A stretch of 64,000 nucleotides of DNA, from IMG/VR virus record IMGVR_UViG_3300046170_000323; one strand, written 5' to 3'. Source of the DNA: a virus. Taxonomy: Duplodnaviria > Caudoviricetes. Shown piece after piece: positions 1-64,000 of the stretch (position 1 is the stretch's first letter; every line of letters starts with the position of its first letter). The position numbers were made by a program, and so were the translations under genes. Under the pieces are notes generated by a model that saw only the letters and a program-made list of their open reading frames with translations, was not told the origin of the DNA and searched no databases.

Positions 1-180
1 ATTTGACGCAGTTGTCAATGTGTAGGCATTAGGGTTAGCGTAAGTACCCGCCGTATCTGTCTGGATTATACAACGAGACTGTACTGTTCCGTTGATTGGT
101 GTGTCTTCAGCCGCCGCATAAGAAACACCAGAAGCTGCTATTGCAGTTAAAAATAAAGGTAGTCTTAGTTGTTTAAACAT
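1..180 (-). CDS. Secreted protein, partial (continues beyond window start); possibly pilin/SCPU-like beta-sandwich
   Basis: My translation from ATG at 180: MFKQLRLPLFLTAIAASGVSYAAAEDTPINGTVQSRCIIQTDTAG...; Sec signal peptide, RBS-like GGAG upstream; fold guess is weak. Confidence 0.7.
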   Translation of the reverse strand, partial: MFKQLRLPLFLTAIAASGVSYAAAEDTPINGTVQSRCIIQTDTAGTYANPNAYTLTTASN

Positions 181-216
181 GGAATTCTCCTGTTCCTTTT
201 TCTGATGGCATAACCA

Positions 217-1126
217 TCATCTATTATTATACTGCATGTCAATCATCTGTTCATGCAGCAGTTGTTGTGCTAGTCCATTCCTCAATCCACGTTTATTCTC
301 TGGTAGTTGTTTATCTAGTAGAACAACCGTATCATTATAATTCCCGCCTGGGATGGATTGGCCATAATATTGATTCATACTGACAGCTAAATTCATCGCA
401 TCAATTATCTGTGACTTCGCAACCGCCAGAGCAAACATTTCTGATGATCCTGCAGCAGCGAGTGCTTTTTCTAATCTATCGTTTCTTTCCTCGTCTTCTT
501 TTTCTTTCAACTCGGCTTTTTCTTCTTCAGTTAGTGACTCATCATCTTCATATCTTTTATCATCACCCTCGTAATCTCGTCTATCTGCATCACCACTATT
601 CAGCGCATCATAAATCTCGTAATCTACTTCTGGCGGTTCCACATAAGGAACTTCATAGTTAGGACAGTTTGGATCAAACTGTGGGTTGTAACATGGTTCA
701 ACTCTATATGTGTATATCACTCTTGCGTCAACAACTGTGCCTTCGCCCTCAACAGTGATAGAACCGTCACCTATTAAATCTCTGTGTATTCGTCCCAAAG
801 GAACGACTTTGTTAATTGTTTGTCCAGTAACACTTCCTGGCTTCCATTCGTCTACTTCCCGAAAGATGAACCCTGTTCCGTCTGCAGTTTTATTTGCGAC
901 AGTAACAGTCACCCATTCTCCAGTCTCTTTTTGCATCTGATAACTGTATATTACGTTATCAACAAAAACACCCTCTGGATCAGGTAACACATTGTTCATC
1001 ACCCAATTCAGATGATTGTCAACAATGGCATTTCCTGTATACCCATAATAAGGTGCAATACTCTCAGAGTAAGAGTAAGAGGGCCAACAGAGAACCACCA
1101 ATGATAGGAGCAGCTTTTCTCAGCAT
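217..1126 (-). CDS. Secreted acidic protein (~302 aa after removing one extra base at 1115-1118)
   Basis: ORF 217..1101; deleting one T of the run at 1115-1118 extends it to ATG 1126, giving the signal peptide MLRKLLLSLVVLCWPSYSYS. Confidence 0.75.
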
Positions 1127-1631
1127 CTATCGGGCCCATTTCCTTAAGTTCTTTTCTAGTTTCTTCAACGTGAGTTTCCCATCCTAGTTTCGCCGCCTCG
1201 CCTATCAATCCTTGATATGGGCAGGGCGTCCCTGCATTCATCATCGCATCAAACACTAAAGGATCTTGACACATGGTGCTTACCGCCGCCACTTTCATGC
1301 CCATATCATAAAGCGTCTTTGCATTTTTTAGTCGCTTACAGTTTTCTTCAGTGAACGTTCCCCCTGCAGAGATACCTAAGATCTGAGTCTGCACTGCACC
1401 AGCGACACCAATAGTACAGAGGTCACTATTGTTACCTGCACTAAATTGTGGTGAGATTGCTGATGGGGGTGGTTGTTCGATTCTCGTCGTCATGTTACCT
1501 TGTGTAGTAACAGTACTGTCCGTATCGGATCTTGTACATACGTATCCCTCTGGACACGTCACATCTTCCGCTTGAACAGGAACTGATAAACCAAGGTATA
1601 AAACCAACACACCTAGCAAAAGTCTGAACAT
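1064..1631 (-). CDS. Secreted Cys-rich protein with C-terminal hydrophobic tail (~188 aa after repair)
   Basis: GGAGA RBS before MFRLLLGVLVLYLGLSVPVQA signal peptide; PPPSAISP...LCT.GVAGAVQTQILG...NCKRLK...CPY motif; the same one-base repair gives the end KAAPIIGGSLLALLLLL*. Confidence 0.75.
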
Positions 1632-1689
1632 AATTTTCTCCATTCTATCTGACCATGTATAATTTTGCAAATCAACGCACTTGTCGAAC

Positions 1690-1697
1690 TATTTATA
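1690..1697 (-). promoter_or_regulatory. T4-type late promoter TATAAATA
   Basis: Exact match to the T4 gp55 late consensus, about 60 nt upstream of the secreted-protein genes. Confidence 0.7.
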
Positions 1698-1818
1698 CCA
1701 TTGAATACCCCACCTATCAATAATGTCAATAGTTTGACAGGCATAGTGACAAATATAGACCATTCAATTTTTTGACAAGAGAGTGTCAAATTATTTTCAA
1801 AAAAAGTTAAAAAAGGGC

Positions 1819-1846
1819 TTGACATTCTTGAAAAAATGATTATATT
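1819..1846 (+). promoter_or_regulatory. Sigma70-type early promoter P1
   Basis: A-tract, GGC-TTGACA-16 nt-TATATT, upstream of ORF 1881. Confidence 0.75.
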
Positions 1847-1880
1847 AAGAGTGTAAGTTAAAAAAGAAAGAGAGTCTCAT

Positions 1881-2111
1881 ATGAAAATGTTTATCAGTGC
1901 AGAACACGGTTTTGTCAAAGTCTACAAAGGCGTTAACAATGTTGTTGGTGGTGCAAAGACTGCAAAGGGTCTTGCATGGATCCTTTCGACTCACAAGGTT
2001 AATGACTACGATGTCTACTTCCAGAGTAGCATGGACTTTGCAGACGAAGAAGGTTTTGATCATCACGATGATGCGAAAAAGATCTGGGATGACGCTATGG
2101 AATTAATTTAA
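1881..2111 (+). CDS. Hypothetical early protein
   Basis: 76-aa ORF directly behind P1 with a purine-rich leader. Confidence 0.7.
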   Translation: MKMFISAEHGFVKVYKGVNNVVGGAKTAKGLAWILSTHKVNDYDVYFQSSMDFADEEGFDHHDDAKKIWDDAMELI

Positions 2112-2131
2112 AATAATTTCAAAAAAGGGGC

Positions 2132-2159
2132 TTGACATTCCCAGAAAAACGTGTATATT
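2132..2159 (+). promoter_or_regulatory. Sigma70-type early promoter P2
   Basis: AAAAAAGGGGC-TTGACA-16 nt-TATATT; same architecture as P1. Confidence 0.75.
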
Positions 2160-2190
2160 AGTACTGTAATCAAGAGAAAGCGAATCACCA

Positions 2191-2274
2191 ATGAAAAACC
2201 TAGTTATCAATCTTGCTTCTGATCTAATGACCATTGCGTGTCTCGCTGGTCTCGTAATCTACTTCATGTCTTAA
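2191..2274 (+). CDS. Small hydrophobic peptide (27 aa)
   Basis: MKNLVINLASDLMTIACLAGLVIYFMS*, directly behind P2; below the ORF-track cutoff. Confidence 0.5.
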   Translation: MKNLVINLASDLMTIACLAGLVIYFMS

Positions 2275-2284
2275 GGAATATATC

Positions 2285-2458
2285 ATGGACGCTATGCAAC
2301 AAGAACTTCAAAATTATATCTCTGCCTGTGACAACAACATCGCCTCTTATAGAAGTATGGAAGATGTTGATCACGCTGCGATTGCGGCTGCAGAGTCAAT
2401 GAAAAACGAATTCGAAATAATGTTACAACAACTTGAATCAGCTATGGAGTATGAATAA
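2285..2458 (+). CDS. Hypothetical protein (57 aa)
   Basis: MDAMQQELQNYISACDNN...; AAGGA RBS; stop overlaps next ATG (TAATG). Confidence 0.6.
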   Translation: MDAMQQELQNYISACDNNIASYRSMEDVDHAAIAAAESMKNEFEIMLQQLESAMEYE

Positions 2459-2766
2459 TGACTAATACAGTAGAAAACATCGTCGACGGTATTATCGACT
2501 TCTGTGCCTATGTAGAAGACTTCTACGGTGTAGGTGGGGTTTATGACATGGGTGCGACACCTGCGCACATCATTGAAGCCACTCAAAAATACATCGATCA
2601 AGTCGGTACAAATCCAGAGGACAGTTTCTCTTTTGCTGGTGACTCACTTGACCGTGAAAAGGTACGTGACATCATGATCGAAGATTTCGGTCTGGTTTTC
2701 CCAGAAAGCAATAGTGCATTTCCCAAAATAATCATTGGGGTTGATGACTATGAACCTGCGAATTAA
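2458..2766 (+). CDS. Hypothetical protein
   Basis: 102-aa ORF coupled to the upstream gene, GGAG RBS. Confidence 0.7.
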   Translation: MTNTVENIVDGIIDFCAYVEDFYGVGGVYDMGATPAHIIEATQKYIDQVGTNPEDSFSFAGDSLDREKVRDIMIEDFGLVFPESNSAFPKIIIGVDDYEPAN

Positions 2767-2790
2767 TTTGAAATTAATTCAAATAAAGGC

Positions 2791-2819
2791 TTGACATTGC
2801 CTCTAAAATGTCGTAGAAT
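2791..2819 (+). promoter_or_regulatory. Sigma70-type early promoter P3
   Basis: AT-rich upstream element, GGC-TTGACA-17 nt-TAGAAT. Confidence 0.75.
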
Positions 2820-2849
2820 ATGTTTGTAAGTTGAGAAAAGGAACACATC

Positions 2850-3155
2850 ATGACACAAGTTGCAGTTATCCACGCCGCCTTCGAAGAAACACCACGTACT
2901 GTTGCGTTGGTAGAAGTCGGTGATCGTAAAGGTACTTCCGCTTTGGAATATGCGTATCGTTGGACACAGAACATCATGGACTCTTGGTCTTTGAAGATGG
3001 AAGCCGATGGTAACGATGCCGTTACTGTTGTCGGTGAACTTCCAGAACACGAAGGTAGAAAGTTTGGTTTGCGTTCGACATCTATGGGTGACCATATGTT
3101 GTTGGGAAACACCAAATACAAAGTTGCAATGGTTGGATTTGAGGAACTTGCATAA
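2850..3155 (+). CDS. Hypothetical protein, YodL-like C-terminus
   Basis: RSTSMGDHMLLG...YKVAMVGFEEL resembles the YodL-family RSLSVxD...GF motif as I recall it; AAGGA RBS. Confidence 0.5.
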   Translation: MTQVAVIHAAFEETPRTVALVEVGDRKGTSALEYAYRWTQNIMDSWSLKMEADGNDAVTVVGELPEHEGRKFGLRSTSMGDHMLLGNTKYKVAMVGFEELA

Positions 3156-3694
3156 TGTCAGAACTTATCAATTATATTGAGGCGCAGAACGCCAAAACTC
3201 AGGTTTGGATGGACGAAGATCCAGACAACCGTTGGGGTGGTATGATTACCACTGATGAAGCCTTCTGGAATGAAGGTGGTATTTTCACAGTCGACGATTA
3301 CGTACGTGATCAGTTGGTCTGTACTATTCGTGAATGCAGTAAAGCTGCATACGGTTCCAAGATCAATCTTGATTGGGACACTTACACCACTTCACAACTT
3401 GAAGAGATGGCAGATGAATATGGTGATGCCGCCTCTCGTCAGTTCGATGAAGACAAAAGAATTGAAGAGGAGAATGTTGCAAAGTTCGAAGGTACTGTTA
3501 CCGAACTTATGACATCTAACTCTGTTGATCGTGAGACAGCGATCCGTTGGTTACTTGAGGCTCAGTGTTTCACTGAGTATGACCTCATGTATGGAGGCAG
3601 TTATGCCTGTTACGATATGAACCTTCCTTACTCGTATGAGAAGGAGTTCAATTCTATTATGTCAACTATGGAACCTGCGAAGGAGGCAGCTTAA
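3155..3694 (+). CDS. Hypothetical acidic protein
   Basis: 179-aa ORF coupled by TAATG. Confidence 0.75.
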   Translation: MSELINYIEAQNAKTQVWMDEDPDNRWGGMITTDEAFWNEGGIFTVDDYVRDQLVCTIRECSKAAYGSKINLDWDTYTTSQLEEMADEYGDAASRQFDEDKRIEEENVAKFEGTVTELMTSNSVDRETAIRWLLEAQCFTEYDLMYGGSYACYDMNLPYSYEKEFNSIMSTMEPAKEAA

Positions 3695-3695
3695 T

Positions 3696-3911
3696 ATGAG
3701 TAATCAACGTAGTGGTAAGTGGAAACCAGCATCGATGAATGATGGGGGTCAGATCAATGAAATGACTCTTGTCACATTCTTCAAATCCGCAAAAGAAGTT
3801 CTTGAACGTGAAGGTCATGAAGACACTGCATTCTATTTTGAACAGTGTGAAGAATGGTTACGTTCGGGTAAAAAAATCACTAGTGACGCTGGAAGGATTC
3901 TTGGTCTATGA
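3696..3911 (+). CDS. Hypothetical protein
   Basis: Start reassigned to ATG 3696 (MSNQRSGKW...), right after the upstream stop and behind an AGGAGG sequence. Confidence 0.65.
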   Translation: MSNQRSGKWKPASMNDGGQINEMTLVTFFKSAKEVLEREGHEDTAFYFEQCEEWLRSGKKITSDAGRILGL

Positions 3912-4081
3912 GTGACTTTTCGGAGTTGGTAGAAAATCTTCGTAAAATGCAAGAACGAGAAGAGATTGAGGGTCTACCCGATTCTGTTCTCGAACTTACA
4001 GGCCAGGCGAAGGAAAAGTTGGACGCACTTGTCAGTGCATACATGAACGATGAGGATGTCGAAAATGGTCAAACCAGCTGA
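3908..4081 (+). CDS. Hypothetical protein (57 aa)
   Basis: MSDFSELVENLRKMQERE...; ATGA overlap with the upstream stop. Confidence 0.55.
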   Translation: MSDFSELVENLRKMQEREEIEGLPDSVLELTGQAKEKLDALVSAYMNDEDVENGQTS

Positions 4082-4322
4082 GGTGGGTACTATAAAGGTA
4101 GAGGATCTCTTCGAAGAAATCGAAGGTGATCCAGACAATGTCATTATGAAACTTCCACCTGTAATAATGGAATCTTTAGGGCTTGACATTGGTGATACTC
4201 TTGTGGTAGAATATGGCACAAATGGTTTGGTACTTCGAAAGAAAGAAGAACATCCCACTAAAGAATATGAAACTGCTCGGGGAAATCTAATAGATAAGAA
4301 CGTCCCACCAGAATTTGATTGA
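4065..4322 (+). CDS. AbrB/MazE/SpoVT-like DNA-binding protein
   Basis: VIMKLPPVIMESLGLDIGDTLVVEYGTNGLVLRKK fits the swapped-hairpin pattern (LP..I...LG...GD.L); GAGGA RBS before ATG 4065. Confidence 0.65.
   Translation: MVKPAEVGTIKVEDLFEEIEGDPDNVIMKLPPVIMESLGLDIGDTLVVEYGTNGLVLRKKEEHPTKEYETARGNLIDKNVPPEFD
4183..4212 (+). promoter_or_regulatory. Sigma70-type promoter P4 embedded in the AbrB-like CDS
   Basis: GGGC-TTGACA-18 nt-TAGAAT with extended TG; shares the GGCTTGACATT core with P1-P3. Confidence 0.5.
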
Positions 4323-4333
4323 GGAGATATATA

Positions 4334-4510
4334 ATGAGTAAAGTTGGACAATGGGTAATGGAGATGCAAGAAGACGCTGCATGGATGCCTAAACCTGTCT
4401 TCGTTCGTAAACATGGTGTTACCCAACAAGATGTTTGGGAACAGATTCAAAAAGAAATGAATGGTGAGTTCCCATACGAACCAGATCCAGAACAGTTCGC
4501 CTATTCTTAA
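4334..4510 (+). CDS. Hypothetical protein
   Basis: GAGGAG RBS; MSKVGQWVMEMQEDA... Confidence 0.7.
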   Translation: MSKVGQWVMEMQEDAAWMPKPVFVRKHGVTQQDVWEQIQKEMNGEFPYEPDPEQFAYS

Positions 4511-5020
4511 ATGTTGGTATCGAATACAGATAGAACCAAATGGGGTTCCTATGGTGATAGGAAAGACTCCTTTGATGATGAAAAGGAAATTGATGCATTC
4601 ATTAGAGGCGTAAAGAAGAACGCCAGTTTGTTGGATCACATTGGTGATGCGGTTGGACGTGAACCAATGCATTTCAGGCCTCACTTCTATGGGCAGTATG
4701 GTGTTGATTTATCTTTAGTCGACGAGAACAACAATCCAGTGGTAGACTTTGAATTTGAAAGATGGTCTGCATGGGATAAAGAGTGGCCTGCGTACTATCG
4801 TCACATTCACTTCCTCGGCCGAAAGAATAAATACTTGCTCGAGGATCGTCCGTTCTTCATGGTTTTCTTGAATTACTCTCGTACGAAATGTCTAGTTGTA
4901 GAAAAAGAAGTTATACTACAGTACCCGACGATCACTAAAAAATTCAAAAAGAAAAACGTGTCAGACAAGGTAAGAGAATTGCCTTTGCATCTGTCTGAAG
5001 GAAGGACTTTTGTGTTATGA
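4511..5020 (+). CDS. PD-(D/E)XK-like nuclease-fold protein
   Basis: GVDLSLVD...VVDFEFER resembles the restriction-endonuclease D...(D/E)xE/K core. Confidence 0.5.
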   Translation: MLVSNTDRTKWGSYGDRKDSFDDEKEIDAFIRGVKKNASLLDHIGDAVGREPMHFRPHFYGQYGVDLSLVDENNNPVVDFEFERWSAWDKEWPAYYRHIHFLGRKNKYLLEDRPFFMVFLNYSRTKCLVVEKEVILQYPTITKKFKKKNVSDKVRELPLHLSEGRTFVL

Positions 5021-5145
5021 AGGATTTGATTTATATCGTCGCTGGGGTGATAACAATAGGTTTGGTAGTTGCACTACTAATGCATATGTGGAGAGACTGT
5101 CTTAATGATCATTCAATATTTACTTGTATGAGGATGCTTCGTTAA
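5017..5145 (+). CDS. Small membrane protein (42 aa)
   Basis: MKDLIYIVAGVITIGLVVALLMHMW...; overlaps both neighbours at their stop/start codons. Confidence 0.55.
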   Translation: MKDLIYIVAGVITIGLVVALLMHMWRDCLNDHSIFTCMRMLR

Positions 5146-5756
5146 TGTTCACCAATTACCATGTAGTTGGGTTACAACGATCTGGTACGAATTGGATACA
5201 CAGATTGATGGAACACAACTTTCCAGATATTCCATGTTACTCAAATCAGGCTCATTGGAAACATCTCACACCATTGGGTATCAATCCAGATTGGGTTGAA
5301 AACAGGCATGGTAAAGAACAGAAAGCGTTTGGATATTTTCCAGGCGCATTTGATCTTCAGAACCTAGAACTTGAAAATCAATCAATTCTGTTTATTGGAA
5401 CACACAAAACGTTGGATGTTTGGAAGGCGTCAATCCGTAGACGGAAAGTTGATTTTATTCAAACTCACAACCACCCAGACAAAGGAGCTGCAAAACATTT
5501 AATGGAAGCATCTTTAAACTGCGTCTGGAATTCTTGGGAAAGTTGGAGACAGGACTCAATGAGTAAACCTAATTTCTATTACAGGGATTACCAAGACTGG
5601 TTCGAAAACTGGAATATATATCTGAGAGATATTCAGAACATCACTGGATGGAAACCATCAACTGCAAAATGGGAAAACGTTGATAAACATACTGTTCCAT
5701 TTTCAAAACAATTTAACCCTAATTTTTATGTAAAAGGAGACAAAAATGTCGTTTGA
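5145..5756 (+). CDS. Sulfotransferase-like (PAPS-binding P-loop) protein
   Basis: N-terminal HVVGLQRSGTNW matches the 5'-PSB loop (xxRSGT); GAGGA RBS before ATG 5145. Confidence 0.6.
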   Translation: MFTNYHVVGLQRSGTNWIHRLMEHNFPDIPCYSNQAHWKHLTPLGINPDWVENRHGKEQKAFGYFPGAFDLQNLELENQSILFIGTHKTLDVWKASIRRRKVDFIQTHNHPDKGAAKHLMEASLNCVWNSWESWRQDSMSKPNFYYRDYQDWFENWNIYLRDIQNITGWKPSTAKWENVDKHTVPFSKQFNPNFYVKGDKNVV

Positions 5757-6006
5757 ATGGCCTCGAATTTATAAATGGGAAGAACGCATCGAATCAGAAG
5801 TTACTGATACGGTTTATGAATATGTGTTCGAACATTATGGTGTTTCAGAGATCACCGAAATTTCCGAAGAACAGATCCGTGAAATTGAAAACTTCCGTGA
5901 TCATGATCTGGGAGAATACTCACCATTCCAAATTGGATTCAGTAATCTAATCAACTCTCACGAATCTGAAATGTGGGAAATGGAAGAGCGTGAAGACGAT
6001 GAGTGA
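5746..6006 (+). CDS. Hypothetical acidic protein
   Basis: 86-aa ORF, AAGGAG RBS. Confidence 0.7.
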   Translation: MSFEWPRIYKWEERIESEVTDTVYEYVFEHYGVSEITEISEEQIREIENFRDHDLGEYSPFQIGFSNLINSHESEMWEMEEREDDE

Positions 6007-6247
6007 TGAACAAGACTTCGATAGTGCTGAGGCAGAAGTCATGTCTTTCATCGAACGTCTCGAACGTTTAGATGAACAGTTACTTGATCTTCGTGGGGAT
6101 GTAAAATCTGTATGCGAAGAAGCAAAGGCACGAGGATACGAACCTAAGATCCTCAAAAAAATTGTATCACTAAGGAAACGTGATGCAGATGACATCGCCA
6201 ATGAAGAGGCGTTGTTGGAAACATATATGAAAGCAATAGGAATGTAA
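5999..6247 (+). CDS. gapR: GapR/DUF2312 (UPF0335) nucleoid-associated DNA-binding protein
   Basis: SFIERLERLDEQ...DVKSVCEEAKARGYEPKILKKIVSLRKRD...EEALLETYMKAIGM matches the GapR consensus (IERIERLEEE...AK..G.D.K..R..I..RK......E...L..Y..ALGM). Confidence 0.9.
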   Translation: MSDEQDFDSAEAEVMSFIERLERLDEQLLDLRGDVKSVCEEAKARGYEPKILKKIVSLRKRDADDIANEEALLETYMKAIGM

Positions 6248-6249
6248 TC

Positions 6250-6621
6250 ATGTCAAAAAAACAGAACACACAGAGACCCATTGGATGGGCAACCACACTA
6301 ACTGAAATTGCAAGTATTCCACGTGATATGTGGGACAGCGTCATGACAATAGAAAAGTCACCACTACGTAATCTAGACCCTATGGTAGGACACATGATCT
6401 TTCAGTGTCTATTCTTTATCTGGAGTGGTATCTTTGCCCTGATGGTAGGAAGTTATCTTGCGTTTGGTATCAGTGCGGCCTTTCACTTACTGCTTATCAG
6501 TGGTATTACAATTACAGTTGTAACATTTCGTCAAGCAGAAAACAATCCAGAATCACTCAACAACATTTTGAAATCAGGCCGTAAATATGACGGACGAGCA
6601 AATGGTGGTGAACACGAATAA
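6250..6621 (+). CDS. Small multi-pass membrane protein of unknown function
   Basis: WDSVM...SPLRNL...MIFQCLFFIWSGIFALMVGSYLAFGISAAFHLLLISGITITVVTF; 2-3 hydrophobic helices. Confidence 0.75.
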   Translation: MSKKQNTQRPIGWATTLTEIASIPRDMWDSVMTIEKSPLRNLDPMVGHMIFQCLFFIWSGIFALMVGSYLAFGISAAFHLLLISGITITVVTFRQAENNPESLNNILKSGRKYDGRANGGEHE

Positions 6622-6773
6622 TGTTTTATGTAGTGAATATAAAGTCTGGTGGCATCATAGATGTCTATGACAGTTTGGGTGAAGCAAGTGAACTTGTTGA
6701 TAAACATCCAGAATGGACGATCATGATAAAATACAATGATCGATCAAGACTTAGAAACAAATATGGAGACTGA
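6621..6773 (+). CDS. Hypothetical protein (50 aa)
   Basis: MFYVVNIKSGGIIDVYDSL...; TAATG coupling. Confidence 0.55.
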   Translation: MFYVVNIKSGGIIDVYDSLGEASELVDKHPEWTIMIKYNDRSRLRNKYGD

Positions 6774-6775
6774 AC

Positions 6776-6946
6776 ATGAGTGAACAAACAAATTATTGCA
6801 CAACCAAAGGTTTGGGTTGGGCATTCTTAGTTGTTGTTTTAATGATTGTTGTTGTACCAGTATTAATGTTAATGTCAATGGTGGGACTTGAAGAATATGG
6901 ACGTTATTGCAATCTCAACATCTTACCTTGCTTTGGTCTGAACTAA
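6776..6946 (+). CDS. Small single-pass membrane protein with three Cys (56 aa)
   Basis: MSEQTNYCTTKGLGWAFLVVVLMIVVVPVLMLMSMVGLEEYGRYCNLNILPCFGLN*; GGAG RBS; missed by the ORF track. Confidence 0.65.
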   Translation: MSEQTNYCTTKGLGWAFLVVVLMIVVVPVLMLMSMVGLEEYGRYCNLNILPCFGLN

Positions 6947-7125
6947 TGCATATCGTTAGAAAAAAATCTGGTGAAATTATTGCAATCGCATCACGATACG
7001 AAGATGCTATTGCAATTGCAGATGGAACACGAATTGATAAAACCGAATACGTAGTTCAAGAGTCAACCGACCAACAAGAACTCGCAGAAGTCTATCGATC
7101 TTATTATGGAACGAGATCACTATGA
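6946..7125 (+). CDS. Hypothetical protein
   Basis: Start reassigned to ATG 6946 (MHIVRKKSGEII...) through TAATG coupling. Confidence 0.65.
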   Translation: MHIVRKKSGEIIAIASRYEDAIAIADGTRIDKTEYVVQESTDQQELAEVYRSYYGTRSL

Positions 7126-7328
7126 CCGATGATGAAGTACGTGCATCCGCTCAGAAAGAAGCGGAGAAAACATTTGAAGGTTTTATATTATGGTCTAAAA
7201 GAACTACCTATGCCTCAATCGCATTCTTATTGATTGTGGCATCGTGTAACTTTGGGGTAGAGGACGACACCTATCCTGCCTATAACGGCGAACAATATAA
7301 TCCGTCCAATCTTAATGTAAAGAAATAA
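7122..7328 (+). CDS. ctaH: aa3-type cytochrome c oxidase subunit IV-like peptide (COX4_pro_2 family)
   Basis: QKEAEKTFEGFILWSKRTTYASIAFLLIVASCN parallels the Rhodobacter/Paracoccus subunit IV pattern (Q)EKTFxGF followed by one TM helix ending near N. Confidence 0.65.
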   Translation: MTDDEVRASAQKEAEKTFEGFILWSKRTTYASIAFLLIVASCNFGVEDDTYPAYNGEQYNPSNLNVKK

Positions 7329-7342
7329 AGATAGGAAACAAA

Positions 7343-7771
7343 ATGAAAAATCTAATTACTGCTAGTCTTATGGCACTTTTCGCAACATCAGCATACGCTG
7401 AAGATATGACTATTGAAATGTTGAATAAACGTGACGATGGTGCAAAGATGGTATACAGTGAAGATATCGCACTTATTGACGTAGGTGATACAATCACGTG
7501 GGTTCCAACTTCAAAAGGACACAATGTAGAATTCATTGCTGGCCCAGATGGATGGGATGCACCAAAGAAATCAAAACTTAATAAAGAAGTGGCAATTACA
7601 TTTGACACGCCAGGCGTTTATCTGTATCAGTGTACACCACACAAGTCAATGGGTATGATTGCCATTGTAGTTGTAGGTGAGTTGACACAAGAAGGTGTTG
7701 ATGCAATTAAAGGTGCCAAAGTAAAAGGCAAATCAAAGAAGAAATTCAAGGGGTTGTTGGCTGATCTATAA
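7343..7771 (+). CDS. paz: Pseudoazurin (type 1 blue copper protein)
   Basis: Sec signal peptide; IEMLNK...MVYSED...VGDTITWVPTSKGHNV; all four Cu ligands present (H in GHNV; C, H and final M in YQCTPHKSMGM); Lys-rich C-terminal helices. Confidence 0.93.
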   Translation: MKNLITASLMALFATSAYAEDMTIEMLNKRDDGAKMVYSEDIALIDVGDTITWVPTSKGHNVEFIAGPDGWDAPKKSKLNKEVAITFDTPGVYLYQCTPHKSMGMIAIVVVGELTQEGVDAIKGAKVKGKSKKKFKGLLADL

Positions 7772-8172
7772 TGAAAAGTTTAGTTGATAAAATACCAGAA
7801 TTTTGTATGAGCCATTGGTTACTTCGTATTCCATTGGCCATCGTATTCCTTCAACAGGGCCTTGATAAATGGCCCGTTGATGCCGCAACTGCAGAGTCTT
7901 TTGCACTCCCATTGATTGTTTGGGTCTTTGTTGTTTACGGTGAACTTGGTTCGGGTGTTGGATTACTTGTTGGTGGAATACTCGCCAACTGGTTCAAAGA
8001 GTTTGGTGATTTGATTACACGATTTAGTGGTATTACAATTTGTAGTATTATGACAGGTGTTATCTGGATCGGCGAACCTGAGAGTTTTATGGATGTAATC
8101 CTGTACGATAACTTCCACGTTCTCTTGTGGGTTGGTGGAATGTTTTTTGCACTGAGAGGTAATAGAACTTGA
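7771..8172 (+). CDS. DoxX family membrane protein
   Basis: LLRIPLAIVFLQQGLDK...GELGSGVGLLVG...TRFSG; about 4 TM helices; TAATG-coupled to pseudoazurin. Confidence 0.8.
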   Translation: MKSLVDKIPEFCMSHWLLRIPLAIVFLQQGLDKWPVDAATAESFALPLIVWVFVVYGELGSGVGLLVGGILANWFKEFGDLITRFSGITICSIMTGVIWIGEPESFMDVILYDNFHVLLWVGGMFFALRGNRT

Positions 8173-8318
8173 TACAATGGTATGACATTGTTGCGGCAAT
8201 AATTTGTTCGTGGTTTATGATGAATTTCTTTTTCGTTCCATTTATCGGCCCTATTCTTGCATATGGAATATATGAGGGATGGGTGCAGGGATATTGTGAA
8301 TATAGAAGGAAGATGTAA
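8169..8318 (+). CDS. Small membrane protein (49 aa)
   Basis: TTG start overlapping the DoxX stop, GAGG RBS; IQWYDIVAAIICSWFMMNFFFVPFIGPILAYGIY. Confidence 0.55.
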   Translation: MIQWYDIVAAIICSWFMMNFFFVPFIGPILAYGIYEGWVQGYCEYRRKM

Positions 8319-8554
8319 TGTACACCGTCGAGTTTGATATGGATGAAGTGGCAATTACAATATTAGACGACACAGGTAATCATGGTGATTTAAAAATTCT
8401 CGCATATGATGACCTCGTCTATATTTGCCAAGAAGATGATGAAAGTGATATACCGAATATATTAGAGATCAATCCTCAGATGTGGGAAGAGTTGATAAAT
8501 GCAATTCATTCTCCAGAAGGAAGTTTTGTTACAGTAAGGAGAAGTGAAAGATGA
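8318..8554 (+). CDS. Hypothetical acidic protein
   Basis: 78-aa ORF, TAATG coupling. Confidence 0.7.
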   Translation: MYTVEFDMDEVAITILDDTGNHGDLKILAYDDLVYICQEDDESDIPNILEINPQMWEELINAIHSPEGSFVTVRRSER

Positions 8555-8730
8555 CAGAAGGCCCATTTCAAGCTGCCTTTGACAGTGATGTTGAAGGTGT
8601 TATACGCAGAGAGATTGTCACATATCGTATGAAGAACGGTATGATGGTAAAGGAATCTGCGTGTCGAGACTATTATGAATCAGGTGATTACCACGATAGT
8701 CAAAACAACATGCCATTAGTTAGTCGATAA
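8551..8730 (+). CDS. Hypothetical protein (59 aa)
   Basis: MTEGPFQAAFDSDVEGVIRRE...; ends at the terminators. Confidence 0.6.
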   Translation: MTEGPFQAAFDSDVEGVIRREIVTYRMKNGMMVKESACRDYYESGDYHDSQNNMPLVSR

Positions 8731-8755
8731 AAAAAGGGAGATCCGAAGATCTCCC
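8729..8755 (-). terminator. Rho-independent terminator for gp23 with C(UUCG)G tetraloop
   Basis: Minus strand GGGAGATC-TTCG-GATCTCCC-T7. Confidence 0.85.
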
Positions 8756-8774
8756 CAAGTCTGGTAGTAAAGTG

Positions 8775-8800
8775 GGGCGGTTATATCCGCCCTTCTTTTT
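8775..8800 (+). terminator. Rho-independent terminator for the plus-strand cassette
   Basis: GGGCGG-TTATAT-CCGCCC-TTCTTTTT. Confidence 0.75.
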
Positions 8801-8807
8801 ATTTGGA

Positions 8808-10136
8808 TCAGAACAAGTTGCTGATGCGAACTCTTCTGTAGTACTGGTTGGTGTTCTGTGTAAGAGCACCCTGTGTTGCAGCAGCAGTACCGTCTGCGAA
8901 TGGGTTCGATACCATACCGTAACGAGTTTTGAACCCGATTTTTGGCTGGAATGAGTTCTCACCCACGGCACGAACCATCTGTAGTGGTACGTATGGGCAG
9001 TAGAACAGACCTGCATCGAATGCAGATGAACCTTTGTATCCAACAACCATGTAGTTTGAACCAGCATATGGATCAATGTACACTCTGTAACGTCCGTTAA
9101 GAACACCAGCGAATGTGTTACCAGTTGTGTCAACTTCCAGTGAGTTGCTGTTAAGAGCAGGAGTGTAATCAAGTACACCTGCCATCTGCAGAGCAGATGC
9201 AACGTCTGAAGAACAGATCACAATGTTACCTTTACCTCTGCGTGTAGCAGTTGCAATTGCGTTTGCTTCCTGTTCGATCTGGAACATCAGACCTTTGAAC
9301 TTCTCAACTGACCAACGTCCGTTTGCGTCAACGTCAAGATCGAAGATACCAGCAGCAGCAGTTGCCGCAGCACCTGCAACAGCAGTACCGTAGATTGTAC
9401 GTACAACTTCACGGTTGATCTCAGTCAGAATTTCTGACTGCAAGATGTTCGCAAGTTCTGTCTCTGCGTCGAGACCGTGAACTGCTTTAAGATCCTGTGC
9501 GAGTTCAGTGGTGTATTCCGCTTTCAACGCACGTGTTTTCGCAGCGACTGTTACTTTCTCGATTGAGAACGCCATCTCTGCAAAGTTGGTTCCGCCACCG
9601 TCACCCAATGCTTCACCAGCGGCAGTGGTCATACCAGTACCAGTGTCAAAGATTGAAGTGTTAGGAACTGCACCACCAGTTGAACCGGCTTCTGCACCTG
9701 CACCTGCGAAGGTAGTGTCTGATTCACCGTGGAATACCTCAGTACCTGACTGAGATGTCTCACGTGAACGCATTGCGAAGATCAGACCAGTTGGGCCTGT
9801 CATTGGCTGTACACCAGCAATGTCATATGCAATCAAGTTTGGCATAGAACGTCTGATCAAAGATACAAGTACTGGATCGTAACCTGCTCCTGGCCCTGCG
9901 TCTGTTGCCGCACCTGTAAATCCGCCATCAGTACCTACATCGTTTGCAGGCGCTTCTGAAAGAAGTGCAGTCATGTTTGCTGAAGCGTCACCCTCTTGGC
10001 GCAGAGCTGACTCTGTGTTTTCAAGGATGGTTGCAGTTACACTTTTACGGTGCTGATCTGCAATTGGTGAAAAAGATTCGTGCTCAAGGATTGGGCCCCA
10101 CTTTTCCACAAGTTTTTGATAGTTTGACTGTGTCAT
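8808..10136 (-). CDS. gp23: Major capsid protein
   Basis: LVEKWGPIL, YDPVLVSLIRRSMPNLIAYDIAGVQPMTGPTGLIFAMR, RALKAEYTTELAQDLKAVHGLDAE, YCPYVPLQM, GFKTRYG. Confidence 0.99.
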   Translation of the reverse strand: MTQSNYQKLVEKWGPILEHESFSPIADQHRKSVTATILENTESALRQEGDASANMTALLSEAPANDVGTDGGFTGAATDAGPGAGYDPVLVSLIRRSMPNLIAYDIAGVQPMTGPTGLIFAMRSRETSQSGTEVFHGESDTTFAGAGAEAGSTGGAVPNTSIFDTGTGMTTAAGEALGDGGGTNFAEMAFSIEKVTVAAKTRALKAEYTTELAQDLKAVHGLDAETELANILQSEILTEINREVVRTIYGTAVAGAAATAAAGIFDLDVDANGRWSVEKFKGLMFQIEQEANAIATATRRGKGNIVICSSDVASALQMAGVLDYTPALNSNSLEVDTTGNTFAGVLNGRYRVYIDPYAGSNYMVVGYKGSSAFDAGLFYCPYVPLQMVRAVGENSFQPKIGFKTRYGMVSNPFADGTAAATQGALTQNTNQYYRRVRISNLF

Positions 10137-10172
10137 TTGTTTCTATCTCCTTAGTAGATTATTTACTGAATT

Positions 10173-10180
10173 TATTTATA
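10173..10180 (-). promoter_or_regulatory. T4-type late promoter
   Basis: TATAAATA between gp22 and gp23. Confidence 0.85.
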
Positions 10181-10203
10181 AAATTTATTTTTTCAGTTTT
10201 AAA

Positions 10204-11178
10204 TTATTTAGATTTTCTTGAGTTGAGAGCCTCAACGAGAGCATTGATTGTGCGATCTTCAGAGATTGGTTTTTTAATCTCTGTCTCTTCAATCATTACT
10301 TCGTCTTCTTCGTCAACAACATCGTCTTTCGGAGAAACATTCGTTTCCTTGAAGAATGACTCTTTAATAGTAGAAAGATTCTCTTTATAAGCATCTAGAT
10401 CATTTGCATCTAAATTCTCAGAAAGAACTTTCAGTCTTTCACGCTGAGACATATTGAGCTCACTCGTCATTTCCTCGAAAACAACTCCAGCATGAAGATC
10501 AGAAACTTCTTTTGTAAGACGGATATTTTCGTCTACAACTTTGTTTGACTTCTCTTCAAGATCTTTCATTTCTTCTTCGAGTTCTGAAACGATATCATAT
10601 GTTTCTTCGTCTACTTTGATGTTGTGTTCTGAGAACAAATCTTTCAAACCGTCCATCAAAGACTCTGCCATCTCTACTTTAATTCCAGCTTCGATAGCAA
10701 CTTCATTTTCCTCCATCCATTCTGAAACCACATAGTCAAGATATGCATCCAAGTTTTCGACCATGTCGCCAACTTTAGATTCCACTGCTTCAGCCAACTC
10801 TGACTCTAGTCTCTCGTTAAGTTCTTCTTCAATCTTCTGAACTTTCTGCGAAACACTTTCGTTAACTGCAGCCTCAAAAACAACTGTTACCTTGTTTCTG
10901 AATTCTTCTGAGAGATCCATGCCTTCGAAGATGTCAGCAATTGACTCTTCTACAACGATCTCTTCGATTACTTCTTCTGACTCTGGTGACTCAGCAACTA
11001 CTTCTTCATTTTCAGATACATCAGCGTCTTCTTTGTATCCTGCTTTCAAAGTTTTAGGTGCTTTATCGCCTTTTGCAGAATCAGCTTTTCTTTTTTTGTC
11101 TGAACCGCCTTCAGGTGTAACTGCGCCTGCAGCTGTTGAAACACCATCGTCAGAGACAATTTTCTTTTCATCTGCCAT
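10204..11178 (-). CDS. gp22: Prohead core scaffolding protein
   Basis: Acidic coiled coil with FEAAVN, YLDYVVSEWMEEN; lies between gp21 and gp23. Confidence 0.95.
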   Translation of the reverse strand: MADEKKIVSDDGVSTAAGAVTPEGGSDKKRKADSAKGDKAPKTLKAGYKEDADVSENEEVVAESPESEEVIEEIVVEESIADIFEGMDLSEEFRNKVTVVFEAAVNESVSQKVQKIEEELNERLESELAEAVESKVGDMVENLDAYLDYVVSEWMEENEVAIEAGIKVEMAESLMDGLKDLFSEHNIKVDEETYDIVSELEEEMKDLEEKSNKVVDENIRLTKEVSDLHAGVVFEEMTSELNMSQRERLKVLSENLDANDLDAYKENLSTIKESFFKETNVSPKDDVVDEEDEVMIEETEIKKPISEDRTINALVEALNSRKSK

Positions 11179-11222
11179 TGTTTTTCTCCTTAAATCTGAT
11201 TTGATTTATTTATTACAAAAAG

Positions 11223-11230
11223 TATTTATA
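11223..11230 (-). promoter_or_regulatory. T4-type late promoter
   Basis: TATAAATA upstream of gp22. Confidence 0.85.
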
Positions 11231-11235
11231 AAAAT

Positions 11236-11922
11236 TCAGTTTCTTAACGAACGAATAAATGTTTCAAACATCCTTGCCGCTGTTGACTCGTCGATACGCT
11301 TCGTTACCGTCCTGTATGTCTTTTCAACAGTTTCTTGAATTTCTTCAATTACTTCCTCAACTGGTTGGGTTGCAATCCAGTTGCTAGACGCAACATCATA
11401 GTAGAATTCTGTATTTTCCATAATACCATTTACAAACGCATTAGGCGCTGATGGGTCTGTAACGATATCTACTGTTGCAAGATGAAAGTCTGGTTGGACT
11501 TCCATTACGCCATTCTTCTGTTTAACAGATCCTAGTCCACGTGTGGATACTCCACAACGAACACCTTCGTCGATAAACGTCTTTACGATTTCTCCCATAG
11601 GAGTACCAAGAATCTTGGCCTTTCCGTAGAAATCATTTCCTTCCCTATTCATCTGTGTGATCAGGTGAGAAACTCTATCTCCATTGATTTGAGGGCCGTC
11701 TGGGTGACCTAACTCACCAAGGGCACGCTTCGTGTCAATGAAGTCTTTTTGATAACGGTTCATTTCATTCTCTAGAACCTCACTAGGATAGATACGACCA
11801 TTACGATTCTTGAGGTTACCTTGCATGAAGATACCCTCAATAAAGAAGTTCTTTTTATTAGTCGCTTCATCTAGTTCTGTGAGAACATTCATGTCCTCTG
11901 TAACTTCTGAAATGAGCTTCAT
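11236..11922 (-). CDS. gp21: Prohead protease
   Basis: IEGIFMQ...NRNGRIYP, ALGELGHP, VSHLI, GVSTRGLGS, DIVTDPSAPNAFVNGIME. Confidence 0.98.
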   Translation of the reverse strand: MKLISEVTEDMNVLTELDEATNKKNFFIEGIFMQGNLKNRNGRIYPSEVLENEMNRYQKDFIDTKRALGELGHPDGPQINGDRVSHLITQMNREGNDFYGKAKILGTPMGEIVKTFIDEGVRCGVSTRGLGSVKQKNGVMEVQPDFHLATVDIVTDPSAPNAFVNGIMENTEFYYDVASSNWIATQPVEEVIEEIQETVEKTYRTVTKRIDESTAARMFETFIRSLRN

Positions 11923-11954
11923 GTCTCTATTCCTCTCAACGAATTAATTTCTTT

Positions 11955-11962
11955 TATTTATA
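11955..11962 (-). promoter_or_regulatory. T4-type late promoter
   Basis: TATAAATA upstream of gp21. Confidence 0.85.
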
Positions 11963-11983
11963 AATTTTACGACTTATATGCCA

Positions 11984-12217
11984 CTAAACACGTGCATCGT
12001 AGTAATTCTTATTCAATTCTCCACGAACGGTTGTCTCACCCACCTTCCTACATCTAATGTAGGTTTCTTGTGTATTACCACCATTTGGTGGGGTGAAAGA
12101 TCTAACTCCACCCGACACTGTTCCGTTCATATCATCATATGTGTCACTGTCACTCGCAAGTGCAGCGTTGTCGTATTCCCAAATACTGTTACTGCCTGGG
12201 ACTACAACGTATGCCAT
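11984..12217 (-). CDS. Head-region hypothetical protein (gp68 position)
   Basis: 77-aa ORF between portal-downstream genes and gp21, same strand. Confidence 0.7.
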   Translation of the reverse strand: MAYVVVPGSNSIWEYDNAALASDSDTYDDMNGTVSGGVRSFTPPNGGNTQETYIRCRKVGETTVRGELNKNYYDARV

Positions 12218-13136
12218 TTATGATGCTTCCTTCGCAAACTTCAACATCTCTGCGAACGTCTTTGCGTTCTTCATCAGATCCGCTTCCATCTGTTTACGGT
12301 TTTTAGCACCGACTGATTTCATCATACTTTCCAATGCAGCTGCATCGTCTTTAGATAGATTAACAGTCTTACCGTCTTTCAGTTTCATCTTACCCTGTTT
12401 AAATGCTTCTTGGATTGACTCATAGTAACCACCATAAGATGCATTGTACTGGTCTTCGTCTGATGGACGATCCATCATAGACATTTCACCTTCTGCATAT
12501 GCATGTAGACTTTTCATCTGTGCAAAAGCATATGCAAGTTTGTTTTGATACCATTCTTCTGGATCCGATACTTCCATCAGATAGTCATCGATTTCTCTCG
12601 CAGCGTATACGATGAATGCCAACTGTTGACGCATCATTGGAATTTCCTGTTGTGGATTTTCCATAACCAACGCATCAATTGCCTCTGCGACTTTATCTGG
12701 CATCCCTTTATGTTTGGTCTTTGCAAAATCCTCTAAGTCTTTTTCAGACATAGACTTCGCAAGTTCTTTGACCTCATCAGATGCTTCGTCGTCTTCCATC
12801 TCACCACGTTTAAAGGCAAGAGCCATCGCCATCAACTTCTGTTGTGACTTAGATACAGCTTTTTTCCTGTAGACTCTCAGACTCCTCATCGTCGTCTTCT
12901 CCATCCGCACTTTCTTCGTATGCTTGGTCATAGGCCTTTTCATCTTCGCCTGCAACATAATCAGAAAGACGTTTCAATGCACGACCTTTGCCCTGAATCT
13001 CTCCAGTGAACTGACTAGGTTCGGCCACAGGATGATCAAAGACCTGAATCTTGTGCTGATCTTTGAACTTTTGTTCCTCTGGGTTGTTAGGTTGTGCAAC
13101 CTCTTTAACCGTGAATATGTCTTTAAAGGATTTCAT
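12218..13136 (-). CDS. Prohead-core-region protein containing DUF3008 (~305 aa after removing one extra base at 12860-12865)
   Basis: ORFs 12849..13136 and 12218..12958 fuse as ...ESLQEK-AVSKSQQKLMAMALAFKRGE...KSMSEKDLEDFAKTKHKGMP (DUF3008-like); repaired length is a multiple of 3. Confidence 0.75.
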
Positions 13137-13176
13137 TGTTCTGTTCCTATATCTCTTAATCTATTAGTTTTATTTA

Positions 13177-14700
13177 TTAAACGTCAAATTCATCTTCGGC
13201 TGAACCGAATTCTTCTTTTTCAGTTTCAATCTGTTCACGTTCGTCTTTGAATTCTTCTTCAGACATCATCAAGATATTCTTGACTACCCAATTACGTGAA
13301 TAGTAAACACCAACATGTTCTTCAACATCTCTTAGAGTTGTCATACGTTCACGAATAATCTCAGACTGTTTGAGTTCTTCGAAGTAGTTGTCCTTTATGA
13401 AATCATAACGAATTTGGTTTTTGATTTCTTCAAATTCTTCTGGGCCCATTACACCCTTAAGAATCAATTGTTTCTCTAGGATGATATTGAATATTCCAGA
13501 GAAACGAGCACGAACACGACGAATAAATTTACCAAACTTAAGTTCATCACGAGTGATCTCAGATACACGACCAAATGTCGCCATAGTTTCTGGTTCAAGT
13601 CTCGAAATTGGAACCTTAAGTGATTTGTATAATTTACGTTGGAAATACTGTAGGTTCTCGTCAGTTGAAAGTGCCTGTGCACCACCGCCTGCAAGAGTAT
13701 CAACCTCTGTAGATCTCTCACCACCACGACGAGGGAACCAGAAGTCTTCTGTCATTGTCATCATCTTACGGGCATCAGTGATTTCACCAGTTGCAGAGTT
13801 ATACTGCAGTTTGTTCTTATGACGTACCATCATATCACGTAGGTATTGTTCTGCCTTCGCCTTTGGAAGGTTACCAACGTCGATATAAAAGATTCGTCTC
13901 TCTGGTGCACGAGTCAACGTATAGATGACAGTTGCGTCTTCCAACATTCTTAACTGGTTGAGAGGTTTGATTGCTGGGTGCAATTGACCAAGAACCAAAG
14001 AGTTACTTTCATTCATCAAACCAGATGTCACACGAGCTACTGAGTCTTTTGATATTCTGTGTGTGTTATCACGTCCACCCATATTGGTTGAACTGTTTCC
14101 AAAACCTGTGTCCGAATAAATGTAGTATTCGTTCTTTACTTTCTTGGTAGGGATGCCTGAGGCGCCATCTCTTGCCTTCTTGTCAATCTCACGAATGAGT
14201 TTGATTTTTCTTGGGTCAACGTATCGGAGTTCCACAACTCCTCTTTTAAGATCTTCTTCATCAATGATAATGTGAAAATTAAGTCTTCCATCTACGTAGA
14301 ACCTACTGAATAAATCATATGCGGTATTAGTAAAGTCCATAAGACTCAACACGTTTTCAAATTCTTCTTGCACAGCTTCTTTGATTTTGTCTGGCAAATC
14401 GATTTCATCCAAGATGATTTCGACAACTTGATCGTAACTATCTACCGAAATTGCTTCGTTGATAACTTCGTCAATCGCCTGTGCAATCTCAGGCTGCATT
14501 GCCATATGTCGATACTTTGTGACAAGTTCAGATTCTGTTTTAGCAGAACCTTCCATGTCCAACATAGTACCATAAAATCCACCAAGTGCGTTACCGACTG
14601 TAATCGCACCGTCATCATTTTGAGGCTCGACGAAAGAAACAGGTTGCGCCTGTTCCTCTCCGTCTAATTGCCTCTTGATTTCAAAACCAAAAATTCGCAT
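13177..14700 (-). CDS. gp20: Portal protein
   Basis: MRIFGFEI, YVDGRL, LRYVDPRKI, RAPERRIFYIDVGNLPK, EDFWFPRRGG, ITRDELKF. Confidence 0.99.
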   Translation of the reverse strand: MRIFGFEIKRQLDGEEQAQPVSFVEPQNDDGAITVGNALGGFYGTMLDMEGSAKTESELVTKYRHMAMQPEIAQAIDEVINEAISVDSYDQVVEIILDEIDLPDKIKEAVQEEFENVLSLMDFTNTAYDLFSRFYVDGRLNFHIIIDEEDLKRGVVELRYVDPRKIKLIREIDKKARDGASGIPTKKVKNEYYIYSDTGFGNSSTNMGGRDNTHRISKDSVARVTSGLMNESNSLVLGQLHPAIKPLNQLRMLEDATVIYTLTRAPERRIFYIDVGNLPKAKAEQYLRDMMVRHKNKLQYNSATGEITDARKMMTMTEDFWFPRRGGERSTEVDTLAGGGAQALSTDENLQYFQRKLYKSLKVPISRLEPETMATFGRVSEITRDELKFGKFIRRVRARFSGIFNIILEKQLILKGVMGPEEFEEIKNQIRYDFIKDNYFEELKQSEIIRERMTTLRDVEEHVGVYYSRNWVVKNILMMSEEEFKDEREQIETEKEEFGSAEDEFDV

Positions 14701-14719
14701 TATATCATCCTATAAAATA

Positions 14720-15253
14720 TTAAGAAGTAGAAATACCAGTCGCACCCTCTACTCGCCAAAAGTCGTACTGGAACGTGACGGTAAATTCTTCGATCTGGTC
14801 TGTAGAACTCCAGTCCATCGCAATCTCTGAGATTGACAATGGGAACATACCTTCGAAAATGTATGTACGTAATGGAGATCCATCTTTTGAATACTGTGTT
14901 ATCAAACCATTTGATTTGTAATCTTGTGGAAGTGTTCTAGTGTTCGCATCATGTGCTGCGATACTGTTAGACCATGTTTCCATTGCGTTACGAATCAAGA
15001 AGTCTTCATCGTTGATAATCGTCACTGTCCAATCACCGAATGTTCTGTCACCTGCATATTTAACTTCTCGTCCAAAGTAAGGAACAGTGTAGGTTCCCAG
15101 AGTTGATTCTGGGATCCCTGCTGCCTTTGCCATGAAAGGGAATTTAAAGTCTGCGGCTGGAACAATCGGGTTTGTGATCTGACATTGGAACAGGGTGGGG
15201 CGTGCGCCTCCACCTGTCAGTTCCGATTTAAACTCGTTTATGTTAAAAGCCAT
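14720..15253 (-). CDS. gp19: Tail tube protein
   Basis: GGARPTLF, YFGREVKYAGDRTFGDWTVTIIND, QIEEFTVTFQYD. Confidence 0.98.
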   Translation of the reverse strand: MAFNINEFKSELTGGGARPTLFQCQITNPIVPAADFKFPFMAKAAGIPESTLGTYTVPYFGREVKYAGDRTFGDWTVTIINDEDFLIRNAMETWSNSIAAHDANTRTLPQDYKSNGLITQYSKDGSPLRTYIFEGMFPLSISEIAMDWSSTDQIEEFTVTFQYDFWRVEGATGISTS

Positions 15254-15266
15254 ATCTTACCTCTCC

Positions 15267-17230
15267 TTAAGTCAACTGTCCAACGATCTCGTCGAATTCG
15301 ACTCCAGATCTTGTTGCGACAAATGTAAGTTCGATTACGTTAATTGAACGGGCAGGTTTAATGAAGATACTCGCTTTAAACATGTTTGCATCAATGACCT
15401 GTGGTGTGTTCACAGTTGCATCTGATACGACTCTGAAATCGATGATTCCTCGTCTACCTTGTATCTCACGCAAGAACGGTTCTACAATGTTGCGGAACTG
15501 AGTTTGCGTAAACTCGTCATTAAGTTCAAACAAGAACGATTGCGCTGCAGTTGCAATTGATTTTTCGACTGCGATAAACAATCTACGTACGTTAATCCTA
15601 TCAAATGCACTTGCAAAACCTTGTCCAGTCTTGTCACCAAACAACAAAATACCTTGTCCTACCTGTGAAATAACTGGGTTCACATCTGAACTGTACAGTT
15701 GATCTCTTTGTGATTTGTTCGGGTTGAATGCAAGTTTGATAACATTCTTGATTACACCCTTACGATAACCTGCCGGAGATTCAAAGACTTGAACTCGTGA
15801 ACACAGACCTGCCATGTCACCGTTCAATGGAGTCCAACGATATTGATCATTGTATTTGTCATACCGATATTTATACCCACTGTCCATCATCATATAAGAT
15901 GATGCAGTAAGTTTATTTCGATATGCAATTACATTCGTCATTTTAGCGTTTGTTTTCAGTGTATCTACCACTGCTTCTTTCGAAGGTGAAACAAATGCAA
16001 CACAGTCACGTCTAGTGTCTGCGATATTTGAAATGATGTAGTTTGCGATTTGACCGTTGTCATCACCTTTACCTTGTAGGATGAAAGAGATGTCGATTTC
16101 GTTTGCACTCTGGAATGAATCAATTGCAAGAGCAGTTGCACCGAATGATGCAGAACCTTCTGCAGTACCATCAGATCCACCAGAAAGAACTTCGTATGCA
16201 GTTGTTGCTGCTTCGAAGTGTGCGTTGTTTGCCACATTTACCCACGCTGAGAGATTTGTAATCACATCATTGTAGTAGTTTGTGCGTCCATCTGAGGTTG
16301 TAGCGCCTGGAGTAGTTGAAAGGTTTTCGAACTTTTCTAGTACTGTACCTCTTACTCCACCGATATCACCAGTTCTGTCGATGACTGCAATGTGGTAGTT
16401 GTTTGCGTCTGCCGCTTTACCAAATAGGTTTGCGTATTTCCACTCTCTATCGATTTTCAGTTTATTCAATGCAGTTTCTGCAAGAGTATACTTTCTGTCG
16501 AATGTGAAATCGTATTCGTATATCGCAATCGCTGCAGAGTTTGCAGTTGGTGTGAATGTTGCGTCATACGCTGTTTCTACTAGTGTAGTAATGTTCAACT
16601 GTTGATAACCGACTGAGTCGTTACCAATAACAATTGTATCACCGCTATTAATTGATGTCAGTTGTGAGGTATTTGCAACTTGGAACGTCATTGTTGTTCC
16701 AGCAAATCCGATAGTCTGTTGTGCAACAGTTCCTGTATATAAGATCTGTTGATTTGGAATATCGCCTACATCTATTACCGATTCTTCAAACTCTGCGCCC
16801 TTTACGTATGCAACATCAATTGCGTTACCCAAATCACCGATATGTTTCGCTTCGAATGCAGCAAACGTTGAGTTTGCAGTATCTAAAGTTCCAGACACGT
16901 CTGTGTTTGCGATAATTGTGTTTGCTGGGAAGAATACATAATCGTATGCATCTGCCTTTGCGGATCCAGAGGTTTCTGCACGTGCAACGAACAATGCGTT
17001 GGAATATGCAAGATAATCTGCTGCTGTAAAGAATGTTTCGTAGTTGTCATCGCCTGGCTTACCAAAACGATCTACGAGTTGAGTCTCTGAAGTAATAAGA
17101 ATTGGTTCGTTAGTAGGGCCCCCAGCGAAATACGCCCGCAATTGCAGCTGGGGGCGTTGCAATGGCTGGGACGACTTGGCTCGCATCTACTTCTCGAACT
17201 ATGACGGAAGGACTTACGGAAAAAAGCCAT
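15267..17230 (-). CDS. gp18: Tail sheath protein (~653 aa after removing two extra bases, at 17220-17225 and 17119-17123)
   Basis: Repaired N-terminus MAFSVSPSVIVREVDA...AGVFRWGPTNEP; C-terminus FESPAGYRKG, LFGDKT, FDRINVRRLF, IKPARSIN. Confidence 0.97.
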
Positions 17231-17283
17231 ATTTTTCTCCTTTGAATAAATTTAGTTTTTTTATCAGTTCATATCACTGTTTT

Positions 17284-17291
17284 TATTTATA
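17284..17291 (-). promoter_or_regulatory. T4-type late promoter
   Basis: TATAAATA upstream of gp18. Confidence 0.85.
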
Positions 17292-17303
17292 AAAACAAAA
17301 GGT

Positions 17304-18914
17304 TTAAAATAACCAGTCCTCATCCTGTCTCTTCACAGGTTGGAATCCAGCCTGTGGCAAGTCTTCACCTACGTCTATAAATCCAAATGGAAGTAAATCT
17401 TCTTCTATTTGTTCATCTGTCTTTTCTCTCAACTTCATCATCGTGTTGATATCTGTCAAATCTTTAAAGTAAAGTTGATCAGTTAACCACGAGAATATTA
17501 CCAAATTCATTACCAAATCATCATGTGCGCCAGATTCTGCTTCGTAAGATACACCCTTTTTCGAGAAACGTGATAATTCCTGAATTGTATTAAAGTCTTG
17601 TAAGATCAATTGTTCTTGCTCTATCAACATTTTTAAGATAGAACATCCCACCGATTTTACACTTTTTGTTGTTCTTATGCCATTGTCTACGCCACGTCCG
17701 AATCCACTTGATATCCTCTTTCCCATTCGCCCAGCGTTTTCTGTATAAAGAATATTTTCATATCCGTAGTCCATCAATAAAACATCTGCAACCTGTTCTC
17801 CGATATCATTGATCTCGACAAGAACAGCGGCCTCGTGATATAACATTCCTACTCTATATATAATAGACGCATAGTCCACCGGCGTGATGTAGTTATCACG
17901 AAAAACGCATATTTGTTTATAAGGCATTTCCGATATATCAATAACACAGAATGTAGAGTAATCCAATCCTTTGCCTCTAGATACGTCCACGGTAATAACA
18001 TAAGTGTGGTCTTGTAAAGGTTTTTCGTACTGGACGAGACCTTCTTGTTCTGCTATTGGTTGATTGTATGTCAAGGTTTTTAACTTTGCACCATTGATCA
18101 ACGTACCAGAACTGCCCAGAAACTCGCAACAATATTCTTGTCTGAATTTCTGTTCATCATGATCTAACGCTTCAAGAGTTTCTTGTCTCCAAGCCTCGTC
18201 ACGTCCTGGCACATCTGACCAGTTGACTTCAACATAATCATAACCATTCGTACCTTCTTTTGCACCCTTACAGGTTTTATAGAAGTGATTCAACCCATTT
18301 GGTGTTGATGTCATCAAAAGTTTTGTTGACTCACCAGATGAGATAGTTGGGTAAACAGATGCGAAGAACTCATCGTATCCTTCAATGAATGCAACCTCAT
18401 CAAGATAGAGGAAGTTCACAGATTTACCACGAATTGCACTAGAAGATGTTGTCCCTGCGAGGACTTGACATCCATTCTCTAATGCGATATTTCCTTTGTT
18501 CCATTCTTCAACACCTTGTTGCATCCACTTTGGTAATGCTTCGTATGCGAGTTTGACACGTGCCATAACTTCTTTGGCAGCGTCACCTTTGTTCGCAAGG
18601 ATTGCGACTGTCTTGAACTCGTTGAATAAAATGTAATGAAGAATAACTGCAGTCGCTGTTGTTGTCTTACCAGACTGTCGTGCAGTTAGAACTGCAACAC
18701 GGCGACCATTAGTAATTTTGTTTGTGATGTCTTCTTGGTAATCGTACATATTAAAAGGAACCAATCCTCTGTCAACGTGTACAATTTTAATATATGTTTT
18801 TGCAAAGTAAATAGGATCGTCTGCACACTTCATATACTCTTTGAGCATATCAGGTGTCCATTCTATTTGTTCGCCAATTCGTTTTAAGTTTACATTACCA
18901 AGATAACCTTGCAT
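17304..18914 (-). CDS. gp17: Terminase large subunit
   Basis: Walker A ARQSGKTT, Walker B LYLDE, TSTPNG, DVSRGKGLDYS, HDDLVM. Confidence 0.99.
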   Translation of the reverse strand: MQGYLGNVNLKRIGEQIEWTPDMLKEYMKCADDPIYFAKTYIKIVHVDRGLVPFNMYDYQEDITNKITNGRRVAVLTARQSGKTTTATAVILHYILFNEFKTVAILANKGDAAKEVMARVKLAYEALPKWMQQGVEEWNKGNIALENGCQVLAGTTSSSAIRGKSVNFLYLDEVAFIEGYDEFFASVYPTISSGESTKLLMTSTPNGLNHFYKTCKGAKEGTNGYDYVEVNWSDVPGRDEAWRQETLEALDHDEQKFRQEYCCEFLGSSGTLINGAKLKTLTYNQPIAEQEGLVQYEKPLQDHTYVITVDVSRGKGLDYSTFCVIDISEMPYKQICVFRDNYITPVDYASIIYRVGMLYHEAAVLVEINDIGEQVADVLLMDYGYENILYTENAGRMGKRISSGFGRGVDNGIRTTKSVKSVGCSILKMLIEQEQLILQDFNTIQELSRFSKKGVSYEAESGAHDDLVMNLVIFSWLTDQLYFKDLTDINTMMKLREKTDEQIEEDLLPFGFIDVGEDLPQAGFQPVKRQDEDWLF

Positions 18915-18919
18915 GGTTT

Positions 18920-19582
18920 CTATCCACCATCCTTGATCATTTTTAAGAGATCTGCAGTAGATACAATTAAGTTATTGTTTGTGATATTGGTCTCTTTCGG
19001 GCCATGTACCTTCTCTTCCTCTGCAAATTTCTTTTTAGAAGAAAGATCTACAAATTCCTTGTTTGCATCTAGTAGTGTCTTCATGAGAGTCGAAACCACC
19101 TCGAATGCACGAGGCGATTCCGACTGCTTTGCAATTGAAACCATTTCTTGTACTGCATCGTCTCCCATCTCAATGATGTTTTGAACATTCTGTTTAGCGA
19201 GTTCAATATCTTTGAGATTCTCGTCTGACTCTGCAGGTAGAACCAGATTGGTGTCTCCTGTTACTGTTACGGCAGTTTCACACTCACCACAACAATTTTC
19301 AGTTCCACAATCTGGGTGGTCTTCTAAGCGTACCTCTCCTTTAGTAACCTCAATACCGTCTTGCGTCTGCGTCGATCCTTTTGTTTCCTTATTCGACGCC
19401 AATTCAGATTCCTCATGTACTGTGGAACCCTCTTGTCTATCCTCGTCAGTTTGACTCTGTTTTCTATTAGATCCGAATCCTCCAGTAGATCGATTATCCG
19501 TATCTGGTTGTATAGTGTCCTCTGCTTGAGCTTCTGCAAGTGTTCGTACTCCCAATGTTGATGAAATTGTATCGTCAATCAT
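18920..19582 (-). CDS. gp16: Terminase small subunit with long N-terminal acidic/Cys insert
   Basis: AKQSESPRAFEVVSTLMK, TNNNLIVSTADLLK; directly upstream of gp17. Confidence 0.85.
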   Translation of the reverse strand: MIDDTISSTLGVRTLAEAQAEDTIQPDTDNRSTGGFGSNRKQSQTDEDRQEGSTVHEESELASNKETKGSTQTQDGIEVTKGEVRLEDHPDCGTENCCGECETAVTVTGDTNLVLPAESDENLKDIELAKQNVQNIIEMGDDAVQEMVSIAKQSESPRAFEVVSTLMKTLLDANKEFVDLSSKKKFAEEEKVHGPKETNITNNNLIVSTADLLKMIKDGG

Positions 19583-20403
19583 GGCGTGTTCACCTCTATC
19601 ACATTAATAACTCCCCAGTCGTCATCGAATTCGATCTGCGTATATGGGATTGTATTCGCAACGTCTGTTGTTGGAGTTCCGTTTGCTGTTAGACCTGGCT
19701 GTGTTGTGTACCTTTCTTGATAGGTGTCGTCGATAGAGGCAGTTGGACTAGTGTTTTGAGTAACCTTAACATCTACAAACTTAATCACTGGTTTCTCTCT
19801 GTCTGGCCCGAAGTACCATGCCTTCATAGTAAATCCTAGTGTATAAAGGACTGACTGTCTCTCTGTAAAGTCGCCTTCATAAATCTCTTCTGTGGTCACA
19901 CTGTTTAGAATCAAAGGAATATCGACTGGTTCGATATCATCAATAATCTTTACAGTAGACGTAAAGTCTGGATTGAAAAACGGAACAATCTGTTCCATTA
20001 GTTTCGCAGCATCTTCTGAATACTTGGTCATAATATATAGGGAGAATTCAAGGTTGTATGGAACACCTGCGTAAACAAAACCTCGACCAGTTGCACCACT
20101 TTCAATGGTTTGTTTTCTGATCTTCATCGTTGGATTGATTTTACGTTCGCCATCGTATTGCATACTGTTCAGTTCGAACGACATTCTTGGCAACGTAATT
20201 GCTGAGGGTTGATTCAAATCTGGATCTTGCGTAGATCTCGCAAGAACTTTCTGGAACGGTGCATAAGAAATTGGTACGATCATCTCTTGGATCTGCGCAC
20301 CTGCACTATTCGTTCTCTGAATTTTTAACTGATTAAAATAAGTACCAAAGAGGGCTACATATTTTCTTGTAGTTTGATTATAGAAATAATTTGCTATTGC
20401 CAT
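19579..20403 (-). CDS. gp15: Tail sheath stabilizer/terminator
   Basis: YFYNQTTRKYVALFGTYFN, VPISYAP, LPRMSFE, EQIVPFFNP, YFGP. Confidence 0.95.
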   Translation of the reverse strand: MAIANYFYNQTTRKYVALFGTYFNQLKIQRTNSAGAQIQEMIVPISYAPFQKVLARSTQDPDLNQPSAITLPRMSFELNSMQYDGERKINPTMKIRKQTIESGATGRGFVYAGVPYNLEFSLYIMTKYSEDAAKLMEQIVPFFNPDFTSTVKIIDDIEPVDIPLILNSVTTEEIYEGDFTERQSVLYTLGFTMKAWYFGPDREKPVIKFVDVKVTQNTSPTASIDDTYQERYTTQPGLTANGTPTTDVANTIPYTQIEFDDDWGVINVIEVNTP

Positions 20404-20411
20404 CTGGTCAC

Positions 20412-21119
20412 CTATGTGTTAGATACTGGATTATCATCTGGTATCGAAATCAATTCACTGAACGGATCGATCTCTGAGAAGTCGATAATACCATCTGCAT
20501 CTTTTTCGAAGAAGAAGTTATCTGCAATTGGATCTGTATTCGCAAGTGCTTCAAGAGTTGCAACATTTGCAGTACCACCAGTTGTAGTAACGATATCCTT
20601 CATTATATTGTCGATGTGTTGATAACCAGTTTCGATACGCTCGTTACTGTATTCCATCAACTCGCATTTCAAATCATATGTCTGTAGAGATCCCATCTGA
20701 TAGAATACAGACTCATGTTCTACATGCATGACCTTAAACAGTTTACCATTGATTGGGAAGTAGATTAGATCCCCTTCCAGTGGGCGTTTCTGTTGTGGTT
20801 CATCTTTAGTGACATAACGTTCGAATGTACGAACCGCCACAGAAAAGGTAACTTGGTCTCTGATCTGCAAACCAAACTTCGATAGGAAGTCACCTTCACC
20901 TTCAAAACCTTCGACATTTTTGACATACATTTCCATCTTGAACAGACGGTTGTAAAGAGGTGTGTCATCCTCATTTAAAATATTATCGACAGAACCTGCA
21001 GTACGAGGCAAGAATTCAACATCCACACCGTACATACGGATAGATTCGATCACCAGATCGTCAATGAGATTCTGTTCATTGAAATGTCCGTAGTTACGGA
21101 AGAATGCGTTCGTTGCCAT
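20412..21119 (-). CDS. gp14: Neck protein
   Basis: EQNLIDDLVIESIRMYG, YVKNVEGFEG, FLSKFG, EGDLIYFP. Confidence 0.95.
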   Translation of the reverse strand: MATNAFFRNYGHFNEQNLIDDLVIESIRMYGVDVEFLPRTAGSVDNILNEDDTPLYNRLFKMEMYVKNVEGFEGEGDFLSKFGLQIRDQVTFSVAVRTFERYVTKDEPQQKRPLEGDLIYFPINGKLFKVMHVEHESVFYQMGSLQTYDLKCELMEYSNERIETGYQHIDNIMKDIVTTTGGTANVATLEALANTDPIADNFFFEKDADGIIDFSEIDPFSELISIPDDNPVSNT

Positions 21120-21122
21120 GTC

Positions 21123-21866
21123 TTAACCAATAAAGTTATATGTGAGGGGTTGAAGATTGGAGATTGCTTCTTCTTCCATCTTCTCTCGTTCTGCACGTGC
21201 CTCCTGTAGGATCTGTTCGCCGTTAAACTGAACCCCACCCACAAGTTGCATGTTTGTGAACTTAGTAAGGTTCATTCCCCATTGTTCACGAACAAGTACT
21301 GATGCATAGTTCTGCAACCATCTGTCACTCCAGACATCTGGATATGTGCCAGCATCAATTACATCATATGCTTCAACAACAATGTAATCACCCACAACAA
21401 AGAGATCTTTCTCAATATCTATGTGAAGTCTATTAACGTGTCTATTATAACGAATGAGTGGTTTTCCAACTAACACTTCTTGCAACATGTCTAGGTGTTG
21501 CATACTCATGTAATAGTTTGTGATATTATAACCTGTAATGTCTTCAAGGTTGTTGAGTACGTATTGATAGGAAACGTTAAAGATACCAGTGCCTGAAGAG
21601 ATTGCAGACTTTAAATCGAACACACGAGAGATACCCAGAATATCCTGAGGCAATGGGAAATACCCATTGTCGATATCGTCCTGTGTAATTTGGTGTTTGA
21701 GATAAACAAGTTGACTACCATTATAATGATAGTCACGCCAGAATGAGACTGCTTCGTCTATACGGTCTTCTACTTGTTCCTCAGAAACATTGACTTCGAT
21801 AACTGGTGCGCCGATTTTACGAAGGATGTGTTCTACAAATTCTTGCCTTGTGGTTGGCTGTGCCAT
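21123..21866 (-). CDS. gp13: Neck protein
   Basis: LRKIGAPVIEVNV..EQVEDRID, QWGMNLTKF..MQLVGGVQFNG. Confidence 0.95.
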   Translation of the reverse strand: MAQPTTRQEFVEHILRKIGAPVIEVNVSEEQVEDRIDEAVSFWRDYHYNGSQLVYLKHQITQDDIDNGYFPLPQDILGISRVFDLKSAISSGTGIFNVSYQYVLNNLEDITGYNITNYYMSMQHLDMLQEVLVGKPLIRYNRHVNRLHIDIEKDLFVVGDYIVVEAYDVIDAGTYPDVWSDRWLQNYASVLVREQWGMNLTKFTNMQLVGGVQFNGEQILQEARAEREKMEEEAISNLQPLTYNFIG

Positions 21867-21902
21867 GATACGTTCCCTATGAACTTTTATTTGCTTTCTA
21901 GA

Positions 21903-21910
21903 TATTTATA
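21903..21910 (-). promoter_or_regulatory. T4-type late promoter
   Basis: TATAAATA overlapping the upstream stop, ahead of gp13. Confidence 0.8.
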
Positions 21911-22682
21911 ATAGACGGCGTTCTATGTCCTCTTCACTTAATTCATTTCCTTGCCATACTTCAATAACTTTGACAGGAACAGAACCAACGTTGGTTGCTT
22001 TATGCCACGTTCTAACAGGAATGTCAATACTATCACCTCTTTTATATATCTTTGAGGTTTTGTATTCGTTCGGAAACTCTAATTGCATTTTAAGTTCACC
22101 ACTAACAATGTGCCAGTGTTCTGAACGAATGAAGTGACGTTGATCTGATAGAGACTTACCTACATCAATTGAAAGTTCCTTAACTCTCCAGTAACCGTTT
22201 GTATCAAGAACAGTGTAAGTTCCCCACTTACGATTTACTTTTGGGTTCTTCCATTCCTTTAAGATCCAAGACGAAGAGTTCTTTTTATCTTCGCCACCAA
22301 CTCCGAATTGGAAAGATAGATTAGAAGATTCAACTTCCATCTCAGGTATGTTACCCGAAGTTCTATCTCCACCATTCGCAAATATGACATCATCTGTCTT
22401 ATATTCCTCACACATGTCCTCCACGAACTTTTTACAACTACCGTCTGCATCATACTCATCCGTAAAGATACAGATATTATCTACACATGATAATTCTTTA
22501 ACAATGGATGCACGTTCTTGGACAGGCATGAAGGAACGCCCCTTCTTTCTCTCCAACCATGCATCACTGTTGATACCTACAATTAGATGATCACCAAGTG
22601 CACGTGCTTTTTTAAAGTATTCAATATGTCCAGAGTGTAGGGGATCAAATCCACCCGATACCAAAACAACTTTCAAATTCAT
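21906..22682 (-). CDS. Cytidylyltransferase-like (HxGH) domain fused to mannose-6-phosphate isomerase type II-like cupin
   Basis: VSGGFDPLHSGHIEYF..ARALGD.LIVGINSD, ANGGDR; cupin RKWGTY...SLSDQRHFIRSEHW; start set at ATG 22682 by TAATG coupling and GAGGAG RBS. Confidence 0.85.
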   Translation of the reverse strand: MNLKVVLVSGGFDPLHSGHIEYFKKARALGDHLIVGINSDAWLERKKGRSFMPVQERASIVKELSCVDNICIFTDEYDADGSCKKFVEDMCEEYKTDDVIFANGGDRTSGNIPEMEVESSNLSFQFGVGGEDKKNSSSWILKEWKNPKVNRKWGTYTVLDTNGYWRVKELSIDVGKSLSDQRHFIRSEHWHIVSGELKMQLEFPNEYKTSKIYKRGDSIDIPVRTWHKATNVGSVPVKVIEVWQGNELSEEDIERRLL

Positions 22683-23912
22683 TACTCCTCTCTGTTGACG
22701 AGATATTCCCAAAAGAAGTTACTTTCTGATGCAGAGAAAAGTCTCTGTGGAATTTTGTTTGCAATAGACTTATGAACAAACCAATCCTCGTAAGGAACGC
22801 CTGGCCTGAAACAAAGGTTTTGACAAACAATCTCATAACCATTATCATGCATTATCTGTCTTGCTTCTGCACGAATGGCGGGATCAAGTCTGTAAGCATC
22901 ATGTTCGAACTGAACGACATTAAATTTAAATCTTCCAAACGGCATGTTCCTTAGAACTTGTATAGAAGTTTCATCAGTATCTATCTGAAGAAAGTCAATG
23001 GTACTTTCCATACAATGTTTTACGAGTAGATCCTCAAAGTCAACTTCCAAAGCATTTGCATTGATAATAGTGTTGTTTCTGCGTTGTGCAAAATCATATG
23101 CAAGATGTGCAGACCATTCTATAGATATGCCTTTCCAGTCGAACTTAGTTTCAAGTAGTGCAGTGTTATTGTGAGTAAAAGGATTACCAGATCCGATTTC
23201 AAGATATGTACCATTACGTTTACCATCTAAACAAGCGAGAACAAACATGTCTTGCATGTGTTTAGAGTAGTTCTCTTCAATAGATTCGATTCCATTAAAC
23301 GGAGCTGCAAATCTCTTTTGATCTCCTAGTTGATATGGGACTGCATCTGGCCAACCAATCTTTTCTAGGACTTGAAGAATGTATTCTTTAAACTCGTCGT
23401 AAGTATCATCCTTCTTATATCTTTTTCTATATATCAAGTCGAAGAACAATCGACGACCACTCTCCACACCAGAAATCTGCCAAGTTGCATGTGCCTGAAG
23501 ATACCACAACTCTCTGTCGCCTGGCCAGTCAATACCAACGTCTGGTGCGTTTCTAAACTGTAACGCTAAGTTTGCGTGTACAAGAACAACTCTCCAGTCA
23601 CCCATATTCTCCCCATGTTTGGCGAGAAAGAAATGTCCTTCTGGTCTGGCAGGTTGAAGTGCAATAGCATGTTGTAAAAGACCAGTTACTGTGTGATTAC
23701 GTCCGCCCTGTCTTTGATAACATAGAGCTGCACCAATCATACACCTGTACTGGAGTAGTTTATCTTTTTCTTCAAGATCTGCCGCACGAATGTAGAATGA
23801 CACAGCGGCAGCGCCCCTGTTCTAGTCTATCATACTCACATGCGAGTTCATACATCTTCTGCGTATTCTTTGGATCAAATACGTGTTCGTTTAATAGTTG
23901 TTGTAGATCCAT
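22682..23912 (-). CDS. TPR-like plus FkbM-like methyltransferase (~409 aa after removing one extra base at 23814-23817)
   Basis: Repaired N-terminus MDLQQLLNEHVFDP...EYDRLEQGAAAVSFYIRAA (helical repeats); C-terminal QDMFV...YLEIGS...NNTALLE...WKGISIE...IDFLQID. Confidence 0.75.
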
Positions 23913-23914
23913 TA

Positions 23915-24952
23915 TCACCCTCTCATCAAAAACTCATGAAAGACCTCTGCAGGTAATTCAAGAACAAAACATGCGTTGTCTTGCAACCCATAAGATATGT
24001 ATACTTTATTATTATGAAAAACCATTCCAGTGGCGAATTCAATATGAAAACTATTTCCTGTCACTGGATCTGTCTGAGTGCCCATGAAATGAAATTCTTG
24101 TGTGTGGTGAACAATATTCCAATCGTTATCCCAAACAATCGCACGATGTACATAGTGTCCATCTTTTCTTCCAAAAACATCCTTGCCAAGATCTACTTCA
24201 TGTGATATCGTAATACGTCTATCTTCAGACAATCGAAGGACTTGCGTCCCACCTCGAACATCTCTAGGCATTGGGATTTTACTGTTCTCATCTAAGACTG
24301 CAGTCTCAGTAGTACCCTCATCAATATTAAACTTGATTACTTCTGTGGGGTTTGTCCATTTAACAAAGTGATAAGGCATGTCAAGAACAGGAACCCAGTT
24401 CTTTTCACAATAAGTTTCATTAGGTGGGGGAGCGGGAATTGGGTGTCGTGCAATCTCTTTCCAGTTACCCCATTCATCCTGTACTATCTCTTGCATCTCC
24501 ATACGACCTTTGCCGTTTGAATCATAACAATCACGTCTTACTCCACACAAGAAGATTCTATTATCCCATGAGAATAGTCTACCATCTTCAAGTCCGATAA
24601 AGTTCCAAGTAGGATCTGTGTCCAATTCTGAGGTATCAATTCTACCTGCAGAAATAACATTACAGTCATTGTCCAGTTCGCACATAACATTATATGTGGT
24701 AAGCGTGACATCAGTTTCTGGATGGATATAAGCGAGAGGCCCAAACTGGTGAGGGAACTTCTTTCCTTCACTATGATACAGGGTGTAGTTGACGTGACGA
24801 ATGTTCATCAACAATCTTCCATCGTGTAGATAGAGAGAGGGATTCATAATCCCTGTTTCGCCCGTCAGTTCTTTGGGGAGTGTAATTGGGTGTAACTTCC
24901 CACCTCTTTTCAAGGCAAAAGTTGCAAGCCCATACAGATGCATGTCGTGCAT
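23915..24952 (-). CDS. Five-bladed beta-propeller glycosidase/phosphorylase-like protein (GH130/GH43-like)
   Basis: IMNPSL, GLEDGRLF, CEKNWVP, RGGTQV, IEFATG, ISYGLQD blade motifs. Confidence 0.65.
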   Translation of the reverse strand: MHDMHLYGLATFALKRGGKLHPITLPKELTGETGIMNPSLYLHDGRLLMNIRHVNYTLYHSEGKKFPHQFGPLAYIHPETDVTLTTYNVMCELDNDCNVISAGRIDTSELDTDPTWNFIGLEDGRLFSWDNRIFLCGVRRDCYDSNGKGRMEMQEIVQDEWGNWKEIARHPIPAPPPNETYCEKNWVPVLDMPYHFVKWTNPTEVIKFNIDEGTTETAVLDENSKIPMPRDVRGGTQVLRLSEDRRITISHEVDLGKDVFGRKDGHYVHRAIVWDNDWNIVHHTQEFHFMGTQTDPVTGNSFHIEFATGMVFHNNKVYISYGLQDNACFVLELPAEVFHEFLMRG

Positions 24953-24985
24953 GACACCTCCATTATTAAAGTTTCATCAAATTGA

Positions 24986-25014
24986 ATTATAACAGATTAA
25001 AATAGGTTTGTCAA
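24986..25014 (-). promoter_or_regulatory. Consensus sigma70 promoter for the carbohydrate cassette
   Basis: TTGACA (25014-25009), 17 nt, TATAAT (24991-24986); GGAGG RBS before ATG 24952. Confidence 0.8.
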
Positions 25015-25343
25015 GACCAAGGTGGCGTTCTTACAATAGAGTTTTTCTTATCAACTCTTCTTATAATTATATCATCGATCTTAGCGATCTCGCCTGCAGT
25101 TAGTTTGTTTTCCAACCATCCCACAACAGTTTCCTGTGTAAGATCAAAGAAGTTAACAAATTCTCCTTCTTCAACTTCCTCTGCAGTAAACCATGTGTTA
25201 CCCAAGAAATTGTGAGTTACGCCATCCGTATCAGTACCAATTCGTTTCCAAACGGCACGAACAACGGCATTCTGAAGAGTCGCACCATCACTGTTGGTTT
25301 GATCCTTCGTTTCCATACTCACAATTTCCCAAGTAAAGTTCAT
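25011..25343 (-). CDS. Small fibre-associated protein, paralogue B
   Basis: FTWEI...KDQTN...AVVRAVW...FVNFFDLTQETVVGWL; paralogous to 25355..25774. Confidence 0.75.
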   Translation of the reverse strand: MNFTWEIVSMETKDQTNSDGATLQNAVVRAVWKRIGTDTDGVTHNFLGNTWFTAEEVEEGEFVNFFDLTQETVVGWLENKLTAGEIAKIDDIIIRRVDKKNSIVRTPPWS

Positions 25344-25354
25344 GACATTCTACC

Positions 25355-25774
25355 TTATTCTTCGCCATCGTCAGCAGAATCGTCTGCAGATGCTTCTGCT
25401 TCTGCATCCGCTGGAGCTGCCCAAGGTAGTGCTTTCTCTTCAATCTCTTCTGTAGTACCGAACTTTTCTTCGATGTCGAGTGTGAGACGTTCAGTGATGT
25501 GCTCCATGTAAGCTTCATCATTTTCTACAATGTTTCTGATCCACCCGATGACTGTATCCTCAGTCAAGTCGTCGAATGCGACGAAAGACCCTGCAGGTAC
25601 GTTTGCTGCAGAAAGAGGTGTTGCACCAGCCCAAGATCCACTCTGACCTGCAGAGTTAGTGCCTGTGATAGTCCAATGTGTTTGGTATACGGCACGATTG
25701 AGTGTTGCACCCTCGTGGTTAGTTTCGTCTTTAAGTTTAAGACTGTTGATTGCCCATGCATATGTAAGTGACAT
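25355..25774 (-). CDS. Small fibre-associated protein, paralogue A
   Basis: YAWAI...KDETN...AVYQTHW...FVAFDDLTEDTVIGWI; directly downstream of the S74 fibre. Confidence 0.75.
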   Translation of the reverse strand: MSLTYAWAINSLKLKDETNHEGATLNRAVYQTHWTITGTNSAGQSGSWAGATPLSAANVPAGSFVAFDDLTEDTVIGWIRNIVENDEAYMEHITERLTLDIEEKFGTTEEIEEKALPWAAPADAEAEASADDSADDGEE

Positions 25775-25809
25775 AATTTTTTCTCCGATTTAAATTAAAA
25801 TATCTTGTT

Positions 25810-28800
25810 TTATTTATTCAAAATCAACTTTTTGAGTTCTGCGATCTCATTACGCAAAGAAGAGACTTCTTCCTTATATTTATTATCAACTTCTTTGACC
25901 GCTTCGATCAGTAGTGAAGTGATTCGTTCATAATCGACTGTGAGGTACTGTTGATCATGTACCGCAGCCAGTTCTCTTTGTTTATCAAACGTAAGTTTTT
26001 CGAACTCTTCTTTAGCCTCTTTCTTATCCCATTCTTTATCATCACGTTCCTCAAGGAACTCTTTATATGCAATACGTGCTTTCTGCATATTGTAATTGGC
26101 ATTGAAAGGTGCTTCGTTGACTACTTCTGGAAGTACTTCTTCAACCTCTTGTGCGATAACACCAACTTCGTGCATCTTAGTCGGGTGGAAGTCATACTCC
26201 TCTTTAATGTTTTCTACCCAGTCGTACTCAACACCACGAATCTTATGTAGTTTTTCGAGTGCTGCAGTGATAGGTGTTACGTTTTCTTTCAAACGTCCAT
26301 CAGATGCATATGCAACAATGTTACCAGTCGCAGAGACTGCACCGTTTGAACCAGACAACTGAACACGAGCGTCACCGTCTGCAGAAACATAGAAACCCCA
26401 ACCAGACTGACCAGACAAACTAAAGAATGGTGAGTTAGTATGTGCGTAACCATAACCGTAGTGGTTTGACAAACCTGTACCAGATGGACGGTAACTGTAA
26501 CCAATAGAGTAACCAGGCGATGGATATCTATCTGTGTTTAGACCACCAGAGTTAGAACCGTGACGACCAATGAAACCACCACGTGATTCTGCGTTGGTTG
26601 CACCAAAGTGAATACCACCGTTGAGTCTCATTGATGTATCAGACGCAGGGTTCACATAGTATGCAGTACTGTTCAGATCATAGAACAGAGGTGCACGTGA
26701 TGATCTCTCTGCACGCCAGTAACCTGAGTCTGCACGAGCCTCCCATCTACCATTATAGTATAGGTAGGTATAAGAGTTCTCATACATGTAAACTGCCCAC
26801 TCGTTGTTGGCATGTTTAAGTCCAAAGTGTTGACCATCATCATCCCAGTAGATACGTCCACAAGCGGTAGAGTTACTATCCCTAAAGATAAGTTCACCGT
26901 GGTCAGAGTTGTTGGAACGAAGACTGATAGTGTCAGCATCATCGTCATAGATGTCAAATCCATTGTCCCACGAAATGAAGTTCGCAGTGATGTTTGCGAG
27001 ACGAGAAGTCGACGCTGGATCTACATAGTAACTAGTGTTGTTTCTATCATAGAAGAGTGTCGCACGAAGGTCTGTGTTCCAAAGAGTTCTGTTGTTTGTA
27101 CCCAACATATAAGATGCAGTACGAGTTGTACGCTGAGTACCATAGTTAGTTGTACGGAAACCAACTGACCAACCAGAACCCCAGTTTGTAGAGAAACTAC
27201 TATAACCAGTGTGAACATCAACAACTTGAACCTGTGGATATACCCAGTTGTCACCTGTTGAACCAATACAAACCATATGACGAGCACCGTCATCACAGAA
27301 CCTTACGATATATGGGCCATCATCTGAATCACTGATTTGTGTTGCAGAAACGTTTGTCCAACGACCACTTGAATATGCATAACCACCAATTCTAAACTGA
27401 TGCATACGACCAGTATTGTATTCGTAGATATTAACAGTGAAGTGCAACATGGTGTTACCACCACGTCTGTTAGTTGGCAAGTAAATAGTACATGCACCAT
27501 TGACACTTGAAGATGAAGTAGTATATGTACCACCATCTGGTGCAAAGAATCGACGTTCCTGAGAGTCATAGGCGTTGTTAAGTCTATGATAGTTAGAACG
27601 TGAAGTTGAGGCACCGTTAAAGTAATAACCAGTGTTGTTTAGATCATAGAAGATTGGAGAACGTGAAGAACGTTCAACTCTGAACCAACCATTTTCTGTA
27701 CGTGTTTCCCAACGTCCATTATAGTACTGATAGAGGTGTGAGTTTCTATTTGCATACAACATCCACTCATTATCGACATCATTGTAAATACCAACCTGAC
27801 CACTATCTGCAGACATGAAGACGTATTCACCTCTGATCGAATAACCTTCGTAGTTATTACGTCCAGTGCCGTTAACCTGTACTGAACCATAATCGCCTGT
27901 TGGGAAGTCCATATACGAACTAGTACTATTATCATACGCATAATACAAACGGTTTGTACGCAGAGTATTGAAACGTGAAGTCGATGCAGGGTCTGCATAA
28001 TACCCAGTATTGTTTCTATCGTAGAAGATAGGCGAACGAATATCAGAAATGTGATCAAAGTAGTCTGTGTTTAGACGAGCATACTTTGTAGTCTGATACC
28101 ACCAACCCTGCATCTCTGAGTTGTCAGAAGAAGAAAGGTTTGAGTGAAGTTCTACACGACCTTGTAGTCGGATGTAGTCAGAAGATCCTGTACCATCGTT
28201 GTCAACACCGATAACCATTGCAGCGTTTTCACCAGTGTTATTAAAGTCTGGATCAAACGTGATGTAACCGTGGTCAGATGGTGCGTTAACACCAGAACGG
28301 AAGTAGATTGTTACAGGTGCATCGTTACCTGACCAGAATTCTGCGGCAACATTGTTTAGATAGTCAGTACCTGTAACGTCATAAGATGAGTGAGAACCTG
28401 CAGAGTCATTTTGACGTGCTTTAAAGAAGGCCTTACCGTTAAAGTTAACAGTATTGAATATAGATGTTGAAGCAGGGTCAGCGTAATAACCTGTGTTATT
28501 CAAGTCATAATAAATTGGTGCTCGCATTTGACGTTCTGCACGGAAGTATCCAGAATCTGTACGTGCTTCCCAACGACCATTGTAGTAGAAGTATGTGCGA
28601 CCATTACGTTCACCATACCACATCCACTCATTGTCAATATCGTTATAGATACCAACTTGGTTGTTATCTGCAGACATGAAGTTGTAACGGCCAGCAATGT
28701 TGTAACCTTCCCAACCATTCTTACCGCCACCGTTAACCTGTACCGAACCATAATCACTTGTTGGGTAATCTAGGTAATCGTCAGTACTACTATCATAACC

Positions 28801-31800
28801 TGTATACAGTCTGTTGGTACGTAGTGTGTTAAAACGTGAGGTTGACGCAGGGTCTGCATAGTAACCTGTGTTATTTCTGTCGTAGAAGATCGGTGCTCTA
28901 AATGAACCTGATGCGTAAGAGTTACCATCTGCCATTGCTTGGAAGTACCAACCTGCGATACTACCAGTGGCAGCACCGTGTTGACCAACATAGAAACCTG
29001 TTGATCCAGAACTGTTATTGTTATTTGAGTCTAGGTTGATAAACACATCATGATAGGAGTTGATACGAATATCATCAGTTACACCACCACCATTATCACG
29101 AGATGAAATACTGTGATATGTTGAATCGTCACCATAGAATGTGATGAAGTCACCACGATCAGCCATGTCGATTCTATCAACACGAACTGTACCTAGACGA
29201 GACGTACCATTCGGGTTAAGGTAATAACCTGAGTCATTTCTGTCATAGAAAATTTGTGCATAATGGTTTCTATTTGTAAGAACATCACCATCACCACGAA
29301 TGATCATATTCCACTGACCACCTAGACCACCGTCACGGAACGAGATATCTTCACCACCAGATGTGGCAATGATTAGGTGTGCATCATTTGTTTCAGTCGC
29401 CTGAATGTAACCACGCAAACTGCCTGAACTTGTGTAGAAGTGCGCTTGACCACCTGACCAGTATTCTGTCTCGTTAACACGGTTCACGTTCATACGTGAA
29501 GTGGACGCAAAGTCACCGTAGTATCCAGTGTTGTTCACATCATAGAAGATAGGAGCCCGCATAGATCCACGTGCTTCAGAGTAACCTGTGTAGATTACAA
29601 AACGTGAGTAACTGTCGTAAGTCCATCCGTTGACACCAACACCGTAGTGTGGGTTTTCTTGGTTATCAAAGTAACCAATCTGAATAGAGTTCGCCTGATA
29701 GTTTGCAGTACCAATGTTCCAACGACGAACGTTGTTCGAAGAGTTTAGTCTTGAACGGAACGATATAACACCACCGTGAGTCGTGTTTGTGCCCCAAGAA
29801 CTTAGAGTGAAGTGTGGGTACGCATTTTGTGCACCAATTTCAATCTGTGGTCTGTTAGTATCACGTGTCGTTTGTGGTACAGCGTTTGAACCAATTTTCA
29901 AATACGAATCACCAGAACTCAATCGCATATGAACCATACGTGAAGTCGATGCAGGATCTACATAGTAACTTGTGTTATTGTAGTCATAGAAGATTGGTGA
30001 ACGAGTACCTGCGGATTGTGGGAATTCAACTGCGTTGGTGTCACCAATAAAGCTGGCAAGAACTGTACCTTCATTGTACCATGCACTACCAAACGCAGTA
30101 CCACCTCTCCAACGAAGATCCATACGTCCTTGACCAGTATCATTTGCACCCCAAACAAAGTGTTGATCACCAGAAGAGTTGCCTGGCGCACTGTCACTAA
30201 ATTCAAGTGCAGGGTAACCTGCATTCATTATAGAACGAATACGTGCGTTTCCGTTTGACAAAGTTGGTGCAATGTCAATATTGGCAATACGTGATGTCGA
30301 AGCTGGATTCACATAATAGTTTGTGTTATCACGATCATAGAAGATCGAACCACGAACATCGTTTAGGATCGATGTCGATGCCGGATCAAGGTAGAAAGCT
30401 GTATTGTTATTGTCATAGTAACGATCTGCAGTTACGTCACCTGATACGATGATATCATCACCACGTAAACGTCCATGATAGTTTGAACGTTTCAACATGA
30501 TCCCTGCATATTGACGCAACGCACCGCCAGTGTTGTAGTTCATCAATACACGAATACGAACGTAATAACAGTTCGATGGGATTGTTGTGTATCCTCTATA
30601 TGTTTGCCAAGAGGTACTTGTTTGGTTTGAACCACTTACTACGAAGTAAGTTGTACCTGAGTTTGCTGCAATCGGTGATAAGTTTTGATCATAACGTTCA
30701 ATACCATAATAGACAGTACCACCAGAACCAGAGATACGACGAACAGACATTTCACCGTAAAGTTCTTCGCCTGGTTCAACAGGCATGTATGCAGTGTAAA
30801 AGTCACGATATGCAGAAGTTTGTAGAACGTAAGAACCTGCAAATGGGCCAGTAGTTGCACGAACAAATTCTGATGTACTCGTTGTTAAACTATTTTCGTT
30901 TGGTGCAAGTGGATTAATAACTCGTTTGTCAAAATATTCTGTAGCATCAAAGAGAACACTATCTGCCACACCAGAACCATATGCAGGTGAAAGGTTGAGG
31001 TTACCATTACCACCGTTGAGGTTGATCTCTGGTGCAGTTACAGATTTAGCTGCCTTGAAGTTACCTTGACTATCGAAATGGAATCTATCTGCAACACCAT
31101 TAAAGTGAATGATGAATGATGATCTATTTGTGCCATCATAACCATTCCAGTTATCATGCACAATCCAAGGATAGTCACTATTTGCACCACTGTAACGTAA
31201 ACCCAACAAGTATCTGTTGTTGTGATATGCAGACATTGCATAAGTGTTGTTTGCAATCGCACCTTGGTTACCAAACGACACACTGCTCATACGTGAATGA
31301 GATGCAAAGTCTCCGTAATAACCAGTATTATTTCTATCGTAGTAAATTGGTGCACGTGCCTGATTGAGCATGTCAAAGTGATTTGACTGTGTTTGTGCCT
31401 GAATCGTACCATTGTACATAATTTCTGCACGATTGTTCTGGAAGAACTTGATTGCCCATTCGTTGTTGGTGTCGTTGTAGATACCTGCTTCAGATGGCCC
31501 ATTCGCCATGAAGACCCAGTCGTCACGGATTGCATAACCCGCCCAACCATTCTTCGCACCTTCAACTCTGATCGAACCATAATCTCCTGTTGCAACATCA
31601 ATGTAATATGTTGAACCTTCTACTTGGTATCTATTTGCCCTCATCGTATTTGTAATAGATGTAGAAGCTGGATCTAAGTAGAATGCAGTATTATTTGAGT
31701 CATAATAGATTGGTGAATGCATTTGGTTATTCGCAAGGAAGTAACCGTTTTCTGTACGTGCTTGTTCTGTACCGTTGTACATGAAACGTAATGAGTTCTG

Positions 31801-34800
31801 TCTGTCAGCGTACAAGAACCATTGATCATCTACATCGTTGAAAAGACCAGTTCTATTTGCATTGTCATGCATGAATACAGAACGATCACCGATTGAGAAA
31901 CCTTCCCAACCACCACGTGCCTGTCCATCGATTGCAAATGAACCGTAAGTACCATTTGGTGATCTTAGAACCACACCATCATCAAGTTTGATGGTTGCCA
32001 TTCTAGATTCACTAGCGAAGTTACCAAAGAAACTGTCGTTGTCTTGATCATAGAAGATCGGTGATCTCATAGACCGTTTTGCGTATGCGTCACCACGATA
32101 ATTTACATAGAATGTTGTTGCGAGTGTACCTGCGCCTGCGCCACCAGTACCTTCTGCAGTCTGAACGATGAAGTTACCAGAACCTTCTTTGTCTTGCGTG
32201 TCTGAAGATGTTCCATCATTGTAACCAGTTGTCGCACCGATACGAACTTGTGGTTTAAAGTTTGCGTTACTGTCTTCAAACTGGAAGTTAACCCAAGACT
32301 CAGGTGTGTCAATGTCACCAGTTGCATCAGTACCGTTGTCAATCCAAAGTGCATTGAAGTCATTAGCTGGAGCTCCTGTCTTTCTTAGACGGAGAGTATT
32401 CAATCTTGACTCAGAGTTACCATCAATGTAGAATGCAGTGTCGTTATTGTCATAGTAGATATTACGATATGCATTTGTACCAGTATCATTAACTGAGAAG
32501 TCTACTGAGTCATTGTCTACATTAACTCTTTGAGTACCACCTGTGAAGATACGGAAAGTATCTGCAGGCGCTGAATCCAAAGTAAGTGTTTACATCACCA
32601 TTGTGACGAATAAAGTCATCAAGGTCAATACGGTTCATGATAGACGTAGAAGCTGGATCTACGTAATATGAATTGTTTTGTGAATCGTAATAACGTGGTG
32701 CATATACTGGAATTGAGAATGTCGCTTTACTATTCTCTACCAACAAACGTTGAACATTATTTGTTTTAACTTCAAACTGATCCGCATTAGGGAAACCAAT
32801 AAGAGTTGTTAAGTCTCCACGATGTCTGATAGAGTCATCAATATCTATTGTATTGAGTTGCGAATCACCTGCAGCGTCAATGTAATAGTTATTATCGTCA
32901 TCATCATAGAAACGACCTGCATACATGTCTCCAGTGGTTGCAAGATCTTTCCCGCCATGAACTGTGATAGTTGCCGCCGCAGCCTGATAGAAACCACCAC
33001 CAAGACCAAACTTAAGTTCGTTATTCTTTAAGAAACCTGAAGTACCACGTCCAAGGACAATTGCATCATCATCACGGTTTAACTGAATAGAACCTTGTAC
33101 GTGAAGTTTATTTGCATTGATAGAACCAACAGATGCAGTTGCATCAGACGAAGCGTATGACGCAGTTTCACCACCAACAACAACATCTCCACCATGATTA
33201 ATTGTGAATACGTTATCTGCACTAGAGTTCCAGAATTTGATTGCAGTTGTGTCTTGGTCTGGAATGAAGTTTAGATTACCTGAACTATCACCCGCTACAT
33301 GTTGACCATTGCCTGCAGTTGCCTCAAATGTTATAAATCTATTACTTGCAGCAAATGGGTTGAACCCCATGCTAATTCTATTTAAACCAAGAGATGGTTT
33401 ATTAGCCTCAGTACCTGTAACACCTGACTGAGAAACTTGTATACCGCCAGCTGGATTGATAGTAACACCACCAGTCCCAGTAGTGTCATCCATTCTATCG
33501 TAATCAGATGTGTTACCTACTTGAATGGCACCAGATACTGCAAGAGATGCGGCTCCTGATGTATTACTTTCAAAATCCAAGAAGTTTGTTGTACCGCCCG
33601 TTTCTCCTTTAAAGGATGGAGCACGCATTTCGTTATATGCACGAACAACCGAATTTGTAACCAAGAATCCAAGGTTGTTGCCTGTTGTAACTCTAAACTG
33701 ATCATCTGCACTAAATCCAAAGTAAGTGTCAGCGTCACCATTGTGCAAGATATAATCATCGATGTAAATATTCGACAATACGGAACTTGCAGCTGGATTC
33801 AAATAGTAGTTGGTATCATCACTATCGTAATAGAGTGGTGCGTGAATTTCAACAGATGTTACTTTAGTATTTTCAACTCTTAGTTTTGGTGTGTTTGATC
33901 CAGCGTAAAACTCTACTTGATCCGTTTCGAATCTAAGTTTTGTATCTGTATCTCCATTGTGGAACAACTCAGTATCAATACCAATAGTATTTGCAACAGT
34001 TGTCTTATCACCATCGAAGTAGTAAGTGTCATCATCGTTATCAACGAAACGACCAGAACGGATATCCTGATCTGCAGTAATATTATTCGCAGTGATGTCA
34101 CCAATGATTGCACTGTTGGCGTTGATAGTCTGAGATATAATATCGTCAGCAGTCAAATCATTGGTAATGTACGCATTATTTGCAGTTAAGTCTTCTGTAA
34201 TCGCCGCATTTCTACCTGCAGTGATATCTCTTGTTGCAATAACGTCTTGACCTGCAGTCACATCACCTGCGAGTGCAGTGACATCATTTGCCGCTGTGAC
34301 ATCGTTACCTGCAGTAACGTTTCCTGCCGCAGCAGTAACATTTCCTGTGATTGCAGTTACACTTGTTTGCGCAGTTACCGCACCTGCTGATGCAGTAATG
34401 TTTCCGTTAGTCGCAGTAATATTATTGTTTGAAGTGATGTCACCATCCGCAAAGATATCATCTTTCGCAGTGATGTCGCCTTCTGAAACTATATTTCCCT
34501 GTACTTCGTTATTACCAGCAACAATCCAGTCTTCGTTTGTATTTAAATATGCACCGTAGTTTAGGTTACCTTTAAGGAAACCGATTTCGCCGTTGTTGGA
34601 ATATATTGTTCTATTAATTCCCACACCGTCAAAGTTAATTTGTGCAGCGTTGGAGTTATCACCTACTGTAATGTCACCATTAACGTCTAGGTTTTCACCA
34701 ATTAATATACCGTCTGTAACCGCCTGAAGTTTTGCATCGTTTCCGTAAAGAACCTCACCATATCCTTCAGAACCAGTAAATACTGATTTCAAACCAATAT

Positions 34801-35653
34801 AGTTACTACCAAACCCTGCAGTGATATTAACATTCGCCGATGAAGAGGATGCAGCACGAAGAGATAGATCACTTCCGTCTGTGGATCTTATTTCGTCTGA
34901 CTCAAAGGAATAGGTTCCTACTGACCACCAATCAGATGTTTCATTCCAAATTAAAGAAACATTATCGGATGTGCCACGTACAATCTCAATACCAGAATTT
35001 TCTGTAGGTGCGCCTGTAACATTACTATTCAACTGTAGAATATTATCTGCAATCGTTACGACTTCTGAATTAATTGATGTAGTTACGCCTTGTACAGTCA
35101 AGTTACCTGTGATGATATAAGAACCATCCATCGTATCATTTTCATCAGAACGTACGAATTGAGTTGAATCTAAACCGTCGAGTGTTGCGGCGTCGAAAGA
35201 ACCCCCTTGACTTGCCTGATCGTCTGTGGTAATAATACGACGACCTTCGATATTAGTGGTTGACAAACCAGTGAAAGATGTGTTACCATTTGAGAAAGAT
35301 AGTACTTCACTGCCTGCACGTTTGAGAATGAGTTCACCATTCCCTGCGCCACCTTGGTGGAACTCTATACCACTACCAGCTGCCTGCGTTCCGTTGAAGA
35401 TCCCAAAATCATTTGTGTCAATGTTACGAATGGAGAGTGCACCAGAAGGGCCTTCAAATTCTACGATTGGAGAATCTGCAGTTCCAGTGTTATTAATAAC
35501 ATGAAGTGTTGGATAGGATGGGAAAGTAGCAGTAAATTTTACCGCACCTTCAGTCTGAAGTTTACTGATACCATCATCAGTTACACCACCAATGAGTACA
35601 TCGCCTTCAGTCTCAAGGCCGTTTTTGACTATAAATTTCTTATCGTTTGCCAT
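25810..35653 (-). CDS. Giant long tail fibre with C-terminal peptidase S74 intramolecular chaperone (~3280 aa after removing one extra base near 32567)
   Basis: ORFs 32522..35662 and 25810..32580 fuse as YFGFSA-ADTFRIF, matching the internal repeat YFGFSADDQFRV; N-terminus MANDKKFIVKNGL; C-terminus SDGRLKEN...GVIAQEVEEVLPEVV...LTVDY..ITSLLIEAVKE. Confidence 0.85.
26620..34060 (-). repeat. About 19 copies of a protein motif R(S/A)PI(F/Y)YDxN(N/D)TxYYxDPASTSR in the fibre
   Basis: Counted by eye in the translations (15 + 4 copies). Confidence 0.8.
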
Positions 35654-35692
35654 TCGGTTCACTCTCCCCAGAATTAGGCATTATTTTCTTTA

Positions 35693-38600
35693 CTATGCTT
35701 TTATCAGTGTAGCAAATACTTTAAATTCAGTTGACGTTGTCGCATCTGGGGTACAGTAAATTCTACCTTCACCACTTTGAAGTAATACATCGTAATCAGC
35801 GAATTCTACACTAGTAGTTACTGTTGCAAACTCAGTTGCATTCAGAGTTGTACCATTGTGCGCAATCATCATCTTTGTGATATGTCTATTTATACCACGA
35901 GTTGCAGTGATAACAACTTCACCGCCACAATATGCTGTTTCATCAAATGAAAACAATATTTGTGAACTGGTTGCAGTTGTCGTGAGTGTTGCGTTAAAGA
36001 ATGCAGAATGTTCTTGAGAGATGACAGCCTGAACCTCTAGGTTCCCTGTCATTACATCCCCATCTTCATTTACGTATCTTGCATCCGCCTCTGCCTGAGA
36101 AATGAATTCAAGTGTTTTTGTATTTGCAGCGACTACGTGTCCGAACTCGTCGAATGAGATCTCGTTAAGAACTTCTTTCTCTGCGACACCTGCAACGTTC
36201 GCTACTGCAGAAGTATCTGCATGAGAAATAGTAACGTTCGCATTGATCGACCCACCACCTGTTAGACCATCACCAACGAGGATCTCTGTGTCAGTAGATG
36301 TAGTCATCGAACCGTTTGCGAGGTTTACCAGATCTGTGAAACCATTAACAAAACCATTGAGGGTAATGCGAGGATCACGATTGATTGTACCATCTACAAC
36401 AAGGTTGCCATCTATGTCAACATTTTCTTCAAATACGCTGTTGCCAGTTACAGTGTCACCTGTTACATTGAAGTATAAAGAGTCCAGTGCACCATTGTCA
36501 AGTTCAGTTTCTGTATAATATCTACCGTCAAGATCTACATTTGCATGTGTTTGTACATGACCGAACTGGTCAAACGTTAAACCAGTAAGTACTCGACCTG
36601 ATGCCAAAGAAACATCAACCACACCAGAAGTATTACTATGTGCAAATGTAATGGATGTATTTGTGAAATCATTTAGGTTAAATGTACCACTACCAGACAG
36701 ACCATCACCAGTATCAATATCAATTGTACCGTTACCGATACTTCCAGTTGCAGTGTTTGCAGCCTGTGCCAAGATGTCTGATGCATGAAGTCCGTCAAGT
36801 AAGTCTGCATCAAGTGATGAACCTGCGCCATCAACTGTTTTGATACCCTCTAGGATTTCTGTATTTGTTACGAGTACTTCAGTTCCATTAACTGTGAGTG
36901 TCTCTCCAACCGAAACATTTCCTGTAGCAGTAATGTCGCCATTAACAGACATGTCACCATTGAATGATACATCACCGTCGATTGTTTCACCGAACAGATC
37001 AATTCTTGCGAGGAACTCAGAACCATCACCTGTCTCCAAGTGTAGAGTATTGTTTCCAGATGAATAGAAGAAGTCTTCAACACCCGCCACTGCAGTGTTG
37101 GACATAGATGTGATACGACCATCCGCAGCGACTGTAACCACAGGAATCTGAGATGCAGTACCGTAAACCCCTGCAACAACACCAGTAGTCGATATGTCTG
37201 TAGTGATTTCTACACTACCATTCGAAGACGTTGCAGTACCAGTTACATCACCATCAAGTGTTACAGTTGTCTGTGTTTGAAGATGGAATTCAGATCCATC
37301 ACCAGTAACCAGAGTGATTGTATTGTTTGCAGGTTCGTATGAGAACGAGTCAACCCCTGCAACCGCCGCAGTGTTTGCAAGAGTAATTCTACCGTCTTCG
37401 TCAATTGTAATAATTGGAATCTCAGTAGATGAACCATAAGTGTCTGCAACCACACCAGTGTTGGCAAGTTCAGTTGTAAGTGTCATCACTCCTGTGTTAG
37501 AAGTGGCAGTTCCTGTTACCTTACCGTCAAGTGTTAGTTCAAGACCATCTTCAAGAAGATCTAGTTTTGCACCATCCAGTGCAATGTCACGTCCGTCGAC
37601 CAATCCACCTACAAAGAGACTACCTGTAATCCCAACATTGTCTGAGAAGAATGTATTTGCACCGAAGGTATTAATGAATGTGTGGAATGATGAACCGTCA
37701 CCAGTTTCAGTGGTAAGTGTGTTGTTCGCAGTATTCCACTCCATGTTGTCCACGCCTGCAACTGCAGATGTGTTTGCAACACGAATGAGACCATGTTCAT
37801 CTATTTCTAGAACTGGAATTTGAGAGGCAGAACCATAAGTCCCTGCAGTCACACCAGTATTCGCCAGTTCAACAACACCATTCGAAACAACGAAGTCAGT
37901 ATCGACAAATGCGGCGACACCCCTGTTATCATTTGATGCAAATTCTGTAGCGAGTTCTGCAGATATCGTAATGGTGTTATTGGATACTACTGTGTTAATA
38001 CCCTCACCAGCGACAAAGTTAATTGTCTCACCAAGATAAACGTTTTCGTCTGGTGTGTATTGTTGTAGAACATTAATTACACCAGAACGGTTTGTGTCTG
38101 CACCATCAATGTAATAGAATGTACCGACAGTGTCTGGAACAAATGTAAGTGTTTCTCCACCAGTCGCACCTTGGTTTGTTACACCAGATGCCTGATCTCC
38201 ACTACCTGCAGTTTCTGAGGTTTTGATGTATAGCGCAATAGTGTTTGCACCAGAAACAGAGAAGTTGACTGTGTCACCAATGTATATTGTTAGTTCTGGT
38301 TCTGATTGTGCAGAATAAGTCTCATCACGTAGAGAACCATTCACCAACCAGTTTGAACCATCAAACAAAGTCAAGTTTGCAGTGACAAAACTTTCTGGAA
38401 TGACTGGATTTGTTTCACCAGTCAGTTTAATAAATGGTTCAAAGATTTGTTGGTTTGTGATACCCTGATCTTTGACTTGGATTACGTCATTAATAATAGT
38501 AAGTGTACTATCGTCAACGTTGGCATCAACAGTAAATGTATTAGAAAGACTAATACCTTCACCACCCAACAACTGGGCATTCAGATAACCAAGTGTAACC

Positions 38601-41600
38601 GCATCGTTGTCGAGTTCTGCCGCACCAATGTTACGTAGAATAGTTCCGTTAAATTCAAGAATACCATTATTTGAAGAAACTGATGTACTATCCCATACCA
38701 TCTCATTGACATTGTCTTTGAGATACATTGCATTTTCAACAAAGAAGTTGTAAACGTTTGAGTTTGCAGCAGGGTTGATTACGAATGATGTGTCTTGCGT
38801 ATCTGCAAAACCACCAGCAATCAACGCACCAGTGATTGTGAAGTCACCAGTTGTACGGTTTGCCTTCGCAAAGTAATTTAAGGAATTGTCAACAAATCCG
38901 ATTTCACCACCAGACGCATAGATGAAAGACTTATCTGTTTCCAGAGGCCCATCTGACATCTCAAGGAATGAGTTGGGTGCACCATAACCAAGAATAAGGT
39001 TTTTGATACGAGAAGTTTCGAATGGGTTAAGATAATAATCTGTGTTCGCAGAGTCTGCAAATGATGCCGCAACCAGAACTCCTGTACCCTCAACTGCACC
39101 ATCTAACCTATAGTAAAGGTTATCTGTGTTCGCAGTCGCAAGATCTGCAACGTGTCCGTATTGATCGAAGGACATGTTCTGAATAAAGTTGCCACCAAAG
39201 TTCGCAGTGTTCGCAACAGTAGACGTATCGTTGTGATAAATTCTTGCAGTCGCCAAAGGAGTTGGTGCGTTATTACCTGTCTGACCATTGTCAACAAGGA
39301 CACCATCGTTACCTGCAATTACACGTGAAACTGTATTCGCAACAAGATCGACTTCGAACAAGTCGCCACCATCGTTGTGAGTAATTACAACACCGTTGTG
39401 AAGACCTGCATTGAAACCATCTGTGAACATCAAACCGATGATGTCACGAGAGGTCTCTGTAAAGTCTGGAATAGCGTTCGCTTGAAGTTCTACTGGAATC
39501 TCTGTCGCAAAGTCAACACGTCCATCTGGTGTGATACGAATACGAGGTGAGAACCCATCGTTACCGTACATACCTGCTTGGACACCAGTGTTTGCAACTG
39601 CCAGTTCCATCTCATTGTCAGTTTCATCAACGCCTTTAAGTTCAAGACCTTGTCCAAGAGTAATCTGAGGATCTTCAAGGATTGCAAAGTTAGATGAGTT
39701 TGCACCATCGATGATTGTTAGTGTGGATGCAAAACCACCATTCTCCAAATAATTTAAAGTAACTGCATCTTGGGGGTTGACAGGGTCAGCAACTTGCGAT
39801 ATAATAGTGTTACCCACTAAAAGATTACCACTAGGTACTATCTCTAAATCAGTATCAGCGCCAGGCGTTGTGATCATACCATTCGCTTCGATAGTCAGTC
39901 TGTTCGCATTCTGAGTGAAGAACTGGATCTGATCGTTATCTGCGTTTGGAGATGATTCCGCAATAATCTTTGTATCTTGGTCAACGTCAATAACAGAACC
40001 TGCTAGTCCTGACCAGATACTACCATCATAACCTTCGAAACGTGAATCAGTTGTATTGAACCTGATCATGCCAGGCGCAGGTGGAGATGGTCTCTGATAA
40101 GTCGCACCGTTTGGTAGTTTTATCGCACCAAGTTGATTGAAGTAAGAAACTTCCCCTGCACCAAGAATAGTATCAGTGTTGATAGTTAAGGAACCATCAA
40201 TTATAGTGTTACCGTTATCATAGTCAACAGTAAATTTATTCTGAGCGTGACCAAAGGTAAGGTTACCAGTATTGGCGAGGTTTAACCTTAGTGTACCACC
40301 AGTAAAGAATTCTAGTTCATCATTGTCTGCACCAGAAGAAGATTCTGCACGAACAAATGTATCCTGATCAGCATCAACTGTTCCACCAAGTCCAGTCCAC
40401 ACATTACCATTATACGCCTCAAATCTTGAGTCCGTAATATTGTAACGAATCATACCTTGTTGTGGAGTGGTTCTTTGATCTGTTGTACCAGCAGGGATGA
40501 CAAATCCACCAGTGGAGTCAATCGTAACAGTGTTAGATGTAATGACAAGATCTTCAAGATCTAAAGAAGTGATAGACTCTAATGTGACATTTGAATTTAA
40601 AGCAAATTCTCTATCATCAATCAGTGTGAGATCTTTACCTGCAGAGAGGTTACCGCCACCAAAGAACTGTTGATATACAACATCGTCTTGGTCAATAACA
40701 AAAGTTTCTGCATCAACAACAGTTGCAACGAAACCTTTATCTCTGTTTGTTGTACCATCTGTAACAAATTCAAACGAGCCTGGCAACTCATTACTATCAT
40801 CTTCAAAAATATTTCTTTGAATTACCCAGTTGACAAATTGATTACCAACTGTTAGAATATCATATGTACCGTTTTCTAATGGATTAGTCTGATCTTTTAC
40901 AAGTAGACTATCTCCTTTAGACCAGATTACAACATCATCGATATTGAGTTGTGTTGCTGGATCCAGTGTGATTGTCGCACCATAGGTGGTGTTACCCGAA
41001 TCAAACGTCCCACCAAGATCTGCAGTTGTTGCAGCCTTGACAGACTTCGAACGAGATACAATCTCTGCAACCGCATCAACGTACCGTTTGTTAGCTCCAT
41101 CATTTGGATCGATTGGATCTCCAACAAAGAGAAGACCTGTTTCCAATGCAAGGATTTCTAAGTCGACATATTCTTTTGTCGTTGGCGCAGAGTTAGATGT
41201 CGGAGTTGGAAGATCAACAACTTCATTGCCTCCGAAGGTAATGAAACCATTCGATGCAACATCAAGAAGTAGATTTGATGGGGATGCAATTGTTGTGTTT
41301 GCAATCGTAAGATCACCAACACCAATCTCTGTCAATCCACTAAGAACGGCAGTGTTATCACTGTTCTGAAGAATAAGATCACCAATCTGAATTGGATTGG
41401 CGGTAATTACTCCATTAGAATTTGTAAAGTTCTGAGGATCGAATGATAGACTACTTAATAGATCTACGTGACCAAACTCATCAATACCAACGTTCTGAAC
41501 GAACCCTAGTATATCGTTATTTGTACTAAGTTCTGAAGATGTGTTTGCGTGAGCAAGAATGATATTAGAAGTTTCAAGGTTGCGAGTATTCGCATCCTCA

Positions 41601-41770
41601 GGCGTAATAATAAGACCATTTCCTGATATACCGAGCGTGGCAACGTATTCGCCAACGGTATCAATACCGAGCGTAACTGAATCTGGAGTTATGAGGGGTT
41701 TCTTTTCGCCTTCTAGAACTGTCGTAACAGATCTTTGTGGTGATGAACCGACTACGACTTTAATTGCCAT
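35693..41770 (-). CDS. Large tail-fibre/whisker-like structural protein (2025 aa)
   Basis: Repeats G(T/V)YGS(A/S)(S/T)(Q/E)IP..TxxxDGR..ANT.AVAG (x3 plus one variant), GMIR(Y/F)N.TDSRFE.Y.G..W.GL (x2); C-terminal beta-sandwich typical of fibre adaptors. Confidence 0.8.
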   Translation of the reverse strand: MAIKVVVGSSPQRSVTTVLEGEKKPLITPDSVTLGIDTVGEYVATLGISGNGLIITPEDANTRNLETSNIILAHANTSSELSTNNDILGFVQNVGIDEFGHVDLLSSLSFDPQNFTNSNGVITANPIQIGDLILQNSDNTAVLSGLTEIGVGDLTIANTTIASPSNLLLDVASNGFITFGGNEVVDLPTPTSNSAPTTKEYVDLEILALETGLLFVGDPIDPNDGANKRYVDAVAEIVSRSKSVKAATTADLGGTFDSGNTTYGATITLDPATQLNIDDVVIWSKGDSLLVKDQTNPLENGTYDILTVGNQFVNWVIQRNIFEDDSNELPGSFEFVTDGTTNRDKGFVATVVDAETFVIDQDDVVYQQFFGGGNLSAGKDLTLIDDREFALNSNVTLESITSLDLEDLVITSNTVTIDSTGGFVIPAGTTDQRTTPQQGMIRYNITDSRFEAYNGNVWTGLGGTVDADQDTFVRAESSSGADNDELEFFTGGTLRLNLANTGNLTFGHAQNKFTVDYDNGNTIIDGSLTINTDTILGAGEVSYFNQLGAIKLPNGATYQRPSPPAPGMIRFNTTDSRFEGYDGSIWSGLAGSVIDVDQDTKIIAESSPNADNDQIQFFTQNANRLTIEANGMITTPGADTDLEIVPSGNLLVGNTIISQVADPVNPQDAVTLNYLENGGFASTLTIIDGANSSNFAILEDPQITLGQGLELKGVDETDNEMELAVANTGVQAGMYGNDGFSPRIRITPDGRVDFATEIPVELQANAIPDFTETSRDIIGLMFTDGFNAGLHNGVVITHNDGGDLFEVDLVANTVSRVIAGNDGVLVDNGQTGNNAPTPLATARIYHNDTSTVANTANFGGNFIQNMSFDQYGHVADLATANTDNLYYRLDGAVEGTGVLVAASFADSANTDYYLNPFETSRIKNLILGYGAPNSFLEMSDGPLETDKSFIYASGGEIGFVDNSLNYFAKANRTTGDFTITGALIAGGFADTQDTSFVINPAANSNVYNFFVENAMYLKDNVNEMVWDSTSVSSNNGILEFNGTILRNIGAAELDNDAVTLGYLNAQLLGGEGISLSNTFTVDANVDDSTLTIINDVIQVKDQGITNQQIFEPFIKLTGETNPVIPESFVTANLTLFDGSNWLVNGSLRDETYSAQSEPELTIYIGDTVNFSVSGANTIALYIKTSETAGSGDQASGVTNQGATGGETLTFVPDTVGTFYYIDGADTNRSGVINVLQQYTPDENVYLGETINFVAGEGINTVVSNNTITISAELATEFASNDNRGVAAFVDTDFVVSNGVVELANTGVTAGTYGSASQIPVLEIDEHGLIRVANTSAVAGVDNMEWNTANNTLTTETGDGSSFHTFINTFGANTFFSDNVGITGSLFVGGLVDGRDIALDGAKLDLLEDGLELTLDGKVTGTATSNTGVMTLTTELANTGVVADTYGSSTEIPIITIDEDGRITLANTAAVAGVDSFSYEPANNTITLVTGDGSEFHLQTQTTVTLDGDVTGTATSSNGSVEITTDISTTGVVAGVYGTASQIPVVTVAADGRITSMSNTAVAGVEDFFYSSGNNTLHLETGDGSEFLARIDLFGETIDGDVSFNGDMSVNGDITATGNVSVGETLTVNGTEVLVTNTEILEGIKTVDGAGSSLDADLLDGLHASDILAQAANTATGSIGNGTIDIDTGDGLSGSGTFNLNDFTNTSITFAHSNTSGVVDVSLASGRVLTGLTFDQFGHVQTHANVDLDGRYYTETELDNGALDSLYFNVTGDTVTGNSVFEENVDIDGNLVVDGTINRDPRITLNGFVNGFTDLVNLANGSMTTSTDTEILVGDGLTGGGSINANVTISHADTSAVANVAGVAEKEVLNEISFDEFGHVVAANTKTLEFISQAEADARYVNEDGDVMTGNLEVQAVISQEHSAFFNATLTTTATSSQILFSFDETAYCGGEVVITATRGINRHITKMMIAHNGTTLNATEFATVTTSVEFADYDVLLQSGEGRIYCTPDATTSTEFKVFATLIKA

Positions 41771-41771
41771 C

Positions 41772-42107
41772 TTAGACCTCTGTAATTGTATCTACGATAA
41801 AGGCAAGTCCCTCAAGTATCTTCGACATTTCTCCAGATTGTTTTCGCATTAGTACATCATATTGGTATTTCCCTGGCTTCAAAGATTGTGTTTGAACATC
41901 AGTAAGGACGAGCGTTATTGTTGCTGTCGCCAGATCCTTTTCGATAGTAAAACTAGTAAGCGGGCTGCCTGTCGTGTATATTTTTTTAATGTCAGCGAAG
42001 AAATCGAGTACAGATATCGCTAACGGATCGTCGTCGCCGTCAAACAAGTTTAAGTCGACACGAAAATCTGTACCTTGGTCTATATAAATGTTTGCTTGAG
42101 TGGCCAT
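41772..42107 (-). CDS. Small Ig-like/BppU-N-like structural protein
   Basis: NIYIDQGTDF...LTDVQTQSLKPGKYQYDV...KILEG. Confidence 0.65.
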   Translation of the reverse strand: MATQANIYIDQGTDFRVDLNLFDGDDDPLAISVLDFFADIKKIYTTGSPLTSFTIEKDLATATITLVLTDVQTQSLKPGKYQYDVLMRKQSGEMSKILEGLAFIVDTITEV

Positions 42108-42127
42108 CTACGTTCTCTTTTTTCTTT

Positions 42128-42135
42128 TATTTATA
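42128..42135 (-). promoter_or_regulatory. T4-type late promoter
   Basis: TATAAATA upstream of 41772..42107. Confidence 0.8.
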
Positions 42136-42151
42136 TAACGCACTCAAAACA

Positions 42152-45100
42152 TTAAGTACCCCACACAACAGTCCCTGCGGCATTTCTGATAATCAATGTT
42201 CTGTTTGATGGATCCTGATGGGAACCAATGAGTGCACCCGCTGCATATACATTACCATCTGCAGAGATATTTTCGATATACATCTGATCGGCATTAGTAT
42301 TATAGAAGAAGTTCTGTTGTCCACCAGAGTTCGGGCCAAGTGTACCATACAGATCTCTCTGTCCAGAACCACCCGCCACAAACGTGACAAACATGTTAGA
42401 CGCTTCCAGTCCACTACCATAGATGTTCTGAACATCAATAGTTGCAGCAGAGTTGCCTGGCCCAGCAGGGCCTTGCAGACCGTCTGAACCTTGGAGACCG
42501 ATGAGACCTTGTTCACCTTGGATCCCCTGTTCACCCTGCATGAATTCACCTTGGATACCCTGTATACCAAGATCACCTTGTGGGCCTTGAATACCTTGGA
42601 CACCCTGTTGACCATCATTACCTGTACCGATTCCACCTTGGACGCCAGGCCCACCTTGGACACCTTGATAACCCTGTGCACCTTGCGCCCCTGCACCTGC
42701 AGGGCCTTGAACTGGTTCACCAGCCTCACCTTGGAATCCTCTGAAACCTTGCAGACCGTCTGAACCAGAGCCTGGGATACCTTGAACACCACCTTCACCT
42801 TGTGGGCCTTGGAAACCTCTAGGGCCTTGGACACCGCCTCCACCAGTAATCGCTTCACCTTGGAATCCACGGAAACCTTGGACACCCTGATTACCTTGAA
42901 GACCTTCTTCACCAATGCCTGGCGGGCCTTGCATACCTTGTGGGCCTTGTGCACCTTGTGCAGTACTATCCGAACCATCAGCACCCTGTGGGCCTTGAAC
43001 ACCCTGCACACCCTGTACACCAGAACCACCGATAAATCCAGCAGTACCTTGGAATCCTTGTGGGCCCTTGAGGGCCTTGTACACCTTGGTTACCAACGTT
43101 ACCAAATCCAGTTCCACCTTGGAAACCCTGAGTACCCTGAGTACCTTGGATACCCTGTGAGCCGGGCGGGCCAGGCAAACCACCTGAACCTTGCGCAGTT
43201 GGGCCTTGAGCACCCTGCATACCTTGGACACCCTGTGAACCAAATCCACCTTGAATACCTTGTGCGCCTTCACCAGCAATACCCTGATTACCTTGAACGC
43301 CTTGGATACCTTGTACACCCTGAGAACCTGCACCAGATGCACCTTGGAAACCTGATCCACCTTGGAAACCGTCAGCACCCTGTGGGCCTTGAATACCCTG
43401 TGCTCCAGTTCCTGTTGAACCCTGTGTACCTAAGTCACCTTGTATACCTTGAATACCCTGCGTACCTTGGTTTCCGATACCTTGAACACCTTGGATACCC
43501 TGATTACCTGCAGTTCCTTGGAATCCGCCAGTACCTTGCGCACCCTGTACGCCTGCACCTGTAGAACCTGCACGAGCAAATGTGACAACGATGTCTGCGT
43601 TGTCTGCAAAGTTTGCACCTGCACCAGTCAGATAATTAACTTCGAACTTCCAGTATCCACCACCATCTGTAATGTCTTCATAATCGAAGACAAAGAAGTT
43701 AGTAGGATCTGCCTTTGATTTAACAACCAAAGAACCTTTGACAAGTCCAGTTACCGTATCAAGTGATGCATAGTAAGTGTCTAAATTTACGAAGTTATCA
43801 TCACGTTCGTCGATATAAATTTCTGTAACATTAGTGAATGTTGAACTATTGAAACGAATATCACCGACTGCAGTGTTAATCTCAGTCGTACCTGCGCCAT
43901 CGAATGTGTAGTCAAATGTTGCACCACCGAAGGAACCCGAATCACCTTGGAAACCAAGATCACCCTGTACACCTTGTGGGCCTTGAACACCTTGAGGGCC
44001 AAGATCAGAAATATTAATTGTTCCACCCATACCAGAATGGAGAGAACACTGGTAGAAGATCTGATCTGGTGCGTTATACGCAACCCTAATTGTTACTAGA
44101 CCAACTGCAGCACCGTTATTCGTGACACCTTGCGTATACTGGTTACCTGTACCAAGTGTACGTGAAGTCTTAAGATAGAATGGATGTCCAGACGCATTTA
44201 CATCAAATGTATATGTGAAACCTCTCAACAACTGTAGTGTTGGGTTGTCTTGTCCATCAACCGTGTATGCAATGTTACCATTATTGGTTACTTCAAATAC
44301 ACGAGATCCCTCTTGACCTTGGATACCTTGAATGCCTTGGAAACCTTGAATACCAAGTGTACCCTGTGGGCCTTGAACACCTTGAATGGCTTCCCCTTGA
44401 ATACCTTGGAATCCTTGGAACCCCTGAATACCCTGAGCGCCTTGAGATCCTTGGAATCCTTGAGATCCTTGTGTGCCTTGGAAACCAAGATCACCTTGAA
44501 CACCTTGAATACCTGTTGGGCCAACTGGGCCAGAAGGCATGAATGAAATGATTGCAGTGTCACCATAACGGGCAGTTGCATCATCCCAAGAAACTGTGTT
44601 TGCACCACCAGAACCTAAAAGAGATTTTTCAATAAATGTAACATCAAACCAACCGTTGTCTTCTTGACCAGCACCACCTGCCCATGTCCAATCATCGATT
44701 TGATAGAGTAGGAATTCAAAGTCATTGTTAGTTGTATCACGAGGCGTTCTGATCATCATCTGACCTTTTGGAACGCCTGGATTTGAATCTATGTAATTGA
44801 ATAGATCGTCAATACGTCTATTACTATCAGATGGTTTATCGTCGAACCAGATTTTGTCAACAGCGTAAACATCTGTAGAAGAGTTTGTACTTCCAGAGAC
44901 CAACGCAAAATACCCAACGCCAGGGAATACATCCCCAGATGTTGAGTTGTTGATCCACTCGAATGTTAGACCACCGTAATAACCTTCAAGGCCTTGTACA
45001 CCCTGTGTTCCTTGAGGCCCTTGAAGACCCTGCAAACCAGTGTCACCAGTTCCACCTTGTGTACCTTGAACGCCTTGATTTCCTTGAAAACCTTTTGTGC

Positions 45101-46052
45101 CTTGTGGGCCTTGTACGCCTTGAGTACCCTGATCACCTTGCAGACCTTGAGTACCTTGTACTCCCTGCGGGCCTTGTTGACCTTGGATACCTTGAATCGC
45201 CTCACCTTGCCAACCTTGCGTACCTTGTACACCTTGGAATGCCTGTGGGCCTTGTGTACCCTGTACACCTTGAAGTCCCTGAGTACCTTGAGGGCCTTGA
45301 GGGCCTTGCACACCCTGACCTGCGAATGCACCGTCTGTACCTTGAACACCTTGGAACCCTTGAGTTCCCTGTGGGCCTTGAGTCCCTTGAACGCCCTGCG
45401 TTCCTTGCGGGCCTTGTGGGCCTTGCAATCCTTGAGTACCCTGATCACCCTGTAATCCTTGGGTTCCCTGCATACCTTGTACGCCCTGATAACCACGATC
45501 TCCTTGAATACCTTGGAAACCCTGAGTACCTTGTGCGCCCTGCACACCTTGGAAACCTCTAAATCCTCTGAAACCTTGGACACCTTTAGCGCCAAGATCA
45601 CCTTGCACACCCTGTGTGCCTTGTACGCCTTGGAAACCTTGTACACCTCTAAATGTACCAATGTTAATCCAGTTTACACCGTCATAAATCCATAGTTCTT
45701 CGTCTGCGTCATCAATGACACCGTCACCGACACTTGCAGAACCAAACGCAGCATTAAGAGTTGCCTGTGGATCTCCACCCGAATCTACATCTGGTACAGA
45801 ACCAATGATTGTAAATCCTGGCCCATATTCACCTTGAATACCTTGGAGTCCATCTGGGCCTTGAAAACCTGTGGTTCCTTGAGCACCTGAAACTGGTATC
45901 CATGACGTTCCATCCGAATAACGGATTTCGTCGGTAATCGTGTAAATTACCGAACCTTTAAACGCAGCAGGATCTAACTGCGCTGGATCTTGTGGGATAC
46001 CATTACCAATCGAAAATCCACGATTAGTAAAAGTGCGAAACCTAGTCGACAT
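42152..46052 (-). CDS. Collagen-like fibre with cupredoxin-like and other globular domains (~1299 aa after removing one extra base at 43065-43067)
   Basis: Long G-X-Q triplet tracts; ORFs 42978..46052 and 42152..43378 fuse in frame as QGPQGPQGFQG. Confidence 0.85.
42480..45900 (-). repeat. Collagen G-X-Q nucleotide repeats in several blocks
   Basis: 9-nt periodic CAAGGT/ACCTTG units separated by unique globular-domain sequence. Confidence 0.9.
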
Positions 46053-46497
46053 CGTATTCCTCCGCCTGGCCTACCGTATATGACAACGTTGCAGTAATTG
46101 CAAGGTTTGCACTACAACGTGCTTGCATGATATCACCAGAAGCGAAGAACTGTCCGTTAATTGGAATTGGGATTGTGTCATAAGCAGGTACAGGTAAATT
46201 TTTAATTAAATCATAAGTTATCGAATTACTGATTCTATAAATTTCAACATCAACTGTCGCAGTAGCGTTTGTGGTGTTGCATAAAATGAGTGGGGAAATA
46301 ACTTCCCCGATGCCAGGCTCAATTGTTTCACTACCCCCGAAAACAAGTTCGGGAACTCTGAACTGTGGTACAGTAATAACTTCATCAAACTCTGTAGTTA
46401 ATACAGCGTTAAATCCAATTGGCAAAGCATCTGGTGCCTGTGATGTTACGATCACAGTAATCCCAGTGTTTGCATCTTCATATTGTGAGTATGCCAT
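46042..46497 (-). CDS. Small structural protein
   Basis: 151-aa beta-rich ORF within the late operon, AAGGA RBS. Confidence 0.7.
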   Translation of the reverse strand: MAYSQYEDANTGITVIVTSQAPDALPIGFNAVLTTEFDEVITVPQFRVPELVFGGSETIEPGIGEVISPLILCNTTNATATVDVEIYRISNSITYDLIKNLPVPAYDTIPIPINGQFFASGDIMQARCSANLAITATLSYTVGQAEEYDVD

Positions 46498-46509
46498 GTT
46501 TCTTTCCTT

Positions 46510-49500
46510 TTATACTACAGCTGCTCTACTGTTCGAAGCACGTCTTGCGAGTTTACGAACAGATGAGGTAAATGGTCTTCCTTCGATTCGACCTGTTCTA
46601 CCGTTAATTCTCAAACCTCTTGCGAAGTACTGGTTATTCAATTCGTCTGCACCAGACCATCTTACACGACCACCATCTTCAGAGAGAACCGAAGAAATCG
46701 CAGACGTTGCAGGCCCAAGGTTTCTAAAGTTCAGTGGCAACGCAGTTCTGTTAACACCTGCAGCACCACCGTTAAACTGGTGAGCAATTGATTCAACAAG
46801 TGAACCGAATGTTAACACGTCTGGTCTTAGGACGTTACCTTTCAAACAATCATCAAACAGAGCAGTGATAAATGCACTGTGTGCTCCATCTGGTGAATAG
46901 TTCGCAATAATAAAGTCTCTCATACGATCCCATGTTTTATAGAACGCATATAGAAGATCAGTATTATTTTGACCGTCATCAACCCATGCTCCACCGTTCC
47001 AATAGTATATAGTTCCTTGGTAGAAGTTTATATTTGCATCATCAGAAACGATCCACGCCATATTTGGTTTCAGAGTAAGGTTTGGATCTGACTGCAACGC
47101 ATTACGTGCAGAGATATCCGCCACTGTACCCATGAATCTCAACCCAGGCGTTGTTGCATTGAATACTGGGAATACCTGTTGACCTTTTTGATCGAAGAAC
47201 GATTGTGAGAAAGTTCTTGTCGCTTTAGTCGAACCTTGTTGTCCTGTATTCGGGTTAGTAAACTTGATGTCGTTGACGATAGTCTGCAACAAGTTACCTG
47301 CATCACGTCTTGTCAAGTTAATATCAACAAAGTTATAAGTTGCGTTAACAAATCTTACAACATCATACTGCAGAGGCCCACGTTTCTTCAGAATTACTTC
47401 TTTTGCATCTCTAAATGGTTTTTCAACCCAATCATAATTTGGTTCAATAAGTGTTTGTAGTTCTTTTGTATCTTTATTTATCTGAGTTAGATAGAACATA
47501 TTGGCGAGACCTTCAACTTTATTGGCCTCTACTTCAGTTGCAGTATCATACTTGAGTGACTGACCTTTGTAATCACCTGTAACGATCTTCTTACAAATTC
47601 TACCTAGTTCACGATAGGACTTCGCAGTCGCTTCACGTTGATCTTCTGGGATACGATATACTGAGTTCCAGAAGTAGAAGTCTGCGTTCCAACGAGATGC
47701 ACTGTTACCACCGTAGTTCAAGTCATATGAGAATGCATCTAGTAGGTATCCTACATCACGACGACACTTAGACTTGTTATAGTCAAGTACATTGAACTCA
47801 GTGTTGATGAATTCGATTAACTTGTCTGCGAGTTCTACTTTATTGTCTTCGATAAGTTTGTTCGCACCAACCAAGTCACTTGATACCCATGCAGTATTCG
47901 CTTCCTGTAGGGCAGGGATTGCAGCGACACTATCTTCACGAATCACATCTTCTACGATACCAATCAAGTTAACAACTTCTGTACCCTCAGTTGGAGTCGC
48001 TGGATCACCAGAGATGTCTTGTGCAGTCGTAGTGATAGATGTGTTTGTTGTATCGATCTCTTGAACGATGTTAGACATCAGAAGTTTCATTGTACGATAT
48101 ACATCTGCAGTTTGTCTGCGAGTATCTTCTGGTAGTACAGATACACCGTTTTCGAAGTAGATCTGTGCAGAGATACGAGATGCATAGTTTGTTTCGTACT
48201 GAACATCATGTGATGCAGCATCAACCAAGAAGCCCATATCACGACGACACTTACCACGTGGGAATGATAGTCCATCCCACTCACGAGACACGTAGTCCAC
48301 AACCTTCGTTGCGAGTTCATCAGAGATATCTGAAATCAAGTTCTTAGATGCAATGATGTTACTTGGAACCCATGAAGTGTCTGGTGATACACGGGCAGGA
48401 ATTCCTGATGGATCCTCTGCAAGTGCAGCATCTGCAATCATGTTTGCAAGTTTCATTGCTTCACCCTTAAGATCAGTACGTTCTGGATATACTGCAGGTA
48501 GATGACGGAAGTCTTGTGGTATATGGTTACCAATTACTTGAACAAGAGCGTCAACTTCAGCACTCACAAATGTGTGAGGATAATTACCAGTACCACCAGT
48601 ACCAACATTCATTGTGATCGATGTACGTGTTACACCAGTAATCGGACATGGTTTTCTGAAGTAAGGATGATGTGCAGCGGGTGAGGAGTGGTTTACTGCA
48701 CCACTACCCATGTCGCATGACATTACGATACTTTCATCTGCCATCCAGATTGCATCACCAACTTTTAGTGCGTGTGGGCCAACTTCTGCAGTAAAGATAC
48801 CAGTTAATGGATCGTATGTGGCAGTGGTTGGGGTGAAACGTGCACCAAATCTGTTAGATATAGTTGGTTCAACTGGAAGACGTTGTAAGACTGTCTCCAT
48901 TGTTTTACCAAGATGCATGAATGCACGACGAGTAGGATCACGTTGATCTTTAGGAAGTGTATTGATTGCATTTTCAAAATAGATTTCTGCATTCTTGTGA
49001 GTTGCCCAGTTACCATCGTACTGAAGATCGTGCGAGATACCATCGATGATATAACCCAAATCACGACGACACTTAGACTCACTGTATGCAAGACCATTGT
49101 AGTTATCTGCAATATAAGTGTTGATTGCAGACTGCATTGTTCCTTTTTCTCTTTCGATAATATCATACATGACACCACCAGAAGGATATGTTGACTTGAG
49201 GAAGACACTGTTGTCAACCATTGCAGGTAGACCATCGATACCATCATCTGCAAGAACTGCATTGGCAATGATTTCGATAAGTTCTTCAACCTTAGTACCA
49301 TGTGCAGTGGATGTTGCAGTCAGACCAGAAGTTACTGGATCAAGTGCGTTACCTGCAGTTTTAGATACACCGATAAGTCTTACAATGTTATCTGCCATTG
49401 TTGCGATATGTTGGAATACATCTGCAGTTGGGCCACGTTGATCAGCAGGTAGAACACTTACTGCATTTTCGAAATACAGTCTAGCGTTGTTTACTGTCAT

Positions 49501-52500
49501 CACGTTTGTGCCATTTTCTTCAGCACCGTATTGCATATCCCAAGATACTGCATCAAGGATGTGAGAGATATCTCTTTCACACTTCGCAACATCATATGTT
49601 AGAGATGGATGAACGATTGCGATATATGCAGTTGTTTCTGCCTGTAAGAATGCTTTGTTTGCTTGCAGGTTTTCTCTTGCACGAATACCGTTTGAATATC
49701 CATCTGCAGACCAGATTGGTGTGGTGTTTGCATTTGGATTTGTCATCATATCAATGATTGATTCGAACCCTTGATCAAGTTGTTCTTCAAGAAGATATGT
49801 ATCATCGTACTTAGATAGTACTTTCTCTTCTTTGCGGATGATGCCTCTCAGTTTGTCTTTAACAAATCTTAGACCACCTACCAACTCACTGATCTGAGTT
49901 TCACGAGTACGAGTTGCACCTGCAGTTCCTGTCAAGTAAGAAGTTGCAGCCTGAACGAGTGGATACTCCTGACCAGTAAATGGTGTATTAGGTGAAGTCC
50001 ACTTGACCGCATCGATTAGGAAACCTGTGTCTCTGAAACACTTATCACCATCGTAAGTATAGTATGAATCATTCAAGAAGGCAACAGTTTCTTCAATCAA
50101 GAACTTACGGTTTGACTGAATTTGATCACGTGCAAATGTTCTAAGTGGAGTGTATGTTGGAGCATCTGCGACTGCAGGGATGTTTTCGTTTGTACGATCA
50201 TCCACAATATTTGCAATTACCAACATCAGATCCTGAACTCTCTGCGCAACCTGTGTAGATGTTGCAGTACCAGAGAAGTTCTGTGCAACAGTTTGATACT
50301 GTACATGTTTGATTGCGTCTGCAGTTGCACTTACGAATGTATGTGCACCAGCGTAACCACCTGCGTTGAATCCAGTCAAAGTAACAGTAGTTGCATCAAC
50401 TGATTTAACAGGCCATGGAGTCAAGTATGCTGGGTCTGGATAACCATCCCCTGCGACTGCACGTGGATGTGAAATCTGAACAGTAGATGCAGTAGCAGTG
50501 TTTACACACTCGAATGTGATACCTTCAGTTTCGAACCAGATGAAATCACCTTCTAGGATATCATGCGAACCAAGAGTCAGTACCATAGATCCTTCTACTG
50601 GATCGTAAGCAACATCAGTTGGAGTGTATGCACCTTCAAAGTGTGGTTCAATAACTGTTTCCAAAACAACTTTTTCTGCACGATCTGCGAGGTGGGTAAA
50701 TGCCGCCTGTGTTGCATCGTACTGATATTCTGGTAACAAGTTGATAGAGTTAATGAAGTACGCTTCTGCAGCCTTGACTGTTGCAGCGTTACCACCGTAG
50801 AGTACATCTTCAGAAACCGCATCGACCAAGTAACCAGTGTCACGAGTACATTTAGACTGTTGGAAACCAACACCGTTATATGTTGCGTTAATATACTCAG
50901 TTACTTCTGTCTGTAGTTTCTCTGTTAGACCATTGATAAGTTTAGTTGCAGTTTGGAACTCTTCTGCATATCCAGTGTTGCCTGGCCCAAACTCGAATGG
51001 TGAGAACTTCGAAGTTCTGTATGCCTGTTGTGGGCCACCAACGTTGTAAGAGATGAGACCACCTTGTGCACCATCGATACCACCAGAACCACCTTTAACA
51101 ACTGCTTCAAGTGCAGTAGAACCACCACCGACAATTGTACCTTTTGCAGCAGTCTGATAGAATGCAGTTCCAATATCGTTTGGTTCAATCTCTGCAGGGA
51201 GACGTAGTAGTGTATCTTCTTCAATAGAGTCAGAAACAATATTGACAAGATCTTCTACTCGTTGACCCATAAAGTCAGAGAAGTATTTCTTGATTGCACC
51301 AGTTGTTGCAGATACAAACCCATGTTCTTCTTCATAACCACCTGCATCACCCACATCTAGTGTGATAGTATTTGCAGTAGTCGCAAGAACACGAACTGGT
51401 TTTTCGTATACTGGATCAGTTGGACGTGGATGTATAATCTCTTGAACTGGTGAACCACAAGACAATGTGATTGACTCTGGATCAAAGATCATGTAATCAT
51501 CTTGTACAAAGTTGTGCGCTTCACCAAGATCGATAACCATGATACCAGAAATTGGATTGTATGTCACATCAGTTGGTGTGTATTCTACATTAGTCCAAGA
51601 TGTAGGAGTAACAGCATTACCAGTTGTAGGAGTAACAGTTTCGTTACGTGCAAGTTTCTTGGCAACGTTTGCAATATGCTGGAACGCTTCTGCAGTAATA
51701 TGTCTTTGTTCTACTGGAAGAACAGAAACTGCGTTTTCAAAATAAAGTCTTGCAACGTTGATAGATGCAACGTTTGAACCATGTTGGATATCATAAGATG
51801 CAGCGTCAACTAGAACTCCGACATCTCTTTCGCATTTTGCAACATCGTATGTGAACGATGGATACTCAACTGCCAACCATGCAGTGATTTCTGCCTGTAG
51901 GAATGCTTTGTTAGATTGAATGATACCACGAGTGTTCAATGCATCGTTAGACACATATGAGTCACCGAAGTTGATTACATCTGCGGCACTTGTACCGTTT
52001 GTTACGATATCGATAACTTCATCAAATGCAGCTTCAGAACGTGTCTGTGCAGTACCTGATATTTTCGCAGATACCTGTTGTTTCAACCATGTGAATGCAC
52101 CAACTGTTTCAGTTAACTGATCGTTAACAACTGTGTCTGCACCTTGAGTACCGATACGATAACCTTTACCCATGTAAACAGCGTTGTAGTTAGAACCAGT
52201 AAGAACGTCACGTTTTACTGCATCGATAAGGAACCCTGTATCTCTTTCACACTTCGCACTGTCATAAGTGAAGTAAGTGTTTGCAAGATATCCGACAACT
52301 TCATTTGCAAGGAAGTCACGGTTCGCTTGAAGTGTTTCGAATGCGTTTACTTCATCTACGTTTGCACGAAGTACCGCAACCGCATTATCTGCGACACGTA
52401 CGAATGTATGTGCACCACCAGTACCAACACCCACATTTACTTGGATTGTATTAATATCAGGCGTTGCAGTAATTGTCAACGGTTTTCTGTATGGTGGATC

Positions 52501-55500
52501 TGATGGACGTGGATGAGAGATCTCTGATAGGTTGTTGTCAGAACCACATGTGAATGTGAACGATCCTGGCATCAGTTCTACACGATCCCCTGCACTCAAA
52601 CCATGATTTGAAATAGTCAGAGTAAATACACCAGTTCCTACGGTGTATGCAACACCAGTTGGAGTCTTGAATTCTTCGATCATCGCTGGATCTGAGAATG
52701 TTACTACGTCATCACGTACCGCACCTTCTGTTGCACGTACGAATGTGTGTGCAGTACCATTTGCATAACCACCCACATTAATAGTGAATGTGGTTTCAGT
52801 TGCAGCCTTGATCTTAATTGGTTTCTTGTTCCACGGATCACTCAGACGAGGATATGCATGTTCAGTCTGATTACCATCCAACGCACATGTGAAGACGATA
52901 CTTTCTTGTTCCAGTGCAATGTACTGACCTACTTGTAGGTTATGGACACCGACTGTAACGACCATGTCACCAGTTGCAGTATCATAAGTTGCAGTGGTTG
53001 GAGTATAAGTCTTTTTACGTGTTTCGTTGTATACAGAAACTGAGTTTGGATCTGCCTTATAGAATGTATGGACACCAGTGTATCCACCTGCATCACCAGC
53101 ATTAACTGTGATTGTAGTAAGACCAACTGCAGTAATGTCAAGTGGTTTCTTGTAATTGTCTGTGTCACTACGTCTTGGATGTGAGATGACAACGTTATTG
53201 GCATCACAATAGAAACTAATAGACTCAGGCGCAAACATAACTTGATCATCAGTTGTCAGACTGTGAGTACCGATAGTGACAACCATTTCACCTGTCAAAG
53301 GATCGTATGTAGCATTCGTTGGAGTATAAGAACGACCAGAACCTTTCATGATATGAATGATTTCGTCGAATGCGTTCCCTGCAGTTCCGATTGCAAAGTT
53401 GTCATGTACCAAGTGATGTACTGAATCTACCTGTGCAGATACAAATGTGTGAACACCAGTATAACCATTTGCATCACCACTTTGGAATGTGATAGATGTC
53501 GCATCCGCTGCAGTGACAACGAATGGTTTGTTATAATTTGGATCCGTTGGGTTTGGATGTGAGTCCGTACCAATGACAGCAGTACTGGTATTTGCACATG
53601 AGAATGTAATCGCTTCTGGTGCAAGTTTGATAGAGTCACCTACTTCGATATCATGTGTACCAAGTGTAAGTGTAGTAATACCACTTAGTGGATCGTATGT
53701 TGCATCAGTAGGCGTATACTTCGCCTGTGTCATATCTGCAACAAGACCTTTAAGTTCCGACACCGCACCGACTGTTTCAGGCAACTGATCTCCGACTACT
53801 TCAGATGCAGTACCTGCGTAGTAACCAACACCTGTCTGTACAGAGTTCCAGTTGGTTCCCAACATCATGTCTTGTTGTACTGCAGGCAAGATGTACTGTT
53901 GAACATCTCTCTCACATTTTGCACTGTCGTAGATGAAGAAGTTGTTGTCAATCCAACCCATCATATAGTCTTGGATGTACTTCTTGTTAGCCTGTAATTG
54001 TTTACGTGCATTTTTCTTGTTCGCATCAATACCAACATCGTCAGAGAATAGAATTCCCTTACCGATAACTTGTACAGCGTTTTCAAGTGCACCTGTGAAA
54101 CTATGCGCTCCAGTATAACCACCTGCATCACCTGAGTTGAATGTGATGGTATATGGAGTAATAGATGTTACCTGTAGAGCATTCTTAAACCATTTGTCTG
54201 CTGGACGTGGATGTGAAATAGACACCAACTGAAGTGTAGTAGTATTCGCACACTGATATGTCAAACCGCCTGGAGCAATCTCAATTAAGTCACCCGCTTC
54301 GATTCTGTGGATATCATCGAATGTCACAACAGTCACACCTGTAGCAGGATCATATGTAGATCCAACTGGAGTGTAGCAGTTTTCTGCAAGACGAATACAA
54401 TCTGCATCTGCAGACTTGAAGTAATGGATGTTTGTGTATCCACCAGCATTACCAACTTGAAGGACGATAGTTGTCTCTGTTACTTCAAGGATTGAAATCG
54501 GTTTCATGAATGCAGGGTCTGTAGCACGTGGATGAGTGATCTCACCATCTTTACCAGACAATCCACACTCAAATGTGATTGATTCTTTTTCGAGGATGAT
54601 CTTCTGATCTACATGGAGACGGTGTTGACCGATTTCAACTTCCATGATACCAGAGATTGGATCATACTCTACGAATGTAGGTGTATATGTTTTACGTTTT
54701 TCTTCCAATGCATCAATGATATTATCGAATGCAGAGTCAGAACGAATTGCACCAATGAACGAGTTCGCATCGATGATTTCATTTGTTTGTTCTTTTAGTC
54801 TCTTATATGCAGCGACTGTTTCGTCACGTTGGTTGTTGATAACCTTTGCAGCAGCGTTCATATAGTACGCATTACCTGCAGTGACAGAGTTGTAGTTCGT
54901 ATCCAACATTAGATCTTGTGCTACTGCAGGCAAGATGTAATCTTGTGTATCACGACGACACGCAATAGAATTGTATGCGAAGAACTCGTCGTTATCTTCG
55001 ATCCAATCGATTAATTCGTTTTCAATAAATTTACGGTTGTCTTGAATCTGTTTACGTGCATTGGTATATGCAGTTGCAGTTTCGTTGTTTCCAACTTCTG
55101 TGAATACAATAGGAGATGCATACTCTTCACCGTTCTCAAGAATGTTCAAGAGTTCGTCATAAGAAGTATTTGCACGTTCTAGAATTTCAGTATTCGCATT
55201 CGCAAAGATAGTCCCTAGACGACCTTGCAGATATCTGTTTGCACCAGCAGTCTCTTCCAACTGTTCGCCAGGCACAACATAAGAAATTGGTGAACGATAA
55301 GTGATACCAGACAAACGACCCCAATAGTTTGAACCAGTCTGAATGTCTTGTGACAGTTTGTCAAGAATGATACCAGTATCACGATAACATTTCTCTGCGT
55401 CATAACCTTGATATCCAAGTCCACCAGAAGAGGTGTTGGATGTAAGGTAATCGACCATGTCATCAATGATGTTATTGGCGTTCTGAAGAATTGAATCACC

Positions 55501-57804
55501 GAAGGCAGTATTACCACCTGCGTTTAAATCAATCTGTATAGTAGTGTCTCTTGGTGCATAGAACTGTGTAGTTCCTTTTGCCCTCATAGAGATGTCACCA
55601 AACTGTGTACCTGAGTTGTTGAGTGTAACCTGTCCACCATTCAATGCGTAGAACGCACAACGTGTGAAGATTGACAATGAACCAATACCGTTAACACCAG
55701 CACCATCACGTGCAACGTAACCGATACCGTTCTGTGTACGAGGTGTAAAACCAAATGTCAATAGGTAAGTGTAGAGTGAGTCTGGATCAAGAACACGTCT
55801 GTCTGCAAGCACACAACCACCACCACGTCCCACAAGTGGGTTCGGGAAGTCGTCAATACCGATGACTGCAATGTTACCTGTACCACCTGATTCTGAGATG
55901 ATTGTATCACCTATGTTGATTTCACCTTTTAGGTTACGAACGTAGACACGGTCATCTGTTGCAACATCTGCATCCCAAGATACAAAACCAACTGCACCTG
56001 AACCAAATACAATCTCATCACCTTCAGAGAATGTGCCTGAGTGACCAACTTCCATATAGATTTCACGTCCAAGGTCTGCGAGAGTACCTTTAGAGTTAAA
56101 TGGTTGTAGTGGTGGTTCAACATCTGCACGAAGGAAGTTTGACAACTGAGAGGAGTCACGAATGTATGGAGATCTTCTTAGTTTAGCGCCAGGACGATAT
56201 GCAATCGCAAATCCACCTTCTGGGAAATCGAAGTTATCAACTTTCCAGTTTGTGTATGAGAAACCTTGTACGTAACAACCAGAACCTACGAGAACTGCGT
56301 TTTCGAATTCATAGCCAGGCAACGCTTCGATCACTGTTGCATACTGACCAGAAGTAGATGTCAACGAACAATCATCTGGAAGGGCGATACCACCTTTTGT
56401 GTAGTATGTGCCAGGCCCACATGAGATGTGAACCGCATTGTTTACATCGTTACGTGAATAAACTCCACCCGCTTTTTCTAATGCGAGTTCTGCAGCACGT
56501 TCTAGTGTACGAACTGGTTGAAGGACTGTGCCAGGATTTCTGTCATCACCAGAAGACGCTTCAACGTGTACCTTAAGTGCCTTTGCAGTAGTCTTAGAAA
56601 TCTCATCAAAGAACTGACGATATGTGATACGTTCTGTCTCACCAGTCTTAACATTCTTAAGAGCGAACCAAGAGTTTTCATCAATCTTTGGTTCGAACTG
56701 GTTGTCGAGTTCCATGTCGAAGTCGACAAGATCTGGACGGTTGATTGTCGCATCATTGATTGCAGCATCTTCAATCTTACCACCAGTCATAGTGGATTCG
56801 GAGATACCTGTGTTTGACATTGAAGAAGATTCGATGGTTGCATCAACCAACGAGATGTCTGACAACTCACCAGTGAAGGTAGAGTTGGCAATCACTGAGT
56901 CTTTGATAAGACTATCTTCAAGTGTCGTGTTTGTAAATACGTTATTGTTACCAGTACCGTCTGAGAAATCAGAGTCGATAATGGTCATGGTATTCGCAGT
57001 AGAGTTTGCAAGTGCACCATTGACAAAGGTAGAAGAGTCAATGTCAACGTTATTCGCAGTGGAGTCAGTAATTTCACCAGTAGTGAAAGTTGAGTTCGTC
57101 ATTGCAACGTTGTTTGCAGTACTATCGAATATACCACCGTCTGTGAATGTAGACGATGTGATTGCAATATTGTTGGCAACCGAATCTCTAATGATACCCT
57201 GATTAAACTCAGAATTGTCTAGGACAATGTTATTACCAGTGCTGTCTGCGAGAGTACCGTTCTCAAAAGAAGAGTCGGTAATCGAGATATTGTTTGCAGT
57301 AGAATCAAATATTGCACCATTAGAAAATGTTGATTCAGTGATTTCTACATTGTTCGCCGTCGAATCAGTAATAGTTGAATCATCAATCGTAGAGTTTACG
57401 AGAGTAACATTATTACCGAAGACGGTATCCATTGTACCGTTATCGAAACTAGAGAATGTGATTGTTAGGTTGTTGGCGTTTGAGTCACGTAGATCACCAT
57501 CATGGAACAGAGAGGCATCAATGTCAACACGATTTACATCTGTATCATTGATTGTACCACGATTATATTCGTTATCGTTCATGATGTTGTTATTCATCAC
57601 GTTTTCGAATATAGTTGTACCAGAGATCTTACCACCAGTAATGGTGATTCGGTCAAATATTTCGTACTGGATCGCCTGAACCAGCTCTTTTCTGGTTATA
57701 TTCTTTGTACCGTCATCACCTTGTACGAGGTTAACGATGACGAATAAGTCTTCCGTCCTCGTATTGGCGCCGGTAATCGAACCTAATTCAGAAATTTTTG
57801 ACAT
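46510..57804 (-). CDS. Giant virion structural repeat protein (3764 aa)
   Basis: N-terminal DSTANN..IT.S.F repeats; beta-helix-like region; 11 copies of YxxxKCxRDxG..DA; 9 copies of TP(T)xxTYDPxTG...C...HPR...HxF. Confidence 0.85.
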   Translation of the reverse strand: MSKISELGSITGANTRTEDLFVIVNLVQGDDGTKNITRKELVQAIQYEIFDRITITGGKISGTTIFENVMNNNIMNDNEYNRGTINDTDVNRVDIDASLFHDGDLRDSNANNLTITFSSFDNGTMDTVFGNNVTLVNSTIDDSTITDSTANNVEITESTFSNGAIFDSTANNISITDSSFENGTLADSTGNNIVLDNSEFNQGIIRDSVANNIAITSSTFTDGGIFDSTANNVAMTNSTFTTGEITDSTANNVDIDSSTFVNGALANSTANTMTIIDSDFSDGTGNNNVFTNTTLEDSLIKDSVIANSTFTGELSDISLVDATIESSSMSNTGISESTMTGGKIEDAAINDATINRPDLVDFDMELDNQFEPKIDENSWFALKNVKTGETERITYRQFFDEISKTTAKALKVHVEASSGDDRNPGTVLQPVRTLERAAELALEKAGGVYSRNDVNNAVHISCGPGTYYTKGGIALPDDCSLTSTSGQYATVIEALPGYEFENAVLVGSGCYVQGFSYTNWKVDNFDFPEGGFAIAYRPGAKLRRSPYIRDSSQLSNFLRADVEPPLQPFNSKGTLADLGREIYMEVGHSGTFSEGDEIVFGSGAVGFVSWDADVATDDRVYVRNLKGEINIGDTIISESGGTGNIAVIGIDDFPNPLVGRGGGCVLADRRVLDPDSLYTYLLTFGFTPRTQNGIGYVARDGAGVNGIGSLSIFTRCAFYALNGGQVTLNNSGTQFGDISMRAKGTTQFYAPRDTTIQIDLNAGGNTAFGDSILQNANNIIDDMVDYLTSNTSSGGLGYQGYDAEKCYRDTGIILDKLSQDIQTGSNYWGRLSGITYRSPISYVVPGEQLEETAGANRYLQGRLGTIFANANTEILERANTSYDELLNILENGEEYASPIVFTEVGNNETATAYTNARKQIQDNRKFIENELIDWIEDNDEFFAYNSIACRRDTQDYILPAVAQDLMLDTNYNSVTAGNAYYMNAAAKVINNQRDETVAAYKRLKEQTNEIIDANSFIGAIRSDSAFDNIIDALEEKRKTYTPTFVEYDPISGIMEVEIGQHRLHVDQKIILEKESITFECGLSGKDGEITHPRATDPAFMKPISILEVTETTIVLQVGNAGGYTNIHYFKSADADCIRLAENCYTPVGSTYDPATGVTVVTFDDIHRIEAGDLIEIAPGGLTYQCANTTTLQLVSISHPRPADKWFKNALQVTSITPYTITFNSGDAGGYTGAHSFTGALENAVQVIGKGILFSDDVGIDANKKNARKQLQANKKYIQDYMMGWIDNNFFIYDSAKCERDVQQYILPAVQQDMMLGTNWNSVQTGVGYYAGTASEVVGDQLPETVGAVSELKGLVADMTQAKYTPTDATYDPLSGITTLTLGTHDIEVGDSIKLAPEAITFSCANTSTAVIGTDSHPNPTDPNYNKPFVVTAADATSITFQSGDANGYTGVHTFVSAQVDSVHHLVHDNFAIGTAGNAFDEIIHIMKGSGRSYTPTNATYDPLTGEMVVTIGTHSLTTDDQVMFAPESISFYCDANNVVISHPRRSDTDNYKKPLDITAVGLTTITVNAGDAGGYTGVHTFYKADPNSVSVYNETRKKTYTPTTATYDTATGDMVVTVGVHNLQVGQYIALEQESIVFTCALDGNQTEHAYPRLSDPWNKKPIKIKAATETTFTINVGGYANGTAHTFVRATEGAVRDDVVTFSDPAMIEEFKTPTGVAYTVGTGVFTLTISNHGLSAGDRVELMPGSFTFTCGSDNNLSEISHPRPSDPPYRKPLTITATPDINTIQVNVGVGTGGAHTFVRVADNAVAVLRANVDEVNAFETLQANRDFLANEVVGYLANTYFTYDSAKCERDTGFLIDAVKRDVLTGSNYNAVYMGKGYRIGTQGADTVVNDQLTETVGAFTWLKQQVSAKISGTAQTRSEAAFDEVIDIVTNGTSAADVINFGDSYVSNDALNTRGIIQSNKAFLQAEITAWLAVEYPSFTYDVAKCERDVGVLVDAASYDIQHGSNVASINVARLYFENAVSVLPVEQRHITAEAFQHIANVAKKLARNETVTPTTGNAVTPTSWTNVEYTPTDVTYNPISGIMVIDLGEAHNFVQDDYMIFDPESITLSCGSPVQEIIHPRPTDPVYEKPVRVLATTANTITLDVGDAGGYEEEHGFVSATTGAIKKYFSDFMGQRVEDLVNIVSDSIEEDTLLRLPAEIEPNDIGTAFYQTAAKGTIVGGGSTALEAVVKGGSGGIDGAQGGLISYNVGGPQQAYRTSKFSPFEFGPGNTGYAEEFQTATKLINGLTEKLQTEVTEYINATYNGVGFQQSKCTRDTGYLVDAVSEDVLYGGNAATVKAAEAYFINSINLLPEYQYDATQAAFTHLADRAEKVVLETVIEPHFEGAYTPTDVAYDPVEGSMVLTLGSHDILEGDFIWFETEGITFECVNTATASTVQISHPRAVAGDGYPDPAYLTPWPVKSVDATTVTLTGFNAGGYAGAHTFVSATADAIKHVQYQTVAQNFSGTATSTQVAQRVQDLMLVIANIVDDRTNENIPAVADAPTYTPLRTFARDQIQSNRKFLIEETVAFLNDSYYTYDGDKCFRDTGFLIDAVKWTSPNTPFTGQEYPLVQAATSYLTGTAGATRTRETQISELVGGLRFVKDKLRGIIRKEEKVLSKYDDTYLLEEQLDQGFESIIDMMTNPNANTTPIWSADGYSNGIRARENLQANKAFLQAETTAYIAIVHPSLTYDVAKCERDISHILDAVSWDMQYGAEENGTNVMTVNNARLYFENAVSVLPADQRGPTADVFQHIATMADNIVRLIGVSKTAGNALDPVTSGLTATSTAHGTKVEELIEIIANAVLADDGIDGLPAMVDNSVFLKSTYPSGGVMYDIIEREKGTMQSAINTYIADNYNGLAYSESKCRRDLGYIIDGISHDLQYDGNWATHKNAEIYFENAINTLPKDQRDPTRRAFMHLGKTMETVLQRLPVEPTISNRFGARFTPTTATYDPLTGIFTAEVGPHALKVGDAIWMADESIVMSCDMGSGAVNHSSPAAHHPYFRKPCPITGVTRTSITMNVGTGGTGNYPHTFVSAEVDALVQVIGNHIPQDFRHLPAVYPERTDLKGEAMKLANMIADAALAEDPSGIPARVSPDTSWVPSNIIASKNLISDISDELATKVVDYVSREWDGLSFPRGKCRRDMGFLVDAASHDVQYETNYASRISAQIYFENGVSVLPEDTRRQTADVYRTMKLLMSNIVQEIDTTNTSITTTAQDISGDPATPTEGTEVVNLIGIVEDVIREDSVAAIPALQEANTAWVSSDLVGANKLIEDNKVELADKLIEFINTEFNVLDYNKSKCRRDVGYLLDAFSYDLNYGGNSASRWNADFYFWNSVYRIPEDQREATAKSYRELGRICKKIVTGDYKGQSLKYDTATEVEANKVEGLANMFYLTQINKDTKELQTLIEPNYDWVEKPFRDAKEVILKKRGPLQYDVVRFVNATYNFVDINLTRRDAGNLLQTIVNDIKFTNPNTGQQGSTKATRTFSQSFFDQKGQQVFPVFNATTPGLRFMGTVADISARNALQSDPNLTLKPNMAWIVSDDANINFYQGTIYYWNGGAWVDDGQNNTDLLYAFYKTWDRMRDFIIANYSPDGAHSAFITALFDDCLKGNVLRPDVLTFGSLVESIAHQFNGGAAGVNRTALPLNFRNLGPATSAISSVLSEDGGRVRWSGADELNNQYFARGLRINGRTGRIEGRPFTSSVRKLARRASNSRAAVV

Positions 57805-57856
57805 TATAGTCTACCTTTAGAATTTGTTTTCTTTTTATTTATTAAAGACCATCATA

Positions 57857-58777
57857 TCAATCTTTGGATTTTTCTTCCAGAGCTTCCACCTTATCATTTA
57901 ATTCTTTAATTGCTTGAATAAGCAATGGAATAATGTTATCATAACGAACCGCCAAATGACCTTGTTCATCCATTGGGAAGGTGACGTTGGGTAGAACCTT
58001 CTCTACCTCTTGGGCAATGACCCCTGCAACTCTTTCCTCTGGTTTGTTGATGTAGTTAAAAGTATAACCATTAATCTGTTCTACTTTATCTATTGCACCA
58101 TCGATTACTTCAATGTTATCCTTGAGTCGAATGTCTGAAGCATTGTATGCGGTAACAACATCACCAGTGAAGTAACCATCACCGAGCACCGTTAAATTAC
58201 CGTCTATTTCTGTATCCCCATCGAACACAAGAGCTCCGCCTGGCCCACTGAATGTTCCTGAGTATGATATGTTGTTTGCGTATAAATCGTCTGTGGTTAC
58301 ATCATTTTGGAATATTGCATTGTTACCTGCGTAGTCTGGTGCAGTAACAGTACCTGATGGAGAGATCTTAAACTTTCTGTCACCAGTACCAGTATCTATA
58401 ATGAAATGCGCTTGGGATGAATCTTCCATCCCGATATCCCAAGAAATATTTCCATCAGTATATCTTGTTCTACCACCGCCTGCACCGAAAGTGAAGGTTG
58501 AACAAATTGCATCTGCTAGTGCGTTGTGAATAGAAGGAGAACCAAGAGTAATACTTCCACCGTTTGTATCTGACTCAATATAATCAGTTGCGACATTTGC
58601 AGTTACTAACCCTGCAGTGAAGTTACCTAAGAGAGTTGCATTACCAGTCGTTGTGTCACCACTCGCCGAGGCAGTCATCGCTTCAGAACGAATGATACCA
58701 GTTAATTCATTTGTCTTATCAAACCAGTTCTGGAAGGTTTGGGTTACCGTAATATCGGCTATCGATGGTTTTGCCAT
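57857..58777 (-). CDS. Short fibre/baseplate connector-like protein with S74 chaperone
   Basis: N-terminus TQTFQNWFDKTNEL; C-terminus SDIRLKDNI...GVIAQEVEKVLP...LAVRYDNIIPLLIQAIKEL. Confidence 0.8.
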   Translation of the reverse strand: MAKPSIADITVTQTFQNWFDKTNELTGIIRSEAMTASASGDTTTGNATLLGNFTAGLVTANVATDYIESDTNGGSITLGSPSIHNALADAICSTFTFGAGGGRTRYTDGNISWDIGMEDSSQAHFIIDTGTGDRKFKISPSGTVTAPDYAGNNAIFQNDVTTDDLYANNISYSGTFSGPGGALVFDGDTEIDGNLTVLGDGYFTGDVVTAYNASDIRLKDNIEVIDGAIDKVEQINGYTFNYINKPEERVAGVIAQEVEKVLPNVTFPMDEQGHLAVRYDNIIPLLIQAIKELNDKVEALEEKSKD

Positions 58778-58971
58778 TACTTATTTTCCAATTTTTCTAT
58801 TTTTTCGCACATACGTACAAGAGTTTCTTGTATTTCTAATACATCTGTCTGAAGTTTATCAATCTTGCGATAATAAAGTCTTTCCATTTTATATTTATGC
58901 AGGGCCTGCGCATCCGTATTCAAAATCGCATTCGAGTGTTTGTCCCTTCTGATAGATGCTGGAGAACTCAT
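58777..58971 (-). CDS. Small coiled-coil protein
   Basis: IRRDKHSNAILNTD...; 64 aa, coupled to both neighbours. Confidence 0.7.
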   Translation of the reverse strand: MSSPASIRRDKHSNAILNTDAQALHKYKMERLYYRKIDKLQTDVLEIQETLVRMCEKIEKLENK

Positions 58972-61900
58972 GTCAAAGCAATGCCTCTATAATCTTTTAT
59001 GATAGGTGCAGTGTGAATGTTTGGCGACAATAATTCAATTCTAACCGCAAACTTTCTATAAGTTTTAAAAGTACCTGCACGACTAATGTATTGATAAACA
59101 CCAGCGTTAAGGGAACTGGTAGGTAGTCTATATCTAAATTCACGATAATCTTCCATGTTTGTTTGTGAAGAGAAGTTCTCAATACCTTCAAACATTTCCA
59201 ATTCAACCCAATCCACTTCATCAAATGCAATACTATCAAAAGTATTCTGCGCTCTGATGTAACATTTAATATCACTACCAGATGGTCTGTACGCAGATAA
59301 AATCAAATTAAAGTCTTCTGCATCGAAGTCCTCTGCGAGTTCTACAACCTTAGAAACAAAACTTGCAGTTGCATCTGGAGTATTTGTTATATCGTATTTA
59401 TAGGCAAGTAACTTACATGTTTCCATATCAATAAATGGAGACGAGGTTGAGTTACCACCATTTTCCATACCAACTTTGATTTCGAATTTCAAATTACCCG
59501 ACAAGTTGTTTGTTCTACTGTAAATCAACGCACCCTTTGCATTAAAGTGGTTGTTGTCATTGAACTTCATTGGCATGTCATATGTTGTACCAACTGCAGC
59601 AGGTGGAATAAATGTACCTGACAATTGAGTTTTTGTCACTGAGTCGTTGACACGTTGAATAAATGGTTGTACATAACTTAGTGTGATGTTATCAATTGAA
59701 GAGATCTCTGCAGTTGCAGCACTATCTTCACCAACGATATCACTTCCCACTGCGAAAACCTTTCCAGATCTTGCAGTAGACTTTTCAAGATACATGGTTG
59801 TTGGATCGATTACGTCATAGAGACACAAGTCACCCACAACAATAGGAGTACCTACAGCGTTAGAGAACGTTTGATTTGAGTTCTTGTTTGCAGTAATTGA
59901 ATCTGCACTAACGGCGGTTACTTTAAAGATATCATAGTTGGAAGTGTTTGCAGCCTCCGCAATCTTCATAAAGTCACCAATCGCATATACAGTATCAAAA
60001 TTCGCACCACTTGTTCTGGTGATTGTATTGTTTGCATTTGCCATACCGACAACTTGATCAGTCCCTGCAGTCTGCCAAACTTTCTCACCTTTTCTAAATT
60101 GACCAGTGATATCAGTTACTGTAAAGAATTCATGATTATTGTTTGTCAGAGTAATAGAACCCTGAGATGCATTATAATCATGACGGTAAAGATTAAACTT
60201 AACGTCTTCGTCTTGGTATGATTTCCATGCAGAGTTGTTTGTAGATGTGAATAGAACTCCATCACCCCAGTCTTGAACGATTGGTTTACCTTGCGTATCG
60301 CCAGGCGTCAAATCATTCTGACCAACTTTCGATGTGAATACCAAATAGCCAGGATCGTTCGCATCTGGTTGAATTACAAATGCGTACTCTTTTTCTACTT
60401 CAAGGATAACTGGTGCTTCAAACTCAATAGTCGTTGCAATACTTGCATCATCTGAGATGTTGACTTCTGAAGGTTGCAAGTGTACTTTCGAGAATGGAAT
60501 AGTTTCACTTGATGGATAACCATTAACCACTTCACGCAACATAACAGTAACACCGTTAATACCACCACCACCTGAAAGTTGTGATGACGACTTACGTTTG
60601 AAATACAGATCCAACTTAGATGCCGCAACTGTGTTACTACCACGTCCCATACCTTTCTTGAGGAAGAAAGTCTGTGCGAGAGGATCACCATTGTTATCGC
60701 CAGGATCTGGTGGGGGTGGTGGACGGAATGTCACACTACGGTTTGATGTAGTTTGTGTCATAGACGAAAGTGGCATACGAGTAGACATACTTGCCTTCTC
60801 GACACTAAAGTTATATGCACGATATGCAATCTTCGCACGTGATGTTGCAGCGGAATCGATTTGACTATACAAATCTGTATCGACAATCTCCAACATGCGT
60901 TCACCTACAAAGAATGTATCTGCAGGTAGTCTGAATACTGCACGTAGAGTACCGTTTTCATCTGTGGCGATAGGTTGTCCATTAAATGGGCCATTGCGTT
61001 CTACATTCTTCGCTTTGTTGACCAGTGTACCCTTACAGACGTTAGACTGAATAGATGCTCTGTCAAAGAAGAAGTAGTGATTTGTATTTGGTCTTAGTCC
61101 AGTTACGTAAATACCAATATCACGTGGAGACATGTACGGTTGGAACTGGAAGTTAGTAACAAAGTCACCAACTTGATTTGTAGAGTTACCCCTATCAATA
61201 TTCACGGTTCCGAACGTATCTGTAAACGTTACTGTACCACCGTTTGATCGTGCACGTCTTAACTGCGCTTGGATATCTGCAGTAAATTGATTTGTGTTGA
61301 TCTGAGCATCTGTTAAAGGAATAAACTTTTGAATTGCTTCCGCAAAGTCCACGAAGGGTTGTTCGAAATCAATCTCTACTGGATTTGTAGTTGTGTCATA
61401 AGTCGCATCATATGGTGGAGAGATGTCTGGAGTACCTCTATAAGAATAGAAGTTACTTACAGCATTCCTGTATCCTGTTGCATACTTTTGACTAATTAAT
61501 GAAACATGTGCATTTCTTGACAAAGTTCCAACTTCTGGTATGACACCCACTGCAGGGGCAGGGAATGCAGTCGCACCAGTAGATGTACGATAGATGAGGT
61601 CAAGATCAAATGTTGAAACAGAAGGCGTCATCACTTTTTTATTAAAGTGTACCGCTGCGTTAAACTTTGGATCTCTCGTGTTTGCAAGAGACATGTCATT
61701 GAATGGATCTACTATAAACCCATTCTTGAATCTTGTCAAGCCATTTTCGTCAAGAACAGTTAAATTATTTACTTCTTGTTCCAACTGATTCAATGAAGTG
61801 TAATATACAAGTCTATCGATTTTATTTTCGATGGATTGAATATCTTTCATTGTATAACGTTTAGTGCCTTTTGGTTTTGCACGAACTGCATACTCACGTT

Positions 61901-64000
61901 TACCTTGCGCAGATGCCTCTTTAGGAGAGAGGATAGGAGCGCCTGGGACAAAGATCTCTGAAATGATAAGTTGATCTGTTCCCAACATTGGTGGACGTGG
62001 ATCACGTTCTTCCTGACCCTTAATATAGTTGAATTTACCATACGAGTCAATAGAAACAACGTCATAACGTGGAAGATAGTATTCGATATCTGCAGACGCA
62101 AATTGATCTGTAGATGGTAACGTATATGTACCAGAGAATGAAGGTGCAGCTGCATCGATATTATTCTGAATCGATATTGTCATAACTGGAGCAGTTGCTT
62201 TGTTCGTAGATGTGTAACTCATCGTTGACTCTTTAACGACCTGTGGTCTAAAGTCGAAACAGTCACGTAGATTGAACTTTCTACCTGATTCAGAAACATA
62301 TACTGGAATGTCTTTTTCGTCAACACCGACATAAGAGTTAACAGTGTAAAAACTTTCTGATCCAACAGGCACATTAGTTTCAAATACTTTGATTTGAATT
62401 CTAAGTTGTTCGTTGCCTGGCCTTGGTCTTCCTTGAATATACTCAATAGAAGACAGATCATAGAACTGATCTTTCTGGTTTTTATTCAGACGGAAACTAT
62501 TTTTATAGTCTTTACCGTTTGCATCTTCTAGGGCGAGAATCTCAAATACATCTGGGAAACCCAAAGAGAACCTGTCACGAGTTCCCACGTGATCAAGTCT
62601 CAACCAAACTTCTCTTGCAGCTTTCTCACGAACCACTGAGTCGATGTGTCGGTAGTCATAGTAACAGATTACACTCTGACCATTTGCAATTGCGCCTGGC
62701 TGAAGTGCAACAGTCAATTGACCATTGTTTAACTGAGTCGATGTACCTGTCACTGTTACCTTTGCACCAGTGGAAGCAATAACTAGAATGTTATGTTGTG
62801 TAACACCAAAGTCTGTGCCGGGCGCAGCAGTGATCTGGAACTCATCGTTGTTTACTGTACGAGTAGATTGTCCACGAATAGGAACATTTAAATCTGTTTC
62901 CAAAACTTCTTTGAGGTAATCCATCCCTGTGTCAAAGATGAAGGATCTCTTGTCTGTTCCTTTTAGAACGTTTCCTACTGAGATTTCACCAGTCGTTGCA
63001 CCATCAATCTTTGCAACATCAGAGAAGTCTTTACCTGCGTTAAGATCAACGCCCCAAATGTATGCACGAGTTTCTGTCAAGTTAGAGACAAAACATTCAC
63101 CAATCTTTACATTTCCCCCATCAAGGAGATCCTGAGTGGAAGAAAGATCAATATTAATATGTCCTGTGAATCCTGTTACATCAACATAGTTACCGTAGTT
63201 GAAACTGACTGGGTTTGATGTCTGAATTTCTGTGTTGGTTGTTGGTTCGACCTCAAAAGATTGTGTACCAATACTCTCTGCACGATATCCCTTTACGTAT
63301 GCAACGCCTGGATCTACGAGTATTTCAAGAGCAATCTTGTGCCAGTATGCACCATCGTAATACCAGATATCACTAGTCGCAGTGTCTGTAATCGCCAGAC
63401 CTGCTGCTGGCCACAGGGTATGCAGCATTTAGTGTTGCTTGAGGATCTCCAATTACATTTACATCTGCAATTGAACCAATTGAAGTGTATACTGGATAGT
63501 TTCTTTCTACAGAGACAGGGAAATCACGAAGGATATAGTTACCTGACTCTTCGTATGTGCGTCTTGCAGTAACGTCACCAAGGACATTATAGGCAGAAAC
63601 GTCACGTTGTCTAACCGCATTTCCGTTTTGATAACGAATTAATGCGAAGAACGTGGAATCATCTTCTGCTTCTGAAGGTGTTAGTTTAGTTAAAACTGGT
63701 ACGAGTCTTAGACGATCTGCGCCTGGCGCATTCTCGTTTGTTGATCCGTTAGCGTTGTCATACAAACTTGTGTCTTGCAAGTATGAAACATTGTCTTCTT
63801 GAATGCGATAACCAACTGAAAGATCTGATGGTTCTGCAGAATACTTTTCTACAACAAGGATTTGTTCATCTGCGTAAATGAAGTGTCCCTTCTGGAACAC
63901 AATGCCTGGCGCAGAACTGATACCAAACGATTTACCTGTAGGGATGAGAGATTCTGCGACAACGTTAATCTCATCAATACCTTCTTCCACTGATGTGAGT
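58968..64000 (-). CDS. DUF4815/VrlC-like large baseplate-region protein, 5'-partial (one extra base near 63409-63412)
   Basis: ENAPGADRL, RRTYEESGNY, DPGVAYVKGY, YYLPRYD, LEQE...GLTRFKNGFIVDPF; the frame stays open to the window edge. Confidence 0.75.

Follow-up and report, generated by a model that had tools for sequence, protein, structure and literature searches.

What use would a phage have for genes that resemble parts of a bacterial respiratory chain? The question is raised by a 64,000-nucleotide stretch of viral DNA (the window) in which genes for a 68-amino-acid peptide resembling subunit IV of the aa3 oxidase, a pseudoazurin, and a DoxX protein lie side by side on one strand (Table 1). 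A preliminary description, made from the letters of the window alone, had read these genes as a module with which the phage sustains or reroutes respiration of its host.

The cassette and its setting in a phage genome

The source of the window is an uncultured marine T4-like myovirus. Its major capsid protein shares 65% identity with those of T4-like Sinorhizobium phages, and the cassette is flanked by the T4-like capsid gene and by structural genes. The cassette consists of host-derived genes within a bona fide phage genome. DNA of this phage turned up in samples of seawater and of estuaries that stem from more than 12 studies.

The ATG of the peptide gene overlaps the stop codon of an upstream 72-amino-acid open reading frame (ATGA), and the pseudoazurin gene starts 14 nucleotides past the stop codon of the peptide gene. 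The TAATG junction previously described between the pseudoazurin and DoxX genes is borne out by the layout of the reading frames. DoxX is followed by a reading frame for a 49-amino-acid peptide that begins with TTG, overlaps the DoxX stop codon, and is joined through a further TAATG to the next reading frame at position 8318. The preliminary description had noted this coupled membrane peptide behind the three genes. The peptide, which is hydrophobic, was present in only 7 loci, all of them nearest relatives, and it lies outside the widespread conserved module. In relatives that lack DoxX (L005–L008 and L144), the 49-amino-acid peptide directly follows pseudoazurin.

Table 1 Features in and around the cassette (positions in the window)
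Feature	Position	Strand	Description
Sigma-70-like promoter candidate	4183-4212	+	TTGACA, 18 nt, TAGAAT, with TG
Two-helix membrane protein gene	6250-6621	+	123 aa; no known family
Subunit-IV-like peptide gene	7122-7328	+	68 aa; Pfam COX4_pro_2
Pseudoazurin gene	7343-7771	+	142 aa precursor; PF00127 (Copper-bind)
DoxX gene	7771-8172	+	133 aa; PF07681
Hydrophobic peptide gene	8169-8318	+	49 aa; matches no family
Capsid gene terminator	8756-8735	-	opposed to the + strand hairpin at 8774-8793
Terminator-like hairpin	8774-8793	+	ends the + strand block
Major capsid protein gene	8808-10136	-	T4-like

The sigma-70-like sequence in Table 1 agrees with the consensus at 11 of 12 positions and is the best site between positions 3000 and 9000. 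This match to the consensus makes it a candidate early promoter for the plus-strand block that holds the cassette. Late-type motifs (TATAAATA) occur 10 times in the window, all on the minus strand. Together, the sigma-70-like promoter and the lack of a late motif on the plus strand suggest that the cassette belongs to an early-type unit. Contigs of pseudoazurin and DoxX relatives appeared in RNA libraries from separate studies. These libraries may contain carried-over DNA, and the depth of their contigs is unfit for ranking expression.

Family membership of the encoded proteins

The assignment of the three products to the pseudoazurin, DoxX, and subunit IV families, as made in the preliminary description, held in Pfam, PDB profile, and Foldseek searches. 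The pseudoazurin gene product matched PF00127 with an E value of 1.5e-15. In the PDB, residues 21–140 of its 142 residues aligned with the pseudoazurin structure 1bqk (E 1.8e-26), and its top 22 matches were all pseudoazurin structures, with E values from 1.8e-26 to 2e-19. The equivalog model TIGR02375 was the best NCBIfam model by 60 bits, with a score of 106.7 bits that narrowly missed the cut-off of 109.85; the PHROG petE profile matched with an E value of only 3e-7. The copper ligands His60, Cys97, His100, and Met105 align to those of 1bqk, do not vary across 15 sequences from phages and bacteria, and keep the Cys-Thr-Pro-His-x-x-Met-Gly-Met spacing. The precursor consists of a signal peptide ending in AYA and a type-1 copper cupredoxin. 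The C-terminal helical extension that sets pseudoazurin apart from plastocyanin and amicyanin is present, as the alignment with 1bqk extends to residue 140, whereas matches to amicyanin and plastocyanin end at 104–111. Values of dN/dS for closer pairs were 0.07–0.11. The gene is thereby predicted to encode an intact, secreted pseudoazurin. It resembles the bacterial pseudoazurins of Achromobacter cycloclastes (1bqk) and Paracoccus (1adw) in full mature length, C-terminal helices, ligand spacing, and signal peptide, and differs from them by a conserved C-terminal G-K-S-K-K-K. We rejected a role in denitrification because genes for nitrite reductase or nitrous oxide reductase were linked to the pseudoazurin in no locus; its acceptor is therefore probably not a denitrification enzyme.

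DoxX scored 28.5 bits against PF07681, above the cut-off of 23.6. Its AlphaFold2 model (pLDDT 90.1) is a four-helix membrane bundle that superposes on members of the DoxX/DoxD family with Foldseek probabilities of 0.9–1.0. Matches included CatD, YqjF, MhqP, and YphA, each with a probability of 1.0 (TM 0.71 to CatD), as well as MauE, the small subunit of Gluconobacter glycerol dehydrogenase, and Acidianus DoxD. The last two are annotated as quinone-linked, DoxD as a thiosulfate dehydrogenase [quinone]. The best structural match in the PDB was NACHO/TMEM35A (Z 10.6), which is annotated as a DoxX-family protein; a profile search of PDB sequences returned nothing meaningful. Phage copies of DoxX share 67–81% identity and evolve with a dN/dS of 0.03. 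The subfamily is sharply conserved and is common to marine SAR116, Rhodobacteraceae, OM43, and freshwater Betaproteobacteria, with identities of 42–73%. Cluster look-ups returned annotations of “hypothetical protein” or “putative oxidoreductase” only.

In its Pfam score and four-helix fold, the phage protein is thus a member of the family that comprises Acidianus DoxD, Bacillus CatD and MhqP, E. coli YqjF and YphA, Gluconobacter SldB, and MauE. It departs from the thiosulfate:quinone oxidoreductase formed by DoxD and DoxA in having no DoxA-type partner; the stretch from 6250 to 8554 encodes seven proteins, and no DoxA profile matched any of them. It is further distinguished from the family by its coupling to a soluble high-potential carrier, either pseudoazurin or cytochrome c. 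We know of no characterized DoxX system with such a partner, of no redox cofactor in DoxX, and of no DoxX protein that oxidizes quinol and reduces a cupredoxin or cytochrome c.

The 68-amino-acid peptide scored 25.9 bits against COX4_pro_2 (cut-off 22), and 10 of 18 phage relatives matched this family at E<0.01. A single-sequence search of the PDB with the peptide yielded no match. When its profile was searched against the PDB, five of the six matches were subunit IV chains, all weak (E 0.15–1.5; 1qle_D at 0.15 and 1m56_D at 1.5). The peptide has a polar N-terminal part, one membrane helix, and a periplasmic tail. With subunit IV of the Paracoccus (1qle chain D) and Rhodobacter (1m56 chain D) aa3 oxidases, it shares an E-K-T-F-x-G-F motif in the polar N-terminus followed by a single helix; the same motif (“EKTF-GF”) is found in the host subunit IV gene. 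Subunit IV ends at or just past its one helix, as the solved chains do, whereas the phage peptide runs on for 27 residues. This tail is acidic and conserved (Y-N-G-E-Q-Y-x-P-x-N-L in the alignment). It is preceded, just after the helix, by a near-invariant cysteine in a lipobox-like context (V-A-S-C or V-V-G-C). Both the cysteine and the tail distinguish the phage peptide from the subunit IV of Alphaproteobacteria. In 301 alphaproteobacterial genomes, the tail was not found, and bacterial matches covered profile positions 7–38 only. The cysteine occupies position 42, and the part of the peptide that precedes it is conserved as well. Values of dN/dS for the peptide were 0.11–0.22. The peptide could be something other than a subunit of the oxidase.

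Linkage in phages and in bacterial relatives

The preliminary description had held that its proposal would fail if the three genes did not occur together in related phages. Their co-occurrence proved to be widespread, in shuffled order. Among 47 distinct IMG/VR variants of the module with at least 2 kb of flanking sequence on each side, all three genes were present together in 23, spanning 1.03–1.94 kb, always in the same orientation and in four different orders. Another 14 variants carried two of the three genes and 10 carried one. Peptide and DoxX occurred without pseudoazurin in 5 variants, and peptide and pseudoazurin without DoxX in another 5. The latter arrangement recurs in G001, the closest viral record, and DoxX is missing from near-identical relatives of the phage. 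In three RNA-library runs, contigs joined position 7094 to 8153, a 1058-nucleotide variant from which exactly the trio is missing. Across the three genes, dN/dS values ranged from 0.03 to 0.22. Judged from these comparisons of sequence, the three genes are a module that travels together, is acquired and lost as one block, and is under purifying selection.

The company that DoxX keeps when pseudoazurin is missing bears on function. In four distinct phage variants without pseudoazurin, DoxX overlaps or abuts a gene for a secreted cytochrome c (PF00034, E ~1e-10). One of these is the T4-like variant L124, which also encodes gp32 and a baseplate hub; its genes are ordered DoxX, cytochrome c, 123-amino-acid protein, and subunit-IV-like peptide. 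The substitution of cytochrome c for pseudoazurin beside DoxX argues for electron transfer. In two other variants (L009 and L023), an alternative oxidase gene (PF01786, E 1.9e-79) immediately precedes that of pseudoazurin. The general proposal of an electron-transfer role is strengthened by the exchange of carriers and by the alternative oxidase. We did not rely on L099, which lies on a 300-kb “viral” contig with only one phage-family match and is of unsure phage nature.

The two-helix membrane protein encoded upstream of the cassette is a possible fourth component. Its gene occurs in 17 of the 47 variants, and bacterial homologues lie within ~1.7 kb of DoxX in four loci (L176, L187, L207, and L191). 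The protein matched nothing in Pfam or NCBIfam, and its neighbors in an Atlas search were all viral hypothetical proteins.

The preliminary description had singled out Rhodobacterales homologues for phylogenies; a Rhodobacterales host was not established. Homologues of all three genes occur in the candidate hosts SAR116, Rhodobacteraceae, and a Pelagibacterales metagenome-assembled genome, and those of DoxX also in Betaproteobacteria. In the candidate hosts, the three genes are scattered, and each genome contains exactly one subunit IV gene matching COX4_pro_2. Neighbors of bacterial DoxX are mostly generic (ABC transporters, short-chain dehydrogenases, and epimerases). In bacteria DoxX stands alone among unrelated genes, so the host context lends a respiratory role no support. 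In seven Rhodobacteraceae-type genome loci, DoxX is followed after a gap of ~30 nucleotides by a gene for a peptide of 46–51 amino acids and by one for a DUF4149 membrane protein. These peptides have a polar N-terminal helix and one membrane helix, as does the phage peptide. We detected no sequence relation between the bacterial 46-amino-acid peptide and the phage peptide, and a search for a phage-type peptide beside bacterial DoxX found none.

A proposed electron-transfer role, its alternatives, and known systems

The cassette probably provides an auxiliary electron-transfer function in the periplasm or membrane that serves respiration. We infer a route that leads from quinol through DoxX and the carrier to the aa3 oxidase. 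DoxX would act as the membrane partner on the quinone side and pass electrons from the ubiquinol pool to a soluble carrier, which would be pseudoazurin in this phage and cytochrome c in others. The carrier would deliver electrons to the aa3 oxidase of the host, in which the phage peptide would replace the small subunit IV; the acidic periplasmic tail of the peptide may aid docking of the carrier. Such a route would keep the quinone pool oxidized and sustain respiration even as expression of the host's genes is shut off, and its copper version would require no heme iron. That the complete wiring is as proposed, including an aa3 oxidase fitted with the phage peptide, has slightly less than an even chance in our estimation. 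Points that count against it are the shortness of the subunit IV match, the extra tail and cysteine of the peptide, the variants with a single gene, the relatives devoid of DoxX, and the dispensability of DoxX in the bufferin operon (PMC11626156). When DoxX and mature pseudoazurin were co-folded with the peptide as the scored partner, the resulting score of 0.00 spoke neither for nor against binding.

Electrons could also be transferred through a different wiring, a reading that we hold to be somewhat improbable. Here, the 68-amino-acid peptide would not belong to the oxidase. It would be a small protein, anchored in the membrane and perhaps modified with lipid, that partners either DoxX or the carrier much as the small subunit does in two-subunit DoxD/DoxA enzymes. 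DoxX and the peptide would make up an independent quinol:carrier oxidoreductase, and the reduced carrier would serve any acceptor in the host. The lipobox-like motif and the 27-residue tail, both foreign to true subunit IV and undetected in the 301 alphaproteobacterial genomes, fit this arrangement, as do the variants in which the peptide accompanies DoxX in the absence of pseudoazurin and the Rhodobacteraceae-type loci with their peptide of like architecture. However, the bacterial peptide has no detectable relation to that of the phage, the score of the phage peptide lies above the COX4_pro_2 cut-off, and subunit IV chains are the best matches of the peptide among solved structures. Cys42 also lies farther from the N-terminus than is usual for lipoprotein signal peptides, and the part that would be cleaved off is conserved. 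Variants that pair the peptide with pseudoazurin and lack DoxX weigh against a dedicated partnership of peptide and DoxX, although a host DoxX could serve in them.

A purpose other than energy is distinctly unlikely. The genes would then form a module against redox or copper stress in the envelope, in which the carrier feeds an enzyme of detoxification, such as a periplasmic peroxidase, and the infected cell is protected from oxidative damage. DoxX would act as it does in the mycobacterial DoxX-SseA-SodA complex for thiol and radical detoxification or in the copper-induced buf/GIG operons. In Paracoccus, pseudoazurin and cytochrome c550 both donate electrons to cytochrome c peroxidase, so the exchange of carriers would fit a stress module too. 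A rubrerythrin-like or nitroreductase gene is found near cassette genes in some phage contigs. DoxX genes of copper-responsive bufferin/GIG operons are annotated only as putative oxidoreductases (PMC11626156), but DoxX of the Caulobacter bufferin operon is dispensable for copper protection (PMC11626156). Moreover, the conserved set contains no gene for a peroxidase, superoxide dismutase, sulfurtransferase, or bufferin; its third member resembles a subunit of a terminal oxidase, and the recurrent extra neighbor, alternative oxidase, is a respiratory enzyme. Least probable is that unrelated host-derived genes were gathered by chance in a hypervariable early region and are not functionally coupled. 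Small genes do form a mosaic in this region, where insertions and deletions are frequent, single-gene variants exist, and the bacterial homologues are not neighbors. Chance would nevertheless have to account for a trio that fits into 2 kb in 23 of the 47 variants, adjacent and co-oriented in each of four orders, that is lost as one unit, and in which a functionally equivalent carrier takes the place of pseudoazurin.

There is also a broader reading, which we regard as unlikely. This DoxX subfamily, alone or with a small peptide, would be a minimal quinol:cupredoxin/cytochrome c oxidoreductase devoid of heme and iron-sulfur centers. Abundant bacteria of the sea and of fresh water would thereby possess an unrecognized way around the bc1 complex, which phages would have packaged with its carrier and a modified oxidase subunit as a portable respiratory branch. 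The exchange of pseudoazurin for cytochrome c offers the first concrete, testable hypothesis for the partner of this large, uncharacterized DoxX subfamily.

The cassette is common: a scan of IMG/VR found 336 stretches that encode the pseudoazurin, and relatives in metagenomes number more than 3,500 for DoxX and ~1,600 for the peptide. If the proposed function is true, a considerable fraction of the marine bacteria under infection would depend on virus-encoded components for part of their respiration, which would affect oxygen use, carbon remineralization, and, in the surface ocean, the iron-versus-copper economy. The preliminary description knew of no phage system with this combination of genes, in agreement with our searches. 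Among 50,697 deposited phage genomes, we found no protein-level match for pseudoazurin, DoxX, or the subunit-IV-like peptide and no nucleotide match to positions 6900–8600. In our literature searches, no paper connected phages with pseudoazurin, cupredoxins, DoxX, or oxidase subunit IV, and the pelagimyophage and Melnitz papers mention none of them.

Takeover of host energy metabolism by phage genes is well documented in cyanophages; we came across no account of a respiratory equivalent for phages that infect heterotrophic bacteria in the sea. The cyanophage set of petE plastocyanin, PTOX, and petF provides the closest comparison. There, as here, T4-like marine phages carry a host-derived soluble cupredoxin. 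The di-iron quinol oxidase PTOX sometimes lies beside the cyanophage cupredoxin, as alternative oxidase does in L009 and L023. According to a published proposal, viral plastocyanin, alongside PTOX, supplies electrons to cytochrome oxidase instead of photosystem I (PMC5083919). In contrast to the cyanophage set, the carrier described here is a pseudoazurin partnered with DoxX and a subunit-IV-like peptide, and the bacterial homologues of the cassette belong to heterotrophic Alpha- and Betaproteobacteria. The cassette most likely supports or reroutes respiration of the infected cell, as the counterpart, in phages of heterotrophs, of the photosynthesis genes of cyanophages.

Products of the cassette and their genomic setting

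Database comparisons upheld the pseudoazurin and DoxX assignments of the preliminary description and, at family level, that of subunit IV. The 142-aa protein matched Copper-bind (E 1.5e-15) and, in the PDB, pseudoazurin 1bqk (E 1.8e-26) along the full length of the mature chain, C-terminal helices included; amicyanins and plastocyanins fell far below pseudoazurins. TIGR02375 was the top NCBIfam model, with a score slightly under its cut-off. An evident N-terminal signal peptide ends in AYA, and the copper ligands His60, Cys97, His100, and Met105 are invariant across phage and bacterial relatives. By these features we judge the protein to be a true pseudoazurin.

DoxX scored 28.5 bits (cut-off 23.6) and is modeled as a four-helix membrane bundle (pLDDT 90.1) that superposes on CatD, YqjF, MhqP, YphA, and MauE, on the small membrane subunit of Gluconobacter glycerol dehydrogenase, and on DoxD of Acidianus thiosulfate:quinone oxidoreductase. 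Some proteins of this fold are membrane subunits of enzymes with quinone-linked annotations. The two periplasmic loops of phage DoxX, placed by the positive-inside rule, are acidic (net charges of -2 and -4).

The 68-aa peptide matches COX4_pro_2, the Pfam family of aa3 oxidase subunit IV, with 25.9 bits (cut-off 22); of 18 phage relatives, 10 also hit this family. Five of six PDB matches to a phage-peptide profile were aa3 subunit IV from Paracoccus or Rhodobacter, at E values of only 0.15-1.5. A Rhodobacteraceae genome encodes a single subunit IV, whose motif E-K-T-F-x-G-F recurs in the peptide; the homology to subunit IV spans only ~30 residues. Unlike subunit IV itself, the phage peptide has a near-invariant, lipobox-like Cys after its helix (V-A-S-C or V-V-G-C) and, beyond it, a conserved acidic tail of 27 residues (Y-N-G-E-Q-Y-x-P-x-N-L; net charge -2). 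Searches of 301 alphaproteobacterial genomes returned only three weak matches, all confined to the N-terminal and helix part, so the tailed form looks phage-specific.

The cassette lies within a + strand series of small, mostly overlapping genes (~4.2-8.8 kb). The T4-type late motif TATAAATA occurs ten times in the window, each time oriented opposite to this block, and none of 100 shuffles attained that number; together with the sigma-70-like promoter, this orientation makes the block look like an early unit. The ORF map confirmed that the pseudoazurin and DoxX genes are adjacent on one strand and joined by TAATG. The phage is a T4-like myovirus. Its capsid protein shares 65% identity with its counterparts in Sinorhizobium phages phiM12 and phiN3 and 63.5% with that of OM43 phage Melnitz, and a long structural block lies beyond the capsid gene. 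ORFs of 2256, 1046, 2025, 1024, and 3764 aa in the structural region (25810-57804, - strand) encode proteins unusually long for a T4-like phage.

Features of the window and of related phage loci
Feature	Location	Strand	Remark
Sigma-70-like promoter, strong	4183-4212	+	near start of + strand block
123-aa membrane protein	6250-6621	+	two helices
Subunit-IV-like peptide, 68 aa	7122-7328	+	ATG overlaps stop of upstream 72-aa ORF
Pseudoazurin, 142 aa	7343-7771	+	Copper-bind match
DoxX, 133 aa	7771-8172	+	TAATG junction with pseudoazurin gene
49-aa peptide	8169-8318	+	TTG start
Terminator-like hairpin	8774-8793	+	end of + strand block
gp23-type major capsid gene	8808-10136	-	similarity to T4-like phages
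DoxX-cytochrome c	L091:4998-5764, L099:4643-5402, L111:4818-5818, L124:5004-6498
Alternative oxidase	L009:4152-4742, L023:4371-4982		both variants without DoxX and without peptide
59-89 aa protein	L002:5435-5614, L009:5429-5611, L073:5878-6147, L137:8408-8632

Linkage of the genes and exchange of the carrier

Scans of IMG/VR identified 336 stretches encoding a pseudoazurin relative and, in a narrower scan, 61 encoding DoxX; fetched loci collapsed to 47 distinct variants, each flanked on either side by 2 kb or more. All three genes lie within 1.03-1.94 kb in 23 variants, always co-oriented and in four gene orders, while 14 carry two of the genes and 10 carry one. Persistence of linkage through such reshuffling signals functional coupling. 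RNA-library contigs from three studies, which as assembled contigs are no proof of transcription, join 7094 to 8153 and omit exactly the trio, so that the 49-aa ORF adjoins the upstream gene. The trio thus acts as a single insertion-deletion unit. DoxX alone is missing from very close relatives (L005-L008) and from the nearest viral record. Where synonymous change was unsaturated, dN/dS was 0.11-0.22 for the 68-aa peptide, 0.07-0.11 for closer pseudoazurin pairs, and 0.03 for DoxX. The 49-aa peptide, previously described as coupled to the trio, does overlap the DoxX stop but falls outside the conserved set, occurring at seven loci only. A 50-aa ORF (6621-6773) is skipped by contigs from two RNA-library runs that join 6608 to 6771, and so is also a presence-absence variant.

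In phage contigs that encode DoxX without pseudoazurin, a secreted class I cytochrome c (PF00034, E ~1e-10) overlaps or abuts DoxX. A C-x-x-C-H site and a G-T-K-M-N-F methionine region are present in this cytochrome, and its pI is 8.9-9.7. The pairing occurs in four distinct variants and both gene orders, and pseudoazurin is present in none of the four. L124 is T4-like, encoding a T4-type gp32 and baseplate hub; the 300-kb contig with L099 is of uncertain phage nature. The order in L122-L125 is DoxX, cytochrome c, 123-aa membrane protein, and subunit-IV-like peptide. This swapping of copper and haem carriers in one slot points to a shared role in periplasmic one-electron transfer rather than copper handling. 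In two further variants, the gene directly upstream of pseudoazurin encodes an alternative oxidase (PF01786, E 1.9e-79).

Other neighbors recur. The 123-aa protein, of no known family, accompanies the cassette in about one-third of variants. Bacterial homologues of it are encoded near DoxX at loci of Polynucleobacter, Polaromonas, and Puniceispirillum, and the Puniceispirillum copy shares with the phage protein an unchanged C-terminal motif, G-R-A-N-G-G-E-H-E. A soluble 59-89 aa protein without family match lies 3' of pseudoazurin or DoxX in several phage variants, its M-K-P-N-T-K-F motif being N-terminal at all four listed loci except L073, where the ORF is longer and the motif internal. A large phage-like contig (L141:8001-13081) has DoxX but neither other cassette gene; there, DoxX neighbors match RuBisCO_large, thiolase, AMP-binding, and radical SAM profiles, a separate, unusual metabolic cluster.

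Bacterial homologues

DoxX relatives (42-73% identity) occur in SAR116, Rhodobacteraceae, a Pelagibacterales MAG, OM43/Methylopumilus, Polynucleobacter, and other Betaproteobacteria. In the DoxX tree, bacterial sequences cluster by taxon and 38 of 50 phage sequences form one weakly supported group; four phage/bacterium label changes are needed, compared with 35.5 in shuffles. This pattern suggests that phages have long carried the gene, as opposed to capturing it repeatedly in recent times.

Besides DoxX, each of the four alphaproteobacterial genomes checked encodes a pseudoazurin (48-55% identity to the phage protein) and a single subunit IV, with the genes unlinked. No subunit-IV-like peptide was found beside bacterial DoxX, and pseudoazurin adjoins it in two cases only (L158 and L178). 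In the complete Rhodobacteraceae chromosome nBUS_22 (L158:8001-9002), DoxX directly precedes a pseudoazurin with 50% identity to the phage protein, and the 123-aa protein has a homologue 7 kb upstream; among the bacterial loci, this one alone appears to be a clear counterpart of part of the cassette. The phage module is therefore an assembly of dispersed host functions. In Rhodobacteraceae-type genomes (L151:8001-8591, L152:8001-8986, and five similar loci), a 46-51 aa single-helix peptide begins ~30 nt past DoxX, and a 129-aa DUF4149 membrane protein is also encoded 3' of DoxX. DoxX and this peptide may constitute a bacterial unit comparable to the phage pairing.

Proposed electron path and known systems

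A general electron-transfer role for the cassette is probable. Pseudoazurin and cytochrome c have potentials much higher than that of ubiquinone, so the downhill direction runs from quinol to carrier; the usual acceptor of c2/c550-type cytochromes in aerobic Alphaproteobacteria is a terminal oxidase. Together with the DoxX relatives annotated as quinone-linked and the acidic surfaces, these properties suggest a path in which DoxX would take electrons from ubiquinol and hand them to pseudoazurin or cytochrome c, which would pass them to an aa3 oxidase carrying the phage subunit-IV-like peptide. The acidic DoxX loops and peptide tail are the type of surface where lysine-rich carriers dock. Such a path would keep the quinone pool oxidized and allow respiration to continue during infection. 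The complete wiring is tentative, and we give it somewhat less than even weight.

The same role could be served by other wiring, in which the 68-aa peptide, instead of being an oxidase subunit, partners or anchors DoxX or the carrier and perhaps bears a lipid at its Cys. The phage-specific tail and the bacterial DoxX loci with a peptide of the same architecture and a DUF4149 protein speak for this arrangement, but the bacterial peptide shows no sequence relation to that of the phage, and we consider this wiring unlikely. That the cassette counters redox or copper stress is improbable: pseudoazurin and cytochrome c can both feed peroxidases, yet none of the loci links the cassette to such an enzyme. 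DoxX genes do occur in copper-responsive bufferin operons, in which DoxX was dispensable (PMC11626156). Chance accumulation of the trio in a variable region is contradicted by the linkage data and seems very improbable.

No pseudoazurin or DoxX match was found in 50,697 deposited phage genomes, and full-text literature searches yielded no description of such a phage cassette, in agreement with the earlier statement that no phage system with this combination had been described. Public annotations of its relatives read merely "hypothetical protein" or "putative oxidoreductase". Phage auxiliary electron-transport genes as a kind are already known from cyanophages; what is new is this gene combination, the coupling of DoxX to a carrier, and the respiratory setting in phages that have their homologues in heterotrophic bacteria. 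Cyanophage PTOX and plastocyanin, the latter suggested to feed cytochrome oxidase (PMC5083919), parallel the proposed respiratory path, and their pairing is mirrored by the alternative oxidase and pseudoazurin of L009 and L023. Cyanophages, like the phage described here, assemble dispersed host functions.

Follow-up and report, generated by a model that had tools for sequence, protein, structure and literature searches.

The window considered here, i.e., the whole stretch of 64,000 nucleotides that was analysed, belongs to a marine myovirus of the T4-like kind, the host of which is probably an alphaproteobacterium, and carries a gene for an intact pseudoazurin. The protein is predicted to be periplasmic and functional, and its gene probably serves as an auxiliary metabolic gene sustaining host respiration via the aa3-type cytochrome c oxidase. 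The pseudoazurin gene belongs to a cassette of three small genes, one of which encodes a peptide resembling a subunit of that very oxidase.

The pseudoazurin precursor

The open reading frame (ORF) located at 7343..7771 on the plus strand, corresponding to 142 amino acids plus a stop codon and preceded by AGGA at 7333-7336, is confirmed to encode an intact pseudoazurin precursor, on the grounds of Pfam, Protein Data Bank (PDB), AlphaFold and Foldseek analyses alike. The ORF matches the Pfam family Copper-bind (PF00127; E 1.5e-15, 57.8 bits for a cut-off of 21.2), and the 22 best sequence matches of its product in the PDB are all pseudoazurins (E 1.8e-26 to 2.1e-19), headed by 1bqk (E 1.8e-26) and 3tu6 (E 3.5e-26). 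These alignments run from residue 20/21 to residue 140/141 and thus cover the full mature length including the C-terminal helices, whereas amicyanins and plastocyanins rank lower (E 5e-12 and weaker) and align over the beta-sandwich only, as far as about residue 111 in the case of plastocyanins. The presence of two C-terminal helices is the hallmark separating pseudoazurins from plastocyanins and amicyanins. The AlphaFold model, built on an alignment of 52 sequences (mean pLDDT 91), displays eight strands followed by two such helices, namely at residues 116-123 and 130-141; when compared with the PDB by Foldseek, ranks 1-27 are all occupied by pseudoazurins (TM-target 0.83-0.90; rmsd 1.5-2.3 Å) and plastocyanins appear from rank 28.

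The initial annotation, made from the letters alone, had proposed a complete signal peptide, a reading with which the sequence agrees: the ORF is complete, its N-terminus exhibits by inspection the n-h-c layout of a signal peptide, i.e., an MKN start, a hydrophobic core and A-Y-A before Glu20, and mature pseudoazurins align from residue 20/21 onwards. The putative signal peptide delineated by inspection and by this alignment comprises residues 1-19 (7343-7399, plus strand), leaving a mature protein of 123 residues (residues 20-142), and a signal-like N-terminus is kept in the 52 pseudoazurin relatives aligned. Judging from the mature N-termini of crystallised pseudoazurins, the precursor would be exported by the Sec system and cleaved after Ala19. 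All four ligands of a type 1 copper (Cu) site are present, as had been noticed earlier, namely His60 (7520-7522), Cys97 (7631-7633), His100 (7640-7642) and Met105 (7655-7657), all on the plus strand; their spacing (Cys-x2-His-x4-Met) and position align to the ligands of 1bqk, and they are invariant across the 52 aligned relatives (31 viral and 21 cellular). As for the Lys-rich surface also put forward, it stands by count, with 16 Lys among the 123 mature residues, but not by charge, the net charge being near neutral and the pI 6.15. Lys29, Lys58, Lys76 and Lys78 are conserved in the 52-sequence alignment, where they align with Lys10, Lys38, Lys57 and Lys59 of classical pseudoazurins, which form the partner-docking ring in those proteins.

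Phage context and viral origin

The pseudoazurin gene sits in a plus-strand block of small, tightly packed genes spanning approximately 1.7-8.7 kb, and from 8.8 kb onward the window consists of a minus-strand T4-type structural module. Only 1 kb away lies the gene of the T4-type major capsid protein gp23 (8808..10136, minus strand), which matches the Pfam family Gp23 and exhibits 65% identity to gp23 of the Sinorhizobium phages phiM12/phiN3, 63% to that of the OM43 phage Melnitz and about 60% to those of cyanomyoviruses; it is adjoined by genes of the Pfam families T4_CASP, Peptidase_S77 and Portal_T4, i.e., scaffold, prohead protease and portal, respectively. The sequence TATAAATA, which is the late-promoter motif of T4, was found at 10 sites in the window, where 2.3 are expected, and all 10 are on the minus strand, the plus strand of the window having none; several stand just upstream of head genes, including that of gp23 (10173-10180). 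The gp23 match, the T4 head families and these motifs uphold the attribution to a T4-like phage. A search for tRNA genes found none in the window.

A chimeric join with host DNA had been named as a possibility to be checked. The exact pseudoazurin, within an identical neighbourhood of CoxIV-like, DoxX and gp23 genes, was recovered in six independent assemblies from six samples, 336 contigs of IMG/VR encode a pseudoazurin relative, and the GC content of the gene (38.9%) is phage-like, being close to that of the block (39.5%) and of the window (41.4%) as opposed to about 50% at the nearest cellular loci. As such, the pseudoazurin gene is viral, a chimeric join being excluded as far as assemblies can show.

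A word-indexed search returned 7022 related proteins, of which the closest (78-99% identity) are often found on contigs of 210-220 kb. The closest IMG/VR record is 119 kb long and was judged 56% complete, pointing to a genome of about 210 kb; several other carriers of 68-91 kb were judged 19-27% complete, which corresponds to genomes of 300-360 kb, and one carrier is a 322-kb contig. With T4-like phages of about 210 kb on the one hand and phages of an estimated 300-360 kb on the other hand, the pseudoazurin is therefore not limited to one phage lineage. When each of the three cassette proteins was compared by tblastn (E 1e-3) with 50,697 GenBank phage records, no match was obtained; among the PHROGs, nothing was retrieved for the CoxIV-like or DoxX-like proteins, and the pseudoazurin weakly matched PetE (phrog_515; E 3.2e-07). 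The literature search found no published description of a phage pseudoazurin or of the cassette, and, regarding cupredoxins as viral auxiliary metabolic genes, it returned papers on nitrifier viruses only, none of which was relevant.

A three-gene cassette

The gene directly upstream encodes a peptide of 68 amino acids with a single transmembrane (TM) helix (7122..7328, plus strand), which ends 14 nt before the pseudoazurin ATG and the start of which overlaps the stop codon of its own upstream gene (ATGA). The peptide matches the Pfam family COX4_pro_2 (PF07835) with 25.9 bits for a cut-off of 22, over residues 14-40. With a profile of 14 phage copies, the top three of 177,635 PDB sequences are subunit IV chains of aa3 oxidases, albeit weakly (E 0.12-0.34), and an EKTF-x-GF motif followed by the TM helix is conserved in these 14 copies. 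On the strength of a 27-residue match, the peptide can be described as resembling subunit IV of aa3 oxidase. In common with subunit IV of the Paracoccus and Rhodobacter enzymes (1qle chain D and 7ate chain D), it has a T-F-x-G-F motif and one TM helix; unlike them, it lacks the H-K-H-G-E/S-M N-terminal motif and adds a Cys-led tail. This extra periplasmic tail, conserved and about 27 residues long, starts from the invariant Cys42 in a lipobox-like setting and is both acidic (pI 4.3) and aromatic. In the Rhodobacteraceae regarded as candidate hosts, CoxIV is 44-46 residues long and shares both the T-F-x-[GN]-F motif and the helix, the phage form being longer by the tail.

The gene directly downstream encodes a four-helix membrane protein of the DoxX family (133 amino acids; 7771..8172, plus strand), the ATG of which overlaps the pseudoazurin stop codon (TAATG). 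It matches PF07681 with 28.5 bits for a cut-off of 23.6, and its AlphaFold model (pLDDT 87) consists of four long helices, for which Foldseek found nothing in the PDB at E <= 0.001, merely spurious helical bundles. The N-terminal motif P-E-F-C-x-[ST]-H-W is phage-specific, and the family motifs Glu58 and Thr83-Arg84 are invariant. The closest cellular relative (59% identity) is encoded in a genome of 1.4 Mb at a locus of 29% GC, and, when the five closest Rhodobacteraceae genomes were searched with a single-protein query, no DoxX of the phage type was retrieved. Because the genome with the nearest cellular DoxX differs from the Rhodobacteraceae holding the nearest pseudoazurins, the cassette is a mosaic of different sources.

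Linkage was assessed in 47 non-identical viral loci, all of which extend for 2 kb or more on either side of the pseudoazurin gene. Both partners lie within 2 kb in 27 of these 47 loci, the CoxIV-like gene only in eight, the DoxX-like gene only in six, and neither in the remaining six, which amounts to 35 loci with a linked CoxIV-like gene and 33 with a linked DoxX-like gene; from the six loci where it stands alone, it follows that pseudoazurin can act without partners. Where all three genes are present, four arrangements are seen, namely C-P-D, P-D-C, C-D-P and D-P-C (C, CoxIV-like; P, pseudoazurin; D, DoxX-like). Around cellular pseudoazurin genes, neither a CoxIV-like nor a DoxX-like gene was found within 5 kb at any of 80 loci. 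Contigs from seawater RNA libraries join position 7094 to 8153, with exactly the three cassette genes removed and 98% identity on both sides, and another form from such libraries joins 7329 to 8154, with pseudoazurin and DoxX removed. The cassette is therefore present in some close relatives of the phage and absent from others, in the manner of an accessory unit gained or lost by closely related phages. The initial annotation had overlooked this conserved cassette, which is the pointer to the respiratory partner.

Transcription signals

For promoters of sigma-70 type, the total count of the scan was at chance level (20 for 22 expected), and near-perfect sites alone were used, after a shuffle test in which the window had 12 sites matching at 11 or all of the 12 positions, against 2.55 in shuffles. 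Four near-consensus sites head the small-gene block, three of them at 1819, 2132 and 2791 (plus strand). The fourth, which is the nearest upstream of the cassette (4183..4212, plus strand; TTGACA, an 18-nt spacer and TAGAAT), is a candidate early promoter of the block holding the cassette. The plus-strand block ends with a hairpin and T-run resembling an intrinsic terminator (8774..8793, plus strand), facing which is a terminator downstream of gp23 on the minus strand (8756-8735). Contigs from four seawater metatranscriptome studies cover variants of the pseudoazurin gene; as they attest presence only, with DNA carry-over possible, these contigs are compatible with expression, short of proof.

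Selection, cellular relatives and host

Among 31 viral copies (398 pairs), the median pairwise dN/dS of pseudoazurin is 0.14 at a dS of about 1.2, and purifying selection extends to the partners, with dN/dS of 0.21 for the CoxIV-like and 0.12 for the DoxX-like protein. Such selection among phage copies backs the earlier suggestion that the protein is functional.

A maximum-likelihood tree was built from 122 non-identical pseudoazurins, including 45 viral rows, one of them from a mis-binned bin. The 45 viral rows fall on one side of one branch (support 79) and group with marine Rhodobacteraceae (Ascidiaceihabitans, Planktomarina), Hellea and some Rhodospirillales (SH-aLRT 91), the pseudoazurins of SAR11, SAR116 and OCS116/PS1 lying farther in the tree. 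By identity, the closest cellular pseudoazurins are those of marine Rhodobacteraceae (65-69%), ahead of those of SAR11, SAR116 and OCS116/PS1 (47-60%). The pseudoazurin genes of Ascidiaceihabitans are truly chromosomal, located beside genes for a TRAP transporter, malonyl-CoA decarboxylase and bactofilin. The GC content of the cellular pseudoazurin gene is 43.5% for 49.6% in its surroundings, i.e., about 6 points lower, and an integrase gene is found at a distance of 2.3 kb; the gene may therefore have passed from cell to phage or from phage to cell.

Respective to the host, the pseudoazurin gene tree, a GapR-like gene located in the same plus-strand block as the cassette, and the range of the CoxIV family, PF07835 having matched only Caulobacter among 14 control genomes, together suggest an alphaproteobacterium. 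The narrower link to Rhodobacteraceae draws on the gene tree, the support of which is moderate (SH-aLRT 91). A more direct link was considered through the bin "Rhodobacteraceae bacterium Water_Bin34" (locus L028), the pseudoazurin of which is nested in the viral clade; it was rejected because no fewer than seven distinct gp23 genes of T4 type sit on separate contigs of this bin, which is therefore a collection of mis-binned phage contigs. The flanks of L028 encode methyl-, glycosyl- and sulfotransferases, which decide nothing.

A probable role in host respiration and its alternatives

Pseudoazurins are known to deliver electrons to nitrite, NO and N2O reductases as well as to cytochrome c peroxidase. 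In the searches for NirK and COX1, which covered incomplete SAGs and MAGs, NirK above the family cut-off was found neither in the five closest Rhodobacteraceae genomes (themselves incomplete) nor in 48 further marine genomes with related pseudoazurins, and the cd1-like sequences of the five closest genomes are short, weak fragments only. The marine pseudoazurin clade, including the phage protein, is not tied to copper nitrite reductase. In four of the five closest Rhodobacteraceae genomes, a single subunit I of heme-copper oxidase was found, and four of the five likewise encode CoxIV (PF07835). Because no NirK exceeded the cut-off, subunit I is single in four of the five genomes and a CoxIV-like gene is linked in the phages, the host aa3 oxidase would be the acceptor and the cytochrome bc1 complex the donor. 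Pseudoazurins are not known to donate electrons to an aa3 oxidase.

In the mechanism thus envisaged, the host RNA polymerase would carry out early transcription of the tightly packed plus-strand operon, as the promoter motifs suggest, and the precursor, once exported through Sec and cut after Ala19 as predicted by alignment, would give rise to a mature cupredoxin loading one putative Cu. Moving through the periplasm, this protein could then relay electrons one at a time, with the cytochrome bc1 complex as donor and the aa3-type cytochrome c oxidase of the host as acceptor, by which respiration and the proton-motive force would be kept up, or even raised, while host gene expression is shut down. 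As a carrier, pseudoazurin would need no iron, a metal that is scarce in seawater. The CoxIV-like peptide and the DoxX-like protein, inherited together with pseudoazurin, probably contribute to this respiratory function as accessory components. Of the two functions proposed in the initial annotation, the carriage of electrons is favoured, and the sequestration of copper is unlikely because each 13-kDa protein would hold one Cu and its partner-docking lysines are conserved.

Another electron-carrying role would be to feed the denitrification enzymes of a low-oxygen host, i.e., NirK, cd1 NirS, NOR and NosZ, and so to sustain anaerobic respiration during infection. This is the textbook role of pseudoazurin, the Paracoccus protein being described as an anaerobic, denitrification carrier, and classical pseudoazurins delivering electrons to the reductases of nitrite, NO and N2O when oxygen is absent (PMC12848317); in the Benguela upwelling, a pseudoazurin gene of SAR11 is located between nirK and cbb3 oxidase genes (PMC12816887), and the phage protein has kept those lysines by which classical pseudoazurins dock to nitrite reductase. 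Nonetheless, with NirK above cut-off in 0 of the 53 marine genomes with related pseudoazurins, merely short and weak cd1-like fragments in the five closest genomes, a linked phage gene resembling a subunit of aa3 oxidase rather than any denitrification component, and no such component seen beside any of 94 viral loci, this role is improbable. About equally unlikely is that the cassette makes up a portable and self-contained electron path, in which the DoxX-like protein would take electrons from quinol and pass them to pseudoazurin, and the CoxIV-like peptide would insert in the host aa3 oxidase and dock pseudoazurin by its acidic tail, hence a virus-built, iron-free bypass of both bc1 and cytochrome c that related phages would take up or drop as a cassette. 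DoxD/DoxX relatives are quinone-linked oxidoreductase subunits, which speaks for such a path, as do the purifying selection on all three genes (dN/dS 0.12-0.21) and the linkage of the trio, which has persisted in phages despite four or more rearrangements and was never encountered in the cells searched; moreover, the loops of the DoxX-like protein predicted as periplasmic by the positive-inside rule are acidic and, together with the CoxIV-like tail of pI 4.3, would complement the lysines of pseudoazurin. Against it, the DoxX-like protein has no known or predicted redox cofactor, 14 of the 47 loci have one partner only and six have none, and the closest cellular DoxX (59% identity; 1.4-Mb genome, locus of 29% GC) comes from another type of genome than the closest pseudoazurins. 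A joint structure prediction of the DoxX-like protein, the CoxIV-like peptide and mature pseudoazurin scored 0.01 for a mark of 0.32, which counts neither for nor against binding.

Even less probable is a role in copper handling, be it as a periplasmic buffer or chaperone against Cu toxicity or as a supply of Cu to the oxidase. A pseudoazurin is predicted to bind Cu by design, the neighbouring cassette proteins have conserved Cys or Cys/His motifs, and the cassette of a related phage is followed by a ferritin gene, which could indicate a theme of metal handling; the type 1 site, however, being buried, takes one Cu per protein and exchanges it poorly, known Cu chaperones such as CopC, PCuAC and CusF have other folds or sites, and what is conserved under strong purifying selection is the full architecture for electron transfer, including the docking lysines and the C-terminal helices. 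As for a neutral passenger from a recent capture of host DNA, or an assembly artefact, we deem it the most far-fetched of these explanations. The variability of the small-gene block and the close phage relatives devoid of the gene (joints 7094/8153 and 7329/8154) would be in keeping with a passenger, but this explanation is contradicted by the identical synteny in six independent assemblies, by hundreds of diverged viral copies forming one tree group, by a dN/dS of 0.14, by a GC content ameliorated to the phage level and by stop and start codons coupled with those of the neighbours. Sustained host respiration via the aa3 oxidase is the function deemed most probable for the phage pseudoazurin.

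Significance and comparison with known systems

If respiration is indeed what this pseudoazurin serves, the principle of the phage-encoded electron carrier would extend from cyanophages to the phages of the heterotrophs that respire most of the organic carbon of the ocean. The cassette is abundant and yet absent from cultured phage genomes, from the PHROGs and from the literature found; it therefore represents a hitherto unexplored way for viruses to modify, possibly, the respiration, the copper and iron demand, and the energy yield of infected cells. It raises the question whether a pseudoazurin can donate electrons to an aa3 oxidase, and the natural variants of the phage with and without the cassette offer a ready comparison.

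Compared with the pseudoazurins of Achromobacter cycloclastes (1bqk/1zia), Sinorhizobium meliloti (3tu6), Paracoccus pantotrophus (1adw) and Alcaligenes faecalis (1paz), the phage protein exhibits 37-44% identity over the full mature length and has in common with them the eight-strand cupredoxin fold with two C-terminal helices and the Cu site with its loop, whilst its own Sec-type signal peptide is a predicted one. Unlike these bacterial proteins, it is virus-encoded and has Gln in place of Lys77 of the classical docking ring, and the last helix contains G-K-S-K-K-K, which is conserved in the marine clade; besides, the organisms with the closest relatives lack, above cut-off, the classical partner of pseudoazurins, i.e., copper nitrite reductase. 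Respective to the pseudoazurins of marine Rhodobacteraceae, SAR11, SAR116 and OCS116/PS1, the phage protein is of the same length and shares the same conserved motifs, but the genes of the cells are surrounded by housekeeping genes, with neither CoxIV-like nor DoxX neighbour, and the viral copies group apart.

Among auxiliary electron-transport genes of cyanophages, those for plastocyanin, ferredoxin and PTOX, which serve photosynthesis, are well known. The plastocyanin PetE of cyanophages (phrog_515) and the phage pseudoazurin are both small type 1 Cu carriers of host type, exported in the case of PetE and predicted to be so in the case of pseudoazurin, encoded by marine T4-like myoviruses and subjected to purifying selection, and each presumably allows electron transport in the host to go on during infection. 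Orthology between the two was considered and rejected, given the weak PHROG match (E 3.2e-07), the absence of a tblastn match in phage records including those of cyanophages, and the pseudoazurin fold. Contrary to PetE, the present protein belongs to the pseudoazurin subfamily with its C-terminal helices and travels with CoxIV-like and DoxX partners; since the presumed host of the phage is heterotrophic, probably alphaproteobacterial, the chain served would be respiratory and not photosynthetic as with PetE. What is new here would thus be an auxiliary electron-carrier gene from another cupredoxin subfamily, respiratory in role and set within a phage-specific three-gene module.

Cassette absence in relatives and possible recombination

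The three-gene cassette is not fixed among the close relatives of this phage. In contigs from seawater RNA libraries, position 7094 is joined directly to 8153, i.e., the whole cassette is missing (1058 bp), with flanks of 195 and 315 nt at about 98% identity on either side of the joint, and in other contigs from such libraries, position 7329 is joined to 8154, i.e., only the pseudoazurin and DoxX-like genes are missing (824 bp). These contigs represent close phage relatives lacking either the entire cassette or its last two genes. Variation also occurs inside the pseudoazurin gene: near-identical phages (L001, L099-L102, and L108) differ in the linker preceding the last helix (residues ~113-125; 7679-7717), which has two forms, and the protein is 142 or 138 amino acids long accordingly. 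As pseudoazurins with different linker forms share 93-97% identity as far as residue 113 and less beyond, the existence of the two forms suggests recombination within the gene.

Features of the flanking cassette proteins

In the CoxIV-like peptide (7122-7328), an invariant cysteine, Cys42, lies C-terminal to the transmembrane helix in a lipobox-like setting, namely V-A-S-C or V-V-G-C, and is followed by a conserved 27-residue tail, acidic and aromatic with a pI of 4.3 (region of residues 38-68). The peptide may represent either the precursor of a lipoprotein or an oxidase subunit with a tail. The DoxX-like protein carries the motif P-E-F-C-x-[ST]-H-W where helix 1 begins (residues 9-16; 7795-7818). 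All 20 aligned phage proteins share this motif, and the 5 cellular relatives lack it; its residues may form a Cys/His metal or redox site.

Genomic surroundings and carriers

In a related phage (L188, 3830-5500 of a 150-kb NCBI contig, and L189), the CoxIV-like, pseudoazurin and DoxX genes are followed by genes for DUF6356, a ferritin (PF00210), a CHAP peptidase and an acyl carrier protein, and it is suggestive that a gene for iron storage should lie beside one for an electron carrier without iron. Another phage lineage (L008-L011, e.g., L008 1488-7709) has the order pseudoazurin-DoxX-CoxIV-like, near a DUF1127/YjiS-like gene, a 400-aa class I/II aminotransferase gene and DUF454/YbaN. Completeness estimates for pseudoazurin contigs of 68-91 kb in four IMG/VR records (G308-G311; L125, L130, L170, and L139) are only 19-27%, and a further contig (L013) reaches 322 kb, so some carriers are phages with genomes of about 300-360 kb; these pseudoazurin-carrying fragments yielded no gp23 match.

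In the window, the late-promoter motif TATAAATA occurs 10 times vs. 2.3 expected, always on the minus strand (1690, 10173, 11223, 11955, 15868, 17284, 21903, 35887, 42128, and 59395), with structural genes starting just downstream of most copies; the plus-strand block holding the cassette contains none. A 210-aa ORF (5124-5756) has weak, sub-threshold sulfotransferase matches (PF00685 and PF13469). Methyl-, glycosyl- and sulfotransferase genes lie beside the pseudoazurin of L028, a locus from a public bin.

Host and direction of transfer

That bin, "Rhodobacteraceae bacterium Water_Bin34" (G312), combines a viral-type pseudoazurin with seven or more distinct T4-type gp23 genes, each on its own contig; it consists largely of mis-binned phage contigs, and host assignment through it was rejected. 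A hint to the host comes from the GapR-like DNA-binding protein encoded in the plus-strand block (5990-6247; PF10073, E = 2.8e-24; phrog_4212), as GapR is a nucleoid protein of Alphaproteobacteria. In cellular contigs of Ascidiaceihabitans (L015 and L175), the pseudoazurin gene (L175 8001-8435) has 43.5% GC in a locus of 49.6% GC, a phage-type integrase is encoded 2.3 kb downstream, and transfer may have proceeded from phage to cell rather than from cell to phage.
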